64,000 nt of DNA from Pyrinomonadales bacterium (GTDB lineage Bacteria; Acidobacteriota; Blastocatellia; Pyrinomonadales; Pyrinomonadaceae), in NCBI GenBank assembly GCA_038200505.1, contig JBBPXX010000005.1:11201-75200 (forward strand), written 5' to 3'. The notes below the pieces were generated by a model. It was not told the DNA's origin, did not search any database, and saw only the letters and a program-made list of their open reading frames with translations. This document shows positions 1 to 64,000 of this stretch, piece after piece (positions within the stretch are counted from its first letter, which is position 1; the number at the start of each line of letters is the position of its first letter). Made by a program: the position numbers and the translations under genes.

Positions 1-57
1 AGATGACTGAAAAAATTTCCTAAAACTTCCATAGTAGAAATGAGTGCTGATTGCTGA

Positions 58-441
58 TTAAAAGACCTGAAAACCTTTTGATTTCAGACAAAATTCGGAA
101 AACTCTTTCAGCCATTCGTAGTCTGCGCTGTAATTTTTCCATTGTTCGTCTTCGTCGCGGTAAAGCGTTCCGTCGTCGGGTTTATCGGTGATTGATAAAT
201 CCATAAAAATACGTTTGTCCGGCTCTAATTTCGGCAAAATTTCATCACGGATTTTTTTACCGATGCTGTTTGCGTCTTCGTGCGAAATTGCCGCGCCGGT
301 GGCATTATAATTCATTTGCCGCACTTTTCCTTCGTCAATCAAATCAAAACCTTTGATAATTTCGAGCGTCGTTTTCCAATTCCAGACGTTGGCGCGAAAC
401 TCGAAATTTTCAGAACTTAAATCAATCAAAGTAAAACTCAT
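58..441 (-). CDS. hypothetical protein, 127 aa
   Basis: Clean ATG ORF with no competing frame. I recognise no family motif. Confidence 0.5.
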   Translation of the reverse strand: MSFTLIDLSSENFEFRANVWNWKTTLEIIKGFDLIDEGKVRQMNYNATGAAISHEDANSIGKKIRDEILPKLEPDKRIFMDLSITDKPDDGTLYRDEDEQWKNYSADYEWLKEFSEFCLKSKGFQVF

Positions 442-555
442 AAATTTTCTCCAAATAAATGCTAAACGCGAAAGCCGATTGAGTCAATAAAGTTTTTAGG
501 AAGTTTTAATTTGGAAAAGTTAGCGATATAATTCCCAAAAGTTTTCCGCAAATTT

Positions 556-1326
556 ATGAATAAAGAGAAATATCTTCACCGCATCGGAATTGAAAAAGCC
601 GATATTCAGGCAACTTTAGAAAATTTAAAACTTTTGCACAAACAGCATTTGCTCAATATTCCATTTGAAAATCTCGATATTCATTGGAAAAATCCGATTA
701 TTTTAGAAAAAGAATCCTTTTATCGAAAAATCATTGATAATGACAGAGGTGGTTTTTGTTATGAATTGAATGGTTTATTTTACGAATTGCTTAAATTAAT
801 CGGTTTCCGAAGCAAAATAATATCGGCAAAAGTGAGTAATGGCAACGGTGATTTCGGTGCAGAGTTCGACCATTTGGCAATCTTGACGAAAATTGACGGC
901 GAAGAATATCTAGTTGATGTCGGTTTCGGAAGTTTTACCGCCGAACCTTTGAAATTTGTTTTGGATGTTGAACAAAAAGACGAAACAGGCACATTTTCGA
1001 TTAGAAAATTTGACGAAAATTATTTTGAAGTAATCAAAAAAGACAACGGCAATTGGAAAAGCGAGTACATTTTTACAACTTTTCCGCGTGATTTGGCGGA
1101 ATTTACGGAAATGTGCAATTTTCATCAAACTTCACTCGAATCGCATTTTACGCAAGGCAAAGTTTGTTCGCTGATGACCGATGAAGGACGTAAAACTTTG
1201 ACCGACAAAAAGTTTATCGAAACAAAAGGCGGTCAAAAAAACGAAATCTCCGTAGAGTCGGATGAAGAATTTGATTTTATTTTAGAGCGCGAATTTTATA
1301 TCAAGCCGAAGTTTCGGCAAAAATAA
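556..1326 (+). CDS. arylamine N-acetyltransferase family protein
   Basis: Has LLNIPFENLDIH and the catalytic-Cys context RGGFCYELN typical of NAT enzymes. Length is 256 aa. Confidence 0.85.
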   Translation: MNKEKYLHRIGIEKADIQATLENLKLLHKQHLLNIPFENLDIHWKNPIILEKESFYRKIIDNDRGGFCYELNGLFYELLKLIGFRSKIISAKVSNGNGDFGAEFDHLAILTKIDGEEYLVDVGFGSFTAEPLKFVLDVEQKDETGTFSIRKFDENYFEVIKKDNGNWKSEYIFTTFPRDLAEFTEMCNFHQTSLESHFTQGKVCSLMTDEGRKTLTDKKFIETKGGQKNEISVESDEEFDFILEREFYIKPKFRQK

Positions 1327-1386
1327 TCTAGAAATCTCTGTGGCTGATTTTTACTTCACGGTTTATAATCTCTTTTCAAACTTATT

Positions 1387-2415
1387 ATGGCAGATTCAAT
1401 TTCATATTCGGACGCAGGCGTTTCGATAGACAATGCAAATAAAACGGTGACAAAAATAAAAGACTTTGCCAAAAGCACTTTTAATGCGCGGACTTTGACC
1501 GAAATCGGCAGTTTCGGCGGAATGTTCGACGCGAAATTCGGCGAAATGTCTGCGCCGATTTTAGTCGCTTCGGCGGACGGAGTTGGCACAAAGCTAAAAG
1601 TTGCTTTTCTTGCAAATATTCACAACACAATCGGGCAAGACCTTGTAAATCATTGCACAAACGACATTTTAGTGCAGGGCGCGCGTCCGTTGTTTTTTCT
1701 CGACTATTTTGCGACCGGAAAACTTTCGCCGAATATTGCGACTTCGGTAGTCGAAGGAATTTCGATTGCCTGTAAAGAAAATAACTGCGTTTTGCTTGGC
1801 GGCGAAACGGCGGAAATGCCCGGATTTTACGCTGATGGCGAATATGATCTGGCGGGTTTTATAGTCGGCGTGGTTGACCGCGAAAAAGTTATTGACGGCA
1901 AAAATATCAGTGCGGGCGATGTTGTTTTGGGTTTGGAGTCAAACGGTTTGCATACAAATGGTTATTCGCTGGCGCGGAAACTTTTTTTTGAAGTCGGCGG
2001 ATACAAAATTGACTCGGAAATCAACGGCAAAACTCTTTCGGATGCTTTGCTTATGCCGCATCGAAGTTACTATAAACAGCTTTCCGTTTTGATTGATAAA
2101 AAAAAGATAAAAGGTTTGGCACACATTACAGGCGGCGGCATTTTGGAAAACATTCCGCGTATTTTGCCGCAAGATGTTTCAGTTGAAATAAAACGCGGAA
2201 CTTGGAATGAATTGCCCATTTTCGGCGTGATACAAAGACTCGGAAATGTTACGGACGAAGAAATGTTTCGCACTTTTAATATGGGTATTGGAATGGTGAT
2301 AATCTGTGCTGGAAGCGAAAAAGAAGAAATTATTTCGCACGTCGAAGAATTTGACGAAAGATGCTTTGAAATCGGGCGTGTCGTTCAGGGAAAAAGGGAA
2401 GTCGTCGTATCATAA
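1387..2415 (+). CDS. purM: phosphoribosylformylglycinamidine cyclo-ligase (AIR synthetase)
   Basis: Has YSDAGVSID, GGETAEMPG and HITGGG signatures. Length is 342 aa. Confidence 0.95.
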   Translation: MADSISYSDAGVSIDNANKTVTKIKDFAKSTFNARTLTEIGSFGGMFDAKFGEMSAPILVASADGVGTKLKVAFLANIHNTIGQDLVNHCTNDILVQGARPLFFLDYFATGKLSPNIATSVVEGISIACKENNCVLLGGETAEMPGFYADGEYDLAGFIVGVVDREKVIDGKNISAGDVVLGLESNGLHTNGYSLARKLFFEVGGYKIDSEINGKTLSDALLMPHRSYYKQLSVLIDKKKIKGLAHITGGGILENIPRILPQDVSVEIKRGTWNELPIFGVIQRLGNVTDEEMFRTFNMGIGMVIICAGSEKEEIISHVEEFDERCFEIGRVVQGKREVVVS

Positions 2416-2450
2416 GCAGTAGCAGATGAGAGTGGTCAAATCAACAGATT

Positions 2451-3062
2451 TTAACTGCCGATGCTACCGGATTCTGCCGTCATTAAACGCGAATTGTTGA
2501 CTTCGATTGGAAAAGTATCTCTAATTTTTTGAAAACCGCGCCGGATAAGAGATTTGACAGTGCCGAGCGGTAATCCGCATTCTTCGGCAATTTCGCTCTG
2601 CGACATTCCGCTGTAAATTGACATTTGGATAACCCGCCGTTGTTGTGGATTAAGCCGGTTTAGATGTTGGACGACTTCTTTGGCTTCTATGTAAATCTGC
2701 AATTTTTTGTCGGCTTCGCCGGAATGATTTTGTAAAATTTCTTCCGAGAAAAATGTTTGCGGCTGACGATTCGATTTTCGTAAACGATCAATTAAACGCC
2801 GACGTGCAATCAGCGAAATAAAATTTGCTTCACCGGATTTTTCCGCATCGAAACGTCCGGCATATTTCCAAATATCAATAAAAATATCCTGCACCGCATC
2901 TTCGGCATCTTCTCTCGAATTTAAGAAGTTTAAAGCTATTGACCAAACCAGTTTGCCGTATTTGTCCAAACATTCTTCAACTGCCATCTTATCTTCAACG
3001 GCGATTCTTTGAAGTATTGATGTGTTTGTATTTCGCTGCGTTTGAAAATCCGATGAACTCAT
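2451..3062 (-). CDS. ECF-type RNA polymerase sigma-70 family factor
   Basis: Region 2 (DIFIDIWKYAGRFD) and region 4 HTH (MSQSEIAEECGLPLGTVKSLIRRG) are present. I take the start at the ATG for MSSSDF (3062). The longer tracked ORF (to 3233) overlaps the upstream small gene. Confidence 0.85.
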   Translation of the reverse strand: MSSSDFQTQRNTNTSILQRIAVEDKMAVEECLDKYGKLVWSIALNFLNSREDAEDAVQDIFIDIWKYAGRFDAEKSGEANFISLIARRRLIDRLRKSNRQPQTFFSEEILQNHSGEADKKLQIYIEAKEVVQHLNRLNPQQRRVIQMSIYSGMSQSEIAEECGLPLGTVKSLIRRGFQKIRDTFPIEVNNSRLMTAESGSIGS

Positions 3063-3081
3063 TTTTCCTCTACAATTGCAT

Positions 3082-3306
3082 TTAATTTTTTGTTTCTTCG
3101 CGTCCGTGCGGCGTGTCCGCCGATTCAACGCCGCCGGCAACATCCCGATCATCAGGATTTCCCTTAGATTCATCGCCGCGCCGCATTTCCCTGACAATAT
3201 CGTCGGAAGGTTTGTTTGCTGATTCTTCGGCAATTTTCATCGCATCCCAATCTTGTCTTTCAACATCCGGGAATTGTTCCGGGTTTATTTTTGTTTCATC
3301 CTGCAT
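3082..3306 (-). CDS. small highly charged acidic protein, 74 aa, hypothetical
   Basis: The ORF lies between dps and the ECF sigma gene on the same strand. AGGTGA sits 5 nt before the ATG at 3306. The composition looks disordered and hydrophilin-like. Confidence 0.4.
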   Translation of the reverse strand: MQDETKINPEQFPDVERQDWDAMKIAEESANKPSDDIVREMRRGDESKGNPDDRDVAGGVESADTPHGREETKN

Positions 3307-3370
3307 ACATTTCACCTTTTTATTTTATAAAACTTCCCTTTGTCCGCTCTCATCCCTTGCTCATTCAAAA

Positions 3371-3895
3371 TTAAGCAACTAAACCGCCGCGTTTTTCCAA
3401 AATATCCCGCAACCACCATTCGTGTTTTTCGTGAATCTGAACGAATGTCGTTAAAACGTCCGCCGTTCCGGGATCGTCATTATTATCAGCCGTTTTTATC
3501 GCTTGGCGCATTTCTTGAATGATTTGTATCGCGTTATTGTCTGCTTCTTTAATCATTTCGCGCATATCATTATTGTCGGCGGCTGATTTGATTGTGGCTG
3601 TTTTTTGAAATTCTTCGATGCGTGATACCGGATTTTGTCCGATCATTCTTACCCGTTCTGCCATCACATCAATCGTTCCATAGACTTCTTCGGCAAATTC
3701 GTCGAATAACAAATGTAAATCACGGAAAAGCGGTCCGAAGGTTTGCCAATGATAATGTTTGTAATTCAGATAGAGAATAAAAGCATTGGCGACTTGTTTT
3801 TGCAAAGACTGAACAATTGCGTCGTTCGGTTTATTGTGCGTTGGAATTTTTTCCTCGATTTTTGCTTTCGATTTTTCGGTAGCTGTTTCGGTCAT
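3371..3895 (-). CDS. dps: Dps family DNA-protection/ferritin-like protein
   Basis: Has the YHWQTFGPLFRDLHLLFDEFAEE ferroxidase-site region. Length is 174 aa. Confidence 0.9.
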   Translation of the reverse strand: MTETATEKSKAKIEEKIPTHNKPNDAIVQSLQKQVANAFILYLNYKHYHWQTFGPLFRDLHLLFDEFAEEVYGTIDVMAERVRMIGQNPVSRIEEFQKTATIKSAADNNDMREMIKEADNNAIQIIQEMRQAIKTADNNDDPGTADVLTTFVQIHEKHEWWLRDILEKRGGLVA

Positions 3896-4037
3896 CTGTG
3901 TTCCTTAAAGTTAATTTTTCTTTGTATATCTTCCTACCTTAATTCAAATACTATGCCATAAAAAATACAGTCTTTTATTTGAGTATTGGAATTGTAAAGT
4001 GGAGTTTATGTATCGAAATAAAACAGGTTTATGTATT

Positions 4038-4071
4038 AAAAAAAGGATGAACGATTCAGTTCATCCTTTTT
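4038..4071 (-). terminator. intrinsic terminator after the 778-aa gene
   Basis: Stem AAGGATGAAC/GTTCATCCTT with a 6-nt loop, flanked by A and T runs. Confidence 0.7.
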
Positions 4072-4086
4072 CTTGCTGTTAATCAG

Positions 4087-6423
4087 TTAATTACGATTGA
4101 CATTTGAAGGTGCGGTTGCCGTAATCGTGAACTCCGATCCTTGGTCTAATTCGACATCATCGCGTCCCTGTATAAGCACAGTTCCGGCTCCGGCTCCGGC
4201 TCCGACTGCCGCGCCGATTGCCGCGCCTGAACCGCCGCCGGCGATAGCACCGATCAACGCTCCTAACGCTGCGCCGATTCCGGCACGTTGGACGGTTTTC
4301 GTGGTTTGGTTATTATCACGAACAGAACCTTCATTATTGACCGTTACGTTTTCGCCGCTCGCTAATTTTACATTGTCAACGATTCCGGCAAACTTATATG
4401 TTTGACCGTTTCTCAAGCGAATCGTATCGAATTCCAGCGAAACATTAGCTCTGCCCGAAACTTGTCCCGAGCGTTCGGCTTTCGTAACACGACCTTCGAT
4501 AATTGCTCCGTTGTATTGCGACGGTGATGAAACTTCCATCGTAAATCTGTCGCCGTCCTGCGTTGCTTTTGTCGAAATTTTTGATCTCAACGTCGCCAAT
4601 ATCTGCGTATTATTGGGAATGACAAAATTACCGTTTTGATTTCCCGCTGTATTATCGTTACCTAAGTTGTAAAACTGTGCCGTGTCATTAGTTTTGTCAT
4701 AAACACTGGCAACCGTTATCGTGTCGTTTCTGTTTTCCAAATAAACGCGGCGGACGACTTTTAATTGTCCGTTGCTCAACGGAATAAAGTTGACATAAAA
4801 ATCATTTGCCCGGTCGCCTTCATAACTCAAAGCCACGCCGTCATAAGTCGTATTGGCAGTAACTTTGATAGTACGTCCGTTATTCGTCGTTTCAGTTCGC
4901 GCAACATTATCGGCGGTAAAAGTAATCTGCGGCGTAGAACTAGAACCGACTGTTACTTGTTTATCTCTCTTTTCTATCGCCAACGTATCGGGTGAAGACA
5001 AACGTCTTTCAAGATTTCTTTGAAGATTATCGTTGCGTTGATTTGCATTGTAATAACTGTTTGTCGCTCTGCCGACAACTTCACTGACATTATCACTTTG
5101 CGCCGCATTCAAACGATATGTTCCGGTCAACATCGTATCGAATCTGCTCATCGGCGTGTATTGACGATTATTAAAATCAAAATTTACGCTGTAATAATTG
5201 GATAAAGTGTTCAAATCGGTGCGGAGCAAGTTCCAATCGTTTTCAGCGTTTGAGGTAAAACGATAATCGCGCATAAATCCGTTAATAAAATATGCACGGT
5301 TCAGAACTTCTTCAACATCAGCCGAAGTCGAGCGTCGCGCATCAAAATTTTGTTTTAACGAATCAGTCGCCTTTTCAAAATCCGTAATGTAGCTGTAAAG
5401 TGTTTCTTCACTTCTCGTGTTGTCCAAGACGCTTTTGTCTAACGCGGTGTTCATATTGCGTTTATAAGCATCAGTACGCTGTTCGATGCGGCTTAAAATC
5501 GTGCGGACGTTATTTTCGTTTCCGCGAAAAGGAATTCCGCCGGTCGTCGTATTGTTATTTATTACCGGGGCAGTGTTCCAATTGTAGCTGACATTGTAAT
5601 AACCGGCTAAATTCTGCAAATCAGTCTTCAGACTTTGCCATTGACGTTCGGCATTAGGTGCTAAACGATTCTGACGCATAAAATTATCAATATAATAAGC
5701 CCGATTCAAAACTTCGGTAACGTCCGCAGTTGCTGATTGGCGATCATCAAATTTACGATTTAACGAATCTGTCGCATTTTCAAAATCCTTGACATAATTG
5801 TTAATCATATCTTCGCTATCCGAGCCGTTCAGACGGCTTCGGTCGAGAGCATTGTTCAACACGCGCTTATAATTATCGGTATTTGTTTCAATGCGTGTCA
5901 GAAGTGCATCAACAGTTCTATCGTTGACGCGGTATGGATTTACTGTCGCCGTATTGACGGTTGAAGGTTTTGTCCAATCTCCCCTGACTGAGTAATAACC
6001 TGCCAAAGTAGTTAAATTCGTGCGAATATTCGCCCAACTTCTCTGCGCGGTTACGTCCAGTCGGTTGGTTTTCATAAATTCGTTAATATACGCGGCACGA
6101 TTCAGAACATTTTCAACGTCGGCAGTAACTGAACTTTTCGCTTCAAATCTCTGCTTCAAAGTGTCGGTTGCGGTTTCAAAATCACTAACGTAATTCAAAA
6201 CCATATCTTCACTGTTCTTATTGTTTAATCGTCGGCTGTTATCCAATGCGCGATCTAAATCACGTTTATAAGCATCAGTTCCGGTTTCGATTCGATTTAA
6301 TAAGCTTTGAACATTTCTGTCGGAAACACGATACGGACGCTGTGCCTGAACGCTCATCGTCGCCGTCGTTAATCCGATTGCTAATAATGTAATTGTAAAT
6401 AAGTTTAATATTTTCCTTTTCAT
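4087..6423 (-). CDS. secreted 778-aa protein with three tandem ~130-aa repeats and a C-terminal glycine-zipper segment
   Basis: N-terminal signal peptide (LLAIGLTTATMSVQAQ). The repeat unit RV.DR.V..LL.RIE..TD.YKR...ALD...EDM...YV.DFE.ATD.L...F....S...DV..VLNRA.YI..FM is seen three times. The C-terminal part contains GIGAALGALIGAIAGGGSGAAIGAAVGAGAGAG. Confidence 0.75.
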   Translation of the reverse strand: MKRKILNLFTITLLAIGLTTATMSVQAQRPYRVSDRNVQSLLNRIETGTDAYKRDLDRALDNSRRLNNKNSEDMVLNYVSDFETATDTLKQRFEAKSSVTADVENVLNRAAYINEFMKTNRLDVTAQRSWANIRTNLTTLAGYYSVRGDWTKPSTVNTATVNPYRVNDRTVDALLTRIETNTDNYKRVLNNALDRSRLNGSDSEDMINNYVKDFENATDSLNRKFDDRQSATADVTEVLNRAYYIDNFMRQNRLAPNAERQWQSLKTDLQNLAGYYNVSYNWNTAPVINNNTTTGGIPFRGNENNVRTILSRIEQRTDAYKRNMNTALDKSVLDNTRSEETLYSYITDFEKATDSLKQNFDARRSTSADVEEVLNRAYFINGFMRDYRFTSNAENDWNLLRTDLNTLSNYYSVNFDFNNRQYTPMSRFDTMLTGTYRLNAAQSDNVSEVVGRATNSYYNANQRNDNLQRNLERRLSSPDTLAIEKRDKQVTVGSSSTPQITFTADNVARTETTNNGRTIKVTANTTYDGVALSYEGDRANDFYVNFIPLSNGQLKVVRRVYLENRNDTITVASVYDKTNDTAQFYNLGNDNTAGNQNGNFVIPNNTQILATLRSKISTKATQDGDRFTMEVSSPSQYNGAIIEGRVTKAERSGQVSGRANVSLEFDTIRLRNGQTYKFAGIVDNVKLASGENVTVNNEGSVRDNNQTTKTVQRAGIGAALGALIGAIAGGGSGAAIGAAVGAGAGAGTVLIQGRDDVELDQGSEFTITATAPSNVNRN
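5164..6342 (-). repeat. three tandem in-frame coding repeats (~390 nt each) inside the 778-aa gene
   Basis: Protein residues ~28-160, ~161-290 and ~291-420 align by eye along their full length. The copies are diverged at the DNA level. Confidence 0.7.
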
Positions 6424-6513
6424 ATAAAATTTTCCTCTCGATTTTTTGTCGTGTGCAAGGATAAAAGGAGAGTTTAAGTTTGTCTTGCACTTTCCACTAT
6501 TTATTAGTAAACG

Positions 6514-6528
6514 GCAAGAATCGTGCCA
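6514..6528 (-). promoter_or_regulatory. sigma-54 (-24/-12) promoter for the 778-aa repeat-protein gene
   Basis: The minus strand reads TTGGCACGATTCTTGCC with GG-N10-GC spacing. It lies ~90 nt upstream of the ATG at 6423. Confidence 0.7.
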
Positions 6529-6638
6529 ATAGACTCAAAATTTTGTTTAACCACTGTATTTGCAATGGGTTAGTATAAAGACGACTTTGGCAGAGAAGAC
6601 GAATAAACATAATTCTGCAATAAAACGATACGCACGGC

Positions 6639-8459
6639 TTAGTCTTTTATATATGGAAGTTTAACTATGAAAGTAGAACCTTTTCCTATTCCTTCGCTCT
6701 CGGCTTCGATAGTTCCGTTATGAAGTTTGACGATATGATCGGAAATGGATAAGCCTAAACCTAATCCGCCGTGAATCCGTGTGCTTGTGCTGTCGTCTTG
6801 TCGAAATCTGTCAAAAATGTGCGGCAGAAAATCCGGTTTGATGCCTTTTCCGCTGTCTTTAACAATCAAATGAACAATGCCGTTATTTTCCAAAACCGAA
6901 GCCTCGATTTTTCCGCCGTTGTCCGTGAATTTGACGGCGTTGGAAAATAAATTGCGGATGACGATTTTTATTCTGTCCTCGTCGCCTAAAATTTTGTGTC
7001 CGTTGAGATTATCTTCTTTGACAAATTCAATACTTTTTTCGCGGACTTTTTCTTCAAACTGTTTGCAGGAATATTCAAAAACTTCGGAGAAAAGAAATTT
7101 CCTGCTTTCAATAATAATTCCTTCGGAGATAATTTGCGTATAATCCAGCAATTCTTCCACTAGCTGCGTTTGCAAACGCAAATTTTTATCAACTTTATCG
7201 AGAGCCAGATTTTTCGTACTTTTAGATAAACTGTCGATTTTTAAAATTTTCGTCCAACCGGCAATGGCGTTGAGAGGCGTTCTTAATTCGTGAGAAACAA
7301 CCGCAATAAACTCATCTTTTACTTTATTGGCTTGCTCTGCCGATTGGCGGGCTTTTTGTTCCTTCTCGAGCAGCAGTTGTTTTTGCTGCTCCAACTCATA
7401 TAATTCAGCAGCGACAGTCTGCATTTCAGCTCGCGCAGATGCTTCCCAGTAAGTTACTCCGAACATCAAAAAACTGAATACCATTCCGGCTAAAAAGATT
7501 AGCGGTGTCCAACCGACATTCGATTGAGCGGCAAATTCAGGCAGCGAATTATATTCAATCACCCAATTCCTGCCGGCGACATCAAGAGTTTCTTTATCCG
7601 TAAATGCTTTCTCGATTTGGTCTGTAAAATTTCCCGACTCCGGTTGTGCGGTTTGAGTCAAAAGATTTTCAGTAGTGATTTCTCCGTCATAGATTTTAAA
7701 CGCAATATCGCGGGTTAAAGTATTCGCCTGAATTTCGCTTAAAAAATCTCCCGCCCGAAACGGACTGTAAATGAAACCTGTTAAATTTTTTCTTCTTTCC
7801 TCAACGGACGACGGAGAACTGCCGGGCTTATAAATCGGCAAATAAATCAAAAATCCTATTTGCTTATTATTTTCCTCTTCCTGCATCAGAATTACCTTGG
7901 TACTGGCGGCGGCTTGTCCCGAATCGCGTGCGCGATAAATCGCTTCGCGCCGGTTTGCCTCGCTCGACATATCGAATCCGATAACTTTTTTATTACGCTC
8001 GTCGAGAGGTTCGATGTAAATAATCGCTTGATGAGAATCTTGTTCGATGTCGGGAAACGGCTTAAAATCGGGATAACCTTCCGCTTTCATTTTAGCCGTC
8101 AAAGCGTTGCGTTCACCCGGCAGAAAAACTTTGCTGAAACCGATTCCCTGAATGCCCGCATAATTTTCGTCCAAATCCAAATTATTTACATAGTTAGCAA
8201 AGGTTTTACGATTTAATATATCCGTAGATTCGATAAATCCGCGTCCGCCTTTGAGAAGGGCAATATACAGATTTATTTTATTTTCGATGGCGGATTGAAT
8301 TCGATTGACTTCATTGTTAAACCTTACGATATCTTTACTTTTAGCAGTGCGGTAAAAACTGTAAGTGATTCCGATAGTTACTAAAATAGAAACCGCCAAA
8401 ATCACCAAAGGCAATCTAACAGTACTTTTATTTTGAAGTATTTCCTTTAAACTCGACAC
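6639..8459 (-). CDS. sensor histidine kinase with periplasmic CHASE-like domain
   Basis: An N-terminal TM helix is followed by a CHASE-type extracytoplasmic region (IIYIEPLDERNKKVIGFDM, RARDSG) and a second TM. HisKA (VVSHELRTPLNAI) and HATPase (DSGKGI, GGLGLGLSI) follow. Confidence 0.85.
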   Translation of the reverse strand: MSSLKEILQNKSTVRLPLVILAVSILVTIGITYSFYRTAKSKDIVRFNNEVNRIQSAIENKINLYIALLKGGRGFIESTDILNRKTFANYVNNLDLDENYAGIQGIGFSKVFLPGERNALTAKMKAEGYPDFKPFPDIEQDSHQAIIYIEPLDERNKKVIGFDMSSEANRREAIYRARDSGQAAASTKVILMQEEENNKQIGFLIYLPIYKPGSSPSSVEERRKNLTGFIYSPFRAGDFLSEIQANTLTRDIAFKIYDGEITTENLLTQTAQPESGNFTDQIEKAFTDKETLDVAGRNWVIEYNSLPEFAAQSNVGWTPLIFLAGMVFSFLMFGVTYWEASARAEMQTVAAELYELEQQKQLLLEKEQKARQSAEQANKVKDEFIAVVSHELRTPLNAIAGWTKILKIDSLSKSTKNLALDKVDKNLRLQTQLVEELLDYTQIISEGIIIESRKFLFSEVFEYSCKQFEEKVREKSIEFVKEDNLNGHKILGDEDRIKIVIRNLFSNAVKFTDNGGKIEASVLENNGIVHLIVKDSGKGIKPDFLPHIFDRFRQDDSTSTRIHGGLGLGLSISDHIVKLHNGTIEAESEGIGKGSTFIVKLPYIKD

Positions 8460-8528
8460 AAGCTACATATTCATTGCTAAAATATTTAACAAAGAGCAAA
8501 TTTGTTTTTACTAAATATTAAACTAAAC

Positions 8529-8543
8529 GCAATACTTGTGCCG
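8529..8543 (-). promoter_or_regulatory. sigma-54 (-24/-12) promoter for the CHASE histidine kinase gene
   Basis: The minus strand reads ACGGCACAAGTATTGCG with GG-N10-GC spacing. It lies ~70 nt upstream of the ATG at 8459. Confidence 0.62.
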
Positions 8544-8736
8544 TTTAAGAACACGAAAATTTAATTATGGAAATGTTGTATTCAATAGAATAAAAAGGCG
8601 TTTTCTAAAATTTCGTATGAATAATTTACACACAATTTAGAGAACAACGTCTTGAATTGTTGCAAAATCCGAATTTTTGAATAATTCTTTACAAGCAAAT
8701 TTCTTAAAATACATTATTTTTAGAGGTATTTAGAAT

Positions 8737-8752
8737 TGGCATTGTTTTTGCA
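8737..8752 (+). promoter_or_regulatory. sigma-54 (-24/-12) promoter for the 49-aa membrane peptide gene
   Basis: The plus strand reads TTGGCATTGTTTTTGCA with GG-N10-GC spacing. It lies ~60 nt upstream of the ATG at 8811. Confidence 0.7.
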
Positions 8753-8810
8753 GTGTCATTTGAACTTGAGAAGTTTGCAACAAACTATTTTACTGGAGAT
8801 AAATTTCATT

Positions 8811-8960
8811 ATGTCGGAAGAAAATAACACCGGAAACAATCTTATTTGGGCAATCGCCACCATAATCATCGTAGCAATTATTGCGGGAGCATTATATTTT
8901 ACAGTTTTGCAAGGTAACAAAACACAGAACAAAACCATTAACGTCGAAATACCGAAATAA
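8811..8960 (+). CDS. 49-aa single-pass membrane peptide, hypothetical
   Basis: ATG at 8811 is preceded by GGAGA. One hydrophobic helix (LIWAIATIIIVAIIAGALYF). A sigma-54 promoter lies ~60 nt upstream and a strong terminator lies downstream. Confidence 0.6.
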   Translation: MSEENNTGNNLIWAIATIIIVAIIAGALYFTVLQGNKTQNKTINVEIPK

Positions 8961-8995
8961 AAGCCCCGTCTGTTACTTCAACCAAATAAAATTTT

Positions 8996-9023
8996 AGAGT
9001 GCGAATGTTTTCATTCGCACTCT
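8996..9023. terminator. bidirectional intrinsic terminator between convergent genes
   Basis: Perfect 12-bp stem AGAGTGCGAATG/CATTCGCACTCT with a TTTT loop, flanked by T/A runs on both sides. Confidence 0.78.
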
Positions 9024-9030
9024 AAAAAAG

Positions 9031-10560
9031 TTACAAATCGGCAATTTTTTCTTCGAGGTTATGCCGTTTTATCATCCCGTAAAGTCTTGGACGATATAAT
9101 CCTAAAAGATTCGCGGCGGCTTGTTTATTCCCGTTGGTGCGTTTTAACGCGGCTAAGACGACTCCGTTTTCAATCGAATTGAAGACATCTTTTTGATCTT
9201 CACCTTCCGTCGGTTCAGTTAGTTTTTCAACAATATATTTCCCGACTTCTTCAAACAATTCTTCACCTTCCAAATTATTTTGATACAGCAAACCGCTGCT
9301 GTTTTTTGCAATTCCGTTTTCTTCACCATTTGTCGGCAGACGGCTGTTTATCAGACTTTCTCTGTTGGCAATATCTTTGTATGAAATAGCACCTTCAAGA
9401 TTTTCGGGTATATTCAATTCGGTAATCGTCCCGTCCTTTGAAAGCAAAATCGCCCGCTCGATAACGTGCTGAAGTTCGCGCACGTTGCCGCGCCAATTAT
9501 AGTTGAGCATTTGGTTATAACTTCTTTCGGAAAACCGGAAATCTTCCTTTTTATATTTGTCGGCATAAATTTCCAAAAAATGTTCGGCAAGCATCGGCAC
9601 ATCGTCCATTCTCTCGCGCAGCGGCGGAATTTTTATTTCGATGGTGTTGATGCGGTAATATAAATCTTCTCTCAAACTATTGTCTTTGATAGCTTCAAAA
9701 GGACTGCGATTGGTCGAAGAAATCAGACGAAAATCAACTTCCTTGGGTTTGTCGCTGCCAACCGGATAATAAATTTTTTCCTGCAAAACCCGCAGCAGTT
9801 TCGGCTGCAAACTCATCGGCATTTCGCCGATTTCGTCCAACAAAAGACTTCCGCCGTTAGCGCGTCCGAGAAATCCTTCCTTATCGCTCGTCGCGCCCGT
9901 GAACGCGCCTTTTTTATGTCCGAAAAGTTCAGATTCGATCAATTCCTTCGGCAATGCCGAGCAATTTAATTTTACGAAAGGTTTTTTTGAGCGATGACTT
10001 TTGTAATGAATGGCGTTGGCGATCACTTCTTTGCCTGTTCCCGATTCGCCTAAAACAAGAATGTTTGCATCGGATTCGGCGACGCTTTCGATTATTTCAT
10101 AAATATTCTGCATCGAACGGCTTCCGCCGATCACGCCTTCATACGAAGTACGGCTCGAAAGTTTATCGCGCAGTTCTTTGATTTCAACTTTTTGTTTCTT
10201 TCGTTCGACGGCTTTTTCAACCAAAACCAACAATTCTTCAAATTCAACCGGCTTTTCCAAGAAATAAAACGCTCCGGCTTTGGTTGCTTCAACAGCTTTT
10301 TCAGTCGAACTAAAACCCGTAATCATAATGATTTCGGTTTCCGGCGACAATTCCTTACAACGGCGAACCATTTCGATACCGTCAAAATCGGGCATATTCA
10401 AATCGGTCAAGATAATATCGAAATCATTTTCCTCGACCAATTTTATTCCCTTTTCGCCGCGGTCAGCCGTCGTAACTTCAAAGCCTTCCGACTTTAGATT
10501 AAACTTCATCAAATCCAAAGTCGCCGCGTCGTCATCAATTACCAATGCTTTATTTGCCAT
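9031..10560 (-). CDS. sigma-54-dependent response regulator (NtrC family enhancer-binding protein)
   Basis: REC domain (DIILTDLNMPDFDG), AAA+ Walker A GESGTGKE, a GAFTGA loop and a C-terminal Fis-type HTH. ATG at 10560 has AGGAA 7 nt upstream. The tracked ORF extends to a TTG at 10584. Confidence 0.9.
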   Translation of the reverse strand: MANKALVIDDDAATLDLMKFNLKSEGFEVTTADRGEKGIKLVEENDFDIILTDLNMPDFDGIEMVRRCKELSPETEIIMITGFSSTEKAVEATKAGAFYFLEKPVEFEELLVLVEKAVERKKQKVEIKELRDKLSSRTSYEGVIGGSRSMQNIYEIIESVAESDANILVLGESGTGKEVIANAIHYKSHRSKKPFVKLNCSALPKELIESELFGHKKGAFTGATSDKEGFLGRANGGSLLLDEIGEMPMSLQPKLLRVLQEKIYYPVGSDKPKEVDFRLISSTNRSPFEAIKDNSLREDLYYRINTIEIKIPPLRERMDDVPMLAEHFLEIYADKYKKEDFRFSERSYNQMLNYNWRGNVRELQHVIERAILLSKDGTITELNIPENLEGAISYKDIANRESLINSRLPTNGEENGIAKNSSGLLYQNNLEGEELFEEVGKYIVEKLTEPTEGEDQKDVFNSIENGVVLAALKRTNGNKQAAANLLGLYRPRLYGMIKRHNLEEKIADL

Positions 10561-10751
10561 AGACAATTCCTGCTTTTTATCCAAAAACTAAATTTAAACT
10601 ATTAAAACGAATTATTATAAAAATAATTTGCCGTTGAATTATTTTCATTATTTAACAGCTAATAAAAAATTCTATTTTATTGTATCAAAAAAATTATTAA
10701 GTATAAGAATAAGTATAAGAATAAGGAAAAATGATTCGAACATTACACACG

Positions 10752-10783
10752 AAAAAAGAGGCAAGTCCCCTTGACTTACCTCT
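10752..10783 (-). terminator. intrinsic terminator of the orphan sigma-54 unit
   Basis: 11-bp stem AGAGGCAAGTC/GACTTACCTCT with 1 mismatch. On the minus strand it is followed by TTTTTT. Confidence 0.68.
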
Positions 10784-10997
10784 TAGTGTTTTCGCTCCCC
10801 AGTCTTTATAGACAAAACTATTTAATCTTTCGCCTATTTTTTTCTGCCGATTAGGAAACCGATTAACAAACCGAAAATACCCGCAATGGCAATACTCAAT
10901 TCCGGTTTATCTGTGATTGTTGCCGTAACTTATTGTCGTTTTTCGGCTTTGATTAGTTGAAAAAGCGAACTGTCATTTTGTTTCAAAGACCATTACC

Positions 10998-11012
10998 GCA
11001 AAGTTCGTGCCA
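10998..11012 (-). promoter_or_regulatory. sigma-54 (-24/-12) promoter of an orphan ~230-nt unit upstream of the activator gene
   Basis: The minus strand reads ATGGCACGAACTTTGCG with GG-N10-GC spacing. An intrinsic terminator follows at 10752..10783. Confidence 0.62.
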
Positions 11013-11223
11013 TCAACAATAAATGGATTAAATTTAACAATTTATGTAAAGTAATTTTCTAGGAGTTACGCAGTTAAAAATGAAAAAGTAAGAAAACATT
11101 CGGAATAACTGCTAGCTGGAAGATTATAGATGAGAGATTAAAACGATAGATTTATTATCTATCAGCTATAATTTATCATCTATTGCGAATAATTTTCCGT
11201 TTGAACTGCGTAACTTCTAAAAA

Positions 11224-11296
11224 GTTTTGAGTTCAAACTTTAGTTTGTCCGCCGCGCTTCGCCGACGGAAAGCACGCTAAAGCGTGAACTCAAAAC
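11224..11296. repeat. 73-nt GC-rich structured element closed by a 12-bp stem
   Basis: GTTTTGAGTTCA at 11224..11235 pairs with TGAACTCAAAAC at 11285..11296. Two small internal hairpins are possible. Confidence 0.5.
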
Positions 11297-11387
11297 ATTA
11301 AAAAACTTATTTTACGGTGTGTTTAATATTATTTCGCAATGATTTAATACATAATAAGTTGCAGAAATTCTTTATCAATAATTTTCT

Positions 11388-11807
11388 ATGCCCGAAATCG
11401 TTAATAACCAACGCAAAATCAAAATCAATAATGAAATCTTTCAAGCATTTACTGAAAGTGCGGGAGAAAAAATCAGCGAAACCAAAGACAAGGATTTTAC
11501 AATAGCGTTTATATCGGATAAAAAGATGCGCGAATTAAATTTTAATTTTCGTAGCAAAAACTCGACGACGGATGTATTATCTTTTCCTTTTGAAACCGAC
11601 GAATTTGAAGATGATAATCTCGGCGACATTGCAATTTCGCTCGAACAAGCTGCAAGACAGGCAATCGAAAATAATCTTGATTTTGAAACGGAAATAAAGC
11701 AGCTTATTCTGCACGGTATTCTGCATTTATGCGGTTACGACCACGAAACCGACGACGGCGAAATGAATAAACGCGAACTCAAACTTCGTGATAAACTCGG
11801 AATTTAA
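11388..11807 (+). CDS. ybeY: rRNA maturation endoribonuclease YbeY
   Basis: Has the HGILHLCGYDHE zinc-binding motif. Length is 139 aa. Confidence 0.9.
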   Translation: MPEIVNNQRKIKINNEIFQAFTESAGEKISETKDKDFTIAFISDKKMRELNFNFRSKNSTTDVLSFPFETDEFEDDNLGDIAISLEQAARQAIENNLDFETEIKQLILHGILHLCGYDHETDDGEMNKRELKLRDKLGI

Positions 11808-11810
11808 ATT

Positions 11811-12269
11811 ATGGCGGCAAAATTTGATTATTCGCTCGATTATAAAAATTTGGATTTGAGAAAACACCCTGAACTTTACTGCATCGGGAAAGGCGAACAG
11901 GGAGTTTTACTTGTAGAGCCGTATAAAAGTGAAGTTCTTAGGCATTGGAGATTTAAAACGCCGGAAATCGCCGAAGAATCGAGCGCGAAAATTTACGAAC
12001 TTTTTCTCGAATACAAAGAGCAAAAAGATTTTGTCGGAATGGATATGGCGCGAAAGTTTTTGCAGATGGGAATTACGCGGGCGCGGCGTTATGCCAATCA
12101 TAAATCCGGGCGCAAGTATAAAAAAGGCACGAAGGAAATTTTGCCGATTGAAGAAGACAAAGTAAAAGCCGAATCCGCGAAAATCTTTTCGGAGAAATAT
12201 TATCTTGCCAAAAATGATGAAGTTTATCAGGCGTTGATGAAGGAACATAAGGAAAAATATGAAGAATAA
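11811..12269 (+). CDS. DUF4385-like protein
   Basis: The block HPELYCIGKGEQGVLLVEPYKSE..HWRFKTPEIA...ARKFLQMG.TRARRYANHKSG matches my recollection of the DUF4385 family. Confidence 0.65.
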   Translation: MAAKFDYSLDYKNLDLRKHPELYCIGKGEQGVLLVEPYKSEVLRHWRFKTPEIAEESSAKIYELFLEYKEQKDFVGMDMARKFLQMGITRARRYANHKSGRKYKKGTKEILPIEEDKVKAESAKIFSEKYYLAKNDEVYQALMKEHKEKYEE

Positions 12270-12277
12270 TCAAAAAT

Positions 12278-12829
12278 ATGGCAATTGAAATCGAGAAAAA
12301 ATTCACATTATCAAACGATCAGCGCGAACAGATTTTGGCAAGTTTAAAAGAATTCGGCGCGGAATATATCAGAGAAGATTTTGAAGAAAACATACTTTAC
12401 CAAGGCAGTATTTTGATGGAAAAAGGCGCGGTTTTGCGCGTTCGTAAAATTGGCGATAAAACGATTTTGACTTATAAAGAACCCGTTCAAAATTCATTGG
12501 CGCACAAACAGCGAATCGAATATGAAACGGAAGTCGAAAATGCCGACGAACTTGAAAAAATTATTGAAAATCTCGGTTTCACAAAAGCGTTGGTTTATGA
12601 AAAACGCCGAAAAATCTGGCATTTCCGAAGTGTGGAAATCGTTTTGGATGAATTGCCATTTGGAATTTATATGGAAATCGAAGGTTCGATAACAGCGATT
12701 GCCGAAGCGGAAATGTTTCTCGACGGCGAAAATCTGGAAGAAGAAAATCAAACTTATCCGCGCCTGACGGAAAGGTTCGGTGTGCGAAAAGAACACTTGA
12801 TTGAAGCGAGATTTTCAAAAAGTTCTTGA
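12278..12829 (+). CDS. CYTH domain protein (triphosphate tunnel metalloenzyme / class IV adenylate cyclase-like)
   Basis: Has the N-terminal IEIEKKF (ExExK) signature. Length is 183 aa. Confidence 0.75.
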   Translation: MAIEIEKKFTLSNDQREQILASLKEFGAEYIREDFEENILYQGSILMEKGAVLRVRKIGDKTILTYKEPVQNSLAHKQRIEYETEVENADELEKIIENLGFTKALVYEKRRKIWHFRSVEIVLDELPFGIYMEIEGSITAIAEAEMFLDGENLEEENQTYPRLTERFGVRKEHLIEARFSKSS

Positions 12830-12893
12830 TTTTATGCAAGTGTTTGAGTTATGCTCGTTCTATAAGAAATTTTCAAAAGGGAGAAAAACAGCA

Positions 12894-13469
12894 ATGAACA
12901 AACATGTCGTCGGGTTTATACTTTTTAATTTAATTGTCGGAACAAGCATAATTATCGCGGCTTTCTTTTATCAAATACCGAAATTTGAAAGCGTCGTTGT
13001 TACGCCTGTAACATCTGAAACTTATACGCGAAGCTGCTGGAAAGGTAATAAAAGATACGCTAACAAAATGACTTCGGTAAAAATTACACAGGCAGTTTTT
13101 GATAGTAAAACAGAAGAATTGAAGTTAGAATTATTTGTTCAATCAGATGTAAAATCATTTAAGAATATCAAAGTATCATTTAAGAATATTAAAGTAGCTC
13201 TGCATTTCTTCGTGAAAGACGGCGATTCAACTCGCTATTTGGCAACTGAAAAATTAACAGATGAAAAAATGGATAAGGTCAATATTGATCTTTCCGAAGG
13301 CGCAAAAATCACTTTTTTGATAACATCTTCATATGACTGGCTTGGCAATCTTAACTCACGCGAGAATTTGTATGTTATTCCTGAACTTACTTCAAATGCA
13401 AATACTTATGGAGATTACACGCCTGTTTTTGACGAAGCAAATGCAACGCCTGTAACGCTTGCCCGATAA
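12894..13469 (+). CDS. membrane-anchored hypothetical protein, 191 aa
   Basis: ATG at 12894 follows AAGGGAGAA. N-terminal TM helix. Contains an internal SFKNIKV duplication. Confidence 0.55.
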   Translation: MNKHVVGFILFNLIVGTSIIIAAFFYQIPKFESVVVTPVTSETYTRSCWKGNKRYANKMTSVKITQAVFDSKTEELKLELFVQSDVKSFKNIKVSFKNIKVALHFFVKDGDSTRYLATEKLTDEKMDKVNIDLSEGAKITFLITSSYDWLGNLNSRENLYVIPELTSNANTYGDYTPVFDEANATPVTLAR

Positions 13470-13496
13470 ATATTTTCAGGTAAAAAACAATTTATA

Positions 13497-13523
13497 AAAG
13501 CTGCTCGTCGAGCGGCTTTTTTT
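13497..13523 (+). terminator. intrinsic terminator after the 12894..13469 gene
   Basis: AAAGCTGCT-CGTCG-AGCGGCTTT followed by a T run. Confidence 0.6.
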
Positions 13524-13686
13524 CTTTGCAAGTTATTTTTCGATATAATTTTCAGAGATTTGCGCTATAGAAAATGCGATTTTCGGAAATGTATTTGATT
13601 TAGCCGAAAGTTCTTTAGGAATTGATTTGAAAAACTGCCGACGTGGTTTTTTAAATCTTTTCGGCAAAGCGCGGCAACTGAAGTAA

Positions 13687-13737
13687 TTCAAAGTTTAAGG
13701 TTCACAGTTTTAAGGCAAACTGACTTTGAACTTTGAA
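13687..13737. repeat. word-repeat hairpin (TTCAAAG/CTTTGAA words) 3' of the hybrid kinase gene
   Basis: TTCAAAGTTTAAGGTTCACAGT faces ACTGACTTTGAACTTTGAA. The stem is imperfect. Confidence 0.55.
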
Positions 13738-13743
13738 CTTCCG

Positions 13744-15693
13744 TTATTTCTTCACAATTTCCAAAATGTCTTGAATAATTACATCCGGCTCGAAAGGTTT
13801 GGTGTGATATTTTTGAAAACCTGCGCTGTAAGCCTTGTTTTTGTTGTCATTTGAAGCAAACGCACTGAGCGCGAGCGCGGGAATTTCTCCGCCGTTTTCG
13901 GCAGTCAATTTTCGGATGCGTTCAATAAAGGAATAACCGTCTTCATTGGGCATTGCTAAATCCGAAATTAGCACATCCGGCAAATTTCCGTTTGATTCCC
14001 GTAATAAATTGATTGCTTCCTGCGCCGAATTCGTGCTTTCAACCACAGCACCGCTTTGTTCCAAAAGCAAATGCAGAACTTCGCGTGAGTCGGGATCGTC
14101 TTCAATCACTAAAACTTTTATTCCTTTTAATTGCTTGTCATTATTTGAAACGGATTTTTCGACTTCCAACGGTGAAGCCGTCTGCGTTCCGCACAAAGGG
14201 AAAAAGATGGTAAAGGTTGCGCCTTTACCGACTCCGGCACTTTCCGCTTCTATTTTTCCGTTGTGTTTTTCGACTAAAATTTTGACAATTGACAAACCGA
14301 GTCCCAAACCGCTTCTGTCGAGCGATTGTCTTTCGTCATCCTGACGAAACTGCCGAAAAATGTTCGGCAGCGCACTCGGAATAATTCCCTGTCCGTTGTC
14401 TTTAACGGAAATTTTGACGGAATTAACATCGGCTTGAGCGTCAATTTTGATGTCGCCGCCTTCGCGTGTAAATTTCATCGCGTTTGACAGCAAATTTGAA
14501 AAAATCTGCTGCAAACGAAAAGCATCGCCGTAAACCTGAATATTTTCCACATTCGCAGTGAATTCGAGATTTATATTTTTCGATTCGGCGGCAGGCTGCT
14601 GCGAATTATAAGCGGTTTTGAGAACTTCAAAAAGATTTAACGGCTGCATTTCGAGTTTCAGCTTGCCGGACGAAATCCGCGCCGAATCAATCAAATCGTC
14701 AATCAATTTAGCCTGCGTCCGCGCACTTTTCTCAATGGTTTCGAGTGCGCTTTTTCTCGTTTCGTCGTCAACTTCCTTGGTCAGCAGAATTTTCGACCAA
14801 CCCAAAATCGCATTGAGCGGCGACCTTAATTCGTGTGAAACGACGGCGAGAAAAAAATCTTTGGCGCGATTGGCTTCCTCGGCTTCATCACGCGCTTTTT
14901 TCTCACGATCATAAACTTTTGAGAGTTCTTCGTTGGCTAGCTTTTTATCCGTAATTTTTCTGACAACGCCCATCATAATTTGTGGATTTCCTTCGTCGTC
15001 AAGATAAGTTTTTCCGCGCGATCCGATCCATTCAATATTGCCGTCCGAATATACGACCCGAAATTCAGAATTATACTCTCTGCCGTGTGTTTGTGATTCC
15101 TTCAGTGCGGCTTCAACCTGCGGACGATCTTCAGGATGAATAACTTTCATAAAAGAATCCAGAGCAATAATATCGTTCTGAGAAACTTCAAATAGTTCAT
15201 TGCATTTCGGAGTCGAATATCTTGAATCTTTTGCCAAATCCCAATACCAAAGCCCGACTTCCGCATTTTCAGCCGCGTAAAGCAGATATTCACTGCGTTC
15301 CTTATAATATTCGATTTCCTTTTCGCGGGCGGTAACTTCGTGGGCGCAAAAAAAGATTTTTTCTACTTTTTCATCTTCAAAAATCGGATGCAAATATAAT
15401 TCGACATTTATTTTTTCATTGGCACTGACTCTGAAATCCACCAGAATTTTTTCCCTGTTACCTTCCGCCGCTTGTGAAATTGAACTTTCGACCTGTTTGG
15501 CGATATGCTCCGACGATTGCCAATAAACCGTTTCGGAAAACTTTTGACCAATCAGGAGTTCAGGATTCGTATCTATCTTTTCAAAAACCCTTCCATTAAG
15601 GCTTTGAACAGAACCCTTAACTGAAAGCGTCCCAAAAAAGGCAAATACATTTTTGAAAATATCCAAAGTATAACCGTCAGGGGTAAATTCCAT
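13744..15693 (-). CDS. hybrid sensor histidine kinase/response regulator with PAS domains
   Basis: PAS-like N-terminal half, HisKA VVSHELRSPLNAI, HATPase GLGLGLSIV, and a C-terminal REC (DVLISDLAMPNEDG). The start could also be 15711. GGAGA precedes the ATG at 15693. Confidence 0.85.
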   Translation of the reverse strand: MEFTPDGYTLDIFKNVFAFFGTLSVKGSVQSLNGRVFEKIDTNPELLIGQKFSETVYWQSSEHIAKQVESSISQAAEGNREKILVDFRVSANEKINVELYLHPIFEDEKVEKIFFCAHEVTAREKEIEYYKERSEYLLYAAENAEVGLWYWDLAKDSRYSTPKCNELFEVSQNDIIALDSFMKVIHPEDRPQVEAALKESQTHGREYNSEFRVVYSDGNIEWIGSRGKTYLDDEGNPQIMMGVVRKITDKKLANEELSKVYDREKKARDEAEEANRAKDFFLAVVSHELRSPLNAILGWSKILLTKEVDDETRKSALETIEKSARTQAKLIDDLIDSARISSGKLKLEMQPLNLFEVLKTAYNSQQPAAESKNINLEFTANVENIQVYGDAFRLQQIFSNLLSNAMKFTREGGDIKIDAQADVNSVKISVKDNGQGIIPSALPNIFRQFRQDDERQSLDRSGLGLGLSIVKILVEKHNGKIEAESAGVGKGATFTIFFPLCGTQTASPLEVEKSVSNNDKQLKGIKVLVIEDDPDSREVLHLLLEQSGAVVESTNSAQEAINLLRESNGNLPDVLISDLAMPNEDGYSFIERIRKLTAENGGEIPALALSAFASNDNKNKAYSAGFQKYHTKPFEPDVIIQDILEIVKK

Positions 15694-15802
15694 TTTTTTC
15701 TCCATCTGCATACAAAAATTTTATTATAAAAAATTATACTTAATTTAATGTTTGACTGCATTCATAAAATTTTGATTAAGTGTGTCTTGAAAAGTTTAAA
15801 TC

Positions 15803-15844
15803 AAAAAAACCTCGACCTCCGACTTATTCGGAAGGCGAGGTTTT
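15803..15844 (-). terminator. intrinsic terminator after the lmo0937-family gene
   Basis: Stem CCTCGACCTCCGA/TCGGAAGGCGAGG (11 of 13 bp) with A7 on one side and T4 on the other. Confidence 0.6.
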
Positions 15845-15907
15845 AACGGCAAAAAAGTAAAATACTTATTTTCGGTTGTTGCTGCCGATCAAAAATGTAT
15901 ATCAAAT

Positions 15908-16054
15908 TTACACGACTTTTCTACCTGAAACCAATCTGATTACTAAAACTACAAGCGCGATGACTAGAAGTATATGAATAAGTACTCCGCCGAAACTGAA
16001 GACAAAGCCTAACAACCACAAAACTACCAAAATAACAATAATCGTTTCCAACAT
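15908..16054 (-). CDS. lmo0937-family small membrane protein, 48 aa
   Basis: Not in the ORF track because it is under 60 aa. Translation is MLETIIVILVVLWLLGFVFSFGGVLIHILLVIALVVLVIRLVSGRKVV. AAGGAGAA lies 6-7 nt upstream and a terminator hairpin lies downstream. Confidence 0.6.
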   Translation of the reverse strand: MLETIIVILVVLWLLGFVFSFGGVLIHILLVIALVVLVIRLVSGRKVV

Positions 16055-16233
16055 AATCTTTTCTCCTTATTCTTCCCTCAATTTTTGAAACTTATGCTTC
16101 TAAGCACTATAACTTTTGTAACTTCAATTTTTGTGCCAAACATACTAAGTTGAAGTAAGTGAAGAGTTTAAGTTTAAAGTAAGTTTGCCGGATTTATGTT
16201 AAATTTTTATGTAGTATTAAAACGATACAAAAA

Positions 16234-16701
16234 TTACCAGCGATGATAAGCCGGATGACCTTCTTTGACGACGACAAATAAACCCGAACAGGTCGCGCAG
16301 ACTTTATCGTTTGCAATCAGTTCCGCTTCAACAGTTGCGCGGTCTTCCGTCGAATCAACAACACGGGCTTTCAAATAAATCGTCGCATCCGCAGGTGTCG
16401 GGCGCAGAAGTTTGACCGAGTAATTTGCCGTAACGGTGCAGTCGGGCGCGTCCTTCCCGTTTTTCTCCATCAAAAAATGCGCCGCCGTCCAGTTTGAATG
16501 GCAATCAAGCAATGTGCCGACAATCCCGCCCGAAAGCATTCCGGGAAACGCCTGATGATGTTCGTCGGCTTTCCACTCGGCAATATATTCACCGTCTTTT
16601 TCAAAACTTTTTATCCGCAAACCCTTTTCATTAACCACGCCGCAACCGAAACAAATCCCGTTCGGCGCGTAAGTTTCCTGCAATGATTTTTCGCTGTTCA
16701 T
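16234..16701 (-). CDS. PaaI-family (hotdog fold) thioesterase
   Basis: The size and the GICFGCG ... GGIVGTLLD pattern fit PaaI/hotdog thioesterases. Confidence 0.7.
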   Translation of the reverse strand: MNSEKSLQETYAPNGICFGCGVVNEKGLRIKSFEKDGEYIAEWKADEHHQAFPGMLSGGIVGTLLDCHSNWTAAHFLMEKNGKDAPDCTVTANYSVKLLRPTPADATIYLKARVVDSTEDRATVEAELIANDKVCATCSGLFVVVKEGHPAYHRW

Positions 16702-16777
16702 AAAATTTTCCTTATTTGGTAGTTGTTAATATTTTATAACAGAATGCGTAGAAATTACAGATTGAAATTATTTTCAA

Positions 16778-17023
16778 CTATACCTGTCTGCATAAATTCT
16801 CCGTCAAAATTTCTTTTATCACCCTCTTCATCCGATGTTCAAGTCCCGTGCGCGTTAATTTGACGAGATAATCAACATAATCATCTTCGGATTTAAAACC
16901 GTCGGTGTCATTTCTAATCAAATCAAACCCGTGGTTAACGTGATCTTTAAGCAACTGCAAAAACTCGTCGTCCGACAAAATGCGATGATGTCTTTGCACA
17001 ATCAAAGCCCGAAAAAGCGGCAT
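16778..17023 (-). CDS. hypothetical protein or gene remnant at the edge of the R-M island
   Basis: The tracked ORF (to 17161) would run through the C-gene promoter. I take the internal ATG (MPLFRALIV...). No motif recognised. Confidence 0.3.
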   Translation of the reverse strand: MPLFRALIVQRHHRILSDDEFLQLLKDHVNHGFDLIRNDTDGFKSEDDYVDYLVKLTRTGLEHRMKRVIKEILTENLCRQV

Positions 17024-17124
17024 GTAATTCGTTCCGCCGCCGCTAAAAATTTGCTGCGTATCAATCGCACGTCCGTCTTCGCCACTTTTTTCAAAACAAT
17101 GAATTGTGACGCATTGTCCGTAGA

Positions 17125-17130
17125 TATAAT
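17125..17130 (+). promoter_or_regulatory. candidate -10 box (TATAAT) of the C/R operon
   Basis: A perfect TATAAT ends 21 nt before the GTG start. GAC-N5-GTC at 17108..17118 and the imperfect palindrome AGATATAATGTCT are possible C-boxes. Confidence 0.35.
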
Positions 17131-17151
17131 GTCTGCAATTAGTGAATATAT

Positions 17152-17376
17152 GTGTATGCAAGATTCTTTGGACTTCTTGGTAAGCGAATCAGAACTTTAC
17201 GCGAAGAAAGTGGATTGTCGCAAGAAAAATTCGCCGAAAAGTGTGGATTTGACAGAACTTATATCAGTCTTTTAGAGCGCGGAAAAAGAAATCCGTCCTA
17301 TATAAATCTGCTCAAAGTTGCCAAAGGTTTTGAAATTTCAATCTCTGAATTATTGAACATATCAAATGGCACTTAA
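17152..17376 (+). CDS. restriction-modification controller (C) protein, XRE-type HTH
   Basis: GLSQEKFAEKCGFDRTYISLLERGKRNPS is the typical C-protein HTH. GTG start. The 3' end overlaps the start of the next gene by 11 nt. Confidence 0.75.
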   Translation: MYARFFGLLGKRIRTLREESGLSQEKFAEKCGFDRTYISLLERGKRNPSYINLLKVAKGFEISISELLNISNGT

Positions 17377-18349
17377 ACCCGTTGACGAACAACACGCTTT
17401 ACAAATTCAAGCCGGAACAATAGGAAGGAAGAAAGGACACGATTTTGAGGATAATTTGACTTCAAAATTGAATTCTTTACCGATGCCTTACAAGATTGAG
17501 GAATTTCCTGAACCGGAAAAACATTTATTTACAGATAATCCTGAAATATCTGTTTTACATTATGTTTGCTCTCGAAAAGGCATTTTTGAAATAAAGCAGA
17601 TTATCGCAATTTCCACAGGCGCATTAGCGACATCTGAAGCTGGCAAAAAGTGGTTGGACGTGAACGGCGTGAAAGTATCGAGATGCAAAAGCGACGTAAT
17701 TTTAACTTTGAAATTAAAAGATAATACTGATGTAACCGTCGGAATTTCCACAAAGCAATGCAACAATAAAACTCCAACAAACGCGCAATTATATTTCACC
17801 ACAGCCAGAGCTTTTTGCGCTCTTTTGAGGAATAACAACATAGAAGTTGCCGAAAAAGGCGAAAAAGCATTGCGTCAATTTTGCGGCGACGAAGGCTTTC
17901 GTCCGCTTGATTTTCCTCATCTACTTACAGACAGACAAAGCGATCCGCGCCGATTTTTCTGGGAGGAAATTGATTCGGAAGGACGAGTTGAGTTGGAAAA
18001 TTTATTGACCAAAAAGCAAGATGAAATAACGCGCCTTTTATTGCAAAAAGCATATCTTGATGATCCATTTGCGCCTGATTTTATTCTGCATAAAACAAAA
18101 CGTGCGGACAGTTGGGAGAAAACGGAAGTTGCAATTTATACAGTTGACGAACTGATTAGACTTTCGAGAAATTACGCCGGATTTGCTCTTGAATCATATT
18201 CCGTCAGAAAAGGAAGTTACCGTGATCCAAAAGGAGTTACACATTTAGCTCCGCGTTTCGGCATCGTTCAAATGCAGCGCGGCGGACAATCTCAACATCC
18301 GACGCAACTACAATTCAACTTAAAAGCCGGATATTTCTACAAGATTTAA
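17366..18349 (+). CDS. putative type II restriction endonuclease, 327 aa
   Basis: Sits directly after, and overlaps, a C protein, and is convergent with a C5 methyltransferase. A possible PD-(D/E)xK-like core is KSDVILTLKL...VGISTKQ. Specificity is unknown. Confidence 0.6.
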   Translation: MALKPVDEQHALQIQAGTIGRKKGHDFEDNLTSKLNSLPMPYKIEEFPEPEKHLFTDNPEISVLHYVCSRKGIFEIKQIIAISTGALATSEAGKKWLDVNGVKVSRCKSDVILTLKLKDNTDVTVGISTKQCNNKTPTNAQLYFTTARAFCALLRNNNIEVAEKGEKALRQFCGDEGFRPLDFPHLLTDRQSDPRRFFWEEIDSEGRVELENLLTKKQDEITRLLLQKAYLDDPFAPDFILHKTKRADSWEKTEVAIYTVDELIRLSRNYAGFALESYSVRKGSYRDPKGVTHLAPRFGIVQMQRGGQSQHPTQLQFNLKAGYFYKI

Positions 18350-19732
18350 CAATTCCATTTTGATATGTCGGGCAATCGCAAAGGCAAGCAAAGGCGGCAA
18401 GGCATTTCCAATGGTTGCGCGAATATCGCCGAGCGAACCGACGAATTTGAAAGTATCGGGAAATGATTGAATACGCGCCGCTTCTCTGACAGTTAAAGAG
18501 CGCGTGGCAATCGGATGGACATTGCGACAACCGGAAATCATTCCGAAAGTAGTTTGAACGGTTGAAGCCGGTTCGTTCCAAATCTGGCGTTTATAAGTCG
18601 TGTTATAACCGGAAGGCGGACGCAAATTCGCGTCTTCGTTTTCGTGTGCGCTTTTTCCTTGCGGCACATCCCAAAGCCATTTGATAACGTGGTCTGGATG
18701 TCTAACCGCTTCGTGCAGAGAATCGGTTTGGCTTTTTTCACCGGATTCAAGAAATTCTAAATCAGAACAGGCATCAGCAAATGTGCGATAAGGCGCAACA
18801 GAGGAAAAAAGATTGTTCGTTTCTCCGTGTGTCGGCAACGACATTGTCGGTTCAATATTTTTCAAATCATTTCTAACAGCAATAAAAATTACCCGTTCGC
18901 GGTGTTGCGGAATTCCATAATCTTTAGCATTAATTTCAAAATGCTTAACTCGATAACCCGACGCATCAAAATCTTTGTAAATTTGATTTAGAACTAAGTT
19001 GCCGTCGGCAGTTTTCATTGAAGTTAAAAGCCGGACATTTTCCATAACGGCAACTTTTGGCTGTAATCCGTTGACTATTTTTAAATAACTCTTAAACAAA
19101 TTATTTCTGGAGTCGCTTACATCACGTTTGCCGGAAAGACTAAAACCCTGACAAGGCGGACCACCGATAACAACATCAATTTCGCCAAATTCATTTTTCC
19201 ATTGGTTAATTATTTTGTCGTTGATTTTTTTTATATCCGCGCCTAATTCGACGGCTTTAGAGAAATTTTGCCGATAAATTTTACGGAAGGCATTTTTTAA
19301 TTCTAAAAAACCAAGTATTTCAAAATCAGCCCAAGAAAAACCTAAGCTAAAACCGCCGCAACCGGAAAATAAAGAAATAACTTTTCCCTTTTTTTGATTA
19401 GAAATTCGTGTTTTTTCAAGTTGATCTAAAAAAGTGAGATAATTTTTGTTTTCTTCCGTTCGTCTAATTTTAGATTTACGAGAAACTGTTTTCGGAATTC
19501 CATCAAAAGAATGAACTTGATAGCGTTTCTTTTTAATCTCCCGAACTTGAGTTTTACTGATTTCACTCAAAACTTTATGAAGAGAAGATAAATTATTTTG
19601 ATTTAAAGAGGATTTTCCAAGTTCATAAGCAGACAATAAATGTTGCGGAATATCAGCTAACTCTGAAAGTTTAGCTTGCGATAATCCAATCTCTTTGCGT
19701 TTTTCTCTTGTTGAAGTTCCCGAATTTATCAT
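18320..19732 (-). CDS. DNA (cytosine-5)-methyltransferase with N-terminal XRE-type HTH extension
   Basis: Motif I FSGCGGFSLGF, IV GGPPCQGFS, VI MENV, VIII QHRERVIFIA, X GNALPP. The N-terminal ~60 aa contain IGLSQAKLSELADIPQHLLSAYELGK. Confidence 0.92.
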   Translation of the reverse strand: MINSGTSTREKRKEIGLSQAKLSELADIPQHLLSAYELGKSSLNQNNLSSLHKVLSEISKTQVREIKKKRYQVHSFDGIPKTVSRKSKIRRTEENKNYLTFLDQLEKTRISNQKKGKVISLFSGCGGFSLGFSWADFEILGFLELKNAFRKIYRQNFSKAVELGADIKKINDKIINQWKNEFGEIDVVIGGPPCQGFSLSGKRDVSDSRNNLFKSYLKIVNGLQPKVAVMENVRLLTSMKTADGNLVLNQIYKDFDASGYRVKHFEINAKDYGIPQHRERVIFIAVRNDLKNIEPTMSLPTHGETNNLFSSVAPYRTFADACSDLEFLESGEKSQTDSLHEAVRHPDHVIKWLWDVPQGKSAHENEDANLRPPSGYNTTYKRQIWNEPASTVQTTFGMISGCRNVHPIATRSLTVREAARIQSFPDTFKFVGSLGDIRATIGNALPPLLAFAIARHIKMELLNLVEISGF

Positions 19733-20128
19733 TTGTTAATAGAATTGCCGTGTTTTTAATTATGCGTTGAAACGAAAAATGTTTCAAGAAATAAAATCGT
19801 TTCGGTATTTTTGAAATGTTATGGCGACGCATCAGACCGCTTTTGTCTTTTTCAATTTGCAGTAGTTGTTCGACCAATTCAACCGGAACGCCTTGTTCTT
19901 GGCAGATTTCTTCAAGCAAGGCGTGTTCGCGGGCGCGACGTTCGTTATTTTTTTATTCATAACAAGTTCCTCACCATAAACTTCTTCGTAGATTTTTGTA
20001 ACGCCGGGCGCGTCGTGAAAATCGTGATACCAAATCCATTGAATACCGGAAATTTCTTCGCTGGTGATTAGCGGTATATCTATTGCCAACGGCAATGCAC
20101 TTCGAGAAGATGGCGAACACACTTTCAA
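19671..20128 (-). pseudogene. disrupted or recoded small ORF pair upstream of the methyltransferase
   Basis: Two overlapping frames switch at an A7 run (T7 on the + strand, 19948..19954). The downstream frame encodes a plausible helical peptide LLEEICQEQGVPVELVEQLLQIEKDKSGLMRRHNI. Confidence 0.3.
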
Positions 20129-20134
20129 AGGTTT

Positions 20135-20380
20135 TCAAGTCGTGTAACGAGTGTTGCTTTTAATATCATCTCTCGTCCATTGCCAAACACCGGCAAATTT
20201 TAAGTAATAATAATCAACATCCGACTTTGATTTATTGTAATAAACGGAAACTTTTTCGTTATTGATATAAACGTCAAACTCTTCGATTGCTCTTTCAGCC
20301 TGACGCGGTTTCATTTCGCCGTCACGGTATTTCCAAACACGAATATTGATGCTTTTATCATTGCGTGAATAAATTTTCAT
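20135..20380 (-). CDS. hypothetical protein, 81 aa
   Basis: ATG ORF with a non-repetitive sequence. It is in the same frame as the next ORF downstream and separated from it only by TGA. Confidence 0.4.
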   Translation of the reverse strand: MKIYSRNDKSINIRVWKYRDGEMKPRQAERAIEEFDVYINNEKVSVYYNKSKSDVDYYYLKFAGVWQWTRDDIKSNTRYTT

Positions 20381-20393
20381 AATTTATGTCAAT

Positions 20394-20591
20394 CTAAACT
20401 GTAATTATTTTTGTCATCCACCAGCCGAAACGCGAATTGCCGCAACTTGGCGTTGAGGTGTCAATGACCAGCGGACATTCGCCGCCGGAAGCATTGCGGT
20501 AAAGCGTGAAAAGTTTGCGTTTGTCGCCGCGCCAAGGGAATGGGACTTGCAAAAGTATGTTCAAACGTGATTGTGATTGTTCATTCGGCAT
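20394..20591 (-). CDS. hypothetical protein, 65 aa
   Basis: ATG ORF starting 15 nt after the comF-like stop. No RBS and no motif. Confidence 0.3.
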   Translation of the reverse strand: MPNEQSQSRLNILLQVPFPWRGDKRKLFTLYRNASGGECPLVIDTSTPSCGNSRFGWWMTKIITV

Positions 20592-20606
20592 AATTTTGCG
20601 AAATAC

Positions 20607-21329
20607 TTACAAAGTTTTAGATAATGTAAAAACGCAAACCTTATCCGCACCGGCTTCTTTTAAGACTTTGGCACAAGCGGAAACGGTTGCGCCGGAAGTG
20701 AAAATATCATCAATCAGCAGGATGTTTTCGCCTTTGATAAGATTCGGTCTTTTCACTTCAAAAGCGTTTTTGACACTCATTTCACGCGCTTTATTGTCCA
20801 TCGCGGCGCGGTGCATCGGCGTATGAATTTTGCGGGTAAGACTTTGCTTATCGAGTTTTATATCGGCGGCTTTGGATAAAATTTCGGCTAAAACGGCGGC
20901 TTGATTAAATCCGCGTTCAAAAAAGCGTTTTTTTGATAAAGGAACGGGAACTATTAAGGAAACGTCTTGAAATGAGGAAGTTTGGAAACGCTCGATGAAA
21001 AGTTTTTGCAGATGTTTGGCGACAAACGGTTCGCGTTTGAGATTGAGAATGGAAGCCGCAATTGCGTATTCATAACCGCCTACGGCAAGCGCGAAATCAT
21101 AAAATTGCTCGTCGCAAAGATGACAAAAGGTTTTAAAGTTTGAAGGTTTCGGATGCAAAAATCGCCCGCATTTGCCGCATAAAGTTTCCGTGCCGGAAAA
21201 AATCAACGTCTTTTCCCAACACGATTGACAGGCAACACCGTCAGCCGAATTTTCGACGCTGTTATTACAAACTTGACAGGCTTGAGGATAAGCAAGAGTC
21301 AAAAGTGAGTCGTAAATTTTATGAAACAT
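20607..21329 (-). CDS. ComF-family phosphoribosyltransferase-domain protein
   Basis: N-terminal Cys-rich zinc-finger region and a PRTase motif ILLIDDIFTSGAT. Confidence 0.8.
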   Translation of the reverse strand: MFHKIYDSLLTLAYPQACQVCNNSVENSADGVACQSCWEKTLIFSGTETLCGKCGRFLHPKPSNFKTFCHLCDEQFYDFALAVGGYEYAIAASILNLKREPFVAKHLQKLFIERFQTSSFQDVSLIVPVPLSKKRFFERGFNQAAVLAEILSKAADIKLDKQSLTRKIHTPMHRAAMDNKAREMSVKNAFEVKRPNLIKGENILLIDDIFTSGATVSACAKVLKEAGADKVCVFTLSKTL

Positions 21330-21331
21330 AC

Positions 21332-21419
21332 AAAAAGTGAAAAGGTGAAAAGGTGAAAAAGTTGCATCTATGTTTTATTTATCTTTTTCACTCTTTCACT
21401 TTTTCACTTTTTCACTTTC
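21332..21419. repeat. word-repeat hairpin (GTGAAAAG words)
   Basis: AAAAAGTGAAAAGGTGAAAAGGTGAAAAAG faces CTTTTTCACTCTTTCACTTTTTCACTTTTTCACTTTC. It lies between the dksA-like stop and the comF-like start. Confidence 0.7.
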
Positions 21420-21771
21420 AATCTTCATCAAGCAAGCCTTTTTCCTGCAATTCTTGACAGGTAAGGCAATAACGCGCCCACGGCACAGCGTTCAGACGTT
21501 TCGAATTAATCTCTTGTTCGCAATTTTGACACTCGCCGTATTCTTCGTCGGCGATGCGTTCCAACGCTTCGTTAATTAAAAAAAGCTGCCGACTTTCGTT
21601 TTCCGAAACCGCCAGCATTACGTTTTTTGAATAGTTTCTAACCGCCAAATCCACCGGATCAGGTGTTTCCGAAGCGTCCACCGAAAGGTCATTGCCCGCC
21701 AGTTTTTGGATCAGAAGTTCGCGCTCGGCGATAAGTTTTTCTTTAATTTCTTCTACATCTATTTTGTTCAT
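21418..21771 (-). CDS. DksA/TraR-family C4 zinc-finger regulator
   Basis: C-terminal CQNCEQEI...YCLTCQ four-Cys finger and an N-terminal coiled coil. Confidence 0.8.
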   Translation of the reverse strand: MNKIDVEEIKEKLIAERELLIQKLAGNDLSVDASETPDPVDLAVRNYSKNVMLAVSENESRQLFLINEALERIADEEYGECQNCEQEINSKRLNAVPWARYCLTCQELQEKGLLDED

Positions 21772-22208
21772 TTTTGATATGGAAACCCCTTGATTATTGT
21801 ATAAGCTCGATAAAGCTGTTCTAACATTACGACACGCGCCATCTCGTGCGTGAAAGTCAGAAGCGATAAGGATAAACTAAAGTCCGCCCTTTCGACAACC
21901 TCAGATGACACACCTTCCGCACCGCCGATGACAAAAGCGATTTCCTTAAATGCGCGATTTTGCCAATTTTCAATCTTTTCGGCTACATCGTGCGAGGAAG
22001 TCGAGCGTCCCTTCACGTCTAATAAACAGACGAAGTTGCTTTGATTCACTTTTTCCAAAATTCGTTTGCCTTCATCTTCTTTGCCGCTGTCTTTAATTTC
22101 AACCGTTTCAAACTTTACAAAATGAGAAAGACGCTGCAAGTATTCTTCCTGCAACGCCCGCCAGTTTTTATCTTTAGTTTTTCCAACCCAAACGAATCGA
22201 AAGTGCAT
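21768..22208 (-). CDS. rlmH: 23S rRNA (pseudouridine1915-N3)-methyltransferase
   Basis: SPOUT fold with the C-terminal pattern FTHEMARVVMLEQLYRAY. There is a 4-nt overlap with the next gene. Confidence 0.88.
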   Translation of the reverse strand: MHFRFVWVGKTKDKNWRALQEEYLQRLSHFVKFETVEIKDSGKEDEGKRILEKVNQSNFVCLLDVKGRSTSSHDVAEKIENWQNRAFKEIAFVIGGAEGVSSEVVERADFSLSLSLLTFTHEMARVVMLEQLYRAYTIIKGFPYQK

Positions 22209-22217
22209 TATAAAATT

Positions 22218-22700
22218 TTATTCCTTTGCTGTTTCGAGAATTTTCCTATACAAATTCGGACTAATCCAGTAACCGAAATCAATCAAATCGTCTAAAGGTC
22301 GCCGCACTTCAGGAATTAAATTTTGCGATTTTGCTAACAAAAAAATTCCCAAGATACCGATAATTGCCTGTTTTCGAGTTTGCGCGGTTTTTCTTGCCTT
22401 CAAATCGTCATTTATCAGCAAATCCGCATTCACTTCCGAAGCCAAAATCAAAGCTGCGGCTTCGCCTTTGCCAAGTCCGAATTTAGCCGACAAATCGTTA
22501 ATTTCTTGCAGCGAAACTTTTTTTATTTCAACCCACACTGCGTTTTTGATTTCGTTTGCGCCGATGCGGTTTCCGCTTTGCGTAATTTCTTCATAAACGC
22601 TTTCGGGAATGTAAATCGTTTGATAAAGCGTTTCGAGCAAATCGAGTTTTCCAATTGCAGACAAACCGATAAGCGGCGAAGAATTTGAAACAACAATCAT
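22218..22700 (-). CDS. DUF3368 (PIN-like) putative toxin
   Basis: The N-terminus VVSNSSPLIGLSAIGKLDLL is typical of DUF3368. There is a 4-nt overlap with the upstream UPF0175 gene. Confidence 0.72.
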   Translation of the reverse strand: MIVVSNSSPLIGLSAIGKLDLLETLYQTIYIPESVYEEITQSGNRIGANEIKNAVWVEIKKVSLQEINDLSAKFGLGKGEAAALILASEVNADLLINDDLKARKTAQTRKQAIIGILGIFLLAKSQNLIPEVRRPLDDLIDFGYWISPNLYRKILETAKE

Positions 22701-23005
22701 TGTTTAAGTCGGTTCTTTGCTGAAAGTTTTAAATTGACGCGATTAAAATTTCGTATTTCTTCCTGCCATTCGTTTTCATCAAAATCGAAAATCGAAACCT
22801 CTTTTTCACCGAGAAATTTTATGAATTCCGCCAAAGAAATACCGAGCAAATTCGCGCCTGTTTCGGTTGAGATTTCGCGGTTTTTGTAAAGCGTCGCCAC
22901 AGCTTGTTCGAGGGCTTGACGAGATAAAACCTGACGCAGCTTTTTTTCCAAAGGTGTTCCTAAAACAGCATCGGGAACATCAATTTCAATTAAAACTTTC
23001 GACAT
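22697..23005 (-). CDS. UPF0175-family putative antitoxin
   Basis: A 102-aa protein immediately upstream of, and overlapping, the DUF3368 gene. This is a known pairing. Confidence 0.65.
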   Translation of the reverse strand: MSKVLIEIDVPDAVLGTPLEKKLRQVLSRQALEQAVATLYKNREISTETGANLLGISLAEFIKFLGEKEVSIFDFDENEWQEEIRNFNRVNLKLSAKNRLKQ

Positions 23006-23019
23006 AAAATAATAAACCT

Positions 23020-23466
23020 CTAAATATCTTCGGGAATTTCAACTTTCTTCGCATCGCGCCAAAGTCTTGCGAGATCGTAAAAATCACGCGCTTCCTTTTC
23101 AAAAATATGCACGATAAAATCACCGTAGTCGAGCAAAACCCATTCGGCGGCGTTGTAACCTTCGATGCGAATGGCTTTTGATTTTAATTGTTTTTTGAGC
23201 TGTTCATTAATTTCATCGGAAATCGCCTGCACCTGACGCTGATTCGCGCCGCTGCAAATGATAAAAAATTCCGTAAAACTGGCAATTTCACGCAAATCGA
23301 GCGCGACCATATCAAACGCTTTTTTCTCGTTCGCGCAAGATAAAGCGAGTTTTACATTGTCGTCGAGTTCGGCAAAAGGAGTTATCGCTTGTTCAGTTTC
23401 AACTGTTTCCGTCGTTTCGTGTTGCAAAGTTTTTTCCTGTGTCGCTTCCATAATTTCAGTTATCAA
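23020..23466 (-). CDS. rsfS: ribosome silencing factor
   Basis: [16 protein letters not shown] ... [21 protein letters not shown] is the RsfS/iojap signature. Confidence 0.9.
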
Positions 23467-23475
23467 TTATTTTTG

Positions 23476-24120
23476 TTAAATGTAAAGGTCGTATTTTTTG
23501 ATGTATTTTGCAACCTCTAACGGCACGAGTTTGCGCCAATCGGTTTTGTTCTCTTTAATTTTTTGCCGAATTTCCGTCGCCGAAATATCCAATTGAACCG
23601 CGTCTGTAATGTAAATTCGTGAATCGTGAATCGTGAATCGTGAATCGTTTTCTTGCCGAAAGTCAATAATTCTTTCTTTAATCTCATCAGTAATATGCGA
23701 AAATTCGATTTCATAATCGGGACGAGTTACGACAATAATATTAACAATCGTCAAAACCGTTTCCCATTCGCGCCACGTTGTAATTTCCGCCCACGAATCC
23801 GCGCCCATCACAAAGAAAATCTGCGCGTCTTTTAATTCATTTTTCAATTTCGACAAAGTTTCAAAAGTATAAGGTCTTTCGGGCGCGTCGAGTTCCATTT
23901 TGGAAATTTTAATGTGCGGCGCATCATTCGTCGCCAAAGCGAGCATCGCGTAACGATGAAGCGCGGAAGTCGGATTTTTGTCTTTTTTGTGCGGCGCGTG
24001 GAAGGCGGGAATAAAAACAAATTCGTCGAGCTTAAAAACTTCGGTCAATTTCCGTGCAATAGTCAAATGTCCGTCGTGGAGCGGGTCAAAACTTCCGCCG
24101 TAAAATGCGATTCGCTTCAT
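23476..24120 (-). CDS. nadD: nicotinate-nucleotide adenylyltransferase
   Basis: GGSFDPLHDGH and ISATEIR motifs. Carries an unusual heptamer-repeat-encoded insert (SRFTIHDSR). Confidence 0.9.
   Translation of the reverse strand: MKRIAFYGGSFDPLHDGHLTIARKLTEVFKLDEFVFIPAFHAPHKKDKNPTSALHRYAMLALATNDAPHIKISKMELDAPERPYTFETLSKLKNELKDAQIFFVMGADSWAEITTWREWETVLTIVNIIVVTRPDYEIEFSHITDEIKERIIDFRQENDSRFTIHDSRIYITDAVQLDISATEIRQKIKENKTDWRKLVPLEVAKYIKKYDLYI
23617..23648. repeat. tandem heptamer TCGTGAA x4.6 inside the nadD coding sequence
   Basis: TCGTGAATCGTGAATCGTGAATCGTGAATCGT read directly. It encodes SRFTIHDSR on the minus strand. Confidence 0.9.
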
Positions 24121-24408
24121 TTGTTTTTTTTCCGCATAAATCCTTTTCAGGCTTTTCCTACTTTAGCAAATGAACAACACAACTACCGGACAACCAAATG
24201 AGTAAAGTAATTTACCTCATACGATAATTGAGAAAAGTGTAAATTATCTTTCAATGTGAAACAAATGTTGGATAGAGGTTCTGATTATTTGTCAGCATAA
24301 TTTCTTTTCGTTCTTCGAACGGCATTTTGATAATTGATGATTCGATTGAGGAAAACTTTTAGAAATCGATTGAAATACTGCAAACTTCACTAACTTTGCT
24401 GATTAAAT

Positions 24409-25023
24409 CTAATTTTGTGATTTAATTTTATCCTCAAGCCACTCCGTCAAAGTATCAACCGATTCGATATGCACGGGTTTTCCTTTCCACGCTTTGAAGG
24501 CAAATATGAGCAGCATAACTGTTGTTACGATTTGGAAAATTAAATTACCGATATCCGCTATGTCGGTAATATTGCCGATACCGCCCAAAATAGTTGTAAC
24601 AATCCAAATTGCCAGATGTGCGGCAAGTCCTTGCGCGGCGTGAAAACGCACTTTTGTTTCGCTTTTCGGCACGACAAGCAGCTCGATCAAACCCGCAACT
24701 AATCCGATGTAAGGTAAATAAGGCAAGGCAATTAAGATATTTTCCGGCAACCCGATTTTCGCCACTTTGCGCGAAGAGGAGTTTTCAACATCCGAATTGA
24801 GCCGTGCGGTTTGATAAACATTAGGAACCTGCTGACCGTCGTAAGGCGATGAATAGGAAGAAAAATTTGTCTCGTCAAAACGCTGTGTCTGTTCTTCGGT
24901 GTCAACTGTTCGGGCAAATTTTCTGGTAGTTCCGTTTGAATTTGGCAAGGTCGCGGTTTGCGCTTCCTTTACTTTCTTTGGAAACTCCGGGTCAAGCGGA
25001 TTTGTATCGAATTTTTTAGGCAT
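24409..25023 (-). CDS. DUF4870-like membrane protein with disordered N-terminal half
   Basis: C-terminal TM bundle with a VRFHAAQGLA motif. Confidence 0.5.
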   Translation of the reverse strand: MPKKFDTNPLDPEFPKKVKEAQTATLPNSNGTTRKFARTVDTEEQTQRFDETNFSSYSSPYDGQQVPNVYQTARLNSDVENSSSRKVAKIGLPENILIALPYLPYIGLVAGLIELLVVPKSETKVRFHAAQGLAAHLAIWIVTTILGGIGNITDIADIGNLIFQIVTTVMLLIFAFKAWKGKPVHIESVDTLTEWLEDKIKSQN

Positions 25024-25201
25024 AACAGTAATTCCTACGACATTTTATAGTATTTGGTTCATAAATTTTAGTTTATAAGATTTTGGAGGAAAACAAAAAG
25101 GTGAAAGTCTGTGGTTGTCCACAGCCGCACTTCGTGTCGCGCCCCGTATAAATTCGCCTCCGATTATCATTTAATAGCCATAGTTTTAATGGAGGCAAAA
25201 A

Positions 25202-25939
25202 ATGAACGAAGAAAGAAACAAACATTTATTTAACGCCGGTTTAGCTTTGGCGATAGCTTTGGTCGTATCGTCGGTGATAATCGGCTGGTCATATACACAT
25301 AAAAAAAACGGTGATGAAGCCGTAACGGTAACAGGTTCAGCGAAAAAAAGCATCAAGTCCGATTTGGTCGTCTGGAGTGCCGGAGTTTCTTATCAAGCAC
25401 CGCAATTGTCCGACGCTTATAAAGAATTAACAAACACTATTCCGCTGATTAAAAAGTATTTAATCGGTAAAGGCATTGCTGAAAATCAGATTACGGTTTC
25501 TTCGATTTCGTCAACAACTTTGAAAGAACGCGACGCGAACGGGATCGAAACATCAGTGATTAACGGTTATTCTCTGCGGCAGCAAGTCGAAGTCAGATCG
25601 AATGATGTTGACCGCATCGCACAGATTGCGCGTGAGGCGACGGAATTGATAAATCAGGGAATTCTGCTCGAATCGAATCCGCCGCAGTATTATTACACGC
25701 AGATCGGCGATTTGAAGATCGAAATGCTCGGCGAAGCGGCAAAAGATGCAAAAGAACGCGCCGAAAAAATCGCCGACAGCACGGGCAATAAAATCGGCAC
25801 ATTGCGCTCGGCGCGAATGGGCGTGATGCAGATTACGGCGGCGGATTCGACGGAAGTTTCCGATTACGGCATCAACGATACGTCTTCGATTGACAAAGAT
25901 GTAACAGCGGTTGTCAACATCAGTTTTGCCGTCGAATAA
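25202..25939 (+). CDS. SIMPL (DUF541) domain protein
   Basis: N-terminal TM followed by a VTVTGSA...DL..W...V pattern typical of SIMPL / 26-kDa periplasmic proteins. Confidence 0.7.
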   Translation: MNEERNKHLFNAGLALAIALVVSSVIIGWSYTHKKNGDEAVTVTGSAKKSIKSDLVVWSAGVSYQAPQLSDAYKELTNTIPLIKKYLIGKGIAENQITVSSISSTTLKERDANGIETSVINGYSLRQQVEVRSNDVDRIAQIAREATELINQGILLESNPPQYYYTQIGDLKIEMLGEAAKDAKERAEKIADSTGNKIGTLRSARMGVMQITAADSTEVSDYGINDTSSIDKDVTAVVNISFAVE

Positions 25940-25952
25940 ACAGGAGAAAATT

Positions 25953-26612
25953 ATGAAAGCAAAAATCTATTTATTTCGTTTTGCCGTGACATTTACGGCG
26001 TTTGTTTGCGGAGTCGGTTTCTTCGCTGTCGGGCGATATTTTCAAACGGCTTTTTCGGCAAAAGAGCAAAAAGTAGAATTGGCTGCGCCTGCGCCTGTGC
26101 CGATTGTTATTGAACAAGCGGAAATGCCCGTTGTCGAAAAAACCGATGTTGCAGTTGATTCGGAAGAAAACACTGAAAATGAGTTTGATGTTGATGGTTA
26201 TTACAGCATTATTAGCGAAATGCCGAAAGGTTTTAACGATTACAGCGTTACCGGCAAATTGCCGAAAGGCTTTGAGGATTTCGGTGAAATAGGAATTACC
26301 ACATTAAGCTACGAAAATGCTTCGGAAGAAAATGGTTACGAAGGAACACCTGTTCCGCCTGAAGGTTATGTGTGGACGGATAAAGAATACAAATTCGCTA
26401 AAATTAGTGTCAACAATAAATATATGGCATTTGAAACGCAAACGATCAAAGGCATAAGTTATAAATTCAGTGGAAAATTTATCGAAAAAGCTCCTTTTTG
26501 GAAACTCGATGAACAAAAGCCAGTGCTTGAAGGTCATTTTATCAAATTGAGTAAAGGAAAAAAGATTGCCGAAACCAATGTTCGTTTCATTTGGTATGAA
26601 GGCGGATGTTGA
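25953..26612 (+). CDS. membrane-anchored hypothetical protein, 219 aa
   Basis: ATG at 25953 follows AGGAGA. N-terminal TM helix. Confidence 0.5.
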   Translation: MKAKIYLFRFAVTFTAFVCGVGFFAVGRYFQTAFSAKEQKVELAAPAPVPIVIEQAEMPVVEKTDVAVDSEENTENEFDVDGYYSIISEMPKGFNDYSVTGKLPKGFEDFGEIGITTLSYENASEENGYEGTPVPPEGYVWTDKEYKFAKISVNNKYMAFETQTIKGISYKFSGKFIEKAPFWKLDEQKPVLEGHFIKLSKGKKIAETNVRFIWYEGGC

Positions 26613-26643
26613 TTCAACGACTGAATTAGTAATTTGAGCATTT

Positions 26644-26711
26644 ATTTAGCGAACTTTGCGTCTTTGCGAGAAATATAACTTTCTCCCGCAAAGGCGCAAA
26701 GTTCGCTAAAT
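26644..26711. repeat. ~30-bp-stem hairpin (CTTTGCG words) between convergent genes
   Basis: ATTTAGCGAACTTTGCGTCTTTGCGAGAAA faces TTTCTCCCGCAAAGGCGCAAAGTTCGCTAAAT. Confidence 0.75.
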
Positions 26712-26718
26712 ATTAAAG

Positions 26719-27567
26719 CTAAAAATAAAACCGCGCAAAATAATAAAGAATCGGCGCATTAAACAGCAAACTGTCTAATCTGTCTAAAAGTCCACCGTGT
26801 CCGGGCAGAATATTTGCCGCATCTTTTGCGCCCGCGCCGCGTTTTATCGCACTTTCCGCCAAATCGCCGCCGACTCCGACAACGCTCATCACAATTGCCA
26901 GCGGAATCGAAATTTGAAAAGGCAGTTCACGGAAAAATAAAAACGTCGCAAGTGCGGCGAAAATTACGCTCAATAAAATTCCGCCGACAAATCCTTCCCA
27001 AGTTTTATTCGGCGAGATGTTAGGCGCGAGTTTGTGTTTGCCGAGATTTTTGCCGATATAATATGCACCGACATCCGAACCCATCACGACTAAAAAGAAA
27101 AATCCGAGAAGTTTGCTCGAAAGTCCGGGATAGTTTTCAAATCCGACGCGCATCGAAACGAGAAAACCGCCGAGAAACACGACATAAAAAACGCCCGTTA
27201 TCGTTACGCCGATGCCGGTCAGCATTTTGGAAAAATCTTTTTGAAATCGAAAAGTCTGTGTAATGAAAACACCGACCAAAAAAAATGCAATTGTTAAAAG
27301 CAGTAAATCCGGTGCTTTTGAAGGTGCATCGAAAAGAAAAGCGACAAAAAACGCCGCCGCGCCGAGATATGCGATTGAAGCGTCGGCTTTGAGTTCCAGC
27401 TTTTTCGTCAGCGTATAAAACTCAAAAAGTCCGGCGACGAGCGCGGCGGCGGCGATTATCACAAAAAGCCAATTCGCCTGTGAATATTGCGGCAGAAAAG
27501 AGGGCAAAACGATTGATAAAATTAAAACGGGAAGCGCGAAAAGCGCGGTTACTAAACGACTGTTCAT
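26719..27567 (-). CDS. cdsA: phosphatidate cytidylyltransferase
   Basis: Polytopic membrane protein with the C-terminal signature KRGAGAKDAANILPGHGGLLDRLDS. Confidence 0.9.
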   Translation of the reverse strand: MNSRLVTALFALPVLILSIVLPSFLPQYSQANWLFVIIAAAALVAGLFEFYTLTKKLELKADASIAYLGAAAFFVAFLFDAPSKAPDLLLLTIAFFLVGVFITQTFRFQKDFSKMLTGIGVTITGVFYVVFLGGFLVSMRVGFENYPGLSSKLLGFFFLVVMGSDVGAYYIGKNLGKHKLAPNISPNKTWEGFVGGILLSVIFAALATFLFFRELPFQISIPLAIVMSVVGVGGDLAESAIKRGAGAKDAANILPGHGGLLDRLDSLLFNAPILYYFARFYF

Positions 27568-27602
27568 AAAAGCAATTAAACCGACAAATTTTAAGAGAAA
27601 GA

Positions 27603-28382
27603 TTACTTATTTTCGATTCCGCCAAAACGTCTTTCGCGTTTTTGAAAATCAATTATCGCTTTGAAAATTTCTTCGCGGCGAAAATCGGGAAAAAACGTCG
27701 GCGTTACATAAATCTCGCTGTAAGCCAGTTGCCACAAAAGGAAATTGGAAATACGAAATTCGCCGCTCGTGCGAATTAAAAGATCAACTTCGGGCAAATC
27801 GCGCGTGTAAAGATGGCATTCGATGTCTTCTTCGCGCAAATCTTCAATCGAATTGCCGTTTTCAATCAAACATTTGGCAGCTTTTTTCGCCGCTTCCGTA
27901 ATTTCAGCGCGTCCGCCGTAATTCAGCGCGACGCTCAAAACCGTTCCCGTGTTATTTTTCGTATGTTCCGACGACACAGCAATTTGCTTTTGCAAATCTT
28001 CCGACAAGCCTTTTATGTTCCCGATTGCCTGAAATTTGATGTTATTTTTATGAACATTTTTCAGCTCGTTTTTCAAAAAAAGTTTGAGCATTTTCATCAA
28101 ACCGGAAACTTCGTCTTCGGGACGCTTCCAGTTTTCAGTCGAAAAAGCGTAGAGCGTAACGGCTTTTATATGCAATCTCGCGCAAGTGTCCAAAATTGCG
28201 CGAACCGATTCCGCGCCCGCACGATGCCCGAAAATTCGCGGCTTGCCGCGCTGTTTTGCCCAACGCCCGTTGCCGTCCATAATTATCGCAATATGCTGCG
28301 GCAAACGCGCAAAATCAATCGCACCGAGCAATGCGGCTTCAGCGGATTTTGGTTTGATTACTTTGGCAAAATTTTCGTGCAT
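27603..28382 (-). CDS. uppS: isoprenyl transferase (undecaprenyl diphosphate synthase)
   Basis: HIAIIMDGNGRWA and RTSGEFRISNFLLWQLAYSE motifs. An alternative GTG start is at 28409. Confidence 0.9.
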   Translation of the reverse strand: MHENFAKVIKPKSAEAALLGAIDFARLPQHIAIIMDGNGRWAKQRGKPRIFGHRAGAESVRAILDTCARLHIKAVTLYAFSTENWKRPEDEVSGLMKMLKLFLKNELKNVHKNNIKFQAIGNIKGLSEDLQKQIAVSSEHTKNNTGTVLSVALNYGGRAEITEAAKKAAKCLIENGNSIEDLREEDIECHLYTRDLPEVDLLIRTSGEFRISNFLLWQLAYSEIYVTPTFFPDFRREEIFKAIIDFQKRERRFGGIENK

Positions 28383-28465
28383 CGAACGGTTATTTAACCA
28401 CAAATGCACACGGATTTACACAGACAAATCAAATAATATCTGCGTTTATCCGCATCAATCTGCGG

Positions 28466-28765
28466 TTAAATTCTCTTTTCCCCGATATTTACAATTGACG
28501 ATTTGTTAATTTTTCCGTAAATGTGCGGATAAATTTCGTTGTTGGTCGAAGCCTCATTGACTAATTCTGAGGTCAATTTTTCCGTGTCCAGCGTCAAAAT
28601 CAAAACCTTTCCCGCATTTTTATAATATCTCTGCAAAACGCCGTCAAGTTGGTTGGCAAAACTGCAATGAATAAAGCCCTCGGTTTTTAAACTTTCAGCT
28701 TTGTAAAAATCCTGATTTTTGAATTTTTCCCAAGTTTCGGGCAATACGATGTGATAAATTTTCAT
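28466..28765 (-). CDS. DUF952 domain protein
   Basis: The W..F......Y..ESL..EGFIHCS ... YPHIYG pattern. Confidence 0.78.
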   Translation of the reverse strand: MKIYHIVLPETWEKFKNQDFYKAESLKTEGFIHCSFANQLDGVLQRYYKNAGKVLILTLDTEKLTSELVNEASTNNEIYPHIYGKINKSSIVNIGEKRI

Positions 28766-29379
28766 TCTGAATCTTCGACTGCTTTCTGCAATTCCAAATA
28801 CTTTTCGCAGACAAACGGATTTAATTTTTCGGCAAAATCAGCGTCTAAATTTTTAACTTTTATGAGTTCCTGCACATCAGCTAAATCCTTTAAGCGATGC
28901 GGCGCGGTCATTCCCGACGCTAATTTTAATTCGATCAGTTTTTCCAAAGTCAAAGTTTTAACGCCGTCAATTTCCACTTGATTTTCGTTCGGATTTGGAA
29001 AAACAACCGGCTTTGGTTTACCATCGCCGGGAAATTCGCCTGCTGTTATCACTTCGATTGTTACATTTTCATTAGTTGTTCTGAATTTTTTAGTCGCGCC
29101 TTCGAACGCCGGACGATAACCTAATCCGACGAGTTCATTTTGAAACTTTTCCAAGCCAGACTTTGTTAGTAACAAATCAATATCTTCGGTAAAACGGCGA
29201 TAACCATATTGATTCAAAGCAATTGCACCAATGACGCTATAATCAATTCCGCAATTTTCCAAATCTTTTGTGACGCGGCGCAATGTTTCGTTGAGCGTTC
29301 CTTGTCCCATAAAAAACCTCAATCCTTCATCGTAAGCCGAAACGGGCGATGAAATCCTTTTTTGAAAATCAGTTCTCAT
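28762..29379 (-). CDS. nucleotidyltransferase-fold protein, 205 aa
   Basis: Pol-beta NTase-like G.IALNQYGYRRFTEDIDLLL. The start ATG overlaps the truA stop (ATGA). The longer tracked ORF overlaps truA and is rejected. Confidence 0.55.
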   Translation of the reverse strand: MRTDFQKRISSPVSAYDEGLRFFMGQGTLNETLRRVTKDLENCGIDYSVIGAIALNQYGYRRFTEDIDLLLTKSGLEKFQNELVGLGYRPAFEGATKKFRTTNENVTIEVITAGEFPGDGKPKPVVFPNPNENQVEIDGVKTLTLEKLIELKLASGMTAPHRLKDLADVQELIKVKNLDADFAEKLNPFVCEKYLELQKAVEDSE

Positions 29380-30128
29380 TCGTAATAAACCTTTAGCAAA
29401 GTCAAACCATTGGCGGGCGCGGTTGTTCCGGCTAAACTTCTGTCGCCGCCGACGATTGCCGTTTGAATTGTATCGGAATCTTTTTCGCCGCGCCCGACTT
29501 CGAGAATTGTGCCGATGATCGAACGCACCATATAACGCAGAAATCCGTCGGCGGAAATTCGAAATTCGATGACTGCAGCGTTGGCGCGTGAATCCCAAAA
29601 CGATTCGACGGTAAAATCGGTAATCGTTCTAATGCGATGTTCAACGTCGGAACGCGCGGCGGAAAACGCCGTCCAATCGTGTTTGCCTAAAAACAGGCGT
29701 GTCGCTTCATTCATCCGTCCGACATCGAGCGGACGCGCTTCGTGATGCGCGTAACGCAGCCAAAACGGCGACATTACGGGCGCGTTGACGACGCGATAAA
29801 CATAGCTTTTACCTTTGGCGGAAAAACGCGCGTGAAAATCGTCATCTACTTTTTCGACATTTAAAATCCGCACATCGCGCCATGTATTTCCGTTGATTGC
29901 CAACCGCAATTTGTCGGGCGAGAACTCTCTTTTCAAGCGAACGCTGGCAACCTGACCTTCGGCGTGAACGCCCGCGTCCGTGCGCCCCGAACCGGCAACG
30001 TGAACTTCCGCGTCTTCAATCAAACTTAAAGTTCTTTCGAGTTCGCCCTGCACCGTGCGGTGATTTTCCTGCACCTGCCAGCCGTGAAAATCCGTACCGT
30101 CGTATTGAATCAGTAACTTAAAGTTCAT
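29376..30128 (-). CDS. truA: tRNA pseudouridine(38-40) synthase
   Basis: GSGRTDAGVHA catalytic motif. Length is 250 aa. Confidence 0.92.
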   Translation of the reverse strand: MNFKLLIQYDGTDFHGWQVQENHRTVQGELERTLSLIEDAEVHVAGSGRTDAGVHAEGQVASVRLKREFSPDKLRLAINGNTWRDVRILNVEKVDDDFHARFSAKGKSYVYRVVNAPVMSPFWLRYAHHEARPLDVGRMNEATRLFLGKHDWTAFSAARSDVEHRIRTITDFTVESFWDSRANAAVIEFRISADGFLRYMVRSIIGTILEVGRGEKDSDTIQTAIVGGDRSLAGTTAPANGLTLLKVYYE

Positions 30129-30700
30129 TTTTTAGTTCTACTTCCGGGTTTAACGGCTTCATCGCCATTCGCGCACATTGGACAATTTTCAGTCTTGTGA
30201 GTCGAAATATCCAAACTTGCCAGCGCGATTCGCGGAACGCCGACATCAGCCGCGCCGTTTGAACGGTCAATTATTGAAGCCGCACCGCCGACTTTTGCGC
30301 CGTTTTTCTCCAACGCTTCGATACATTCGCGGGTCGAACCGCCGGTTGTGATAACGTCCTCGACGACTAAAATCTTTTCGTTTTCCTTGACCGAAAAACC
30401 GCGCCGCAAAGTCATCACGCCGTTTTCGCGTTCCGTCCAAATAAAGCGCACGTTTAACGCTTTGGCGACTTCGTAACCGATTATCAAACCGCCGATTGCC
30501 GGCGACGCAACGGTTTCGATTTCCGCATCGGTAAAATGTTCGGCTATCGCTCTGCCGAATTTCGCCGCATCTATGGGAAATTGCAGCGCACGCGCACATT
30601 GCAGATATTTCGGGCTGTGCAAACCGCTCGATAAAATAAAATGTCCTTCCAAAAGCGCGTCGGTTTCTTTAAAATATTCTAAGATTTGGTCTGAATTCAT
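30125..30700 (-). CDS. pyrE: orotate phosphoribosyltransferase
   Basis: PRPP-binding motif VVEDVITTGGS. Length is 191 aa. Confidence 0.92.
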   Translation of the reverse strand: MNSDQILEYFKETDALLEGHFILSSGLHSPKYLQCARALQFPIDAAKFGRAIAEHFTDAEIETVASPAIGGLIIGYEVAKALNVRFIWTERENGVMTLRRGFSVKENEKILVVEDVITTGGSTRECIEALEKNGAKVGGAASIIDRSNGAADVGVPRIALASLDISTHKTENCPMCANGDEAVKPGSRTKK

Positions 30701-30809
30701 AACTTTGAATATATTACAGAGTTAATCGAATTTACGGAAATCAGCAGCGAAGGCGCAAAATTTATAAGAATCTTGCGCCTTTTTTCTTACACATTCGATC
30801 AAAAGTTTC

Positions 30810-31568
30810 TCAGTTGACTTTTCTTTCCAGCTTTTCTTTAAGCGAATCAAGCCTTTTTTGAGCTTCGACGGCTTCGGCAGAGACGGGAAATTTTTGAATG
30901 ATTTCGCGCCACGCCGCGCCGTCGTAATGCAGCAGTTTCGCGCTTGAATTGAAGGTGAAGTTGATGCCGATTTTTCGGTAACGGTCAAGCGAAACATAAT
31001 TTAAATAAAAACTGTGAAGCGGTGCGCCGGAAGCCGACATTTCGCGTCGGTCGAGTTTTTTAGTCGCGTCGGATGAGATTTTTAAAGCGACATCTTCCGC
31101 CAAATCGCCGAGAAGCAGCAAAATCGGTGGGCGAAGTGGTGAAGAATCGAAGGTTTCCAGAAAAACTTGAGCGCGTTCTATTTTTTCAAAGCCGTCCGAG
31201 GACTGGACGAGTTTTGCCAGTCGTTCATCGTCGCCGCGCCGGAATTTGCCGAAAACGGCATCCGACTGCACCCAGCCGAAATTATTCGGCGGAACTGTAA
31301 CTTTATAAAATGTTACGCCGTCAGATTCTTTTGAAGCGGAAATTAAGACGATTCTGCCGAGCCGCATTCGCTGAATTGAATTAGCAAAAAGGCTCGGTTC
31401 GACGCGCAGAACAGCCAATCTTTCGTCAACAACAACCGCCGTGTTAGTTTTTTCGGCGGATTTTCGTGTAACAGACGATTTTTTCGGTGGACGGCGTTTT
31501 TGCGCTTCCAGATTTGGCGTGAAAATGAGAAAAGTGATCAGAAAGACGAGAGAGATTGAGCGTTTCAT
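30810..31568 (-). CDS. secreted hypothetical protein, 252 aa
   Basis: Signal peptide (LVFLITFLIFTPNLEAQ). No motif recognised. Confidence 0.55.
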   Translation of the reverse strand: MKRSISLVFLITFLIFTPNLEAQKRRPPKKSSVTRKSAEKTNTAVVVDERLAVLRVEPSLFANSIQRMRLGRIVLISASKESDGVTFYKVTVPPNNFGWVQSDAVFGKFRRGDDERLAKLVQSSDGFEKIERAQVFLETFDSSPLRPPILLLLGDLAEDVALKISSDATKKLDRREMSASGAPLHSFYLNYVSLDRYRKIGINFTFNSSAKLLHYDGAAWREIIQKFPVSAEAVEAQKRLDSLKEKLERKVN

Positions 31569-31624
31569 AAGCTCCTCCTTTTTATTTAGAGATTCTAAAG
31601 TTATGCCGGAAAATCTTAAAAAAA

Positions 31625-32131
31625 TTAACCTTTAAGATTTGCGTTCAAAATTTTATTCCGTACTCCAGCGTGGTGAAAATGGCAAATGGCGATTGCCAGC
31701 GCGTCCGCCGCGTCGTGCGGCTGCGGTGCGGTTTTCATTTTCAAAAGCAGACGCACCATTTCCTGAACTTGATGTTTTTCGGCGTTACCGTAACCGACAA
31801 CCGTTTGTTTAATCAATCGCGGACTGAATTCGGAAATATCCAAATTCGATTTTTCGCCCAAAAGAAGCACGACACCGCGAACTTGTCCGAGTTTGAGCGC
31901 GACCTTGACGTTAGTTGCATAAAACGCTTCTTCAACCGACATCGTATCGGGTTGAAATTTTGCGATAACGGCTTCAACACCGTCGTAAATTTTCAAAAGC
32001 CGTTTTGAAAAAGTTTCCTTCGAACTCGATTTGACCGTGCCGAAATCAACGAGCGAATATTTCAAACCGCTTCCTTCGACGACACCCCAACCGAGCGTTT
32101 CGCTTCCCGGGTCAATTCCTAAAACTCGCAT
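31625..32131 (-). CDS. ruvC: crossover junction endodeoxyribonuclease
   Basis: MRVLGIDPGS start and a C-terminal DAADALAIAICH motif. The tracked ORF has a 21-codon 5' extension. Confidence 0.9.
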   Translation of the reverse strand: MRVLGIDPGSETLGWGVVEGSGLKYSLVDFGTVKSSSKETFSKRLLKIYDGVEAVIAKFQPDTMSVEEAFYATNVKVALKLGQVRGVVLLLGEKSNLDISEFSPRLIKQTVVGYGNAEKHQVQEMVRLLLKMKTAPQPHDAADALAIAICHFHHAGVRNKILNANLKG

Positions 32132-32260
32132 TAAATAAATATGTTCTGTAAAATTTAGATTCTCAAGATAACTTAAATCTTTGACAAAAAGCAAGAAATT
32201 TTTTTCAAAAAGTATTAAAATGAATTCAGACTTTACACAGATTCAGCAGTTTAACGTAAA

Positions 32261-33178
32261 ATGAAATCTCGAATGGCAAACTCAACCCCGACAGACTCGA
32301 TCCGCGCTTTGCTGACCGAAATAGTTGATTATGCGGGACTTTTTCCGCCTTCCGCACTTTCGATGCCGGAAGCAGTCGGCAATTATGCGGCGTATAAAAA
32401 CAGCATTTATAATTGGATGTTAGGGCGATTTGTCGTGCCGGTCAGCCGTTTGGATGAATTTCTGGAAAGTGCAAAACAATTTTTCCCGCCTGATAAAGAT
32501 AATCGTTGGCGTTTGAGTGTTTTGGCAAGTGAAGATATTGACGAAACACTTCGTAAAATCGAAGATTTCAACGGCGAAAATGTTGCCTTTTTAGTCTGCG
32601 ACGCGCTTGAAGTCAAAGCCGAAACTTCTTCGCGGATTGAAACGATTGCTAACGTCGTTTCGCCGGATTTGACGGCTTATTTTGAAATTCCGATTGGCAG
32701 AGATTTAGGCGATTTGGTTTCGACGCTGGCGATTTGTAAACAACGCGCCAAGATTCGGACGGGCGGCGTAACGGTTGACGCTTTTCCGAAAAATGAAGCA
32801 ATCGTGCGCTTTATGCGAACTTGTCTGGCGGCGAATGTGCCGTTCAAAGCGACTGCCGGACTTCATCATCCGTTGCGCTGTTTTAATCCTTTGACATATC
32901 AAACCGACGCGCCCGAAGGTGCAATGAACGGTTTTTTAAATGTCTTTTTGGCAATCGGGTTGCTTCAGCAAGGTTATAATTCAAATGTAATAATCGAATT
33001 GCTGAATGACGAAAATGCAGCTAATTTTATATTTAACGGCGGCGGCGTTTTATGGCGGCAGGAGCATTTCATCAGCACCGCGCAGATTCGCCGTTTGCGC
33101 GAAAAAAATATAATTTCCTTCGGTTCTTGTTCCTTTAACGAACCGATTACGGATTTACAGGAGATTGAACTTCTATAA
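32261..33178 (+). CDS. conserved-looking hypothetical protein, 305 aa
   Basis: Long, well-behaved ORF directly upstream of fahA. No family recognised. Confidence 0.6.
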   Translation: MKSRMANSTPTDSIRALLTEIVDYAGLFPPSALSMPEAVGNYAAYKNSIYNWMLGRFVVPVSRLDEFLESAKQFFPPDKDNRWRLSVLASEDIDETLRKIEDFNGENVAFLVCDALEVKAETSSRIETIANVVSPDLTAYFEIPIGRDLGDLVSTLAICKQRAKIRTGGVTVDAFPKNEAIVRFMRTCLAANVPFKATAGLHHPLRCFNPLTYQTDAPEGAMNGFLNVFLAIGLLQQGYNSNVIIELLNDENAANFIFNGGGVLWRQEHFISTAQIRRLREKNIISFGSCSFNEPITDLQEIELL

Positions 33179-33276
33179 CATTTATCATTCAACATTTATC
33201 ATTTATCAAAATGGCGAATGTTGAGCGGTAAATAATAATGTTAATTGATAAATGGTAAATAATAAATGATAAATGT
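33178..33276. repeat. word-repeat inverted repeat (ATTTATC words) overlapping the fahA start codon
   Basis: ACATTTATCATTCAACATTTATCATTTATCAA faces TTGATAAATGGTAAATAATAAATGATAAATGT. Confidence 0.6.
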
Positions 33277-34591
33277 AAATGAAACACACGACCCGAACTT
33301 AAAAAGCTGGATCGAATCAGCCAACGCGCCCGACACGGATTTTCCGATTCAAAATCTGCCGTTCTGCGTTTTCACGCGCGGCGGAACTTACGAAAATGTC
33401 CGCATCGGCGTTGCCATCGGCGATTTTGTTCTCGATGTTTATTCCTGTTACGAATGCTGTCTGTTTGACGACGAATCTTTTACCATTGCGGTTGCGGCGG
33501 AAAATTATTGTCTTGACCATTCGGTGATGCGAAAAAACAACGATCTGCAAAAGGCATTTCGCAAACGTCTGGTTGAAGTTTTATCCAAAGACGCGGACGA
33601 AGAAACACAAAAAAATGTCAAACGAAACTTGATTCCGATTGACGAAGCCGAATTTTTTGTTCCGGCACACGTCGGCGATTACACCGATTTTTACTGCTCG
33701 ATTTATCACGCGATGAACGTCGGCAAACTGTTTCGCCCGGACAATCCGCTGCTGCCAAATTACAAATGGATTCCAATCGGCTATCACGGACGCGCTTCTT
33801 CGATTGTTATTTCCGGTGAAGAAATCGTGCGCCCGAAAGGTCAGAATCATTCAAATGAAGATGCGCCGCCGGTTTATATTCCGTCAAAGGCTTTGGACTA
33901 CGAAATGGAAGTCGGCTTTTTCGTCGGCAAAGGCAACGAACTCGGCGAAACGATTGATATAAAAGACGCGGAAGAACATATTTTCGGGTTGTGTCTGGTC
34001 AACGATTGGTCGGCGCGTGATATTCAAGGTTGGGAATATCAGCCGCTCGGACCGTTTCTCGGCAAGAGTTTTGCGACGACAATTTCGCCGTTCGTCGTAA
34101 CGATGGAAGCACTCGCGCCGTTCAGAGTTCCGGCGTTTGAACGCGATGCAGGCGATCCGCAGCCGCTCGATTATCTGGCGAGCGAAGAAAATAAAAAACA
34201 AGGTGGACTCGACATCAAACTCGAAGTTTATATTCAAACCGAAAAAATGCGCTCGGAAAATATCGAACCGTTTTTGCTCTCGCGTTCAAATCTCAAGGAT
34301 TTATACTGGACAATCGGGCAAATGCTGACGCATCACGCTTCAAACGGCTGCAACCTGCAAACCGGCGATCTGATGGCAACGGGAACGGTTTCAGGCAAAG
34401 AAGATTCCGAACGCGGTTGTTTGCTCGAAATGACAAAACGCGGCGCAGAACCCGTCGAATTGCCGTCGGGCGAAACTCGAAAATTCTTGGAAGACGGCGA
34501 CGAAATTATTATGAAAGGCTTTTGCGAACGCGAAGGTTTCAGAAGAATCGGTTTCGGCGAATGTCGCGGAGTCATTTTGCCTAGCAAATAA
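33266..34591 (+). CDS. fahA: fumarylacetoacetase
   Basis: N-terminal FPIQNLPFCVF and a C-terminal FAH-fold region. Length is 441 aa. Confidence 0.9.
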   Translation: MINVNETHDPNLKSWIESANAPDTDFPIQNLPFCVFTRGGTYENVRIGVAIGDFVLDVYSCYECCLFDDESFTIAVAAENYCLDHSVMRKNNDLQKAFRKRLVEVLSKDADEETQKNVKRNLIPIDEAEFFVPAHVGDYTDFYCSIYHAMNVGKLFRPDNPLLPNYKWIPIGYHGRASSIVISGEEIVRPKGQNHSNEDAPPVYIPSKALDYEMEVGFFVGKGNELGETIDIKDAEEHIFGLCLVNDWSARDIQGWEYQPLGPFLGKSFATTISPFVVTMEALAPFRVPAFERDAGDPQPLDYLASEENKKQGGLDIKLEVYIQTEKMRSENIEPFLLSRSNLKDLYWTIGQMLTHHASNGCNLQTGDLMATGTVSGKEDSERGCLLEMTKRGAEPVELPSGETRKFLEDGDEIIMKGFCEREGFRRIGFGECRGVILPSK

Positions 34592-34601
34592 AATTAATAA
34601 C

Positions 34602-34648
34602 AAAAAAAGAAAGCGGCTCAATCAAATAGAGAGAGCCGCTTTCTTTTT
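34602..34648. terminator. bidirectional terminator between fahA and msrA
   Basis: Perfect 11-bp stem GAAAGCGGCTC/GAGCCGCTTTC flanked by A7 and T5. Confidence 0.75.
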
Positions 34649-34663
34649 CTATAAAGTCTGTTT

Positions 34664-35209
34664 TTACTTTTTGAGTCTGTCAACAAATTTCTTTCTGAAT
34701 TTTGCCACTTTCGGCGCGACGACCGCCGCGCAATATGGTTGATTCGGGTTGTTGGCGAAATATTCCTGATGATAATTTTCAGCGATGTAAAATTTATCGA
34801 GCGGCGCGACTTGCGTAACAATCGGGTTGTCATAAATGCCTTCTTCCGTAACTTCCTCGATAACTTCTTCGGCAATTTGTTTTTGTTCGTCGGAATGATA
34901 AAAAATCGCCGAACGATACGATGTGCCGACATCATTTCCCTGACGATTTAGTGTCGTCGGATCGTGAACCGAGAAAAATATCTGCAAAATTTCTTTGAAA
35001 GAAATCTCGTCCGGGTTAAATTTAACCTGAATAGCTTCCGCGTGTCCGGTGGTTTCCGAGCAAACCTGCTGATAAGTCGGATTTTCCGTGTGTCCGCCGG
35101 AATAGCCCGAAAATACATCTTCAACGCCTTTTAAATCGTCATAAATCGGCTCGACACACCAAAAACATCCACCTGCCAAAGTTGCTGTTTCCAAATTTTG
35201 ATTTTCCAT
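34664..35209 (-). CDS. msrA: peptide-methionine (S)-S-oxide reductase
   Basis: GGCFWCVE active site. Length is 181 aa. Confidence 0.92.
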   Translation of the reverse strand: MENQNLETATLAGGCFWCVEPIYDDLKGVEDVFSGYSGGHTENPTYQQVCSETTGHAEAIQVKFNPDEISFKEILQIFFSVHDPTTLNRQGNDVGTSYRSAIFYHSDEQKQIAEEVIEEVTEEGIYDNPIVTQVAPLDKFYIAENYHQEYFANNPNQPYCAAVVAPKVAKFRKKFVDRLKK

Positions 35210-35257
35210 AATTATATTTTACCAAGTTTGTTTTCCTTTTTACTTTTTATTTTTTAC

Positions 35258-37318
35258 TTAATTATCCCTTTTCGGCGGCGCAGCGGGCAAAATGTCACCG
35301 TCGTCGGGAATCGTTAATAAAGGCGTGCGCGGTTTCGGTTTATCCTTAGACGAGTTTGATCGTAAAATCGGCGGAAGTTTCGGCGCGGACGAAGTTTTGA
35401 TGGTCGAAAAAGATTCGGAACGCTTGAGAATCGCGCCGCCGCGCCCGGCAACCCACAGATTCGTGCCGCCGCGATAGACGACTGCCTGCAAAGAATTGGT
35501 CGTAATGTTCGGCTGTGTTTCCCAAGTTTTGCCGCCGTCTGCGGTCAGCAAAACCGCGCCTTTTTCGCCGACGACAATCGCTTCGTCGCGCTTGAAAGCA
35601 GTTATCGCGTAAAGATTCATCTTCAAACCCGATTCCTGATCCTGCCACGTTTCGCCGCCGTCTTCGGTTCGCAAAATCGTGCCGTTTGCGCCGACGGCGT
35701 AGCCGTTTTTTTCGTCGTAAAAATCTAATTTGTACAGATTCTCCTTGAGATTCGTTGTAATGCTTTTCCACGTTTCGCCGCCGTCTTTGGTCAATAAAAT
35801 CGTGCCTTTGTCGCCGACGATGATGCCTGTTTTTTCGCTGACAAATTTTATATCTTCCAACCACGCTCTCGTGCCTGATTCGATTTTTTCCCAATACGCG
35901 CCGCCCGAATTTGTTCGCAAAATCATTCCGTTTGCGCCGACGGCAAACCCGAGTTTATCGCCGAGAAAAAATGTTCCGAGCAAATCTTCCTTGACGTTGG
36001 AAACGCCTTTTCCCCAACTTGCGCCGCCGTTGATTGTCCGCAAAATCGTGCCTTTGTCGCCGACGGCAATGCCGTGTTCCGAATCGGTAAAATCAAAGGC
36101 ATTTAAGTTTTCTTCAACACCCGAATAAACGGGAATCCAATCTTTTCCGCCGTCATTGGTGATCCAAGTTCTACCATGTGAACCGATGGCGATGCCGATG
36201 TTTTCGTCAAATAAAGTAATGTCATTGACATCTTCGCGCCCGCCTTCGCTCAAACGCTGCCAACTGTAACCGCTGTCATCGGTGCGAATTATCAAACCGT
36301 TTTCGCCAACCGCCCAACCCGTGTATTGATCGGCGAAAAACATCGAAACAAGGCGCGGATTTGTCCGCACATTAAACGGCAGCCACGTATTTCCGCCATC
36401 GCCCGTCAGCCAAACCATCCCGCTTGCGTCGGTCATCGAACCCTTTTTTTCGTCCGAAAAACTCAGCGAAAGAAAATCAGCGCGGCTGTAAATGTCTATT
36501 TTATGAAATGTTTCACCCCCGTCTTCGCTTCCGGCAAGACATCCGCCGTAACCGGCGACGACAATTCTTTCCGCCGAAAGGTATGCCGCACTTGCCATCA
36601 AAGCATTGCCGCACGGATTGCTTAATTTCCAAGTTTTTCTGCCGTTTCCGGTGGTTAAAACTGTTCCGTTCGTCCCGACGATAACGCCTCGTTCCGCGTC
36701 GAAAGCCGAAACTTTCAAAAGTTGTTCCCGTGTTCCGCTCGTCTGCGATTTCCACGTCAAACCGCCGTCAATAGTTTTTAAGATATGTCCGTAAGTTCCG
36801 ACTGCCCAGCCAATATTTAAATCATTATCCGCAAAAGTAACACTGTAAAGGTGATTTTTGGTCGGAATTTCAACCTCTTTCCACTCCTTGCCGCCGTTAA
36901 TGGTTGAAATAATCGTGCCTCGCGCCCCGACAATAAAAGCGTTTCGATTGTCTTTAACAAAAACGCCCGAAAAAATGGTGTCAACCGGCGAGAATTGTTT
37001 TTGCCAATTAAAACCGCCGTCCGTAGTAGATAAAATCGTGCTGTCTGCGCCGACGGCGAAACCTGTTTCCTTGTCCTTGGCAAAATGAATCGCATACAGC
37101 GGATTGCCCTGCGGAAGCGGATTTTGCCAAATCCAGCCGAGTGAATTTCTTTTCTGTGCGGAAACATTTTGAGTCGGAAGTCCAAACTCCAAAGTCCAAA
37201 GTCCACAGAAAATCAACGCCGCCGCGCAAAATGAAGTGAAAAAACGGAAAATGGAAAACGGAAGAACTTTTCTCCGTTTTTCAGCTTTAATTTTTCGTTT
37301 TCCGTTTTCCATTTTCAA
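35258..37318 (-). CDS. BNR/Ycf48-like beta-propeller repeat protein, secreted
   Basis: Many S/T-x-D-G-G-x-T-W repeats (TDGGETW, TNDGGKDW and similar). The 5' end is uncertain because the first ~25 codons coincide with a terminator-like hairpin. Confidence 0.75.
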   Translation of the reverse strand: MKMENGKRKIKAEKRRKVLPFSIFRFFTSFCAAALIFCGLWTLEFGLPTQNVSAQKRNSLGWIWQNPLPQGNPLYAIHFAKDKETGFAVGADSTILSTTDGGFNWQKQFSPVDTIFSGVFVKDNRNAFIVGARGTIISTINGGKEWKEVEIPTKNHLYSVTFADNDLNIGWAVGTYGHILKTIDGGLTWKSQTSGTREQLLKVSAFDAERGVIVGTNGTVLTTGNGRKTWKLSNPCGNALMASAAYLSAERIVVAGYGGCLAGSEDGGETFHKIDIYSRADFLSLSFSDEKKGSMTDASGMVWLTGDGGNTWLPFNVRTNPRLVSMFFADQYTGWAVGENGLIIRTDDSGYSWQRLSEGGREDVNDITLFDENIGIAIGSHGRTWITNDGGKDWIPVYSGVEENLNAFDFTDSEHGIAVGDKGTILRTINGGASWGKGVSNVKEDLLGTFFLGDKLGFAVGANGMILRTNSGGAYWEKIESGTRAWLEDIKFVSEKTGIIVGDKGTILLTKDGGETWKSITTNLKENLYKLDFYDEKNGYAVGANGTILRTEDGGETWQDQESGLKMNLYAITAFKRDEAIVVGEKGAVLLTADGGKTWETQPNITTNSLQAVVYRGGTNLWVAGRGGAILKRSESFSTIKTSSAPKLPPILRSNSSKDKPKPRTPLLTIPDDGDILPAAPPKRDN
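37247..37316. repeat. perfect 17-bp inverted repeat (GGAAAA words) at the rnhA stop
   Basis: GAAAATGGAAAACGGAA at 37247..37263 pairs with TTCCGTTTTCCATTTTC at 37300..37316. On the minus strand it is followed by TTTTTT. Confidence 0.75.
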
Positions 37319-37773
37319 ATTTCTAAAACTCCAATGTCTGCAACAGCTTCGTCTAAAATCGTTTCGTCAACCCTTCCGAGTTCAGCCATTGTTCGCGCCA
37401 TTTTATCGGCGACTTCCTGAACTTCGTGTCCGGCGTGTCCTTTTACCCATTCCCATTTTATTTGATGTCTTTTGGCGGATTTTTCCAGTTTTTCCCACCA
37501 ATCAAGATTGGTTTTTTTACGAAAATTTCCCATCATCGTCTGCACGACGTAGCGCGAATCGCTTAAAAGCCTGACTTTGCAAGGCTCGCTCAAACTTTTC
37601 AGCCCAATCCAAGCTGCCGCGATTTCCGCCTGTTGATTTGTCGCATTGCCGAGATATTCGCCAAATGCCCGCCAATAACCGCGATAACCAAGCACGGCAA
37701 CTGCCGCCGCCCGCGTTGTACCTTTGCCGTTTCCAAGACTCGAACCGTCGCAAACGATTGTAACTTCTTTCAT
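37315..37773 (-). CDS. rnhA: ribonuclease HI
   Basis: CDGSSLGNG ... QQAEI ... SDS.YV ... W.W.KGHAGH pattern. Confidence 0.9.
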   Translation of the reverse strand: MKEVTIVCDGSSLGNGKGTTRAAAVAVLGYRGYWRAFGEYLGNATNQQAEIAAAWIGLKSLSEPCKVRLLSDSRYVVQTMMGNFRKKTNLDWWEKLEKSAKRHQIKWEWVKGHAGHEVQEVADKMARTMAELGRVDETILDEAVADIGVLEI

Positions 37774-37868
37774 AAAACAATAATCGGCAATTTCATTTGA
37801 ATTAAATTCTGAAAAGTAAATAATTTACCGTCAGCGCAGACTGTATCTTTTCGATTGATGATTAACAG

Positions 37869-38486
37869 TTAAAAATCTTCTATTTCGCCTAAATCCAACT
37901 GCTCCAAAACCATCTGCGCGTCTTGATTTTCAAACTCGAAGGCTTGCTGTTCAATTACAATATGCGCGATTTCGTGATAAATCGGATCATCTAGCAAAGG
38001 CAGAATTTTGGAAACGGGTAGAATCGCCAGAGTTTCAAAAGCGACGGCACGAATCTGCGCCATATTTGTTTGTCTGATAATTTCCGCGATTTCGGCGGCT
38101 GAAAATCGTTTGAGCAAAACATCGGCTAAAGCGTCGAATTTATTAAAATCATTGAGAGCCAATATCCGTTCTGCAAGTTGTATAAAAATTTCGGCTGATT
38201 CTGTTTGAGACTGTAAAACCGCCGAACAGGTTTCCGCCAACTGCTTTATTTCGCCTGCTTTTTCCGCGCTTTCTTTTACTTCCGCGTCTTTCGCCTGCTC
38301 ATCCAAAGCGGAAAGCAGACGGCTAAGTTCCCAATCGGCGTGAGCGTCGTAAGAAAATTTTTTTGTCGGTGCGGGCGGTTGGGTTTCGGGATTTGCCTGC
38401 CACACACCAACCAGCATTTTTTTTGTCATCGGGCGCAAGCCTTCCCAAACACTGTTGACCCGCGCACCTAAATCTTTAATCGTCAT
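37869..38486 (-). CDS. hypothetical protein, 205 aa
   Basis: Clean ORF. No motif recognised. Confidence 0.5.
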   Translation of the reverse strand: MTIKDLGARVNSVWEGLRPMTKKMLVGVWQANPETQPPAPTKKFSYDAHADWELSRLLSALDEQAKDAEVKESAEKAGEIKQLAETCSAVLQSQTESAEIFIQLAERILALNDFNKFDALADVLLKRFSAAEIAEIIRQTNMAQIRAVAFETLAILPVSKILPLLDDPIYHEIAHIVIEQQAFEFENQDAQMVLEQLDLGEIEDF

Positions 38487-38570
38487 CTTTATAAAAATCA
38501 GTTTGCAACAAATGCAAAACTTTGTAAATCGAAAATTAACGGCAAATTTTCGATTAGTCTGCTTCGATGC

Positions 38571-38891
38571 TCATTTTTCCATTCGCGTTTGCATTTCTTG
38601 TCTGGTTTCTTCACGAATTTCTTCGTCATCTTCGTCATCAAACATTTCGAACAGCGCAAACGGATTTTCACTCAAACGCCGCAATTCCCACGCTTCGCCG
38701 CCTTTTGCCGAAGTGCGGAAAAACCAAACCGCATCTATTTTTGATTCAATTATTTTCGCATCGCCGAAAATTTTTTCAACTGAAGCCGACAACATTTTCT
38801 TAGTCGGCACAGAAAGCAAAACACGGCTTAAATTCCAGCCGTGCTTTTTATATTGCGTCAAGATTTCCTGAATCTGGTCTGCATCAATCAT
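38571..38891 (-). CDS. hypothetical protein with acidic C-terminal tail, 106 aa
   Basis: There is a 4-nt overlap with the upstream lipoprotein gene. No motif recognised. Confidence 0.5.
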   Translation of the reverse strand: MIDADQIQEILTQYKKHGWNLSRVLLSVPTKKMLSASVEKIFGDAKIIESKIDAVWFFRTSAKGGEAWELRRLSENPFALFEMFDDEDDEEIREETRQEMQTRMEK

Positions 38892-39490
38892 TTTTTCGGT
38901 TTATCGGCAGGCGGAATTTGAGTCATTTTGTTCATATTTGCCGAATTGGAATTCGGCGCGGTCATCATCATATTATTGTTTCCAGAAGCCTTTCGTTCGA
39001 GTTCCGCTTCTCCGTCGCCCGGCGATTTGTAAGTATCTTGGAGAATATCGCCGACGGCGAGTTTCCAACTTCCGTCTTCATAGACAAAAGGCAAATCTTC
39101 CCAGCGGTTTTCTTGTGAATTATAAACTTCCAATGCGCCGAACTTATCTTTTATTCGTTCGTCACGAATTTCGGGGAAAGTCGGCGAAAAAGTCGTTCCG
39201 GTAAAGCCGTTTTCGAGAATATCGTCAACCTGTTTTTTCTGCTGCGCGGCGGAAAATTCAGCCAAACCAATCGAACTTTTCGATACCAATTGTTTGATTT
39301 TATCTTTGTCCTTTGCTTTAACGGCGGCGTAAAGCATTTTATACGCTTCAGTCGGCGAACCCGTTTTGACGGTTTCCGTCGGCAGTGTCGCGTTTTTTTC
39401 CGCCGCTTGTTTTTGACACGCAAAACTTAAAAATGCCAAAACAAAAAACAAATTGACGGTGATAATTTTATTATAAATACTTAATTTCAT
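38888..39490 (-). CDS. putative lipoprotein, 200 aa
   Basis: Signal peptide ending in a lipobox-like LSFAC. Confidence 0.55.
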   Translation of the reverse strand: MKLSIYNKIITVNLFFVLAFLSFACQKQAAEKNATLPTETVKTGSPTEAYKMLYAAVKAKDKDKIKQLVSKSSIGLAEFSAAQQKKQVDDILENGFTGTTFSPTFPEIRDERIKDKFGALEVYNSQENRWEDLPFVYEDGSWKLAVGDILQDTYKSPGDGEAELERKASGNNNMMMTAPNSNSANMNKMTQIPPADKPKK

Positions 39491-39839
39491 TCATTTACTC
39501 CAAATCTTCGGATTATTTAGTGAAGTATAGTTAGTGTTGCTGAAAAAGTAAATTTTGGACGCGGATATAATGAAGTAATGCAGAATATTTTATTTCTTGG
39601 AATAAATAAATGCGAACGATTTAGCATTCGTAGTTTGGTGATGACGGAAATGCAGTTTAGAATTTGACTGATAAAAATAATCAAAATTCAATTTAGAAGA
39701 TAAAATTTTACCGATTCAATAAGTCAGTTTTGTCAAAAGCCGTATAGACATTGATTATTTGCAACAAAATAAATTATTCTGACGTAGATTTTATAAAGTG
39801 TGAAACAAAATCCGACATTTTGAAAACCGAAGCGCAAAG

Positions 39840-40646
39840 ATGCAGAAAAAAATTCTAATTGTTGATGACCACGACGACCTGAAAACTGTTTTGACAGAAG
39901 TTTTCAGCAAAATCGGTTATTCGGTAAAATCAACGGCGAGCCGCAAGGAAGCCGTCGAACTCGATAAATCGAATGAATATGATTTGGTTATTACTGATCT
40001 CGACGGCGATAAAGCCTTTCCGAAGGAAGATGCCGACGACGACGACACTTGTCTGCCAACGGAAAATGCCGGTGATTTTGACCGCAGTTTTGTCAAAGCT
40101 TTTAAGATTTGCGCGACTAATTTCAAACGCGAAAATTTCGACGAAACCGAACTCAAAAATCTTTTTGAAACCATTCTCAATTACAAAATCCAATTTGTAG
40201 ATAAAACCAACGCCGTCAAATATATTCGTGAAAAAATCGAATTTGAATTTCCGAGCGCGATTTCCTTAATGCACAGCATTTTGGATTATTTAATGAAGCG
40301 CGTCGAAAAAAACGGCATCGTTGATGCTGAAAACTCCAATCTTTTCATTGCTTTGGACGAAGCCTTCGTCAATGCCATTAAACACGGCAACAAATTTGAC
40401 GCAAACAAAATCGTCCGCATTTCAGCCGAAGTTTCGCCAACCGAGGCGCGTTTCACCATCGAAGACGAAGGCGAAGGTTTCAATGTGAGCGAAATTCCCG
40501 ACCCGACAAATCCTGAAAATCTTTTCAAAACGTCCGGGCGCGGCGTTCTGATTATCCACAATATAATGGACGAAGTTTCTTACAATGAACGCGGCAATCG
40601 TTTAACAATGGTCAAAAGAAACGAAACAAAAAAAGAAGAAGTTTAA
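39840..40646 (+). CDS. receiver domain fused to an RsbW/SpoIIAB-like HATPase (anti-sigma-factor-type kinase) domain
   Basis: N-terminal REC-like ILIVDDHDD...DLVITDLDGD. The C-terminal part has the N-box NAIKHGN and the G-box GRGVLII. Confidence 0.68.
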   Translation: MQKKILIVDDHDDLKTVLTEVFSKIGYSVKSTASRKEAVELDKSNEYDLVITDLDGDKAFPKEDADDDDTCLPTENAGDFDRSFVKAFKICATNFKRENFDETELKNLFETILNYKIQFVDKTNAVKYIREKIEFEFPSAISLMHSILDYLMKRVEKNGIVDAENSNLFIALDEAFVNAIKHGNKFDANKIVRISAEVSPTEARFTIEDEGEGFNVSEIPDPTNPENLFKTSGRGVLIIHNIMDEVSYNERGNRLTMVKRNETKKEEV

Positions 40647-40653
40647 GAAAATC

Positions 40654-41262
40654 TCATTTTATTTTGTCCAATTCGGCTCTAATCTCTTCATTTGTCGGGC
40701 GATATTTATAGTCCGATTCAACTTTCGACCACAAAACTTTGCGGTTTTTGTCTAAAACATAAACCGCCGGATGCGGAATTCCTTCGACACCTTTGCCGAT
40801 ATAAACCGGATCGAAAAGTCCGTAAGCGTCAATCGTTTGATGGTTCGGATCGGAAAGCAACGGAAATCCTACTTTGCCGCCGTCTTTTGAAATTTTTTCT
40901 ATCAATCCCAGACTTTTTTCCGCCGGATCAATGCTGACCGCATAAAGCGAAACCTTCTCGCCGTCCTTTAATAAACTGCGTAATTCGGCTAACTGCCGAC
41001 CGCAGTATGGTCACCAATAACCGCGATAAAAAACGAGAACCACGGGATTTTTTGCTTCGGAAAGCGTAACTTTCTTGCCGTTTTGGTCAAACAAACTAAA
41101 ATCCGGCGCAACTTCGCCGACTTTTAGCGGCTCGGTTTTGTTTCTCTGTATTTTTACAGACTCGGCTTTTTTATTTTCCGGTTTGTCTTTCAACGGTTGT
41201 TTCTGGGCGAAAACGGCAAAACTAAAGATCAAAATCGCCGCCGTTAATAAAATTGTTTTCAT
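40654..41262 (-). CDS. secreted redoxin/peroxiredoxin-like thiol-disulfide oxidoreductase with in-frame TGA (candidate selenocysteine) at 41011..41013
   Basis: Signal peptide MKTILLTAAILIFSFAVFAQ followed by a thioredoxin-fold FYRGYW-TGA-PYC. Both tracked ORF pieces are in one frame with no other stop. Confidence 0.6.
40976..41005 (-). promoter_or_regulatory. SECIS-like hairpin 3' of the in-frame UGA
   Basis: The mRNA folds as CUGCG-G-UCGGC-AGUUA-GCCGA-AUUA-CGCAG. That gives two 5-bp helices and an apical loop containing GU about 20 nt after the UGA. Confidence 0.5.
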
Positions 41263-41352
41263 ATTTTCCTGTCTTGGAAGATTTTCAATAAAATATTCGT
41301 TCGCTTTGGTTTTATTCCGAAAACGGATTAAATTATTCTTTGAGTATAACCT

Positions 41353-43014
41353 ATGAAAGTTACAATCGGACAAATTAACACGACCAACGGCGATTTTGAG
41401 GGAAATGTCGCTAAAATTCTGAACGCAATCGAAAAAGCCAAACAAGACGATTCGAATTTGCTTGTTTTCCCCGAAGTCGTCATTCACGGCTATACTTCGC
41501 AGGATTGGTTTCTGGATAAGGACATTATCGAAAAAGCCGACGAACATCTGCAAAAAATCGTTGATGCGTCAAAAGGTTTGACCGTTATCGTCGGCACGAT
41601 TCGGCGTAATGAAGAAACCGACGGGCGCAGACTTTTTAATTCAGCGGCGGTGATGCACGACGGCAAATTGCTCGGATTTGCCGATAAAACCTTGCTGCCG
41701 GAATATGATGTTTTTGATGATCCGCGTTATTTTGAACCTTCGGAAACGCGCAGTATGTTTGAAATCGGCGGACAAAAAATCGGTGTCGTCGTTTGCGAAG
41801 ATTTTTGGAACGACAAAACTTTTTGGAAACAAAGACTTTATGACGTTGATCCGGCGGAAGAACTGATTATGCGCGGCGCGGATTTGATTGTCGCCATCAA
41901 CGCTTCGCCTTATAACAAAGGCAAAATAAAACTGCGCTGCGATATGGTCGCTCATCGTGCGCGGGAACAAAAAAAGCCAATTATTTTTGTCAATCTTGTC
42001 GGCGGAAACGACGGAATTATCTTCGACGGCGCGAGTTTAATTGCCGACGAAGAAGGCGACATAATTTTGCAGGCGGCGGCATTTGAAGAATTTGTCGAAA
42101 CTGTTGAATTGGATGTTCGCAAACCCGATTCACGCGGAATTACGGGCGGCGAACTCGAAGCGATTCGGCAGGCATTGGTTTTGGGAATCAAAGATTACGC
42201 GCACAAAAACCGTTTTACAAAAGCCGTTCTCGGTCTTTCCGGCGGAATTGATTCGGCGATTGTCGCAATTTTGGCGAGCGAAGCATTAGGCGCGGAAAAT
42301 GTTTTGGCAGTGATGATGCCATCGCCGTTTTCGTCGGAAGGAAGCATTAAACATTCGGAAACATTGATCGGAAATCTCGGTTGTGATTCTCGTATTGAGC
42401 CGATTTCAGATGCTTTTGAAGTTTTGCTCAAACAGTTAAATCTTCATAAACCGACGCACGGCGGCGAAAATCTGGCGGCGGAAAATATGCAATCGCGTCT
42501 GCGCGGCGTGATTTTAATGACGATTTCCAACGCCGAAGGTCGCCTTGTTTTGGCAACCGGCAACAAAAGCGAACTTGCCGTCGGTTACTGCACGCTTTAC
42601 GGCGATACGAACGGCGGTTTGGCGGTCATCGGCGATGTTTTAAAGACAGAAGTCTATGCACTTTCGCGGCACATCAACGAAAGCGCAAAACGTGAAATAA
42701 TTCCGATTGAAATTATTGAAAAAGCTCCGTCCGCCGAACTTGCGCCGAATCAATTTGACCAAGACTCGCTGCCGCCTTATGAATTGATGGACCCGATTTT
42801 GAAACTCTATTTTGAAGACAAATTTTCTCCCGAAGAGATCATCGCCGAAGGACATAACTCCGAATTGGTTTATAATCTATTGAACAAAGTCGAATCCCCG
42901 GCAAACGAATTCAAACGCCGACAGCTTCCGCCGACGCTGATAATTTCCAAAAACGCCATCGGTGTCGGACGCAGACGACCTGTAACGCACAAATATCGGA
43001 GAACTCCAAAATAA
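41353..43014 (+). CDS. nadE: glutamine-dependent NAD+ synthetase
   Basis: N-terminal CN-hydrolase domain and a C-terminal synthetase domain with GLSGGIDSA. Length is 553 aa. Confidence 0.92.
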   Translation: MKVTIGQINTTNGDFEGNVAKILNAIEKAKQDDSNLLVFPEVVIHGYTSQDWFLDKDIIEKADEHLQKIVDASKGLTVIVGTIRRNEETDGRRLFNSAAVMHDGKLLGFADKTLLPEYDVFDDPRYFEPSETRSMFEIGGQKIGVVVCEDFWNDKTFWKQRLYDVDPAEELIMRGADLIVAINASPYNKGKIKLRCDMVAHRAREQKKPIIFVNLVGGNDGIIFDGASLIADEEGDIILQAAAFEEFVETVELDVRKPDSRGITGGELEAIRQALVLGIKDYAHKNRFTKAVLGLSGGIDSAIVAILASEALGAENVLAVMMPSPFSSEGSIKHSETLIGNLGCDSRIEPISDAFEVLLKQLNLHKPTHGGENLAAENMQSRLRGVILMTISNAEGRLVLATGNKSELAVGYCTLYGDTNGGLAVIGDVLKTEVYALSRHINESAKREIIPIEIIEKAPSAELAPNQFDQDSLPPYELMDPILKLYFEDKFSPEEIIAEGHNSELVYNLLNKVESPANEFKRRQLPPTLIISKNAIGVGRRRPVTHKYRRTPK

Positions 43015-43015
43015 A

Positions 43016-43633
43016 ATGAAAATCGGCATTTTAATTTCAGGACGCGGCTCGAATATGTCGGCGATTGTCGAAGCCGTGCAAAGCGGTTTTATTCCCGATT
43101 CGGAAGTTGCGGTTATTATTAGCGACAAAGCGGACGCGCAAGGTTTGGAAAAGGCTAAATTGCGCGGCATTGAAACTCTCATTGTCGAAAAAAACGGACG
43201 CAAACGCGCCGAACACGATGCGGAAATTGTCGCCGAATTGCAAAAGCGAAATGTCGATTTAGTTTGTCTTGCCGGTTATATGCGGCTTTTGTCAAAAGAA
43301 TTTATTCGAGCATTTCCGAATAAGATCATCAACATTCATCCGAGTTTATTGCCGAGTTTTAAAGGTTTGGACGCTCAGAAACAAGCGATTGATTACGGTG
43401 TAAAAGTTTCCGGCTGCACGGTTCATTTTGTTGACGAAGACCTCGACCACGGCGCGATAATCGCGCAAAAGGTCGCTGAAGTAAAAGACGACGACACGCC
43501 TGAAACTTTATCGGCAAGAATTTTGGAATACGAACACGCGCTTTATATTGAAGCGATAAAATATATTGTCGCAGGCAAATATCAAATCAGCGGACGAAAG
43601 GTTTTTGTAAAAGAAATTGAAAATACCTATTAA
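43016..43633 (+). CDS. purN: phosphoribosylglycinamide formyltransferase
   Basis: NIHPSLLPSFKG and the VHFVDEDLDHG motif. Confidence 0.92.
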   Translation: MKIGILISGRGSNMSAIVEAVQSGFIPDSEVAVIISDKADAQGLEKAKLRGIETLIVEKNGRKRAEHDAEIVAELQKRNVDLVCLAGYMRLLSKEFIRAFPNKIINIHPSLLPSFKGLDAQKQAIDYGVKVSGCTVHFVDEDLDHGAIIAQKVAEVKDDDTPETLSARILEYEHALYIEAIKYIVAGKYQISGRKVFVKEIENTY

Positions 43634-43645
43634 AATCTGTTTTTA

Positions 43646-43726
43646 TTGTCCACGAAACACACTAAAAAAAGACGAAAAGATGAAGAATTTTTATTTTCGT
43701 TTAGTTCGTGTATTTCGCGGGCAAAA
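43646..43726. repeat. hairpin element with TTGTCCACGAAACACAC ... CGTGTATTTCGCGGGCAAAA termini
   Basis: Imperfect long inverted repeat between convergent purN and the MFS gene. Its termini are shared with the elements at 56671 and 57317. Confidence 0.6.
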
Positions 43727-43769
43727 TTTTGAGTTTTCAAACAACTTCCGAGAGAGTAGCTTTCAAGAT

Positions 43770-45089
43770 TTACTTTTCGCTGCGTTTCATTCTTAAAAAC
43801 CATACAACGCCCGCACTTGCCGACAGAATCCCCGAAATGACCGTCAGCATTTGCGGCGAAATGTAATACATCAATTCGCTCGAAAAATAGCTGGAAAGTC
43901 CGAAAATCGTCATTTCCGCGCCGCGATCAAGCGTCGAAATCCGTCCGCGAATGTAATCCGGCAAACTGCGTTGAAACATCGTTTCCTGCACTGCATATTC
44001 CACGCCGATAATCGCCCGCGACACGAACGTAAAAAGCATAAACATCCACAAACTCGGCAGATAGCCGCCGATTGCAAACAAAATTCCGTGAATGATCAGC
44101 GACCAGCCGATAAATGCCGAATGCGAATTTTTACGGTCAAGCCAATTTGAAGTGCGATGGGCAAATATCATTCCGAGTGTCAAACCCAAACCACCCGTCG
44201 TCCACAACAGCGCGACCGCCAAATCAGGACTCAGATTATCTTTCGCCGCAAAATAAACGCCGCCCATTCGCTCGAAAATCACGTTGATCGCGCCGCCGCC
44301 CGTCGCCCAGATGACGTTCATCAAAAGAATCGTCAGCGCGAAATGGTTTTTAATCGTGTATTGCAGACCTTCTTTGAGTTCAAAAATAAACGATTCACGT
44401 TTGTGTTCGCCGACAAATTCAGACGGGGAAAATCCGCCCGCCGCCGTAATCGGCGCGGTTAGAATAGTTTCGTCCAAACTTTTGACATATTTTCGTTCGC
44501 GCATCGCTTCTTCGGGAATCAGCCAGACGGATAATGCCGAAACCGCAAACGACGCGGCGTTAATGAGAAAAGCGATTTTGTAGCCGAAAAGAACCGCCGC
44601 GAAACCGCCGAGCGCGGAACCGATTGCCATCAGCAAAAATCTGGTCGAAAACATCAAAGCCGTTCCCGCCAATAATCCGTCTTTGCCGGTCAAATTCGGC
44701 GTGGCGGCATTTTTCGCGCCTTCAAAAAACGCGCCGAAAGTCGAAAGCATCGCCATCGAAAGATATGCGATCCATAAATTTTCCGCGCTGTTGACCAATA
44801 AAAAAGCGAGCGCGACAAAAACACGCGATAAATCCGAAAAAATCATCACATTGCGCCGCGAAAATCGGTCAACAAAAGTTCCGGCAATCGGTGAAAAAAC
44901 GGCAAACGGCAAAAGTCGGCAAGCAAATAAAATTCCCGCCGCCGTCGGCGAAGCGTCCGAAACAACGCGCACCAAACCCAAGCCGGCGATAAAGTTAAAC
45001 CAGTTTCCCATCTCGGAAATAAACTGTCCCCACAAAAGATTGCGGAAATTGCGGTTACTTTTAAGCAGTTGTGAATACGTCAGATTCAT
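43770..45089 (-). CDS. MFS transporter
   Basis: 12-TM-like profile with AGTFVDRFSRRNVM (the MFS loop 2-3 motif). Start taken at MNLTYSQ. The tracked 5' extension overlaps the neighbouring gene. Confidence 0.8.
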   Translation of the reverse strand: MNLTYSQLLKSNRNFRNLLWGQFISEMGNWFNFIAGLGLVRVVSDASPTAAGILFACRLLPFAVFSPIAGTFVDRFSRRNVMIFSDLSRVFVALAFLLVNSAENLWIAYLSMAMLSTFGAFFEGAKNAATPNLTGKDGLLAGTALMFSTRFLLMAIGSALGGFAAVLFGYKIAFLINAASFAVSALSVWLIPEEAMRERKYVKSLDETILTAPITAAGGFSPSEFVGEHKRESFIFELKEGLQYTIKNHFALTILLMNVIWATGGGAINVIFERMGGVYFAAKDNLSPDLAVALLWTTGGLGLTLGMIFAHRTSNWLDRKNSHSAFIGWSLIIHGILFAIGGYLPSLWMFMLFTFVSRAIIGVEYAVQETMFQRSLPDYIRGRISTLDRGAEMTIFGLSSYFSSELMYYISPQMLTVISGILSASAGVVWFLRMKRSEK

Positions 45090-45100
45090 AAATTCAGAGT

Positions 45101-45134
45101 CAAAAAAGCCGTCAGGCTCGAAAACCTGACGGCT
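45101..45134 (-). terminator. intrinsic terminator after the enoyl-CoA hydratase gene
   Basis: Perfect 10-bp stem AGCCGTCAGG/CCTGACGGCT. On the minus strand it is followed by a T run. Confidence 0.75.
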
Positions 45135-45156
45135 TTTGCCAAAAAAAAATAAATTT

Positions 45157-45951
45157 TTAAGTTCCGGTGAAGTTCGGCTGACGTTTCTCAAAAAATGCGT
45201 GAACGCCTTCTTTGAAATCGTCTGATTTGCCCGATTCAATTTGCAGTTGATGTTCCAAATCGAGCTGCTGCGATAAATCGTTTGAAAAAGTCGCGTTGAG
45301 CATTTTCTTGATGCGTCCGACTGAACCTGTCGGTGCAAGCGCGAGTTTTTTCGCCATTTTTGATGCTTCTTCCATTAAATTTTCCGCCGCAACGACACGG
45401 TTTATCATCCCGATTTTTTCCGCGCGTTCCGTCGTCAAAGTGTCGCCCGTCATAAAGAGTTCCGCCGCAAGTTTTTCGCCGACAGCACGCGGCAGAAAGA
45501 AACTTCCGCCGCAATCGGGCGAAAGTCCGATTCGCACAAATGCTTCGTTAAACGTCGCGTTTTCCGCCGCAAAAATAAGATCGCAAGCCAATGCGAAATT
45601 CGTTCCCGCGCCCGCGCAAACGCCCTGCACGACGGCGAGAAACGGAATCGGCGTTTCTCGAATCAGCAAAATAACATCGTGCAGAGCCTTCAACGGGTCT
45701 TCCAAAAACGCCTCGATTCTGCCTTCTTTTTTCCACATCGCCTGCATCTCGCGCAAATCGCCGCCCGAACAAAAAGCGCGACCTTCGCCCGTTAAAATAA
45801 CGGCTCGCGCTTTGTCGTCAATCGCTTTTTCAATCGCCGCGAGCAAATCTTTGCTGAGTTGGAGCGAAAGCGCGTTCAATGCTTCGGGACGATTCATCGT
45901 AATCGTCGCCACGTTTTCCTCAAATTTGTAATTTACCGTTTCTAATGACAT
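45157..45951 (-). CDS. enoyl-CoA hydratase/isomerase family protein
   Basis: Crotonase signature RAFCSGGDL and the oxyanion-hole region GVCAGAG. Confidence 0.88.
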   Translation of the reverse strand: MSLETVNYKFEENVATITMNRPEALNALSLQLSKDLLAAIEKAIDDKARAVILTGEGRAFCSGGDLREMQAMWKKEGRIEAFLEDPLKALHDVILLIRETPIPFLAVVQGVCAGAGTNFALACDLIFAAENATFNEAFVRIGLSPDCGGSFFLPRAVGEKLAAELFMTGDTLTTERAEKIGMINRVVAAENLMEEASKMAKKLALAPTGSVGRIKKMLNATFSNDLSQQLDLEHQLQIESGKSDDFKEGVHAFFEKRQPNFTGT

Positions 45952-46100
45952 AAAATTTTATAGAAGCCAATCCGACTGGAAAAATGATAACAGAAATAGA
46001 AAATCAAATAAATTATGAAAACGTAGAAAATCGGTGGAACGATAAAACAGATTTTCAATAAAAACTTGCACACAAATCGTTTTATTGAGATAACTATTTT

Positions 46101-47762
46101 ATGAAAAATTACAGTTTTGTTTTCTTAATGTGTCTGATTTTATCTTTCTCGATAAATGCCCAACAGAATATTGCGGCTGATCTGGTTATTGTTAACGCAA
46201 ATGTGCGGACGATGAATGCCAAACAGCCGACGGCTCGCTCGATTGCGGTTTTGGGAAATAAAATTATCGCCGTTGGAAAGGATTCCGACACGAAATTTTT
46301 AATTGGTAAAACAACCCGCGTGATTGATGCCAACGGCAAACTCGTTCTGCCGGGATTTAATGACAGCCATATACATTTTATGGACGGCGGTGCGGGGCTT
46401 TCGTCGGTTGATTTGCGGGACGCGAAAACGCCGGAGGAATTCGTCGAGAGAATAAAGAATTTTGCCGCGAAATTGCCGAAAGGTCGCTGGATTTTGAACG
46501 GCAATTGGGATCACGAAAACTGGACTCCGAATAACTTGCCGACCAAAGAAATGATTGATGCCGCAACGCCTGATAATCCGGTTTTTATCAATCGGCTCGA
46601 CGGTCACATGGCACTTGCAAACAGTCTCGCTCTAAAACTTGCCAAGTTTGATAAAAACACAAAAGATGTCGCGGGCGGCGAAATCGTTCGTGATGCAAAA
46701 GGCGATCCGACCGGAATTTTGAAGGATGAGGCGATGAATTATGTTTATGCGGTAATTCCCGAAATGCCTATTGAACAAAAATTGGAAGTTGCCGAAGCCG
46801 CAACGAATTATGCCGCAAGTTTGGGTGTAACGAGCGTGCAGGATATGTCCGCCGGAACGGATGTCGGGGTTTATCAGGAGTTGATGCGGCGCGGCAAGCT
46901 GAAAACCAGAATTTACGCCGTATCGCCGCTTGCCGATTGGCAGCGTTGGCAAAAAGCGGGCGTGCATTACGCCTTCGGCGATTCGATGATTCGCGTCGGC
47001 GGCTTAAAAGGTTTTGTTGATGGAAGTCTGGGTTCGACAACCGCCTGGTTTTACGAACCTTATCTGGATGCACCGGATTCAAAAGGCTTTTCTGTGATCG
47101 AGATGCCGAAAATGTATGAGTTGGCAAGCGATGCGGACAAAGTCGGCTTGCAAATAATGGTTCACGCCATCGGCGACCGTGCAAATGACGAGATGTTAAA
47201 GATTTACGAACGCATCGAAAAAGAAAACGGTGCAAAAGACAGACGCTTTCGCATCGAACACGCACAGCATTTGAATCCCGATCTGATTAAGCGTTTTGCC
47301 TCCGATAAAGTCATCGCTTCGATGCAGCCGTTTCACATAATTGACGACGGACGTTGGGCTTGGAAACGTCTCGACGAAAAACGTCTAAAGTCCACTTATG
47401 CTTTTCGCAGTTTGCTTGATTCCGGTGCGATTCTGGCTTTCGGCACGGATTGGTTTGTCGCACCGCTCAATCCGATGCTCGGAGTTTACGCAGCGGTTAC
47501 GCGGCGAACTTTGGACGATAAAAATCCGAACGGATGGATTCCCGAACAGAAAATCTCGGTCGAAGAAACCGTCCGTGCATACACTTACGGCTCGGCTTAC
47601 GCGGAATTTCAGGAAAAAGTAAAAGGAACTTTGGAAATCGGCAAACTCGCGGATATGGTTATTTTGTCGGATGATATTTTTACGATAAACCCGAACGACA
47701 TCAACAAAACAAAGGTTCTAACTACAGTTGTTGACGGAAAAATCGTTTTCCAAAGTAACTAA
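46101..47762 (+). CDS. secreted amidohydrolase-family metallohydrolase
   Basis: Signal peptide and the GFNDSHIHF metal-binding motif. Length is 553 aa. Confidence 0.8.
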
Positions 47763-47774
47763 ATTCAATTTTAT

Positions 47775-47791
47775 TCACATTAATAATGTGA
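47775..47791. promoter_or_regulatory. perfect 17-bp palindrome, candidate operator of the small-protein/HNH pair
   Basis: TCACATT-AAT-AATGTGA ends 28 nt upstream of the ATG at 47819. Confidence 0.45.
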
Positions 47792-47818
47792 TAAATTTGC
47801 AGTCAAGAGGTAAAAGTT

Positions 47819-48217
47819 ATGGCAGTTCAAAATTTACAAGTTACAACAGAAACTCTTTTAGATGTGGTTGTGCAAATGCCGGAAAAGGATTTTGAAAAGT
47901 TTTTTGAAAAAGCCAAAAAACTTCGTTCCGATTCAAGCCGAATTAGTTGGACAAAAGACGAACTCAAAATTATAAAGAAAATTGAAGAGTGTAAATACAC
48001 GCCTGAAAAAGAAAAGCATTTTGCAAATCTTGTCAGGAAGCGACAAAGCGAAACAATTTCGGAAAGTGAATTTAAAGAACTTTCCAAATTAACGAATGAG
48101 GGCGAAGAAAGAACTCTTAAACGACTTAAATTGCTCGTAAAATTGGCGACATTAAAAAACAAATCGCTTGATGAAATTATGAAAATTCTCAAAATTCGTT
48201 CACCCGAAACTTTATGA
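47819..48217 (+). CDS. hypothetical helical protein, 132 aa, partner of the HNH gene
   Basis: Lys/Glu-rich. There is a 4-nt ATGA overlap with the HNH gene, and a perfect palindrome lies in its promoter region. Confidence 0.5.
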   Translation: MAVQNLQVTTETLLDVVVQMPEKDFEKFFEKAKKLRSDSSRISWTKDELKIIKKIEECKYTPEKEKHFANLVRKRQSETISESEFKELSKLTNEGEERTLKRLKLLVKLATLKNKSLDEIMKILKIRSPETL

Positions 48218-48630
48218 GAATTTCAAAAAAGAAGCGAGCCGAGATTGAGGAGAGAGCAGACGATTTATGTGAATATTGCCGACTTCCGCAGACACTTTCA
48301 ACTCACCCTTTCTCAATCGAATATATTTTGCCAATTTCAAAAGGCGGAAGCGATGACCTTGGAAATCTCGCGCTCGCCTGTTCAGCCTGCAACAATTCAA
48401 AATATAATAAAACCGAAGCCGTTGATCCGAGCAGTTTGGAAATTGCCGCGCTTTATAATCCGCGAAAAGATGTGTGGAGCGAACATTTTGCATGGAACTC
48501 GGATTTTTCGCTAATTGTCGGATTAACTGCAAAAGGTCGCGCAACTGTTGAAGCATTAAAATTAAATCGTGAAAGAATCGTAAATATTCGTAAATTTTTA
48601 CATTCCGTTGGCAAACATCCGTCGAAGTAA
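48214..48630 (+). CDS. HNH endonuclease
   Basis: CEYC...H...IEYILPISKGG...NLALACSACNNSK matches the HNH/Cys4 motif. Confidence 0.82.
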   Translation: MRISKKKRAEIEERADDLCEYCRLPQTLSTHPFSIEYILPISKGGSDDLGNLALACSACNNSKYNKTEAVDPSSLEIAALYNPRKDVWSEHFAWNSDFSLIVGLTAKGRATVEALKLNRERIVNIRKFLHSVGKHPSK

Positions 48631-48642
48631 AATAAATTTTCA

Positions 48643-50712
48643 ATGAAAAAATACGTCATCAAACGAGATGAAAATTCGCTTCCCGAACGTCTGACGCGCT
48701 ATCGTAACGAATTAAACGAACAGCAATTTCGCGTCGTTACGGCGAAACCGAATGCCGCGCTGGTCGTCGCGGGCGCAGGAACGGGCAAAACGCGCACGAT
48801 AACTTATCGCGTCGCATATCTGATCGAACAGGGCGTTTCGCCGCAGAGAATTTTGCTCGCCACATTTACAAATCGCGCGGCACGGGAAATGTTAAAGCGC
48901 GTTGAAACTTTGACCGGCTCGCAGAATGTTCATCGCATTTGGGGCGGAACTTTTCACCGCATCGCTAATTTGATTTTGCGAAGACACGCCGTTTCCATCG
49001 GTTTCGATTCAAATTATTCAATTCTGGACGCGGAAGATTCAAAGGATTTTATCAATGTCTGCATCGAAGAAGCCGCGATTGACACGCGCGGGAAGCGTTT
49101 TCCGAAACCGGAAGTCGTTCAAAGCATTATATCTTACGCCAACAACACCGATTCGCCGATTGAAGATGTCATCATTAAAAAATATCCGTATTTTGAAATG
49201 CTTTCGCAGCAAATCAAGCGCGTGGATTTTGTTTATATGGAACGGAAGCGCGAAAGAAATGTGATGGATTATGACGATTTACTTTTGAATTGGAAACGTC
49301 TTTTGCTCGAAAAACCTGAAATCGCCGCCGTTTATGCCGAACAGTTTCAGTATATTTTAGTTGACGAATATCAGGACACGAACAAACTGCAAGCCGAATT
49401 AATTGATTTATTGGCGGTCAAACATAAAAACGTGATGGTCGTCGGCGACGACGCGCAATCAATTTTCGCGTGGCGCGGCGCGGAATTTACGAATATTTAC
49501 GAATTTCCGAAGCGTTATCCGAATGCGGAAACTTATAAATTAGAAAAGAATTATCGTTCAACGCCCGAAATTCTCGGCTTGGCGAATGTTTCGATTGCCA
49601 ATAACCGCAAACAGTTTCCGAAAACTCTGGAAGCGATAAAAAAATCAAAAGGGTTTTTGCCAGCTTTGATTCCGTGTTCGGATGTCGAACAGCAATCGGC
49701 GTTTATCGCATCGAGAATTTTGGAATTGCGCGACGAAGGCACATCTTTAGAAGAAATCGGCGTTTTGTATCGTTCGCATTATCATTCTATTGAATTACAG
49801 CTTGAATTAACGAGAAGAAATATTCCGTATCGTGTGCAAAGCGGCGTGCGCTTTTTTGAACAAGCGCACATCAAAGACGTGATTTCCTACTTGCGAATCA
49901 TCGTCAACCCGCGCGACGAACTCGCTTGGAAACGCATTTTGAAAATGATTCCGAGCGTCGGCAACGCGACGGCGAACAAGATTTACGAAAGTCTGGCGTA
50001 TGCGGAAAATCCTTTTGCTTTGGTCAAACGCGAAGATTTCAAATATCAACCGCGCAGTAAAGGAAACTGGCAAAATTTTGTCAAATTATTGGAAAAAATC
50101 ACGACCGACGAAAATCGCAACAAACCCGCCAAACAAATCGAACTGATTTTAACCAACGGTTACGAGCAGCATTTGACCGAAAATTACGAAAACGCCGAAG
50201 CGCGTCTGGAAGATTTGCGCGGTTTGGCGTTGTATGCTTCGCGTTACGATTCAACTGAAGATTTCTTATCGGAACTTGCCTTGCTTTCAACCGAACGCTT
50301 TAAAGAACCGCAAGCAATCGTCGGCGAAGATGTCGTAATGGGCGGCGAGGAAGACGAACTTTTAACTTTAACCAGCGTTCATCAAGCGAAAGGTCTGGAA
50401 TGGAAAGCCGTCTTTGTAATTTGGGCGGCGGAAGGCAAATTCCCGTCTCCGAGAAGTTTGAAAGAAATTGACAGCGAAGAAGAAGAACGCCGCCTTTGGT
50501 ATGTCGCTTTAACACGGGCGAAAGATGAATTGTATTTAACTTATCCGCTGATGATTGTTGATTATAACCGCCAAACCGTTTTGCAGAAGCCGTCGCGTTT
50601 TATCCAAGAATGTCCGCCCGCGATGTTTGAAATTTGGAGTTTGGAAGAAGACGCGCCGCAATTTGACGCGCCGCTTGAGTTTGAAGACAAAAAGCAGGAA
50701 TTTTTGAATTGA
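48643..50712 (+). CDS. UvrD/PcrA/Rep-family ATP-dependent DNA helicase
   Basis: Walker A AGAGTGKT, motif II VDEYQDTN, and the C-terminal VHQAKGLEW...ALTRAK. Confidence 0.88.
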   Translation: MKKYVIKRDENSLPERLTRYRNELNEQQFRVVTAKPNAALVVAGAGTGKTRTITYRVAYLIEQGVSPQRILLATFTNRAAREMLKRVETLTGSQNVHRIWGGTFHRIANLILRRHAVSIGFDSNYSILDAEDSKDFINVCIEEAAIDTRGKRFPKPEVVQSIISYANNTDSPIEDVIIKKYPYFEMLSQQIKRVDFVYMERKRERNVMDYDDLLLNWKRLLLEKPEIAAVYAEQFQYILVDEYQDTNKLQAELIDLLAVKHKNVMVVGDDAQSIFAWRGAEFTNIYEFPKRYPNAETYKLEKNYRSTPEILGLANVSIANNRKQFPKTLEAIKKSKGFLPALIPCSDVEQQSAFIASRILELRDEGTSLEEIGVLYRSHYHSIELQLELTRRNIPYRVQSGVRFFEQAHIKDVISYLRIIVNPRDELAWKRILKMIPSVGNATANKIYESLAYAENPFALVKREDFKYQPRSKGNWQNFVKLLEKITTDENRNKPAKQIELILTNGYEQHLTENYENAEARLEDLRGLALYASRYDSTEDFLSELALLSTERFKEPQAIVGEDVVMGGEEDELLTLTSVHQAKGLEWKAVFVIWAAEGKFPSPRSLKEIDSEEEERRLWYVALTRAKDELYLTYPLMIVDYNRQTVLQKPSRFIQECPPAMFEIWSLEEDAPQFDAPLEFEDKKQEFLN

Positions 50713-50734
50713 AAGAGGAGATTTTTGGCTTATC

Positions 50735-51859
50735 TCAATCCTGTTTGTCAAATGCTGGAACAAGTGTCAACTTTGGCTTGTCAGGAAATTCAGAACTTTT
50801 GTCTAAGAACTCATTATTGTCTGATCGTTCGGGAACTGCCGACATAATCAACCCCGCAATCAAAGAATTTAATTCAGTTGGTGTGATACATAATTTACGG
50901 GCAATTGAATTTCGAGAAATTCCTTCGGAGCGTAAAACTCCAAATACTTTCCCAAGTACTTGAGAGTCTTCTCTTGGAATACCGTTTTTTTCTTTCTTTC
51001 TTTGCCCCGTTTGACTAAGCTCAATACAAAACGAACGATACTGCCATTCCGTTAATACGTCTAAGTGGCGAAGTCTTACAACTAAAGCAATCGCGGACAC
51101 TTTATATCTCTTTTTGAGTTTTTGAATTGTGTTAAGAGTAAGATTACGTGGAACATTTGCAAGCACATCTTTCGCGGGCATTAAGAACGCTGAAGCAAAT
51201 CTGTCAGCTTCAAGTTCCGCCTGACGGCTTCTTGGAATACCTTTTCTGTGCATACATAGATGTCCTGTTTCATGACCGACATCCATTCTGCCTCGTTCAC
51301 CTGATTTCATTGGATTTAGAAAAATGAATGGTGTTTTGTTATGCCAAACAGAAAAAGCGTCAACAGATGCGCTATCAATTGGTAATGAAAAAACTCTGAT
51401 TCCATTTGCTTCGGCAAGATGCATTATATTTCGTATTGGACGTTGACCTATTCCCCACTCAACTCGTAATATTTCTGCTGATGTTTCGGGGTCTAAATTA
51501 TTTAATTTGGGCAAATTGAGTTTTGGTAAATCGAATTGTCCACTAATCCAATTCTCTAATGATACAGCCAATGTTCCTGACGCTAATGCTGTATCTCGCA
51601 ATGAAGCTGTCATAGAACTGAGTGACCTAAAACTAGCAGAATCGCACTCAATCTCATCAACCCCAGACTCAAAAAAGAATGAAGTTGGAAATTGAAGTGT
51701 TTCACTCAAACTTTGAATTGTTTCATCTGATGGGGTAATTTGTCCTGATTCATAATATCCCAAACTACGATTACTTACTTTAGATTTCTCAGATAACAAT
51801 GCTTTAGACAATCCTCGTCTTTTGCGAGCTAACACTAGACGCGAAGGGTTAAATTCCAT
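50735..51859 (-). CDS. XRE-type HTH fused to an ImmA/IrrE (COG2856) zinc metallopeptidase domain
   Basis: N-terminal HTH (LARKRRGLSKALLSEKSKVSNRSLGYYESG) and the HExxH motif GHETGHLCMH. Confidence 0.85.
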   Translation of the reverse strand: MEFNPSRLVLARKRRGLSKALLSEKSKVSNRSLGYYESGQITPSDETIQSLSETLQFPTSFFFESGVDEIECDSASFRSLSSMTASLRDTALASGTLAVSLENWISGQFDLPKLNLPKLNNLDPETSAEILRVEWGIGQRPIRNIMHLAEANGIRVFSLPIDSASVDAFSVWHNKTPFIFLNPMKSGERGRMDVGHETGHLCMHRKGIPRSRQAELEADRFASAFLMPAKDVLANVPRNLTLNTIQKLKKRYKVSAIALVVRLRHLDVLTEWQYRSFCIELSQTGQRKKEKNGIPREDSQVLGKVFGVLRSEGISRNSIARKLCITPTELNSLIAGLIMSAVPERSDNNEFLDKSSEFPDKPKLTLVPAFDKQD

Positions 51860-51874
51860 AATATTTTCTAATAT

Positions 51875-52501
51875 TTATTGCACTTTACGCATTATGGGAA
51901 TATCAATATCACTATCATCAGACAAATCATCATTAATTTCTATATTTGAGTCAAATGTAAGTGATTCAAGTAAGATACGTTTATCCCAAGACACGATTGT
52001 TCCGTCTTTAGTTATAACAGCGGGAAGTGATAATTCCGAATAAATAACTTCCCCTATTCGCGTTTTCAGCAATATCCAAGTTACTTTATTAATTTCTTTA
52101 GGTTGAAACTCAACATCAGTAAATAAGGAGCGTTGATTCTGAACAACCGCATCTTGGGTAACCGAACCTTTAGGATATTTTGTATGTGGAATTTTGTCAG
52201 CATGTCCTGTTCCCTCATCGCCTGTGGCAACAGCTATTGCAATCTTTTTATCAGGACTCACGACTGTTGAATAGTTTTTGCTGTCATCCCTTGCCCATCC
52301 TTTCACTACTAACTCCTCCCTCAAAACCCGAACTGTTTTACCCCAAGCAATAAAGCCAGGAAGACAAGGCGGATCATTAGCGGTGCAAGAATCCCGTGCT
52401 ATTTCCCCTTCCAATATCGCTGTCTTTAAAATTTCCGCATTTACGCCTATTTCGTCTAAAGCATTTGTAACATCATAGATTTTTGTTTTTACTTCACCCA
52501 T
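51875..52501 (-). CDS. uncharacterised 208-aa protein co-oriented 15 nt upstream of the XRE-ImmA gene
   Basis: Clean ATG with GAGGA 8 nt upstream. No motif recognised. Acidic C-terminal tail. Confidence 0.55.
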   Translation of the reverse strand: MGEVKTKIYDVTNALDEIGVNAEILKTAILEGEIARDSCTANDPPCLPGFIAWGKTVRVLREELVVKGWARDDSKNYSTVVSPDKKIAIAVATGDEGTGHADKIPHTKYPKGSVTQDAVVQNQRSLFTDVEFQPKEINKVTWILLKTRIGEVIYSELSLPAVITKDGTIVSWDKRILLESLTFDSNIEINDDLSDDSDIDIPIMRKVQ

Positions 52502-52634
52502 TAATTAATCCTCAACTAAAAATATATTCGTATATTACATACGTTGCCGATTATTCTCCCTCATTTGAGGAGGAAAATCAAGCAACGCCACTATTTTTTT
52601 GGTAATCCTCTTTGAATTTAAAGTTCACTCTTTT

Positions 52635-53483
52635 TTAAACGCATTCAGCTATTCCGTCTTTAACCGATTTAACAATCTTCAAAACACGGTCAAAATTATC
52701 ATCAGCCCTGCTCTCCAAACGAACAATTTCAAAGACAAATTTTTCCATCTTTTTTTCATTGCTCAAAAGTCCTAAAAGTTCTGATCTTGTAGTTTTGGAA
52801 GAAATTTTTGCAATATCAATTCCTAAAAGTTTTGCTCCCGCAATTTCGTAATCGTAATCTGCATCTTCCAGCCATTCGGGATAATGCTCATAGATTCGGT
52901 CTTCGTTGTCGCCGATGTCCAGATAATTTTTTGCGACTAGCCAAAAATCCGATGTGTCTTTGTTTGAATGACGGTCATTCCAAGCGATGATTTTGAGAAT
53001 TGCCAGACCGACGGGCGAAACGATTTTTATTGTTAGGTTTTTCGATAATTTAACATTCAGAGCAGATTTGTAGGCTTCGGCAAAACCCGTTGTGGTTATC
53101 TCTTTTGCTGTGGTTTGCCAAGTTATTTTCCCCTGCGGCGATTCGATTCCGCCGAATGGAACAATATCAATTTCCGTTTGCGTTTTAACTTCAAACATTC
53201 GGTGTTCGACCTTTGAATCTTGTTGAAAATTCCCTGTTTGAATCAGCGTTTGTTTTAGCTGGTCATATTCCGTCCAATTTTCTATTGCTATCGCAAAATC
53301 AATATCACGAGTTGCAACGCTTTTCGGCAGATTGTAACCAAATTGCAAAACTAAATCGCGTGCGGTTGCTCCGACCAAGAAAACAGGAATGTTTAACTCG
53401 TCGGCAACGGTTTTAACGAGTTCGATAATTTTGACTGTTTGTTGTGGAATTTTATTCGATAAGTCCAGCGAGATATTTATCAT
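52635..53483 (-). CDS. nucleotidyltransferase, AbiEii/AbiGii-toxin-like
   Basis: Pol-beta NTase motif FLVGATARDL...ATRDIDFAI with a later DIVPFG. It overlaps the upstream wHTH gene. Confidence 0.62.
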   Translation of the reverse strand: MINISLDLSNKIPQQTVKIIELVKTVADELNIPVFLVGATARDLVLQFGYNLPKSVATRDIDFAIAIENWTEYDQLKQTLIQTGNFQQDSKVEHRMFEVKTQTEIDIVPFGGIESPQGKITWQTTAKEITTTGFAEAYKSALNVKLSKNLTIKIVSPVGLAILKIIAWNDRHSNKDTSDFWLVAKNYLDIGDNEDRIYEHYPEWLEDADYDYEIAGAKLLGIDIAKISSKTTRSELLGLLSNEKKMEKFVFEIVRLESRADDNFDRVLKIVKSVKDGIAECV

Positions 53484-54465
53484 AAATAATCTGTGCGGCT
53501 TCAAGATTGCGTGATTCCGCCGTTGCCAATAAATCGGCATAAACAAGCAGCGGCGGTGCAATTATATCGCTTTGATCGAAATTCCAAAATTTTTGGCGGA
53601 TTTTTATATTTCCTTTATCAGCTTTTCGCAATTTATGCTCTCTGGCTAAACGCTGCACAGGTAAAGAAAGGCTTTTTGCGTAAATTAGTGTTTTTGTCGG
53701 ATTCAGGTAACCTGTCATCTTATCAGCGGCAATCTCGCCACTCCAACAGGCTTTTATTTCAGTCAGATCAGTTTCCTTCCACCAATCAATATTCTCCGAT
53801 TCATACTGCCTTTCTAAAAGTTTATTGCGTAAAGTTTCGGCAAAACCCTGCACCCAACGCTTTAATAATTCATCTTTACGGAAAAGAATTCTGCTGTCTT
53901 TTTTTCTAACTAAATAATCATCTATTTTCAAGGCATTCATTATATCGCTGACCGAACCTAAAGAAATGCCGGACATTTCGGCTAATTCCCGATATGTTTT
54001 GTTTTCAGAATCAGGAAGTGATAATAAAACGAAAAGCAGTTGCAAACCGCTCGGCTGGAAAATCAGGTTGGTGTTCGGCTTTTTAATTTCGGTGTTTCTG
54101 CCGTGTGAATTTACAAAGATATAAAACTCGGAATCGTTAAAATAGGCGTTTCCATTGGCATCAAAAAATGCTATGTCGAGTTCCCGAAGTTTATCCGCAA
54201 ATTTCGGCGGGACATATTCGGTTATAAATACGATTTTGTTCGACGTTTGCCTTTGCTTCAAAGCCAACTGCCCGATGACGGACGAATGAGGTTTTTTGTA
54301 AATTTCTACATCATATTTTTTAGTTATTTCTTTATTATCGAATAGAAATTTAATTTGAATTTGAGAAGGCGCGTTGTTAAATTCCTTTATATAACTCATT
54401 TGCACATTAAAAGAATCTTTTAATGCTTCTGATGCTTTGGTAATAATTTCCTCTTCTAAACTCAT
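53452..54465 (-). CDS. AbiEi-like antitoxin/transcriptional regulator with an extra N-terminal domain
   Basis: Central wHTH (YRELAEMSGISLGSVSDIMNAL) and a C-terminal WVQGF...WSGEIAA...IYA region. Start taken at MSLEEE (54465). Confidence 0.5.
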   Translation of the reverse strand: MSLEEEIITKASEALKDSFNVQMSYIKEFNNAPSQIQIKFLFDNKEITKKYDVEIYKKPHSSVIGQLALKQRQTSNKIVFITEYVPPKFADKLRELDIAFFDANGNAYFNDSEFYIFVNSHGRNTEIKKPNTNLIFQPSGLQLLFVLLSLPDSENKTYRELAEMSGISLGSVSDIMNALKIDDYLVRKKDSRILFRKDELLKRWVQGFAETLRNKLLERQYESENIDWWKETDLTEIKACWSGEIAADKMTGYLNPTKTLIYAKSLSLPVQRLAREHKLRKADKGNIKIRQKFWNFDQSDIIAPPLLVYADLLATAESRNLEAAQIIYDKYLAGLIE

Positions 54466-54484
54466 ATTCGCTGATACTCTTTTC

Positions 54485-54538
54485 GTGTTCAGTTTTCTAT
54501 ACTGTTCATTATAACTGAACACAAGAAAAAACTGAACA
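54485..54538. promoter_or_regulatory. four copies of TGTTCA(G)/CTGAACA arranged as inverted and direct repeats, candidate AbiEi-type operator
   Basis: GTGTTCAGTT at 54485..54494, ACTGTTCA at 54501..54508, AACTGAACAC at 54513..54522, AACTGAACA at 54530..54538. All lie within 75 nt upstream of the ATG at 54465. Confidence 0.42.
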
Positions 54539-54569
54539 TAAAAATACAAATCGTGCAAAAAATGAACTC

Positions 54570-56651
54570 TTAGGACAAAACTTCACTAAATTCTTTTTCC
54601 AAAACCGTTTTCGCCGCGTGAAATCCGCACATTCCGTGAACGCCGCCGCCGGGCGGAGTTGATGCTGAGCAGATGTAAAGTCCTTTGGACGGAATAATAT
54701 ACGGATTGATTTTGGCAACCGGGCGCGTAAAGATTTGCGAGGCGATGCCCGCGCCGCCGTTGATGTCGCCGCCGACGTTGTTGGCGTTATAATTTTCCAA
54801 ATCGGCGGTGTTTTTGACGGATTTGGCGAGAATGATGTCGCGGAAACCGGGCGCGAAGCGTTCGATTTGGTTTTCGATTTGCGTCGTCATATCGGCGGTT
54901 GATCCGTTTGGAACGTGGCAATAAGCCCACGCCGTGTGTTTTCCTTCGGGTGCGCGTGTCGGGTCGAAAAGCGTGTGTTGGGCGAGTAGAACAAACGGTT
55001 TTTCGGAAATTTTCCCTTCGTTGTGCTGGCGTTCCGAACGGGCGATTTCTTCAAAAGTGCCGCCGAGATGAACCGTTCCGGCTTGCAGACATTCTTGCGC
55101 TTTCCACGGAATCGGCTCGCTCAATGCAAAATCCATTTTGAAAACACCTGAACCGTATTTGAAGGTTTCCAAACGCTTGCGGTAAGCGTCAGGCAAGTGA
55201 TGTCCGGCGATTCTGATGATTTGGCGCGGCGTGAGGTCGAATAAAACTGTTTTGGAACTCGGCAAATCATCAATGTTTTCGATGCGATTTCCCGTTTCGA
55301 GCTTTCCGCCGAGCGAAATAAAATAATCACGAAGCGCGAAAGCGATATATTGTGCGCCGCCTTTCGGGAAACCCCAACCGACTGAATGAGCGGTTAAAAG
55401 CAAAACTAACCCGAACGCCGCGCTCGGCGTGTCTTCGAGCGGCAGCATCGAATGCGCCGCGTTGCCGGCGAACATCGCGCGGGCGCGAGTTTCGCTGAAA
55501 TAATTGTCTGCGATATTTTTTGCCGAATTAAAACCCTTTAAACCGAAACCGAGCATCAAAAACGGATTTGACGGAATCCGCAAAGGCGCGAGAATGTCGG
55601 GCGCGATCGCGTCAAAATTTTTCGCTAAAATTTCAACGAGTTTTTTATAACCGTCATTATCCGCGCCGAGATTTCGGGCGGTTTCCGCGACGGATTTCTC
55701 CAAAATAACAGCCGTTCCGTCGTCGAGCGGATGCGCGAGCGAAGCGTCGGGCTGAATGAATTCCAAACCGAATTTGTCAAGCGGCAGCGTTTGAAAAAAC
55801 GGTGAAGCGATAGTCAAAGGATGAATCGCCGAACAGACATCGTGCGTAAAACCGGGCAAAGTCAATTCTGCCGAACGCATTCCGCCGCCGATTTCGTTTG
55901 CGGCTTCGACAATCAAAACCGAAAGTCCTTCCTGCGCCAGACAAATTGCCGCCGCCAAACCGTTTGGACCAGAACCGACAATAACCGCGTCGTATTGATA
56001 ATTTTCGACTTTTGTTTTTTTCTCTAAAGTTGTTTTATCTGTGTGTTGTCCGGCAGCATCTTCGAGAAAATGATGGCAAAATTTTTCCCATTCGCTTTTC
56101 TGCATTCCCAAATAAGTAGCGACATTGACGGCGACATTGCGAATCGCGTCCAGTGTGTTTTCCGTTTCAGAAGTATTTTGTTTTTCATTTAAGCCGATGA
56201 CATAAAACGCAACCTTTTTATCTTTTTTAAGCAAACAAAAATTATTATTTGATTCGTCAGTAAAAAAATGTGAAATCACCGAATTATCAACATTTCCCGC
56301 CGTCGGATCAAAAGTCGGTTTAACAGTAACAATAAATTCATCCGGCGCGTCGTAAATATCAATTATGCGAATCCAATCGTATTTGTGCGACGCTGTAAGC
56401 GAAATTCTGATGAACGCACCAACGTAAAGTCTTTTCTCGTCAATTTCGCGTCCCGTTTCGTCAAACAGCGCGTAAGACGACATCAACGAGTGCGCGTTCC
56501 ATTCATTGATGTTCTGGAGTTTTGTTTTAAGCGTTGAAAAAACTTGCGCCGCTTTTGCTTCATCTGCAAAGATTTTGTCGGCTGAACTGATCGAACTTTC
56601 GTTCTCGTTTTGTTTCGCTTGGTTTAGCAAATCTTTGGTTTTATTAATCAT
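54570..56651 (-). CDS. phytoene-desaturase-family FAD-dependent oxidoreductase with an unknown ~200-aa N-terminal domain
   Basis: Rossmann motif VIVGSGPNGLAAA at about residue 215. The C-terminal part is CrtI-like. Confidence 0.78.
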   Translation of the reverse strand: MINKTKDLLNQAKQNENESSISSADKIFADEAKAAQVFSTLKTKLQNINEWNAHSLMSSYALFDETGREIDEKRLYVGAFIRISLTASHKYDWIRIIDIYDAPDEFIVTVKPTFDPTAGNVDNSVISHFFTDESNNNFCLLKKDKKVAFYVIGLNEKQNTSETENTLDAIRNVAVNVATYLGMQKSEWEKFCHHFLEDAAGQHTDKTTLEKKTKVENYQYDAVIVGSGPNGLAAAICLAQEGLSVLIVEAANEIGGGMRSAELTLPGFTHDVCSAIHPLTIASPFFQTLPLDKFGLEFIQPDASLAHPLDDGTAVILEKSVAETARNLGADNDGYKKLVEILAKNFDAIAPDILAPLRIPSNPFLMLGFGLKGFNSAKNIADNYFSETRARAMFAGNAAHSMLPLEDTPSAAFGLVLLLTAHSVGWGFPKGGAQYIAFALRDYFISLGGKLETGNRIENIDDLPSSKTVLFDLTPRQIIRIAGHHLPDAYRKRLETFKYGSGVFKMDFALSEPIPWKAQECLQAGTVHLGGTFEEIARSERQHNEGKISEKPFVLLAQHTLFDPTRAPEGKHTAWAYCHVPNGSTADMTTQIENQIERFAPGFRDIILAKSVKNTADLENYNANNVGGDINGGAGIASQIFTRPVAKINPYIIPSKGLYICSASTPPGGGVHGMCGFHAAKTVLEKEFSEVLS

Positions 56652-56670
56652 TCAAACTCCTTATTTAAGA

Positions 56671-56772
56671 TTTTGTCCGCGAATTACGCGAATAAAAACA
56701 AGAAATAATACAAATCTGTTGATAATTTATAAAAAATTATTCGCGCATGTTTGCGTAATTCGCGGGCAAAAG
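56671..56772. repeat. hairpin element with TTTTGTCCGCGAATTACGCG ... GCGTAATTCGCGGGCAAAAG termini
   Basis: Inverted repeat filling the spacer between the VKOR-like stop and the oxidoreductase start. Confidence 0.65.
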
Positions 56773-56784
56773 TTTTTCCATAAA

Positions 56785-57300
56785 TTATTTCCCAGTCAAA
56801 TTTCCCCACGCTTTTTTCGCCTCCGAAAGTGACAGCGCGGCGATGCCGATATTGGCAATCGCGCCGACTATACAGTAACCGCACCATTTTCCCTGTTTGG
56901 CGGGCATTTGATAAAAATACCATCCGGCGGCAACGGCTTCGACGGTTGATTTCGCAGCGGCGGCAATCGGCACAAATGGCATTGTTTCCGCGCGATCACT
57001 GCCTCCGAACGCGGCAATCGGAATATTTGCCGCCAAACTTGCCAGCGACAACGCGCCGTCCGGCACGCCGAGCGCGTAAGCCGTATCCGACGAATTTACT
57101 TTATCCGAATCAAAATCCGGCAAAGGCGGATCGGGAAGATGTTTGACAATTCCCGTCTGCAAAAGCGTAACGGCGGTCATCGCGCCCATTCCGAGCAGCG
57201 AAAGTGCGATTATTCCGCGACGTTTTTTTAAACCTTCGCTCGTTCCGGTCTGTAATTCTTTTCTTAATTGTTGTGTATCTTTTTTTATTAGTGATTCCAT
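56785..57300 (-). CDS. VKOR-family-like membrane protein
   Basis: Multi-TM protein with CGYC in the last helix and a loop resembling the VKOR loop but lacking the loop cysteines. Start taken at MESLIK. Confidence 0.42.
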   Translation of the reverse strand: MESLIKKDTQQLRKELQTGTSEGLKKRRGIIALSLLGMGAMTAVTLLQTGIVKHLPDPPLPDFDSDKVNSSDTAYALGVPDGALSLASLAANIPIAAFGGSDRAETMPFVPIAAAAKSTVEAVAAGWYFYQMPAKQGKWCGYCIVGAIANIGIAALSLSEAKKAWGNLTGK

Positions 57301-57316
57301 TTGCTCCCCTTTTTTA

Positions 57317-57396
57317 TCTGCCCACGAAACACACGAAATAAACGAAAAAATTAAGCCTGCTTTTTGTGTATTTTTCGTGTGTTTTGCGGGCAAAAA
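57317..57396. repeat. hairpin element with TCTGCCCACGAAACACACGAAA ... TTTCGTGTGTTTTGCGGGCAAAAA termini
   Basis: Imperfect stem of ~32 bp filling the spacer between the SDR stop and the VKOR-like start. Confidence 0.65.
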
Positions 57397-58422
57397 TTAG
57401 TTTTCCCTTTTCAAAACTTTCCAAGCCAAAAATCCGCCGACAATGCCGACTGCGCCTAATAAAAGAGAATTTTTCAAACGCGGCGAAGTTACGAGCGTCG
57501 TGTATGGATCGCTCATAAATTGCTCGTCGGAAAAATTTCCTTCAACCGTATCGTAACCGGAAATCGGCTCAAACAAATTATCTTCAAATTGTGCGGGCGA
57601 ATCTTTTTCGCCGCCTTTTTGTCCGACGAAGCCGATGGTTTCCGAAAAGAAATCGGCAGCTTTCGGCGAAAATCTTTGGGCATAAACCACGCTCAAGCCC
57701 GCGCCGCCGGCAATTAAATCGCGCACCGGATTTTCCGCCGCGTAGAGAATCGCGTCCGTAACAATTTGCGGATGATAAATCGGCGGCATGGGACGCATTT
57801 TGAACGGCATTTTGTTGCGACCTTTTTCGTAAATTGGTGTGTTTATCGCGGCAGGCAAGATTTCCGTGACGGAAACGGGAATGTTTTCGTGCGCAAGTTC
57901 GACACGCAAAACCTGCAAAAACCCGTGAACGCCGTGTTTCGACGCGCCGTAAGCAGATTGAAAGGGCGCGGTGCGAATCGCTTCGACACTCGTAACGTGG
58001 ATTAACGCGCCGCCGTTTTTTTTCAGATGCGGCAGTGCGGCTTTTGCGCCGTAAATTTGTCCCAAAAGATTGACTTCGATCAGACGCTTATATTCTTCCG
58101 CGTCGGTTTTCTCAACCGTTCCGAAAATAAACGCCGCCGCCGCGTGAATCCAAGTGTCAATTCGTCCGTAGCGTTCGACGCATTTGTCGGCAACATTTTT
58201 AACCGCTTCAAAATCGGCGGCATCGGCTTCGACATAAAAAGCGTTGCCGCCGTCATTTTCGATTTCTTCAACTAAACTCTGTAATCCTTCGACGCTTCGC
58301 GCCGCCACGCAAACTTTCGCGCCGCGCTTTGCCATTTCAAGTGCCGTCAATCTTCCGATGCCGCTGGATGCGCCGAAAATTACGGCGACCTGCACGGAAA
58401 TCGGCTTCAATTTTATGTTCAT
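57397..58422 (-). CDS. SDR-family oxidoreductase with a C-terminal membrane anchor
   Basis: GASSGIG cofactor motif, YGASK catalytic motif, and a C-terminal hydrophobic helix. Confidence 0.85.
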   Translation of the reverse strand: MNIKLKPISVQVAVIFGASSGIGRLTALEMAKRGAKVCVAARSVEGLQSLVEEIENDGGNAFYVEADAADFEAVKNVADKCVERYGRIDTWIHAAAAFIFGTVEKTDAEEYKRLIEVNLLGQIYGAKAALPHLKKNGGALIHVTSVEAIRTAPFQSAYGASKHGVHGFLQVLRVELAHENIPVSVTEILPAAINTPIYEKGRNKMPFKMRPMPPIYHPQIVTDAILYAAENPVRDLIAGGAGLSVVYAQRFSPKAADFFSETIGFVGQKGGEKDSPAQFEDNLFEPISGYDTVEGNFSDEQFMSDPYTTLVTSPRLKNSLLLGAVGIVGGFLAWKVLKREN

Positions 58423-58552
58423 TTTTAATCCCTTGTTCGTTAATTTACTTAAAATTTATAAAATCTTTTTTATAGTCTAGCTTTTTTCTTTTCCGTGAAG
58501 CAAGAAGCTATTGAAATTTCAGCGTGATTTAATTGGTTATTGTTTTGTTAAA

Positions 58553-58656
58553 TCAGAACCGTCTGTGGTAGCGGACGGTTGAAGATAATCTTTGAAATGT
58601 AAGAAAAATCTATCGAAACACGAAGTTAAACCGTCCGCTACCGAAAACGGTTCTGA
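58553..58656. repeat. 28-nt inverted repeat whose arms are each self-complementary
   Basis: TCAGAACCGTCTGTGGTAGCGGACGGTT faces AACCGTCCGCTACCGAAAACGGTTCTGA. AACCGTC/GACGGTT can also pair within one arm. Confidence 0.7.
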
Positions 58657-58658
58657 CT

Positions 58659-58686
58659 AAAAAAAGCGCAGATCATTCATCTGCGC
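58659..58686 (-). terminator. intrinsic terminator after the zinc-ribbon protein gene
   Basis: Stem GCGCAGAT/ATCTGCGC with a 5-nt loop. On the minus strand it is followed by T7. Confidence 0.75.
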
Positions 58687-58718
58687 TTTTCGCTTGATTT
58701 GTAAATTGTAAAACCAAA

Positions 58719-59585
58719 TTACTGCGAAATTTCCGTCATCCGCACCGGATCGAGGACGAGTTTGTTGTCGCCCGGCTGAATCGAAACGGGTGAACTCCAA
58801 ATGGCGTAGCCGTTGCGCGTTTTCGTGATGCCGAACAGATAATAAGCGTCGGGTTTGACACCTTTCATCTGCGCTTTGCCGGTCGCGTCGGTCAAAACGT
58901 CGTATTTAACGTGTTTATTGATTGCGTCCAAAGCCTTTTTATTAGTTTCTTTATACTTGTCTGGATAAACAACCGACAAGCCGAAAGCCGTATTTAAACC
59001 TTGTCCGGTTTCGTCGTTGATATTTGCCTCACTCAAAATAGTCTGCAAATCTTTATCGAGCAGATAAAATTTTTCTTTTTGAACAGGCTGAATATCTCCC
59101 GATTTGGTGGCAATTTTTGCTTCGATGTTGACCGTTCCTTTGTCCGGCGCAACTGTTTCGGGCGGAACTGACGTAATGCTCGTGTCCGACGAAGGCGGCG
59201 CGGCGGGCGGCAGCATCACCTGATTCGGTTCGGATGACGGCGGAACGATGACCTGATTCGGCTGTGTATCGCTTCGAACAGTCGTTTCGCGCGTTGTTTC
59301 GACGGGCGATGTTCTCGACGCGAGATTTACATTGACATTAGTTCCCTGATCATTGCTCTTAAACATATAAAAAAGCAAAAGCACAAGACCCAAACCCAAA
59401 ACACCGAGCGGAATAAAAGCCCACGGCGGAAAGCCTTCGCGGTCGCGCGGAATTTCGCTGACGACGACGTTTCTCTGAACCGGCGGATGAACGACCGGCG
59501 GCAAAAATTGATGACCGCAATTGGGACAAGCGGCAGCGGAAGTCGAAACCTCGTGCGCGCATTCCGGGCAAATTATTAAAGACAT
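58719..59585 (-). CDS. zinc-ribbon membrane protein, 288 aa
   Basis: N-terminal CPEC...CPNC ribbon, one TM helix, a Pro/Ser-rich linker and an extracytoplasmic domain. Confidence 0.6.
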   Translation of the reverse strand: MSLIICPECAHEVSTSAAACPNCGHQFLPPVVHPPVQRNVVVSEIPRDREGFPPWAFIPLGVLGLGLVLLLFYMFKSNDQGTNVNVNLASRTSPVETTRETTVRSDTQPNQVIVPPSSEPNQVMLPPAAPPSSDTSITSVPPETVAPDKGTVNIEAKIATKSGDIQPVQKEKFYLLDKDLQTILSEANINDETGQGLNTAFGLSVVYPDKYKETNKKALDAINKHVKYDVLTDATGKAQMKGVKPDAYYLFGITKTRNGYAIWSSPVSIQPGDNKLVLDPVRMTEISQ

Positions 59586-59765
59586 TATTAAAAAAAATCC
59601 TCCGTTATTCTAAAGTCATTCCAAGATTAACATTTTCCGCCGAAAAGTGATACAAGATTTTTGTCGTGGTAAATGATTGAATAATGAAACTTTGCCTGTA
59701 AATCATAAAGTGGTAGTTTAAAGTGATTTTGCTTTAAATATTTTAATTATGAAGGGAGAAAAATT

Positions 59766-61187
59766 ATGAGTGCTGAAGAGCAGGGGAAAAAATTTTTGGC
59801 GAGCGTGGCGCATTATTTTGATAAAGCCGCCGCTTTGACCGGACATCACGAAAGTTTGCTGAAACAAATAAAAATGTGCAACAGCATTTATTCGTTTAAG
59901 TTTCCAATCAGAAAAGGCAGCGGCTACGAAACGATGACGGCGTGGCGTGCCGAACACAGCCATCATAAACTGCCGGTCAAAGGCGGAATTCGCTATTCGG
60001 AAGAAGCCAGCGAAGATGAAGTCGTCGCGCTGGCTTCGTTAATGACTTACAAATGCGCGATTGTTGATGTGCCGTTCGGCGGCGCGAAAGGCGCGGTAAA
60101 AATCAATCCGAAAAATTATTCACGCGACGAACTCGAACAAGTTACGCGGCGTTACACGGCGGAATTGATAAAGAAAAACTTTATCGGTCCGGCGGTTGAC
60201 GTTCCCGCGCCCGATTACGGCACGGGAGCGCGTGAAATGGCGTGGATTGCCGATACATATTTGGCGTTTCATCCCGAACAAATTGACGCTTTGGGGTGTG
60301 TAACCGGCAAATCCGTTTCGCAGGGCGGAATTCGCGGGCGTAACGAAGCTACCGGCTTGGGCGTTTATTACGGCTTGCGCGAAGCCTGCGACAATGCCGA
60401 AGATATGAAAAAACTCGGCTTGGAACAAGGAATTAAAAACAAATCCGTCGTCGTGCAGGGTTTGGGAAATGTCGGTTATCACGCGGCAAAATTTTGTTCG
60501 GAAGGCGGCGCGAGAATCGTCGGCTTTTCCGAATACGAAGGCGCGATTTACAACGCCGACGGCATTGATTTGGAAGATTTAATGCGCCATCGCAAACAGA
60601 CGGGTTCGATTTTAGACTTTCCAAACGCAAAAAATTTAGAACGGCGCGAGGACGCGCTCGAACTCGAATGCGATATTTTGATTCCAGCCGCGCTTGAAAA
60701 CGTCATCACCAGTGACAACGCGCCGCGCGTCAAAGCCAAAATTATCGGCGAAGGCGCAAACGGTCCGATCACCGCCGCCGCCGAGGAAATTCTGCAGGAA
60801 AAAGGAATTTTAGTTGTTCCCGATCTTTATCTAAACGCAGGCGGCGTAACGGTTTCGTATTTTGAATGGCTCAAAAACTTGTCGCACGTTCGTTTCGGCA
60901 GAATCGAAAAACGCTTTGAGCAAAACGCTTTTGACCGGATTTTACAGCTCGTCGAAAAAGAAACGGGCAGAACTTTGTCAAAAGAAGAGCGAAATATGGT
61001 CGCGCACGGCGCGGACGAAGCCGAACTCGTCTATTCCGGTTTGGAAGAAACGATGGTCGTCGCTTATCAAGAAATTCGTGAAATATTAAATCAGAAAAAA
61101 GAAGCCGGAACTTTGCGAACCGCCGCTTTTATCAACGCGATAAACAAAATTGCGGTATGTTACGGCGAACTCGGAATCTTCCCATAA
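59766..61187 (+). CDS. Glu/Leu/Phe/Val-family dehydrogenase (probably glutamate dehydrogenase)
   Basis: VKGGIRYS and PFGGAKG catalytic region, with a GLGNVG NAD(P) motif. Confidence 0.88.
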
Positions 61188-61191
61188 ATTC

Positions 61192-61305
61192 TTTCAGGTT
61201 CAAGGTTCAAAGTTCAAGGTTCAAAGTTAAAATCAGAAACTTTGAACCTTGAACCTGAAACCTTGAACCTTGAACCTGAAACCTTGAACCTGAAACCTTG
61301 AACCC
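61192..61305. repeat. large word-repeat hairpin (TTCAAGG/TTCAAAG versus CCTTGAA/CTGAAA words) between convergent genes
   Basis: The 37-nt left arm TTTCAGGTTCAAGGTTCAAAGTTCAAGGTTCAAAGTT faces a ~67-nt right arm of CCTTGAACCTGAAA units. Several pairing registers are possible. Confidence 0.8.
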
Positions 61306-61308
61306 CGA

Positions 61309-62046
61309 CTATTCCATTTCGCTTTCGTCAATATCGAAATTCGCGTAAAGGTTTTGCACGTCGTCGTTTTCTTCGATGGCTTCATACAGTTTGAGCATTT
61401 TTTTCGCTTCGTCGCCTTCGAGTTTGATAAAGTTTTGCGGAATCATCGAAAGTTCCGAAACTTGCGGCTCGATTCCGGCTTTTTTAATCGCTTCGTCAAC
61501 CGCATCGTAAGTTTCCGGCGACGTATGAATTTCAAAAACGTCGCCTTCGTCCTGCAAATCTTCCGCGCCGGCTTCGAGGACGATTTCAAAAAGTTCTTCT
61601 TCGCTTTTCGCTTCTTTGTCAACGATTATCAAGCCTTTTTTATCAAATAACCATGCGACCGAACCGGCTTCACCCAAATTTCCGCCGTTTTTGGAAAACA
61701 GATGCCGCAGTTCGGCAACCGTTCGATTGCGGTTGTCGGTCATCGTTTCGACAAGCATCGCCACGCCGCCGATGCCGTAACCTTCGTATGTAATTTCCTC
61801 GTAATTTACGCCTTCGAGTTCGCCCGTGCCGCGTTTGACGGCGCGATCAATCGTGTCGTTCGGCATATTCTGCCCTTTTGCGTCCGAAACCGCTTTGCGA
61901 AGCCGCGCGTTCGCCGCTTCATCGCCGCCGCCGGTTCGCGCCGCCACCGTGATTTCTTTGATTAATTTTGTAAAAACCTTGCCGCGTTTGGCATCTAACG
62001 CGCCTTTTTTATGTTTAATAGTGTGCCATTTGGAATGTCCTGACAT
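61309..62046 (-). CDS. YebC/PmpR-family transcriptional regulator
   Basis: N-terminal [14 protein letters not shown]. Length is 245 aa. Confidence 0.92.
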
Positions 62047-62155
62047 TTTATAATTTTCCTTTGTTTTGTTGATTTAAGTTGAAAGGTTTGAATATATCAC
62101 GCCGGATTTCGGCTTGCAAAATCGCTGCTAATTCTTGTCGTAAAAATTACCAAAT

Positions 62156-62722
62156 TCAATTATCAAGAAAGTTTTGCAAAAGTTTTTTGCCTTCGGGCGT
62201 TAAAATTGATTCGGGATGAAACTGTACGCCTTCGATTTTGTAAGTTTTATGCCGCAAACCCATTATCAAATTGTCGGGCGACACGGCAGAAATTTCCAGA
62301 CAATCGGGCAAAGTTTCGCGCTCGACGATCAACGAATGATAACGTCCGGCTTGAAAATTATTGTTCATTCCGGTAAAAATTGTTTTTCCGTCGTGAATAA
62401 TTTCAACGGGTTTGCCGTGAACGGGTTCGGGTGCGCGGACGACTTTGCCGCCGAATATCTGACCGATTGATTGATGTCCCAAACACACGCCCAAAATCGG
62501 GATTTTGTCGCCAAACTTTTCTAAAATTTCAAGTGAAATGCCCGCGTCATCGGGCGTTCCCGGTCCGGGCGAGATTAAAATCTTTTCCGGTTTGATGTCG
62601 TTTTCGATTTCGTCAATCGTAACTTCATCATTACGCCGCACAACCATTTCCGCGCCGAGTTCACCTAAATACTGCACGAGATTGTAGGTAAAAGAATCGT
62701 AATTATCTATAACGAGAAGCAT
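62156..62722 (-). CDS. anthranilate/aminodeoxychorismate synthase component II (glutamine amidotransferase)
   Basis: GVCLGHQ nucleophile-elbow motif and the FHPES motif. Confidence 0.9.
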
Positions 62723-62865
62723 ATTTTTATTGAAAAACTAAGGCTGAAAGGAACAATAATTCACTTTTAGGTTTTTTACTAATAAAAAGTTATAATAAAA
62801 AATTGTCCAAGTTTGTATGCAAAACTTGGATTTTAACTTTTAAATTATCGAATAGAAAGTCATTT

Positions 62866-63984
62866 ATGAGCAAACGCGATTATTACGAAATTTTAGAAAT
62901 CACTAAAACCGCAACCGAAGTGGAAATTAAAGCGGCTTATCGCAAATTGGCGATCAAACATCATCCTGACAAAAATCCGGGCGACCACACGGCGGAAGAG
63001 AAATTTAAAGAAGCGGCGGAAGCCTATTCGGTTTTGTCAGACGCGCAAAAACGCGCGGCGTATGACCGCTTCGGACATCAAGGAGTCGGCGCGGGCGCGG
63101 GCGGCGCGGGTTTTAATCCCGGATTTACGAACATCGAAGACATCTTTGATTTGTTCAATTTCGGCGACATATTCGGCGGCGGACAGCGCGGCGGCGGTTC
63201 ATCACGAACGGCGGCACAGCGCGGCGCGGATTTGCGCTACGATTTGGAAATTACATTAGAAGAAGCCGCGCTCGGCAAAGAAGAAAAACTCCGCATTCCG
63301 CGACTTGAAAAATGCGATGAATGCGACGGCAAAGGCACGGAAAGCGGAACCGAGCCGGAAACCTGCACGACCTGTAACGGCAGCGGGCAAACGCGCTATC
63401 AGCAAGGGTTTTTCAGCGTGATGCGAACTTGCCCGACTTGCTCAGGACGCGGACAAATCATCAAAAACCCGTGCAAAAAATGTCACGGCGCGGGGCGCGT
63501 CGAGAAAGAAAAAACTTTGGAAGTAAAAATTCCGGCAGGTGTCGAAACCGGCTCACGGCTGCGCGTCAACGGCGAAGGCGAAGCGGGGACGCAAGGCGGA
63601 CCTTCGGGAGATTTGTTCGTCGTCATTCACGTCGCCGAACACGAAATATTTGAACGCCAAGGTGCAAATCTTTATTCCGCCGCGCCGGTTTCCTTCGCGC
63701 AAGCCGCGCTCGGGGCGGAAATCGAAGTGAAAACTTTGGACGGCGAAGAGAACTTAAAAATTCCGGCGGGAACGCAAACCGGAACGGTTTTCCGTCTTAA
63801 ATCAAGAGGAATGCCCGCGCTCGGCGGTCGCGGTAAAGGCGATTTATTTGTCGCCGTAACTTTGATAACACCAAAATCTTTAAATAAAGAACAGCGCAAA
63901 CTGCTCGAACAACTTGCCGAAATAGAAGATATTGATTTTCAGGACGAATCTTTCATGGATAAAGTGAGAAATATTTTCGGTTAA
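62866..63984 (+). CDS. dnaJ: molecular chaperone DnaJ
   Basis: J domain HHPDKNPGD, a G/F region and four CxxCxGxG repeats. Start taken at MSKRDYYEIL. Confidence 0.93.
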   Translation: MSKRDYYEILEITKTATEVEIKAAYRKLAIKHHPDKNPGDHTAEEKFKEAAEAYSVLSDAQKRAAYDRFGHQGVGAGAGGAGFNPGFTNIEDIFDLFNFGDIFGGGQRGGGSSRTAAQRGADLRYDLEITLEEAALGKEEKLRIPRLEKCDECDGKGTESGTEPETCTTCNGSGQTRYQQGFFSVMRTCPTCSGRGQIIKNPCKKCHGAGRVEKEKTLEVKIPAGVETGSRLRVNGEGEAGTQGGPSGDLFVVIHVAEHEIFERQGANLYSAAPVSFAQAALGAEIEVKTLDGEENLKIPAGTQTGTVFRLKSRGMPALGGRGKGDLFVAVTLITPKSLNKEQRKLLEQLAEIEDIDFQDESFMDKVRNIFG

Positions 63985-64000
63985 TTTTGAAAACATAAAC

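What the first reader, a model, noticed from the sequence alone, without database searches (positions are those of the whole stretch)
50735..52501. Uncharacterised 208-aa gene coupled to an XRE-ImmA/IrrE fusion: candidate toxin/effector plus protease-repressor module
Seen: on the minus strand, a 208-aa ORF (51875..52501, GAGGA RBS, acidic tail DDLSDDSDIDIP) is followed 15 nt later by a 374-aa protein. That protein has an N-terminal XRE HTH and a HExxH (GHETGHLCMH) ImmA/IrrE peptidase domain.
A 133-bp AT-rich spacer with a small palindrome AATATA-TTCG-TATATT (52521..52536) precedes the pair.
Established: COG2856-Xre fusions act as protease-coupled repressors/antitoxins and partner with many different, often unannotated, toxin or defence effectors.
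I recognise no motif in the 208-aa partner. The segment KKIAIAVATGDEGTG...KYPKG could hide a nuclease-like core, but that is a guess.
The pair sits in what looks like a defence island, with AbiE-like genes on one side and HNH/helicase genes on the other. This makes it the most likely place in the window for a system without a name.
Basis: partly seen in the sequence, partly recalled or inferred. Interest (0 to 1): 0.7.

Follow-up and report, generated by a model that had tools for sequence, protein, structure and literature searches.

The report
RosmerTA toxin–antitoxin phage-defence pair
The two genes are a clear member of RosmerTA, an already named and tested bacterial anti-phage toxin–antitoxin system, so the pair is real and well described but not a new kind of system.

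Summary
A 208-aa ORF (51875..52501, minus strand) lies 15 nt upstream of a 374-aa XRE-HTH + M78/ImmA peptidase ORF (50735..51859).

The interpretation, a toxin plus a protease-type antitoxin or repressor, is right in kind. The pair is not "a system without a name". It is RosmerTA (RmrT/RmrA; Millman et al. 2022).

- **PADLOC models:** both proteins match at full length (RmrT 9.8e-55, RmrA 2.2e-140). These are the same two best models hit by the experimentally verified E. coli OLC-716 pair.
- **Similarity to the verified pair:** RmrA is 44% identical. RmrT is a full-length remote homologue (24% identity, hhalign probability 99%).
- **Gene linkage:** in 40 of 40 related genomic loci from several phyla, rmrA follows rmrT directly.
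- **Family size:** the RmrT family has at least 2,682 clusters at 50% identity. It has no Pfam family, and its confident AlphaFold model matches no solved structure. Its biochemical activity remains unknown.

By-product: the promoter lies inside a conserved 46-bp dyad (52542..52587). The core is CCTCA-NN-TGAGG between −35 and −10, and the outer arms covary between loci. The same dyad is present in the E. coli system, and it is probably the RmrA operator.

Verdict: new member of a known kind, low interest.

The parts
51875..52501 (-). rmrT: 208-aa RosmerTA toxin. It is acidic (pI 4.8), soluble and globular, with no predicted membrane segment.
   Evidence: PADLOC RmrT PDLC03935 E 9.8e-55, covering 9-206 of a 207-position model. 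BLASTP to the verified E. coli RmrT gives 24% identity, E 1e-11, full length. hhalign gives probability 99.0, E 5.9e-18. The AF2 model has pLDDT 90.5 and pTM 0.84.
51878..51934 (-). RmrT C-terminal tail (aa 190-208). It is acidic and ends in the conserved motif [DE]-I-x-[VI]-x-[VI]-[KR]-R. It is disordered in the model and is a candidate short linear motif for partner binding (inference).
   Evidence: The motif is present at the C-terminus of nearly all 40 homologues, and in E. coli RmrT as DIDLDILKTG. pLDDT is 61-73 in the monomer model and below 50 in the fused model.
50735..51859 (-). rmrA: 374-aa RosmerTA antitoxin and repressor (pI 9.2). It is an XRE HTH plus an M78/ImmA Zn-peptidase plus a conserved C-terminal helical region.
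   Evidence: PADLOC RmrA PDLC03949 E 2.2e-140, covering 3-366 of 363 positions. It is 44% identical over 337 aa to the verified E. coli RmrA, E 2e-98. Pfam HTH_3 and Peptidase_M78 both match.
51677..51829 (-). RmrA HTH_3 DNA-binding domain (aa 11-61).
   Evidence: Pfam PF01381, E 7.8e-13. The only solved relative found by sequence is the P2 C repressor HTH.
51071..51415 (-). RmrA Peptidase_M78 (ImmA/IrrE) domain (aa 149-263), with HETGH at aa 196-200 (51260..51274).
   Evidence: Pfam PF06114, E 1.5e-21. Motif position.
52542..52587 (-). Promoter embedded in a 46-bp dyad-symmetric element, the probable RmrA operator. Its parts are: -35 TTGATT (52581..52576); a 17-nt spacer holding the core palindrome CCTCAAATGAGG (52570..52559); -10 GAGAAT (52558..52553); and outer arms GTTGC (52586..52582) and GCAAC (52547..52543).
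   Evidence: The core is unique in the 64-kb window, with 0.02 matches expected. Twenty-eight of 41 upstream regions have at most 2 mismatches to the core, against about 3% of random pieces. It is identical in the verified E. coli construct. Dyad covariation is 0.292, against 0.142±0.012 when shuffled (0 of 500 shuffles as high) and 0.06-0.10 when slid.
52502..52520 (-). 5' leader end with the GAGGA ribosome-binding site, 8 nt before the rmrT ATG.
   Evidence: Read directly from the sequence.
51860..51874 (-). 15-nt rmrT-rmrA spacer with no clear SD. The two genes are in the same frame, separated by TAA plus 5 codons. In 21 of 40 related loci (20 of them intact) the stop and start overlap as ATGA, which indicates translational coupling.

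Best explanation
The pair is a RosmerTA (RmrT/RmrA) toxin-antitoxin anti-phage module of the same subtype as the experimentally verified E. coli OLC-716 system.

Proposed working model:

1. One promoter upstream of rmrT drives both genes. It is a σ70-type promoter: TTGATT, 17 nt, GAGAAT.
2. RmrA translation is coupled to RmrT translation.
3. RmrA binds as a dimer, through its N-terminal XRE HTH, to the 46-bp dyad that overlaps the -35/-10 spacer. This autorepresses the operon (inferred from dyad conservation and covariation).
4. RmrA also keeps the RmrT toxin inactive. This is shown genetically only for relatives: rmrA or vmi470 cannot be deleted alone, and co-expression neutralises toxicity.
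5. During phage infection an unknown cue removes or inactivates RmrA. NetFlax proposes that the M78 protease domain cuts off an HTH, as ImmA does to ImmR.
6. RmrT is then freed and arrests the cell, aborting the infection.

RmrT is a soluble α/β protein with no match to any solved fold and no Pfam family. Its conserved polar residues are T40, D43, T98, K108, K111, N122, E156, S158 and R175. These suggest an enzyme or a specific binder rather than a membrane pore. Its target is unknown.
For: **Identity**
- PADLOC RmrT hits at 9.8e-55 and RmrA at 2.2e-140, both full length.
- The verified E. coli proteins hit the same best models, PDLC03935 and PDLC03949.
- RmrA is 44% identical to the verified RmrA.
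- RmrT is homologous over its full length.

**Linkage**
- In 40 of 40 loci rmrA is immediately downstream on the same strand. These loci come from Acidobacteriota, alpha-, beta- and gamma-Proteobacteria, 'delta' lineages, Nitrospirota, Verrucomicrobiota and Nitrospinota. Twenty-one loci (20 of them intact) have ATGA overlaps.

**Mobile and defence context**
- Flanking genes vary between loci. They include R-M methylases, XhoI, OLD-TOPRIM, transposases and integrases.
- Homologues occur in 36 plasmid and 2 phage records.
- The E. coli copy lies in a P4-like satellite.

**Function in relatives**
- RosmerTA defends against phage, and ΔrmrA could not be transformed.
- Vmi480/Vmi470 has the same architecture, is lethal alone and is neutralised by co-expression.
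- The RmrTA of phage Kita defends against Bas54 and Bas59.
- Spr1630/Spr1629 behaves the same way.

**Operator**
- Supported.

**RmrT fold**
-.
Against: - Nothing was tested on this locus itself. Toxicity, neutralisation and defence are all extrapolated from relatives whose toxin is only 24% identical.
- The trigger, the way RmrA neutralises RmrT (binding or cleavage) and the RmrT target are unknown in the literature I could search.
- The pseudo-complex AlphaFold run gave no confident interface. pTM was 0.44 and the RmrT tail had pLDDT below 50.
- Other Rosmer toxins act differently: Kita RmrT depolarises the membrane and RipA targets DnaN. The family name therefore does not fix the effector mechanism.
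- RmrA binding to the dyad is inferred, not shown.
- The window's -10 (GAGAAT) is weaker than the TATAAA of most relatives.
Confidence: 0.9

Rival explanations
1. The pair is a plain addiction or stabilisation toxin-antitoxin module with no role in phage defence in this host. It would persist as a selfish cassette on mobile DNA.
For: Homologues occur on 36 plasmid records. Three of 40 chromosomal copies are decaying: L004, L029 and L034 carry frameshifts. Vmi480/470 was described purely as a TA pair on a genomic island. RipAB in S. pneumoniae has a physiological role in competence rather than in defence.
Against: The same subtype from E. coli gave phage defence under its native promoter. Neighbours in other loci are often R-M or other defence genes. 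In the window the pair sits directly beside AbiE. The two roles are not mutually exclusive.
Confidence: 0.25
2. The pair is an ImmR/ImmA-type switch of a mobile element. The fused repressor-protease would control excision or lytic genes, and the 208-aa gene would be cargo or an anti-repressor rather than a toxin.
For: The HTH + M78 architecture is that of a fused ImmR-ImmA, and PHROG 2439 'transcriptional regulator' matches at 2.1e-92. The E. coli copy is inside a P4-like satellite.
Against: No integrase, recombinase or phage structural genes flank the pair in the window; the flanks are AbiE, a helicase and metabolic genes. The unit conserved across 40 loci is just the two genes plus their own promoter, and the flanks vary. 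Deleting rmrA or vmi470 alone is lethal unless the upstream gene is also removed.
Confidence: 0.05
3. The roles are reversed: the M78 peptidase is the toxic effector and the 208-aa protein is its inhibitor or sensor. This follows older COG2856-as-toxin predictions, recalled from my own knowledge of Makarova et al. 2009.
For: The peptidase has an intact HExxH motif. RmrA is better conserved (51-69% identity) than RmrT (about 40-55%) among the same sets of contigs.
Against: In three related systems the upstream small protein is the lethal one and the HTH-peptidase is the antidote.
Confidence: 0.03

Closest known systems
RosmerTA (RmrT/RmrA) from E. coli OLC-716, construct SG158 of Millman et al. 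2022
   Same: - Same gene order and sizes (239 and 370 aa, against 208 and 374 aa here).
- Same best PADLOC models for both proteins.
- RmrA is 44% identical.
- RmrT is homologous end to end, including the GD/C-x-TG loop, the ELS-P strand, the R-[IL]-[IL] strand and the C-terminal DI-x-[VIL]-x-[VI] tail.
- Same promoter layout, with an identical CCTCAAATGAGG core between -35 and -10.
   Different: - The toxin is only 24% identical and lacks a ~30-aa insert found in the E. coli protein.
- The outer operator arms differ: GTTGC/GCAAC here, TTTTC/GAAAA in E. coli.
- The host is probably an acidobacterium rather than E. coli. The closest homologues are from Pyrinomonadaceae MAGs.
- The context is chromosomal, next to AbiE, rather than a P4-like satellite.
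- This locus is untested.
Vmi480/Vmi470 TA pair of Vibrio mimicus MGIVmi1 (Luo et al. 2015, PMC4671572)
   Same: The toxin comes first (198 aa). It is followed, after a 5-bp gap, by a 362-aa HTH + Zn-peptidase antitoxin. There is a single upstream promoter. The toxin is lethal alone and is neutralised by co-expression. Millman et al. cite it as the same configuration.
   Different: It was never tested for phage defence.
Other Rosmer-type pairs with unrelated toxins: Gordonia phage Kita RmrT(D5)/RmrA and S. pneumoniae RipA/RipB (Spr1630/Spr1629)
   Same: All have an HTH + ImmA-type peptidase antitoxin paired with a small toxin. The Kita pair defends against phage. RipB is essential only when RipA is present.
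   Different: - The Kita toxin has a membrane region and depolarises the membrane. The window RmrT is predicted to be soluble.
- RipA targets the sliding clamp and needs ClpX.
- The window RmrA scores only 117 bits against the NCBIfam spr1629 model, whose cut-off is 335. It is therefore not in that equivalog group.
ImmR/ImmA of ICEBs1, and CapH/CapP of CBASS
   Same: Each combines an XRE HTH repressor with an M78 metallopeptidase that cleaves it. The window RmrA matches the capP model at 1.8e-21 and the capH model at 0.01.
   Different: In those systems the repressor and the protease are separate proteins that regulate other genes. Here they are fused and paired with a toxin.

Membership tests
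RosmerTA | An RmrA component with an N-terminal HTH fused to a Zn-peptidase (M78/ImmA) domain carrying HExxH. | tested here: met
   Pfam HTH_3 7.8e-13 and Peptidase_M78 1.5e-21. HETGH at aa 196-200. PADLOC RmrA PDLC03949 at 2.2e-140, full length. 44% identity to the verified RmrA.
RosmerTA | An RmrT component that matches one of the family's toxin models. | tested here: met
   PADLOC RmrT PDLC03935 at 9.8e-55, covering 9-206 of 207 positions. This is also the best model for the verified E. coli RmrT, at 1.1e-52. hhalign probability 99.0 against the verified toxin.
RosmerTA | The two genes are adjacent, on the same strand and form one operon. | tested here: met
   The gap is 15 nt, on the same strand, with a single upstream promoter-like element. 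The arrangement is conserved in 40 of 40 loci.
RosmerTA | The toxin is toxic alone and is neutralised by RmrA. | not testable with these tools
   Known only for relatives.
RosmerTA | The pair confers resistance to phage. | not testable with these tools
   Shown for the E. coli OLC-716 and phage Kita systems. Not shown for this locus.
NCBIfam NF052239 spr1629-family repressor/antitoxin (RipB) | A whole-protein score at or above the curated cut-off of 335 bits. | tested here: not met
   117.4 bits. It is related, but not a member of that equivalog.
   No Pfam hit was found for any of 36 family members. The best Foldseek matches, to Hjc and splicing endonuclease, have E>=0.06 and TM<=0.43. The conserved residues do not form a D/ExK motif. 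The secondary-structure order α-β-β-β-α-β is compatible with this fold but is not evidence for it.

The most novel reading that the evidence does not exclude
RmrT of this subtype may be a toxin with a fold and biochemical activity not yet represented among solved structures or Pfam families.

The cassette may also carry its own portable regulatory unit. This would be a 46-bp dyad operator whose outer arms have co-diversified with the cognate RmrA HTH, insulating co-resident Rosmer copies from one another.
Probability: 0.35. Interest if true: 0.45.

Novelty: new member of a known kind. Interest (0 to 1): 0.2.

Why it matters
For the genome scan, this removes a candidate "nameless system". Standard PADLOC models, and probably DefenseFinder, would label the locus Rosmer.

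Three points have some value beyond that.

1. The verified RosmerTA subtype extends into Acidobacteriota and at least six other lineages, with strict gene linkage.
2. The toxin family is large, at 2,682 or more clusters at 50% identity. It still has no Pfam entry, no structural relative and no known target, so it is a reasonable target for structural and biochemical work.
3. The conserved dyad promoter/operator, with covarying arms, gives a concrete and testable handle on how RmrA regulates the operon.

Tried and rejected
- **Family scans of the 208-aa protein.** Pfam, NCBIfam and PHROGs gave no hits. Scanning 36 family members against Pfam gave only noise.
- **Solved-structure search by profile.** Only chance-level hits, E>1.
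- **Foldseek of the confident AF2 model.** Searches against PDB and BFVD gave nothing at E<=1e-3. The histidine-kinase hits have TM<=0.16 and are meaningless. The Hjc, splicing-endonuclease and PD-(D/E)xK-like hits are too weak to use.
- **First locus scan.** The scan with the 36-sequence alignment failed because no stretch was conserved enough. It was repeated with 12 closer sequences.
- **RmrT-RmrA complex modelling.**
  - A naive mixed alignment misplaced the toxin homologues.
  - A block alignment with only 6 RmrA homologues was accepted. It gave pTM 0.44 and a disordered RmrT tail, so it is inconclusive.
  - The tool returns no coordinates or PAE, so no interface could be inspected.
Rejected as the operator. 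It is not above chance and not conserved.
- **The sigma-70 consensus scan.** It picked a different, weaker promoter (TCGGCA/TATATT). I prefer the TTGATT-17-GAGAAT promoter because it is the one conserved across loci.
- **Literature search for a Rosmer mechanism or trigger.** Only surveys turned up, plus the NetFlax, RipAB and Vmi480 papers.
Full report
**Observation**

The ORF list and the minus-strand sequence confirm the finding as described.
- A 208-aa ORF lies at 51875..52501, with an ATG start and GAGGA 8 nt upstream.
- Its C-terminus is acidic: NDDLSDDSDIDIPIMRKVQ.
- A 374-aa ORF at 50735..51859 begins 15 nt after the first ORF's stop.
- The 374-aa protein has Pfam HTH_3 (aa 11-61) and Peptidase_M78 (aa 149-263), with HETGH at aa 196-200.
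- The 133-bp spacer upstream is 31% G+C, and it contains AATATA-TTCG-TATATT at 52521..52536.
- AbiEi_2/AbiEii lie immediately upstream. An HNH gene and a UvrD-like helicase lie downstream, convergent with rmrA.

**Identity**

The 208-aa protein has no hit in Pfam, NCBIfam or PHROGs. In PADLOC-DB it matches the RmrT model PDLC03935 over its whole length (E 9.8e-55). The 374-aa protein matches RmrA PDLC03949 (E 2.2e-140). RmrT and RmrA are the two components of RosmerTA.

[quoted passage not shown] They reported phage defence under the native promoter and an untransformable ΔrmrA mutant (bioRxiv 10.1101/2022.05.11.491447).

The supplement of that paper gives the sequences of the verified system from E. 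coli OLC-716. I compared them directly with the window.
- RmrA is 44% identical over 337 aa (E 2e-98).
- RmrT is 24% identical end to end (BLASTP E 1e-11).
- A profile of 36 window-type RmrT sequences aligns to the E. coli toxin with hhalign probability 99.0 (E 5.9e-18, 208 columns).
- The verified proteins have the same best PADLOC models as the window proteins.

The window pair therefore belongs to RosmerTA, and to the very subtype that was tested.

**Linkage and distribution**

- A word-indexed search found 99 homologues of the toxin, none of them named.
- An exhaustive profile search found 2,682 clusters at 50% identity with E<=1e-3, and 1,055 with E<=1e-30. The best 150 are all stand-alone proteins of about 190-260 aa.
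- In a scan of one genome per species, 40 loci encode a relative. In all 40 an RmrA homologue follows immediately on the same strand. In 21 of them (20 intact) the stop and start overlap as ATGA.
- The hosts span Acidobacteriota, alpha-, beta- and gamma-Proteobacteria, 'delta' lineages, Nitrospirota, Verrucomicrobiota and Nitrospinota.
- Three copies are frameshifted: L004, L029 and L034.
- The two nearest neighbours on each side differ from locus to locus. They include Eco57I-type methylases, XhoI, UvrD-like helicases, OLD-TOPRIM/AAA_15 proteins, transposases and integrases.
- Homologues also occur on 36 plasmid records and 2 phage records, always annotated as hypothetical.
- The E. coli copy sits in a P4-like satellite.
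- RmrA relatives are more numerous: 3,699 or more at E<=1e-30 among the candidates scored. They are also better conserved than the toxin.

In the window the defence context is small. AbiE, Rosmer, and possibly the HNH and helicase genes occupy about 6.7 kb between ordinary metabolic genes. G+C is mildly lower there (38-40%, against 42% for the window). There is no tRNA or integrase nearby.

**Regulatory element**

Looking for conserved palindromes upstream of rmrT, I found that many loci share CCTCA-NN-TGAGG about 35-70 nt before the start codon.
- In the window this core is at 52559..52570. It is unique in 64 kb, with 0.02 matches expected.
- Twenty-eight of 41 upstream regions match it with at most 2 mismatches, against about 3% of random pieces of the same loci.
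- The verified E. coli construct has the identical CCTCAAATGAGG.

Anchoring on the core shows a conserved layout: acTTCTTGTTTTTCc-CCTCAnnTGAGG-TAtAAAAAccGGAAgt. This is a -35 (TTGttt), a 17-nt spacer holding the core, and a -10 (TATAAA; GAGAAT in the window).

The whole 46 bp is dyad-symmetric, and the outer arms change together between lineages.
- ACTTC/GAAGT in most Proteobacteria.
- GTTGC/GCAAC in the window.
- GTGC/GCAC in L002 and L004.
- GGTTC/GAACC in L014.
- TGTTC/GAACA in L035-L039.
- TTTTC/GAAAA in E. coli.

Counted formally, 79% of cells pair. The covariation score is 0.292, against 0.142±0.012 in shuffles (0 of 500 as high) and 0.06-0.10 when the partner columns are slid. Columns 8-11 and 46-49 show compensatory changes with almost no unpaired cells.

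The left arm overlaps the -35 and so lies upstream of the transcript. The symmetry is therefore best read as a binding site for a dimeric protein, and RmrA's HTH is the obvious candidate. This is an inference.

It is no better than shuffled sequence and is not conserved.

**The toxin**

AlphaFold2 with the 36-sequence alignment gives a confident model (pLDDT 90.5, pTM 0.84).
- Three N-terminal helices come first.
- A β-β-β unit follows.
- Next is a long conserved loop: GDExTG...TKYPKG.
- After the loop come a helix, a variable acidic linker and three long β-strands.
- The tail is disordered.

Foldseek finds nothing at E<=1e-3 in PDB or BFVD. The only suggestive hits are too weak to support a nuclease assignment: Hjc resolvase, splicing endonuclease and a PD-(D/E)xK-like viral protein. 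The conserved residues do not form a D...(D/E)xK motif.

Residues invariant or nearly so across the family, and largely shared with E. coli RmrT, are T40, D43, W53, W69, G94, T98, G99, K108, K111, N122, E156, S158, P160 and R175. This numbering is for the full 208-aa protein; the positions printed are one lower.

There is no predicted membrane segment. That contrasts with the Kita phage Rosmer toxin, which depolarises membranes. The S. pneumoniae Rosmer-type toxin RipA acts on the sliding clamp instead. Rosmer toxins are thus mechanistically diverse, and the activity of this one is open.

The extreme C-terminus carries a conserved [DE]-I-x-[VI]-x-[VI]-[KR]-R motif in a disordered segment. I suspect a docking motif for RmrA, but I could not test this.

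A pseudo-complex prediction used the in-frame read-through of the two genes and a block alignment. It gave pTM 0.44 and pLDDT below 50 for the tail. NetFlax reported a similar failure for the Kita pair.

**Mechanism**

*Shown here*
- Homology to the verified system.
- Strict two-gene linkage.
- A conserved promoter with dyad symmetry.
- A soluble, confidently folded toxin with no known fold relative.

*Shown for relatives only*
- The upstream protein is the toxin and the HTH-peptidase is the antidote.
- The pair defends against phage.

*Inferred*
- RmrA autorepresses through the dyad.
- Infection inactivates RmrA, possibly through its own protease domain as in ImmA/ImmR.
- The released RmrT stops growth.

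**Novelty and verdict**

The locus is a new, divergent and untested member of a known, named system. It is not a new kind of system. Interest is low (0.2). The residual interest lies in the uncharacterised toxin fold and in the conserved, co-varying operator.

Noticed in passing
window 52542..52587 (minus strand); also L001-L039 upstream of the match, and L042 about 4020-4070: A 46-bp dyad-symmetric promoter/operator is conserved from Acidobacteriota to E. coli. Its core is CCTCA-NN-TGAGG between -35 and -10, and its outer arms covary between lineages. I found no description of it in the papers I could search.
   Followed up: yes
window 47819..50712 (plus strand): Three co-oriented genes lie just beyond rmrA. 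They are a 132-aa ORF with no family hit, an HNH endonuclease overlapping it by 4 nt (PtuB-like in PADLOC, 2.4e-13), and a 689-aa UvrD-family helicase 12 nt further on. The helicase scores far below the NCBIfam cut-offs for PcrA, UvrD and Rep, but strongly against the GajB and DRT-helicase models (about 1e-91). No GajA is present. This could be a separate helicase-nuclease defence module or a housekeeping helicase.
   Followed up: no
window 52635..54558 (minus strand): An AbiE-type pair lies directly upstream of rmrT: AbiEi_2 (5.6e-35) and AbiEii (7e-08). As called, the ORFs overlap by 110 nt, so the AbiEii TTG start is probably too far upstream.
   Followed up: partly
window 51860..51877: rmrT and rmrA are in the same reading frame, separated only by TAA and five codons. 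Stop-codon read-through would give a 588-aa fusion. In 21 of 40 related loci (20 of them intact) the genes instead overlap as ATGA, out of frame, so this is probably coincidence.
   Followed up: partly
L004, L029, L034: Three of the 40 related loci carry frameshifted or truncated rmrT and/or rmrA. L004 keeps an intact toxin ORF with a broken antitoxin, which is unexpected for a toxin-antitoxin pair unless that toxin is inactive.
   Followed up: no
L042 (E. coli 2011C-4251, NZ_CP027388.1 3958708-3966975): The experimentally verified RosmerTA subtype is found in 10 of 5,426 complete E. coli genomes. It sits in a P4-like satellite, next to a primase-family gene and an Icd-like gene. PGAP annotates the pair only as 'hypothetical protein' and 'helix-turn-helix domain-containing protein'.
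   Followed up: partly
RmrT family: The word-indexed protein search found 99 relatives of the toxin. The exhaustive profile search found 2,682 clusters at 50% identity. This is a large family with no Pfam model in the copy used.
   Followed up: yes
window 54570..56651 (minus strand): This 693-aa protein has FAD/NAD-binding oxidoreductase domains that begin only at about aa 216. The N-terminal ~200 aa have no Pfam match at E<=1e-5.
   Followed up: no
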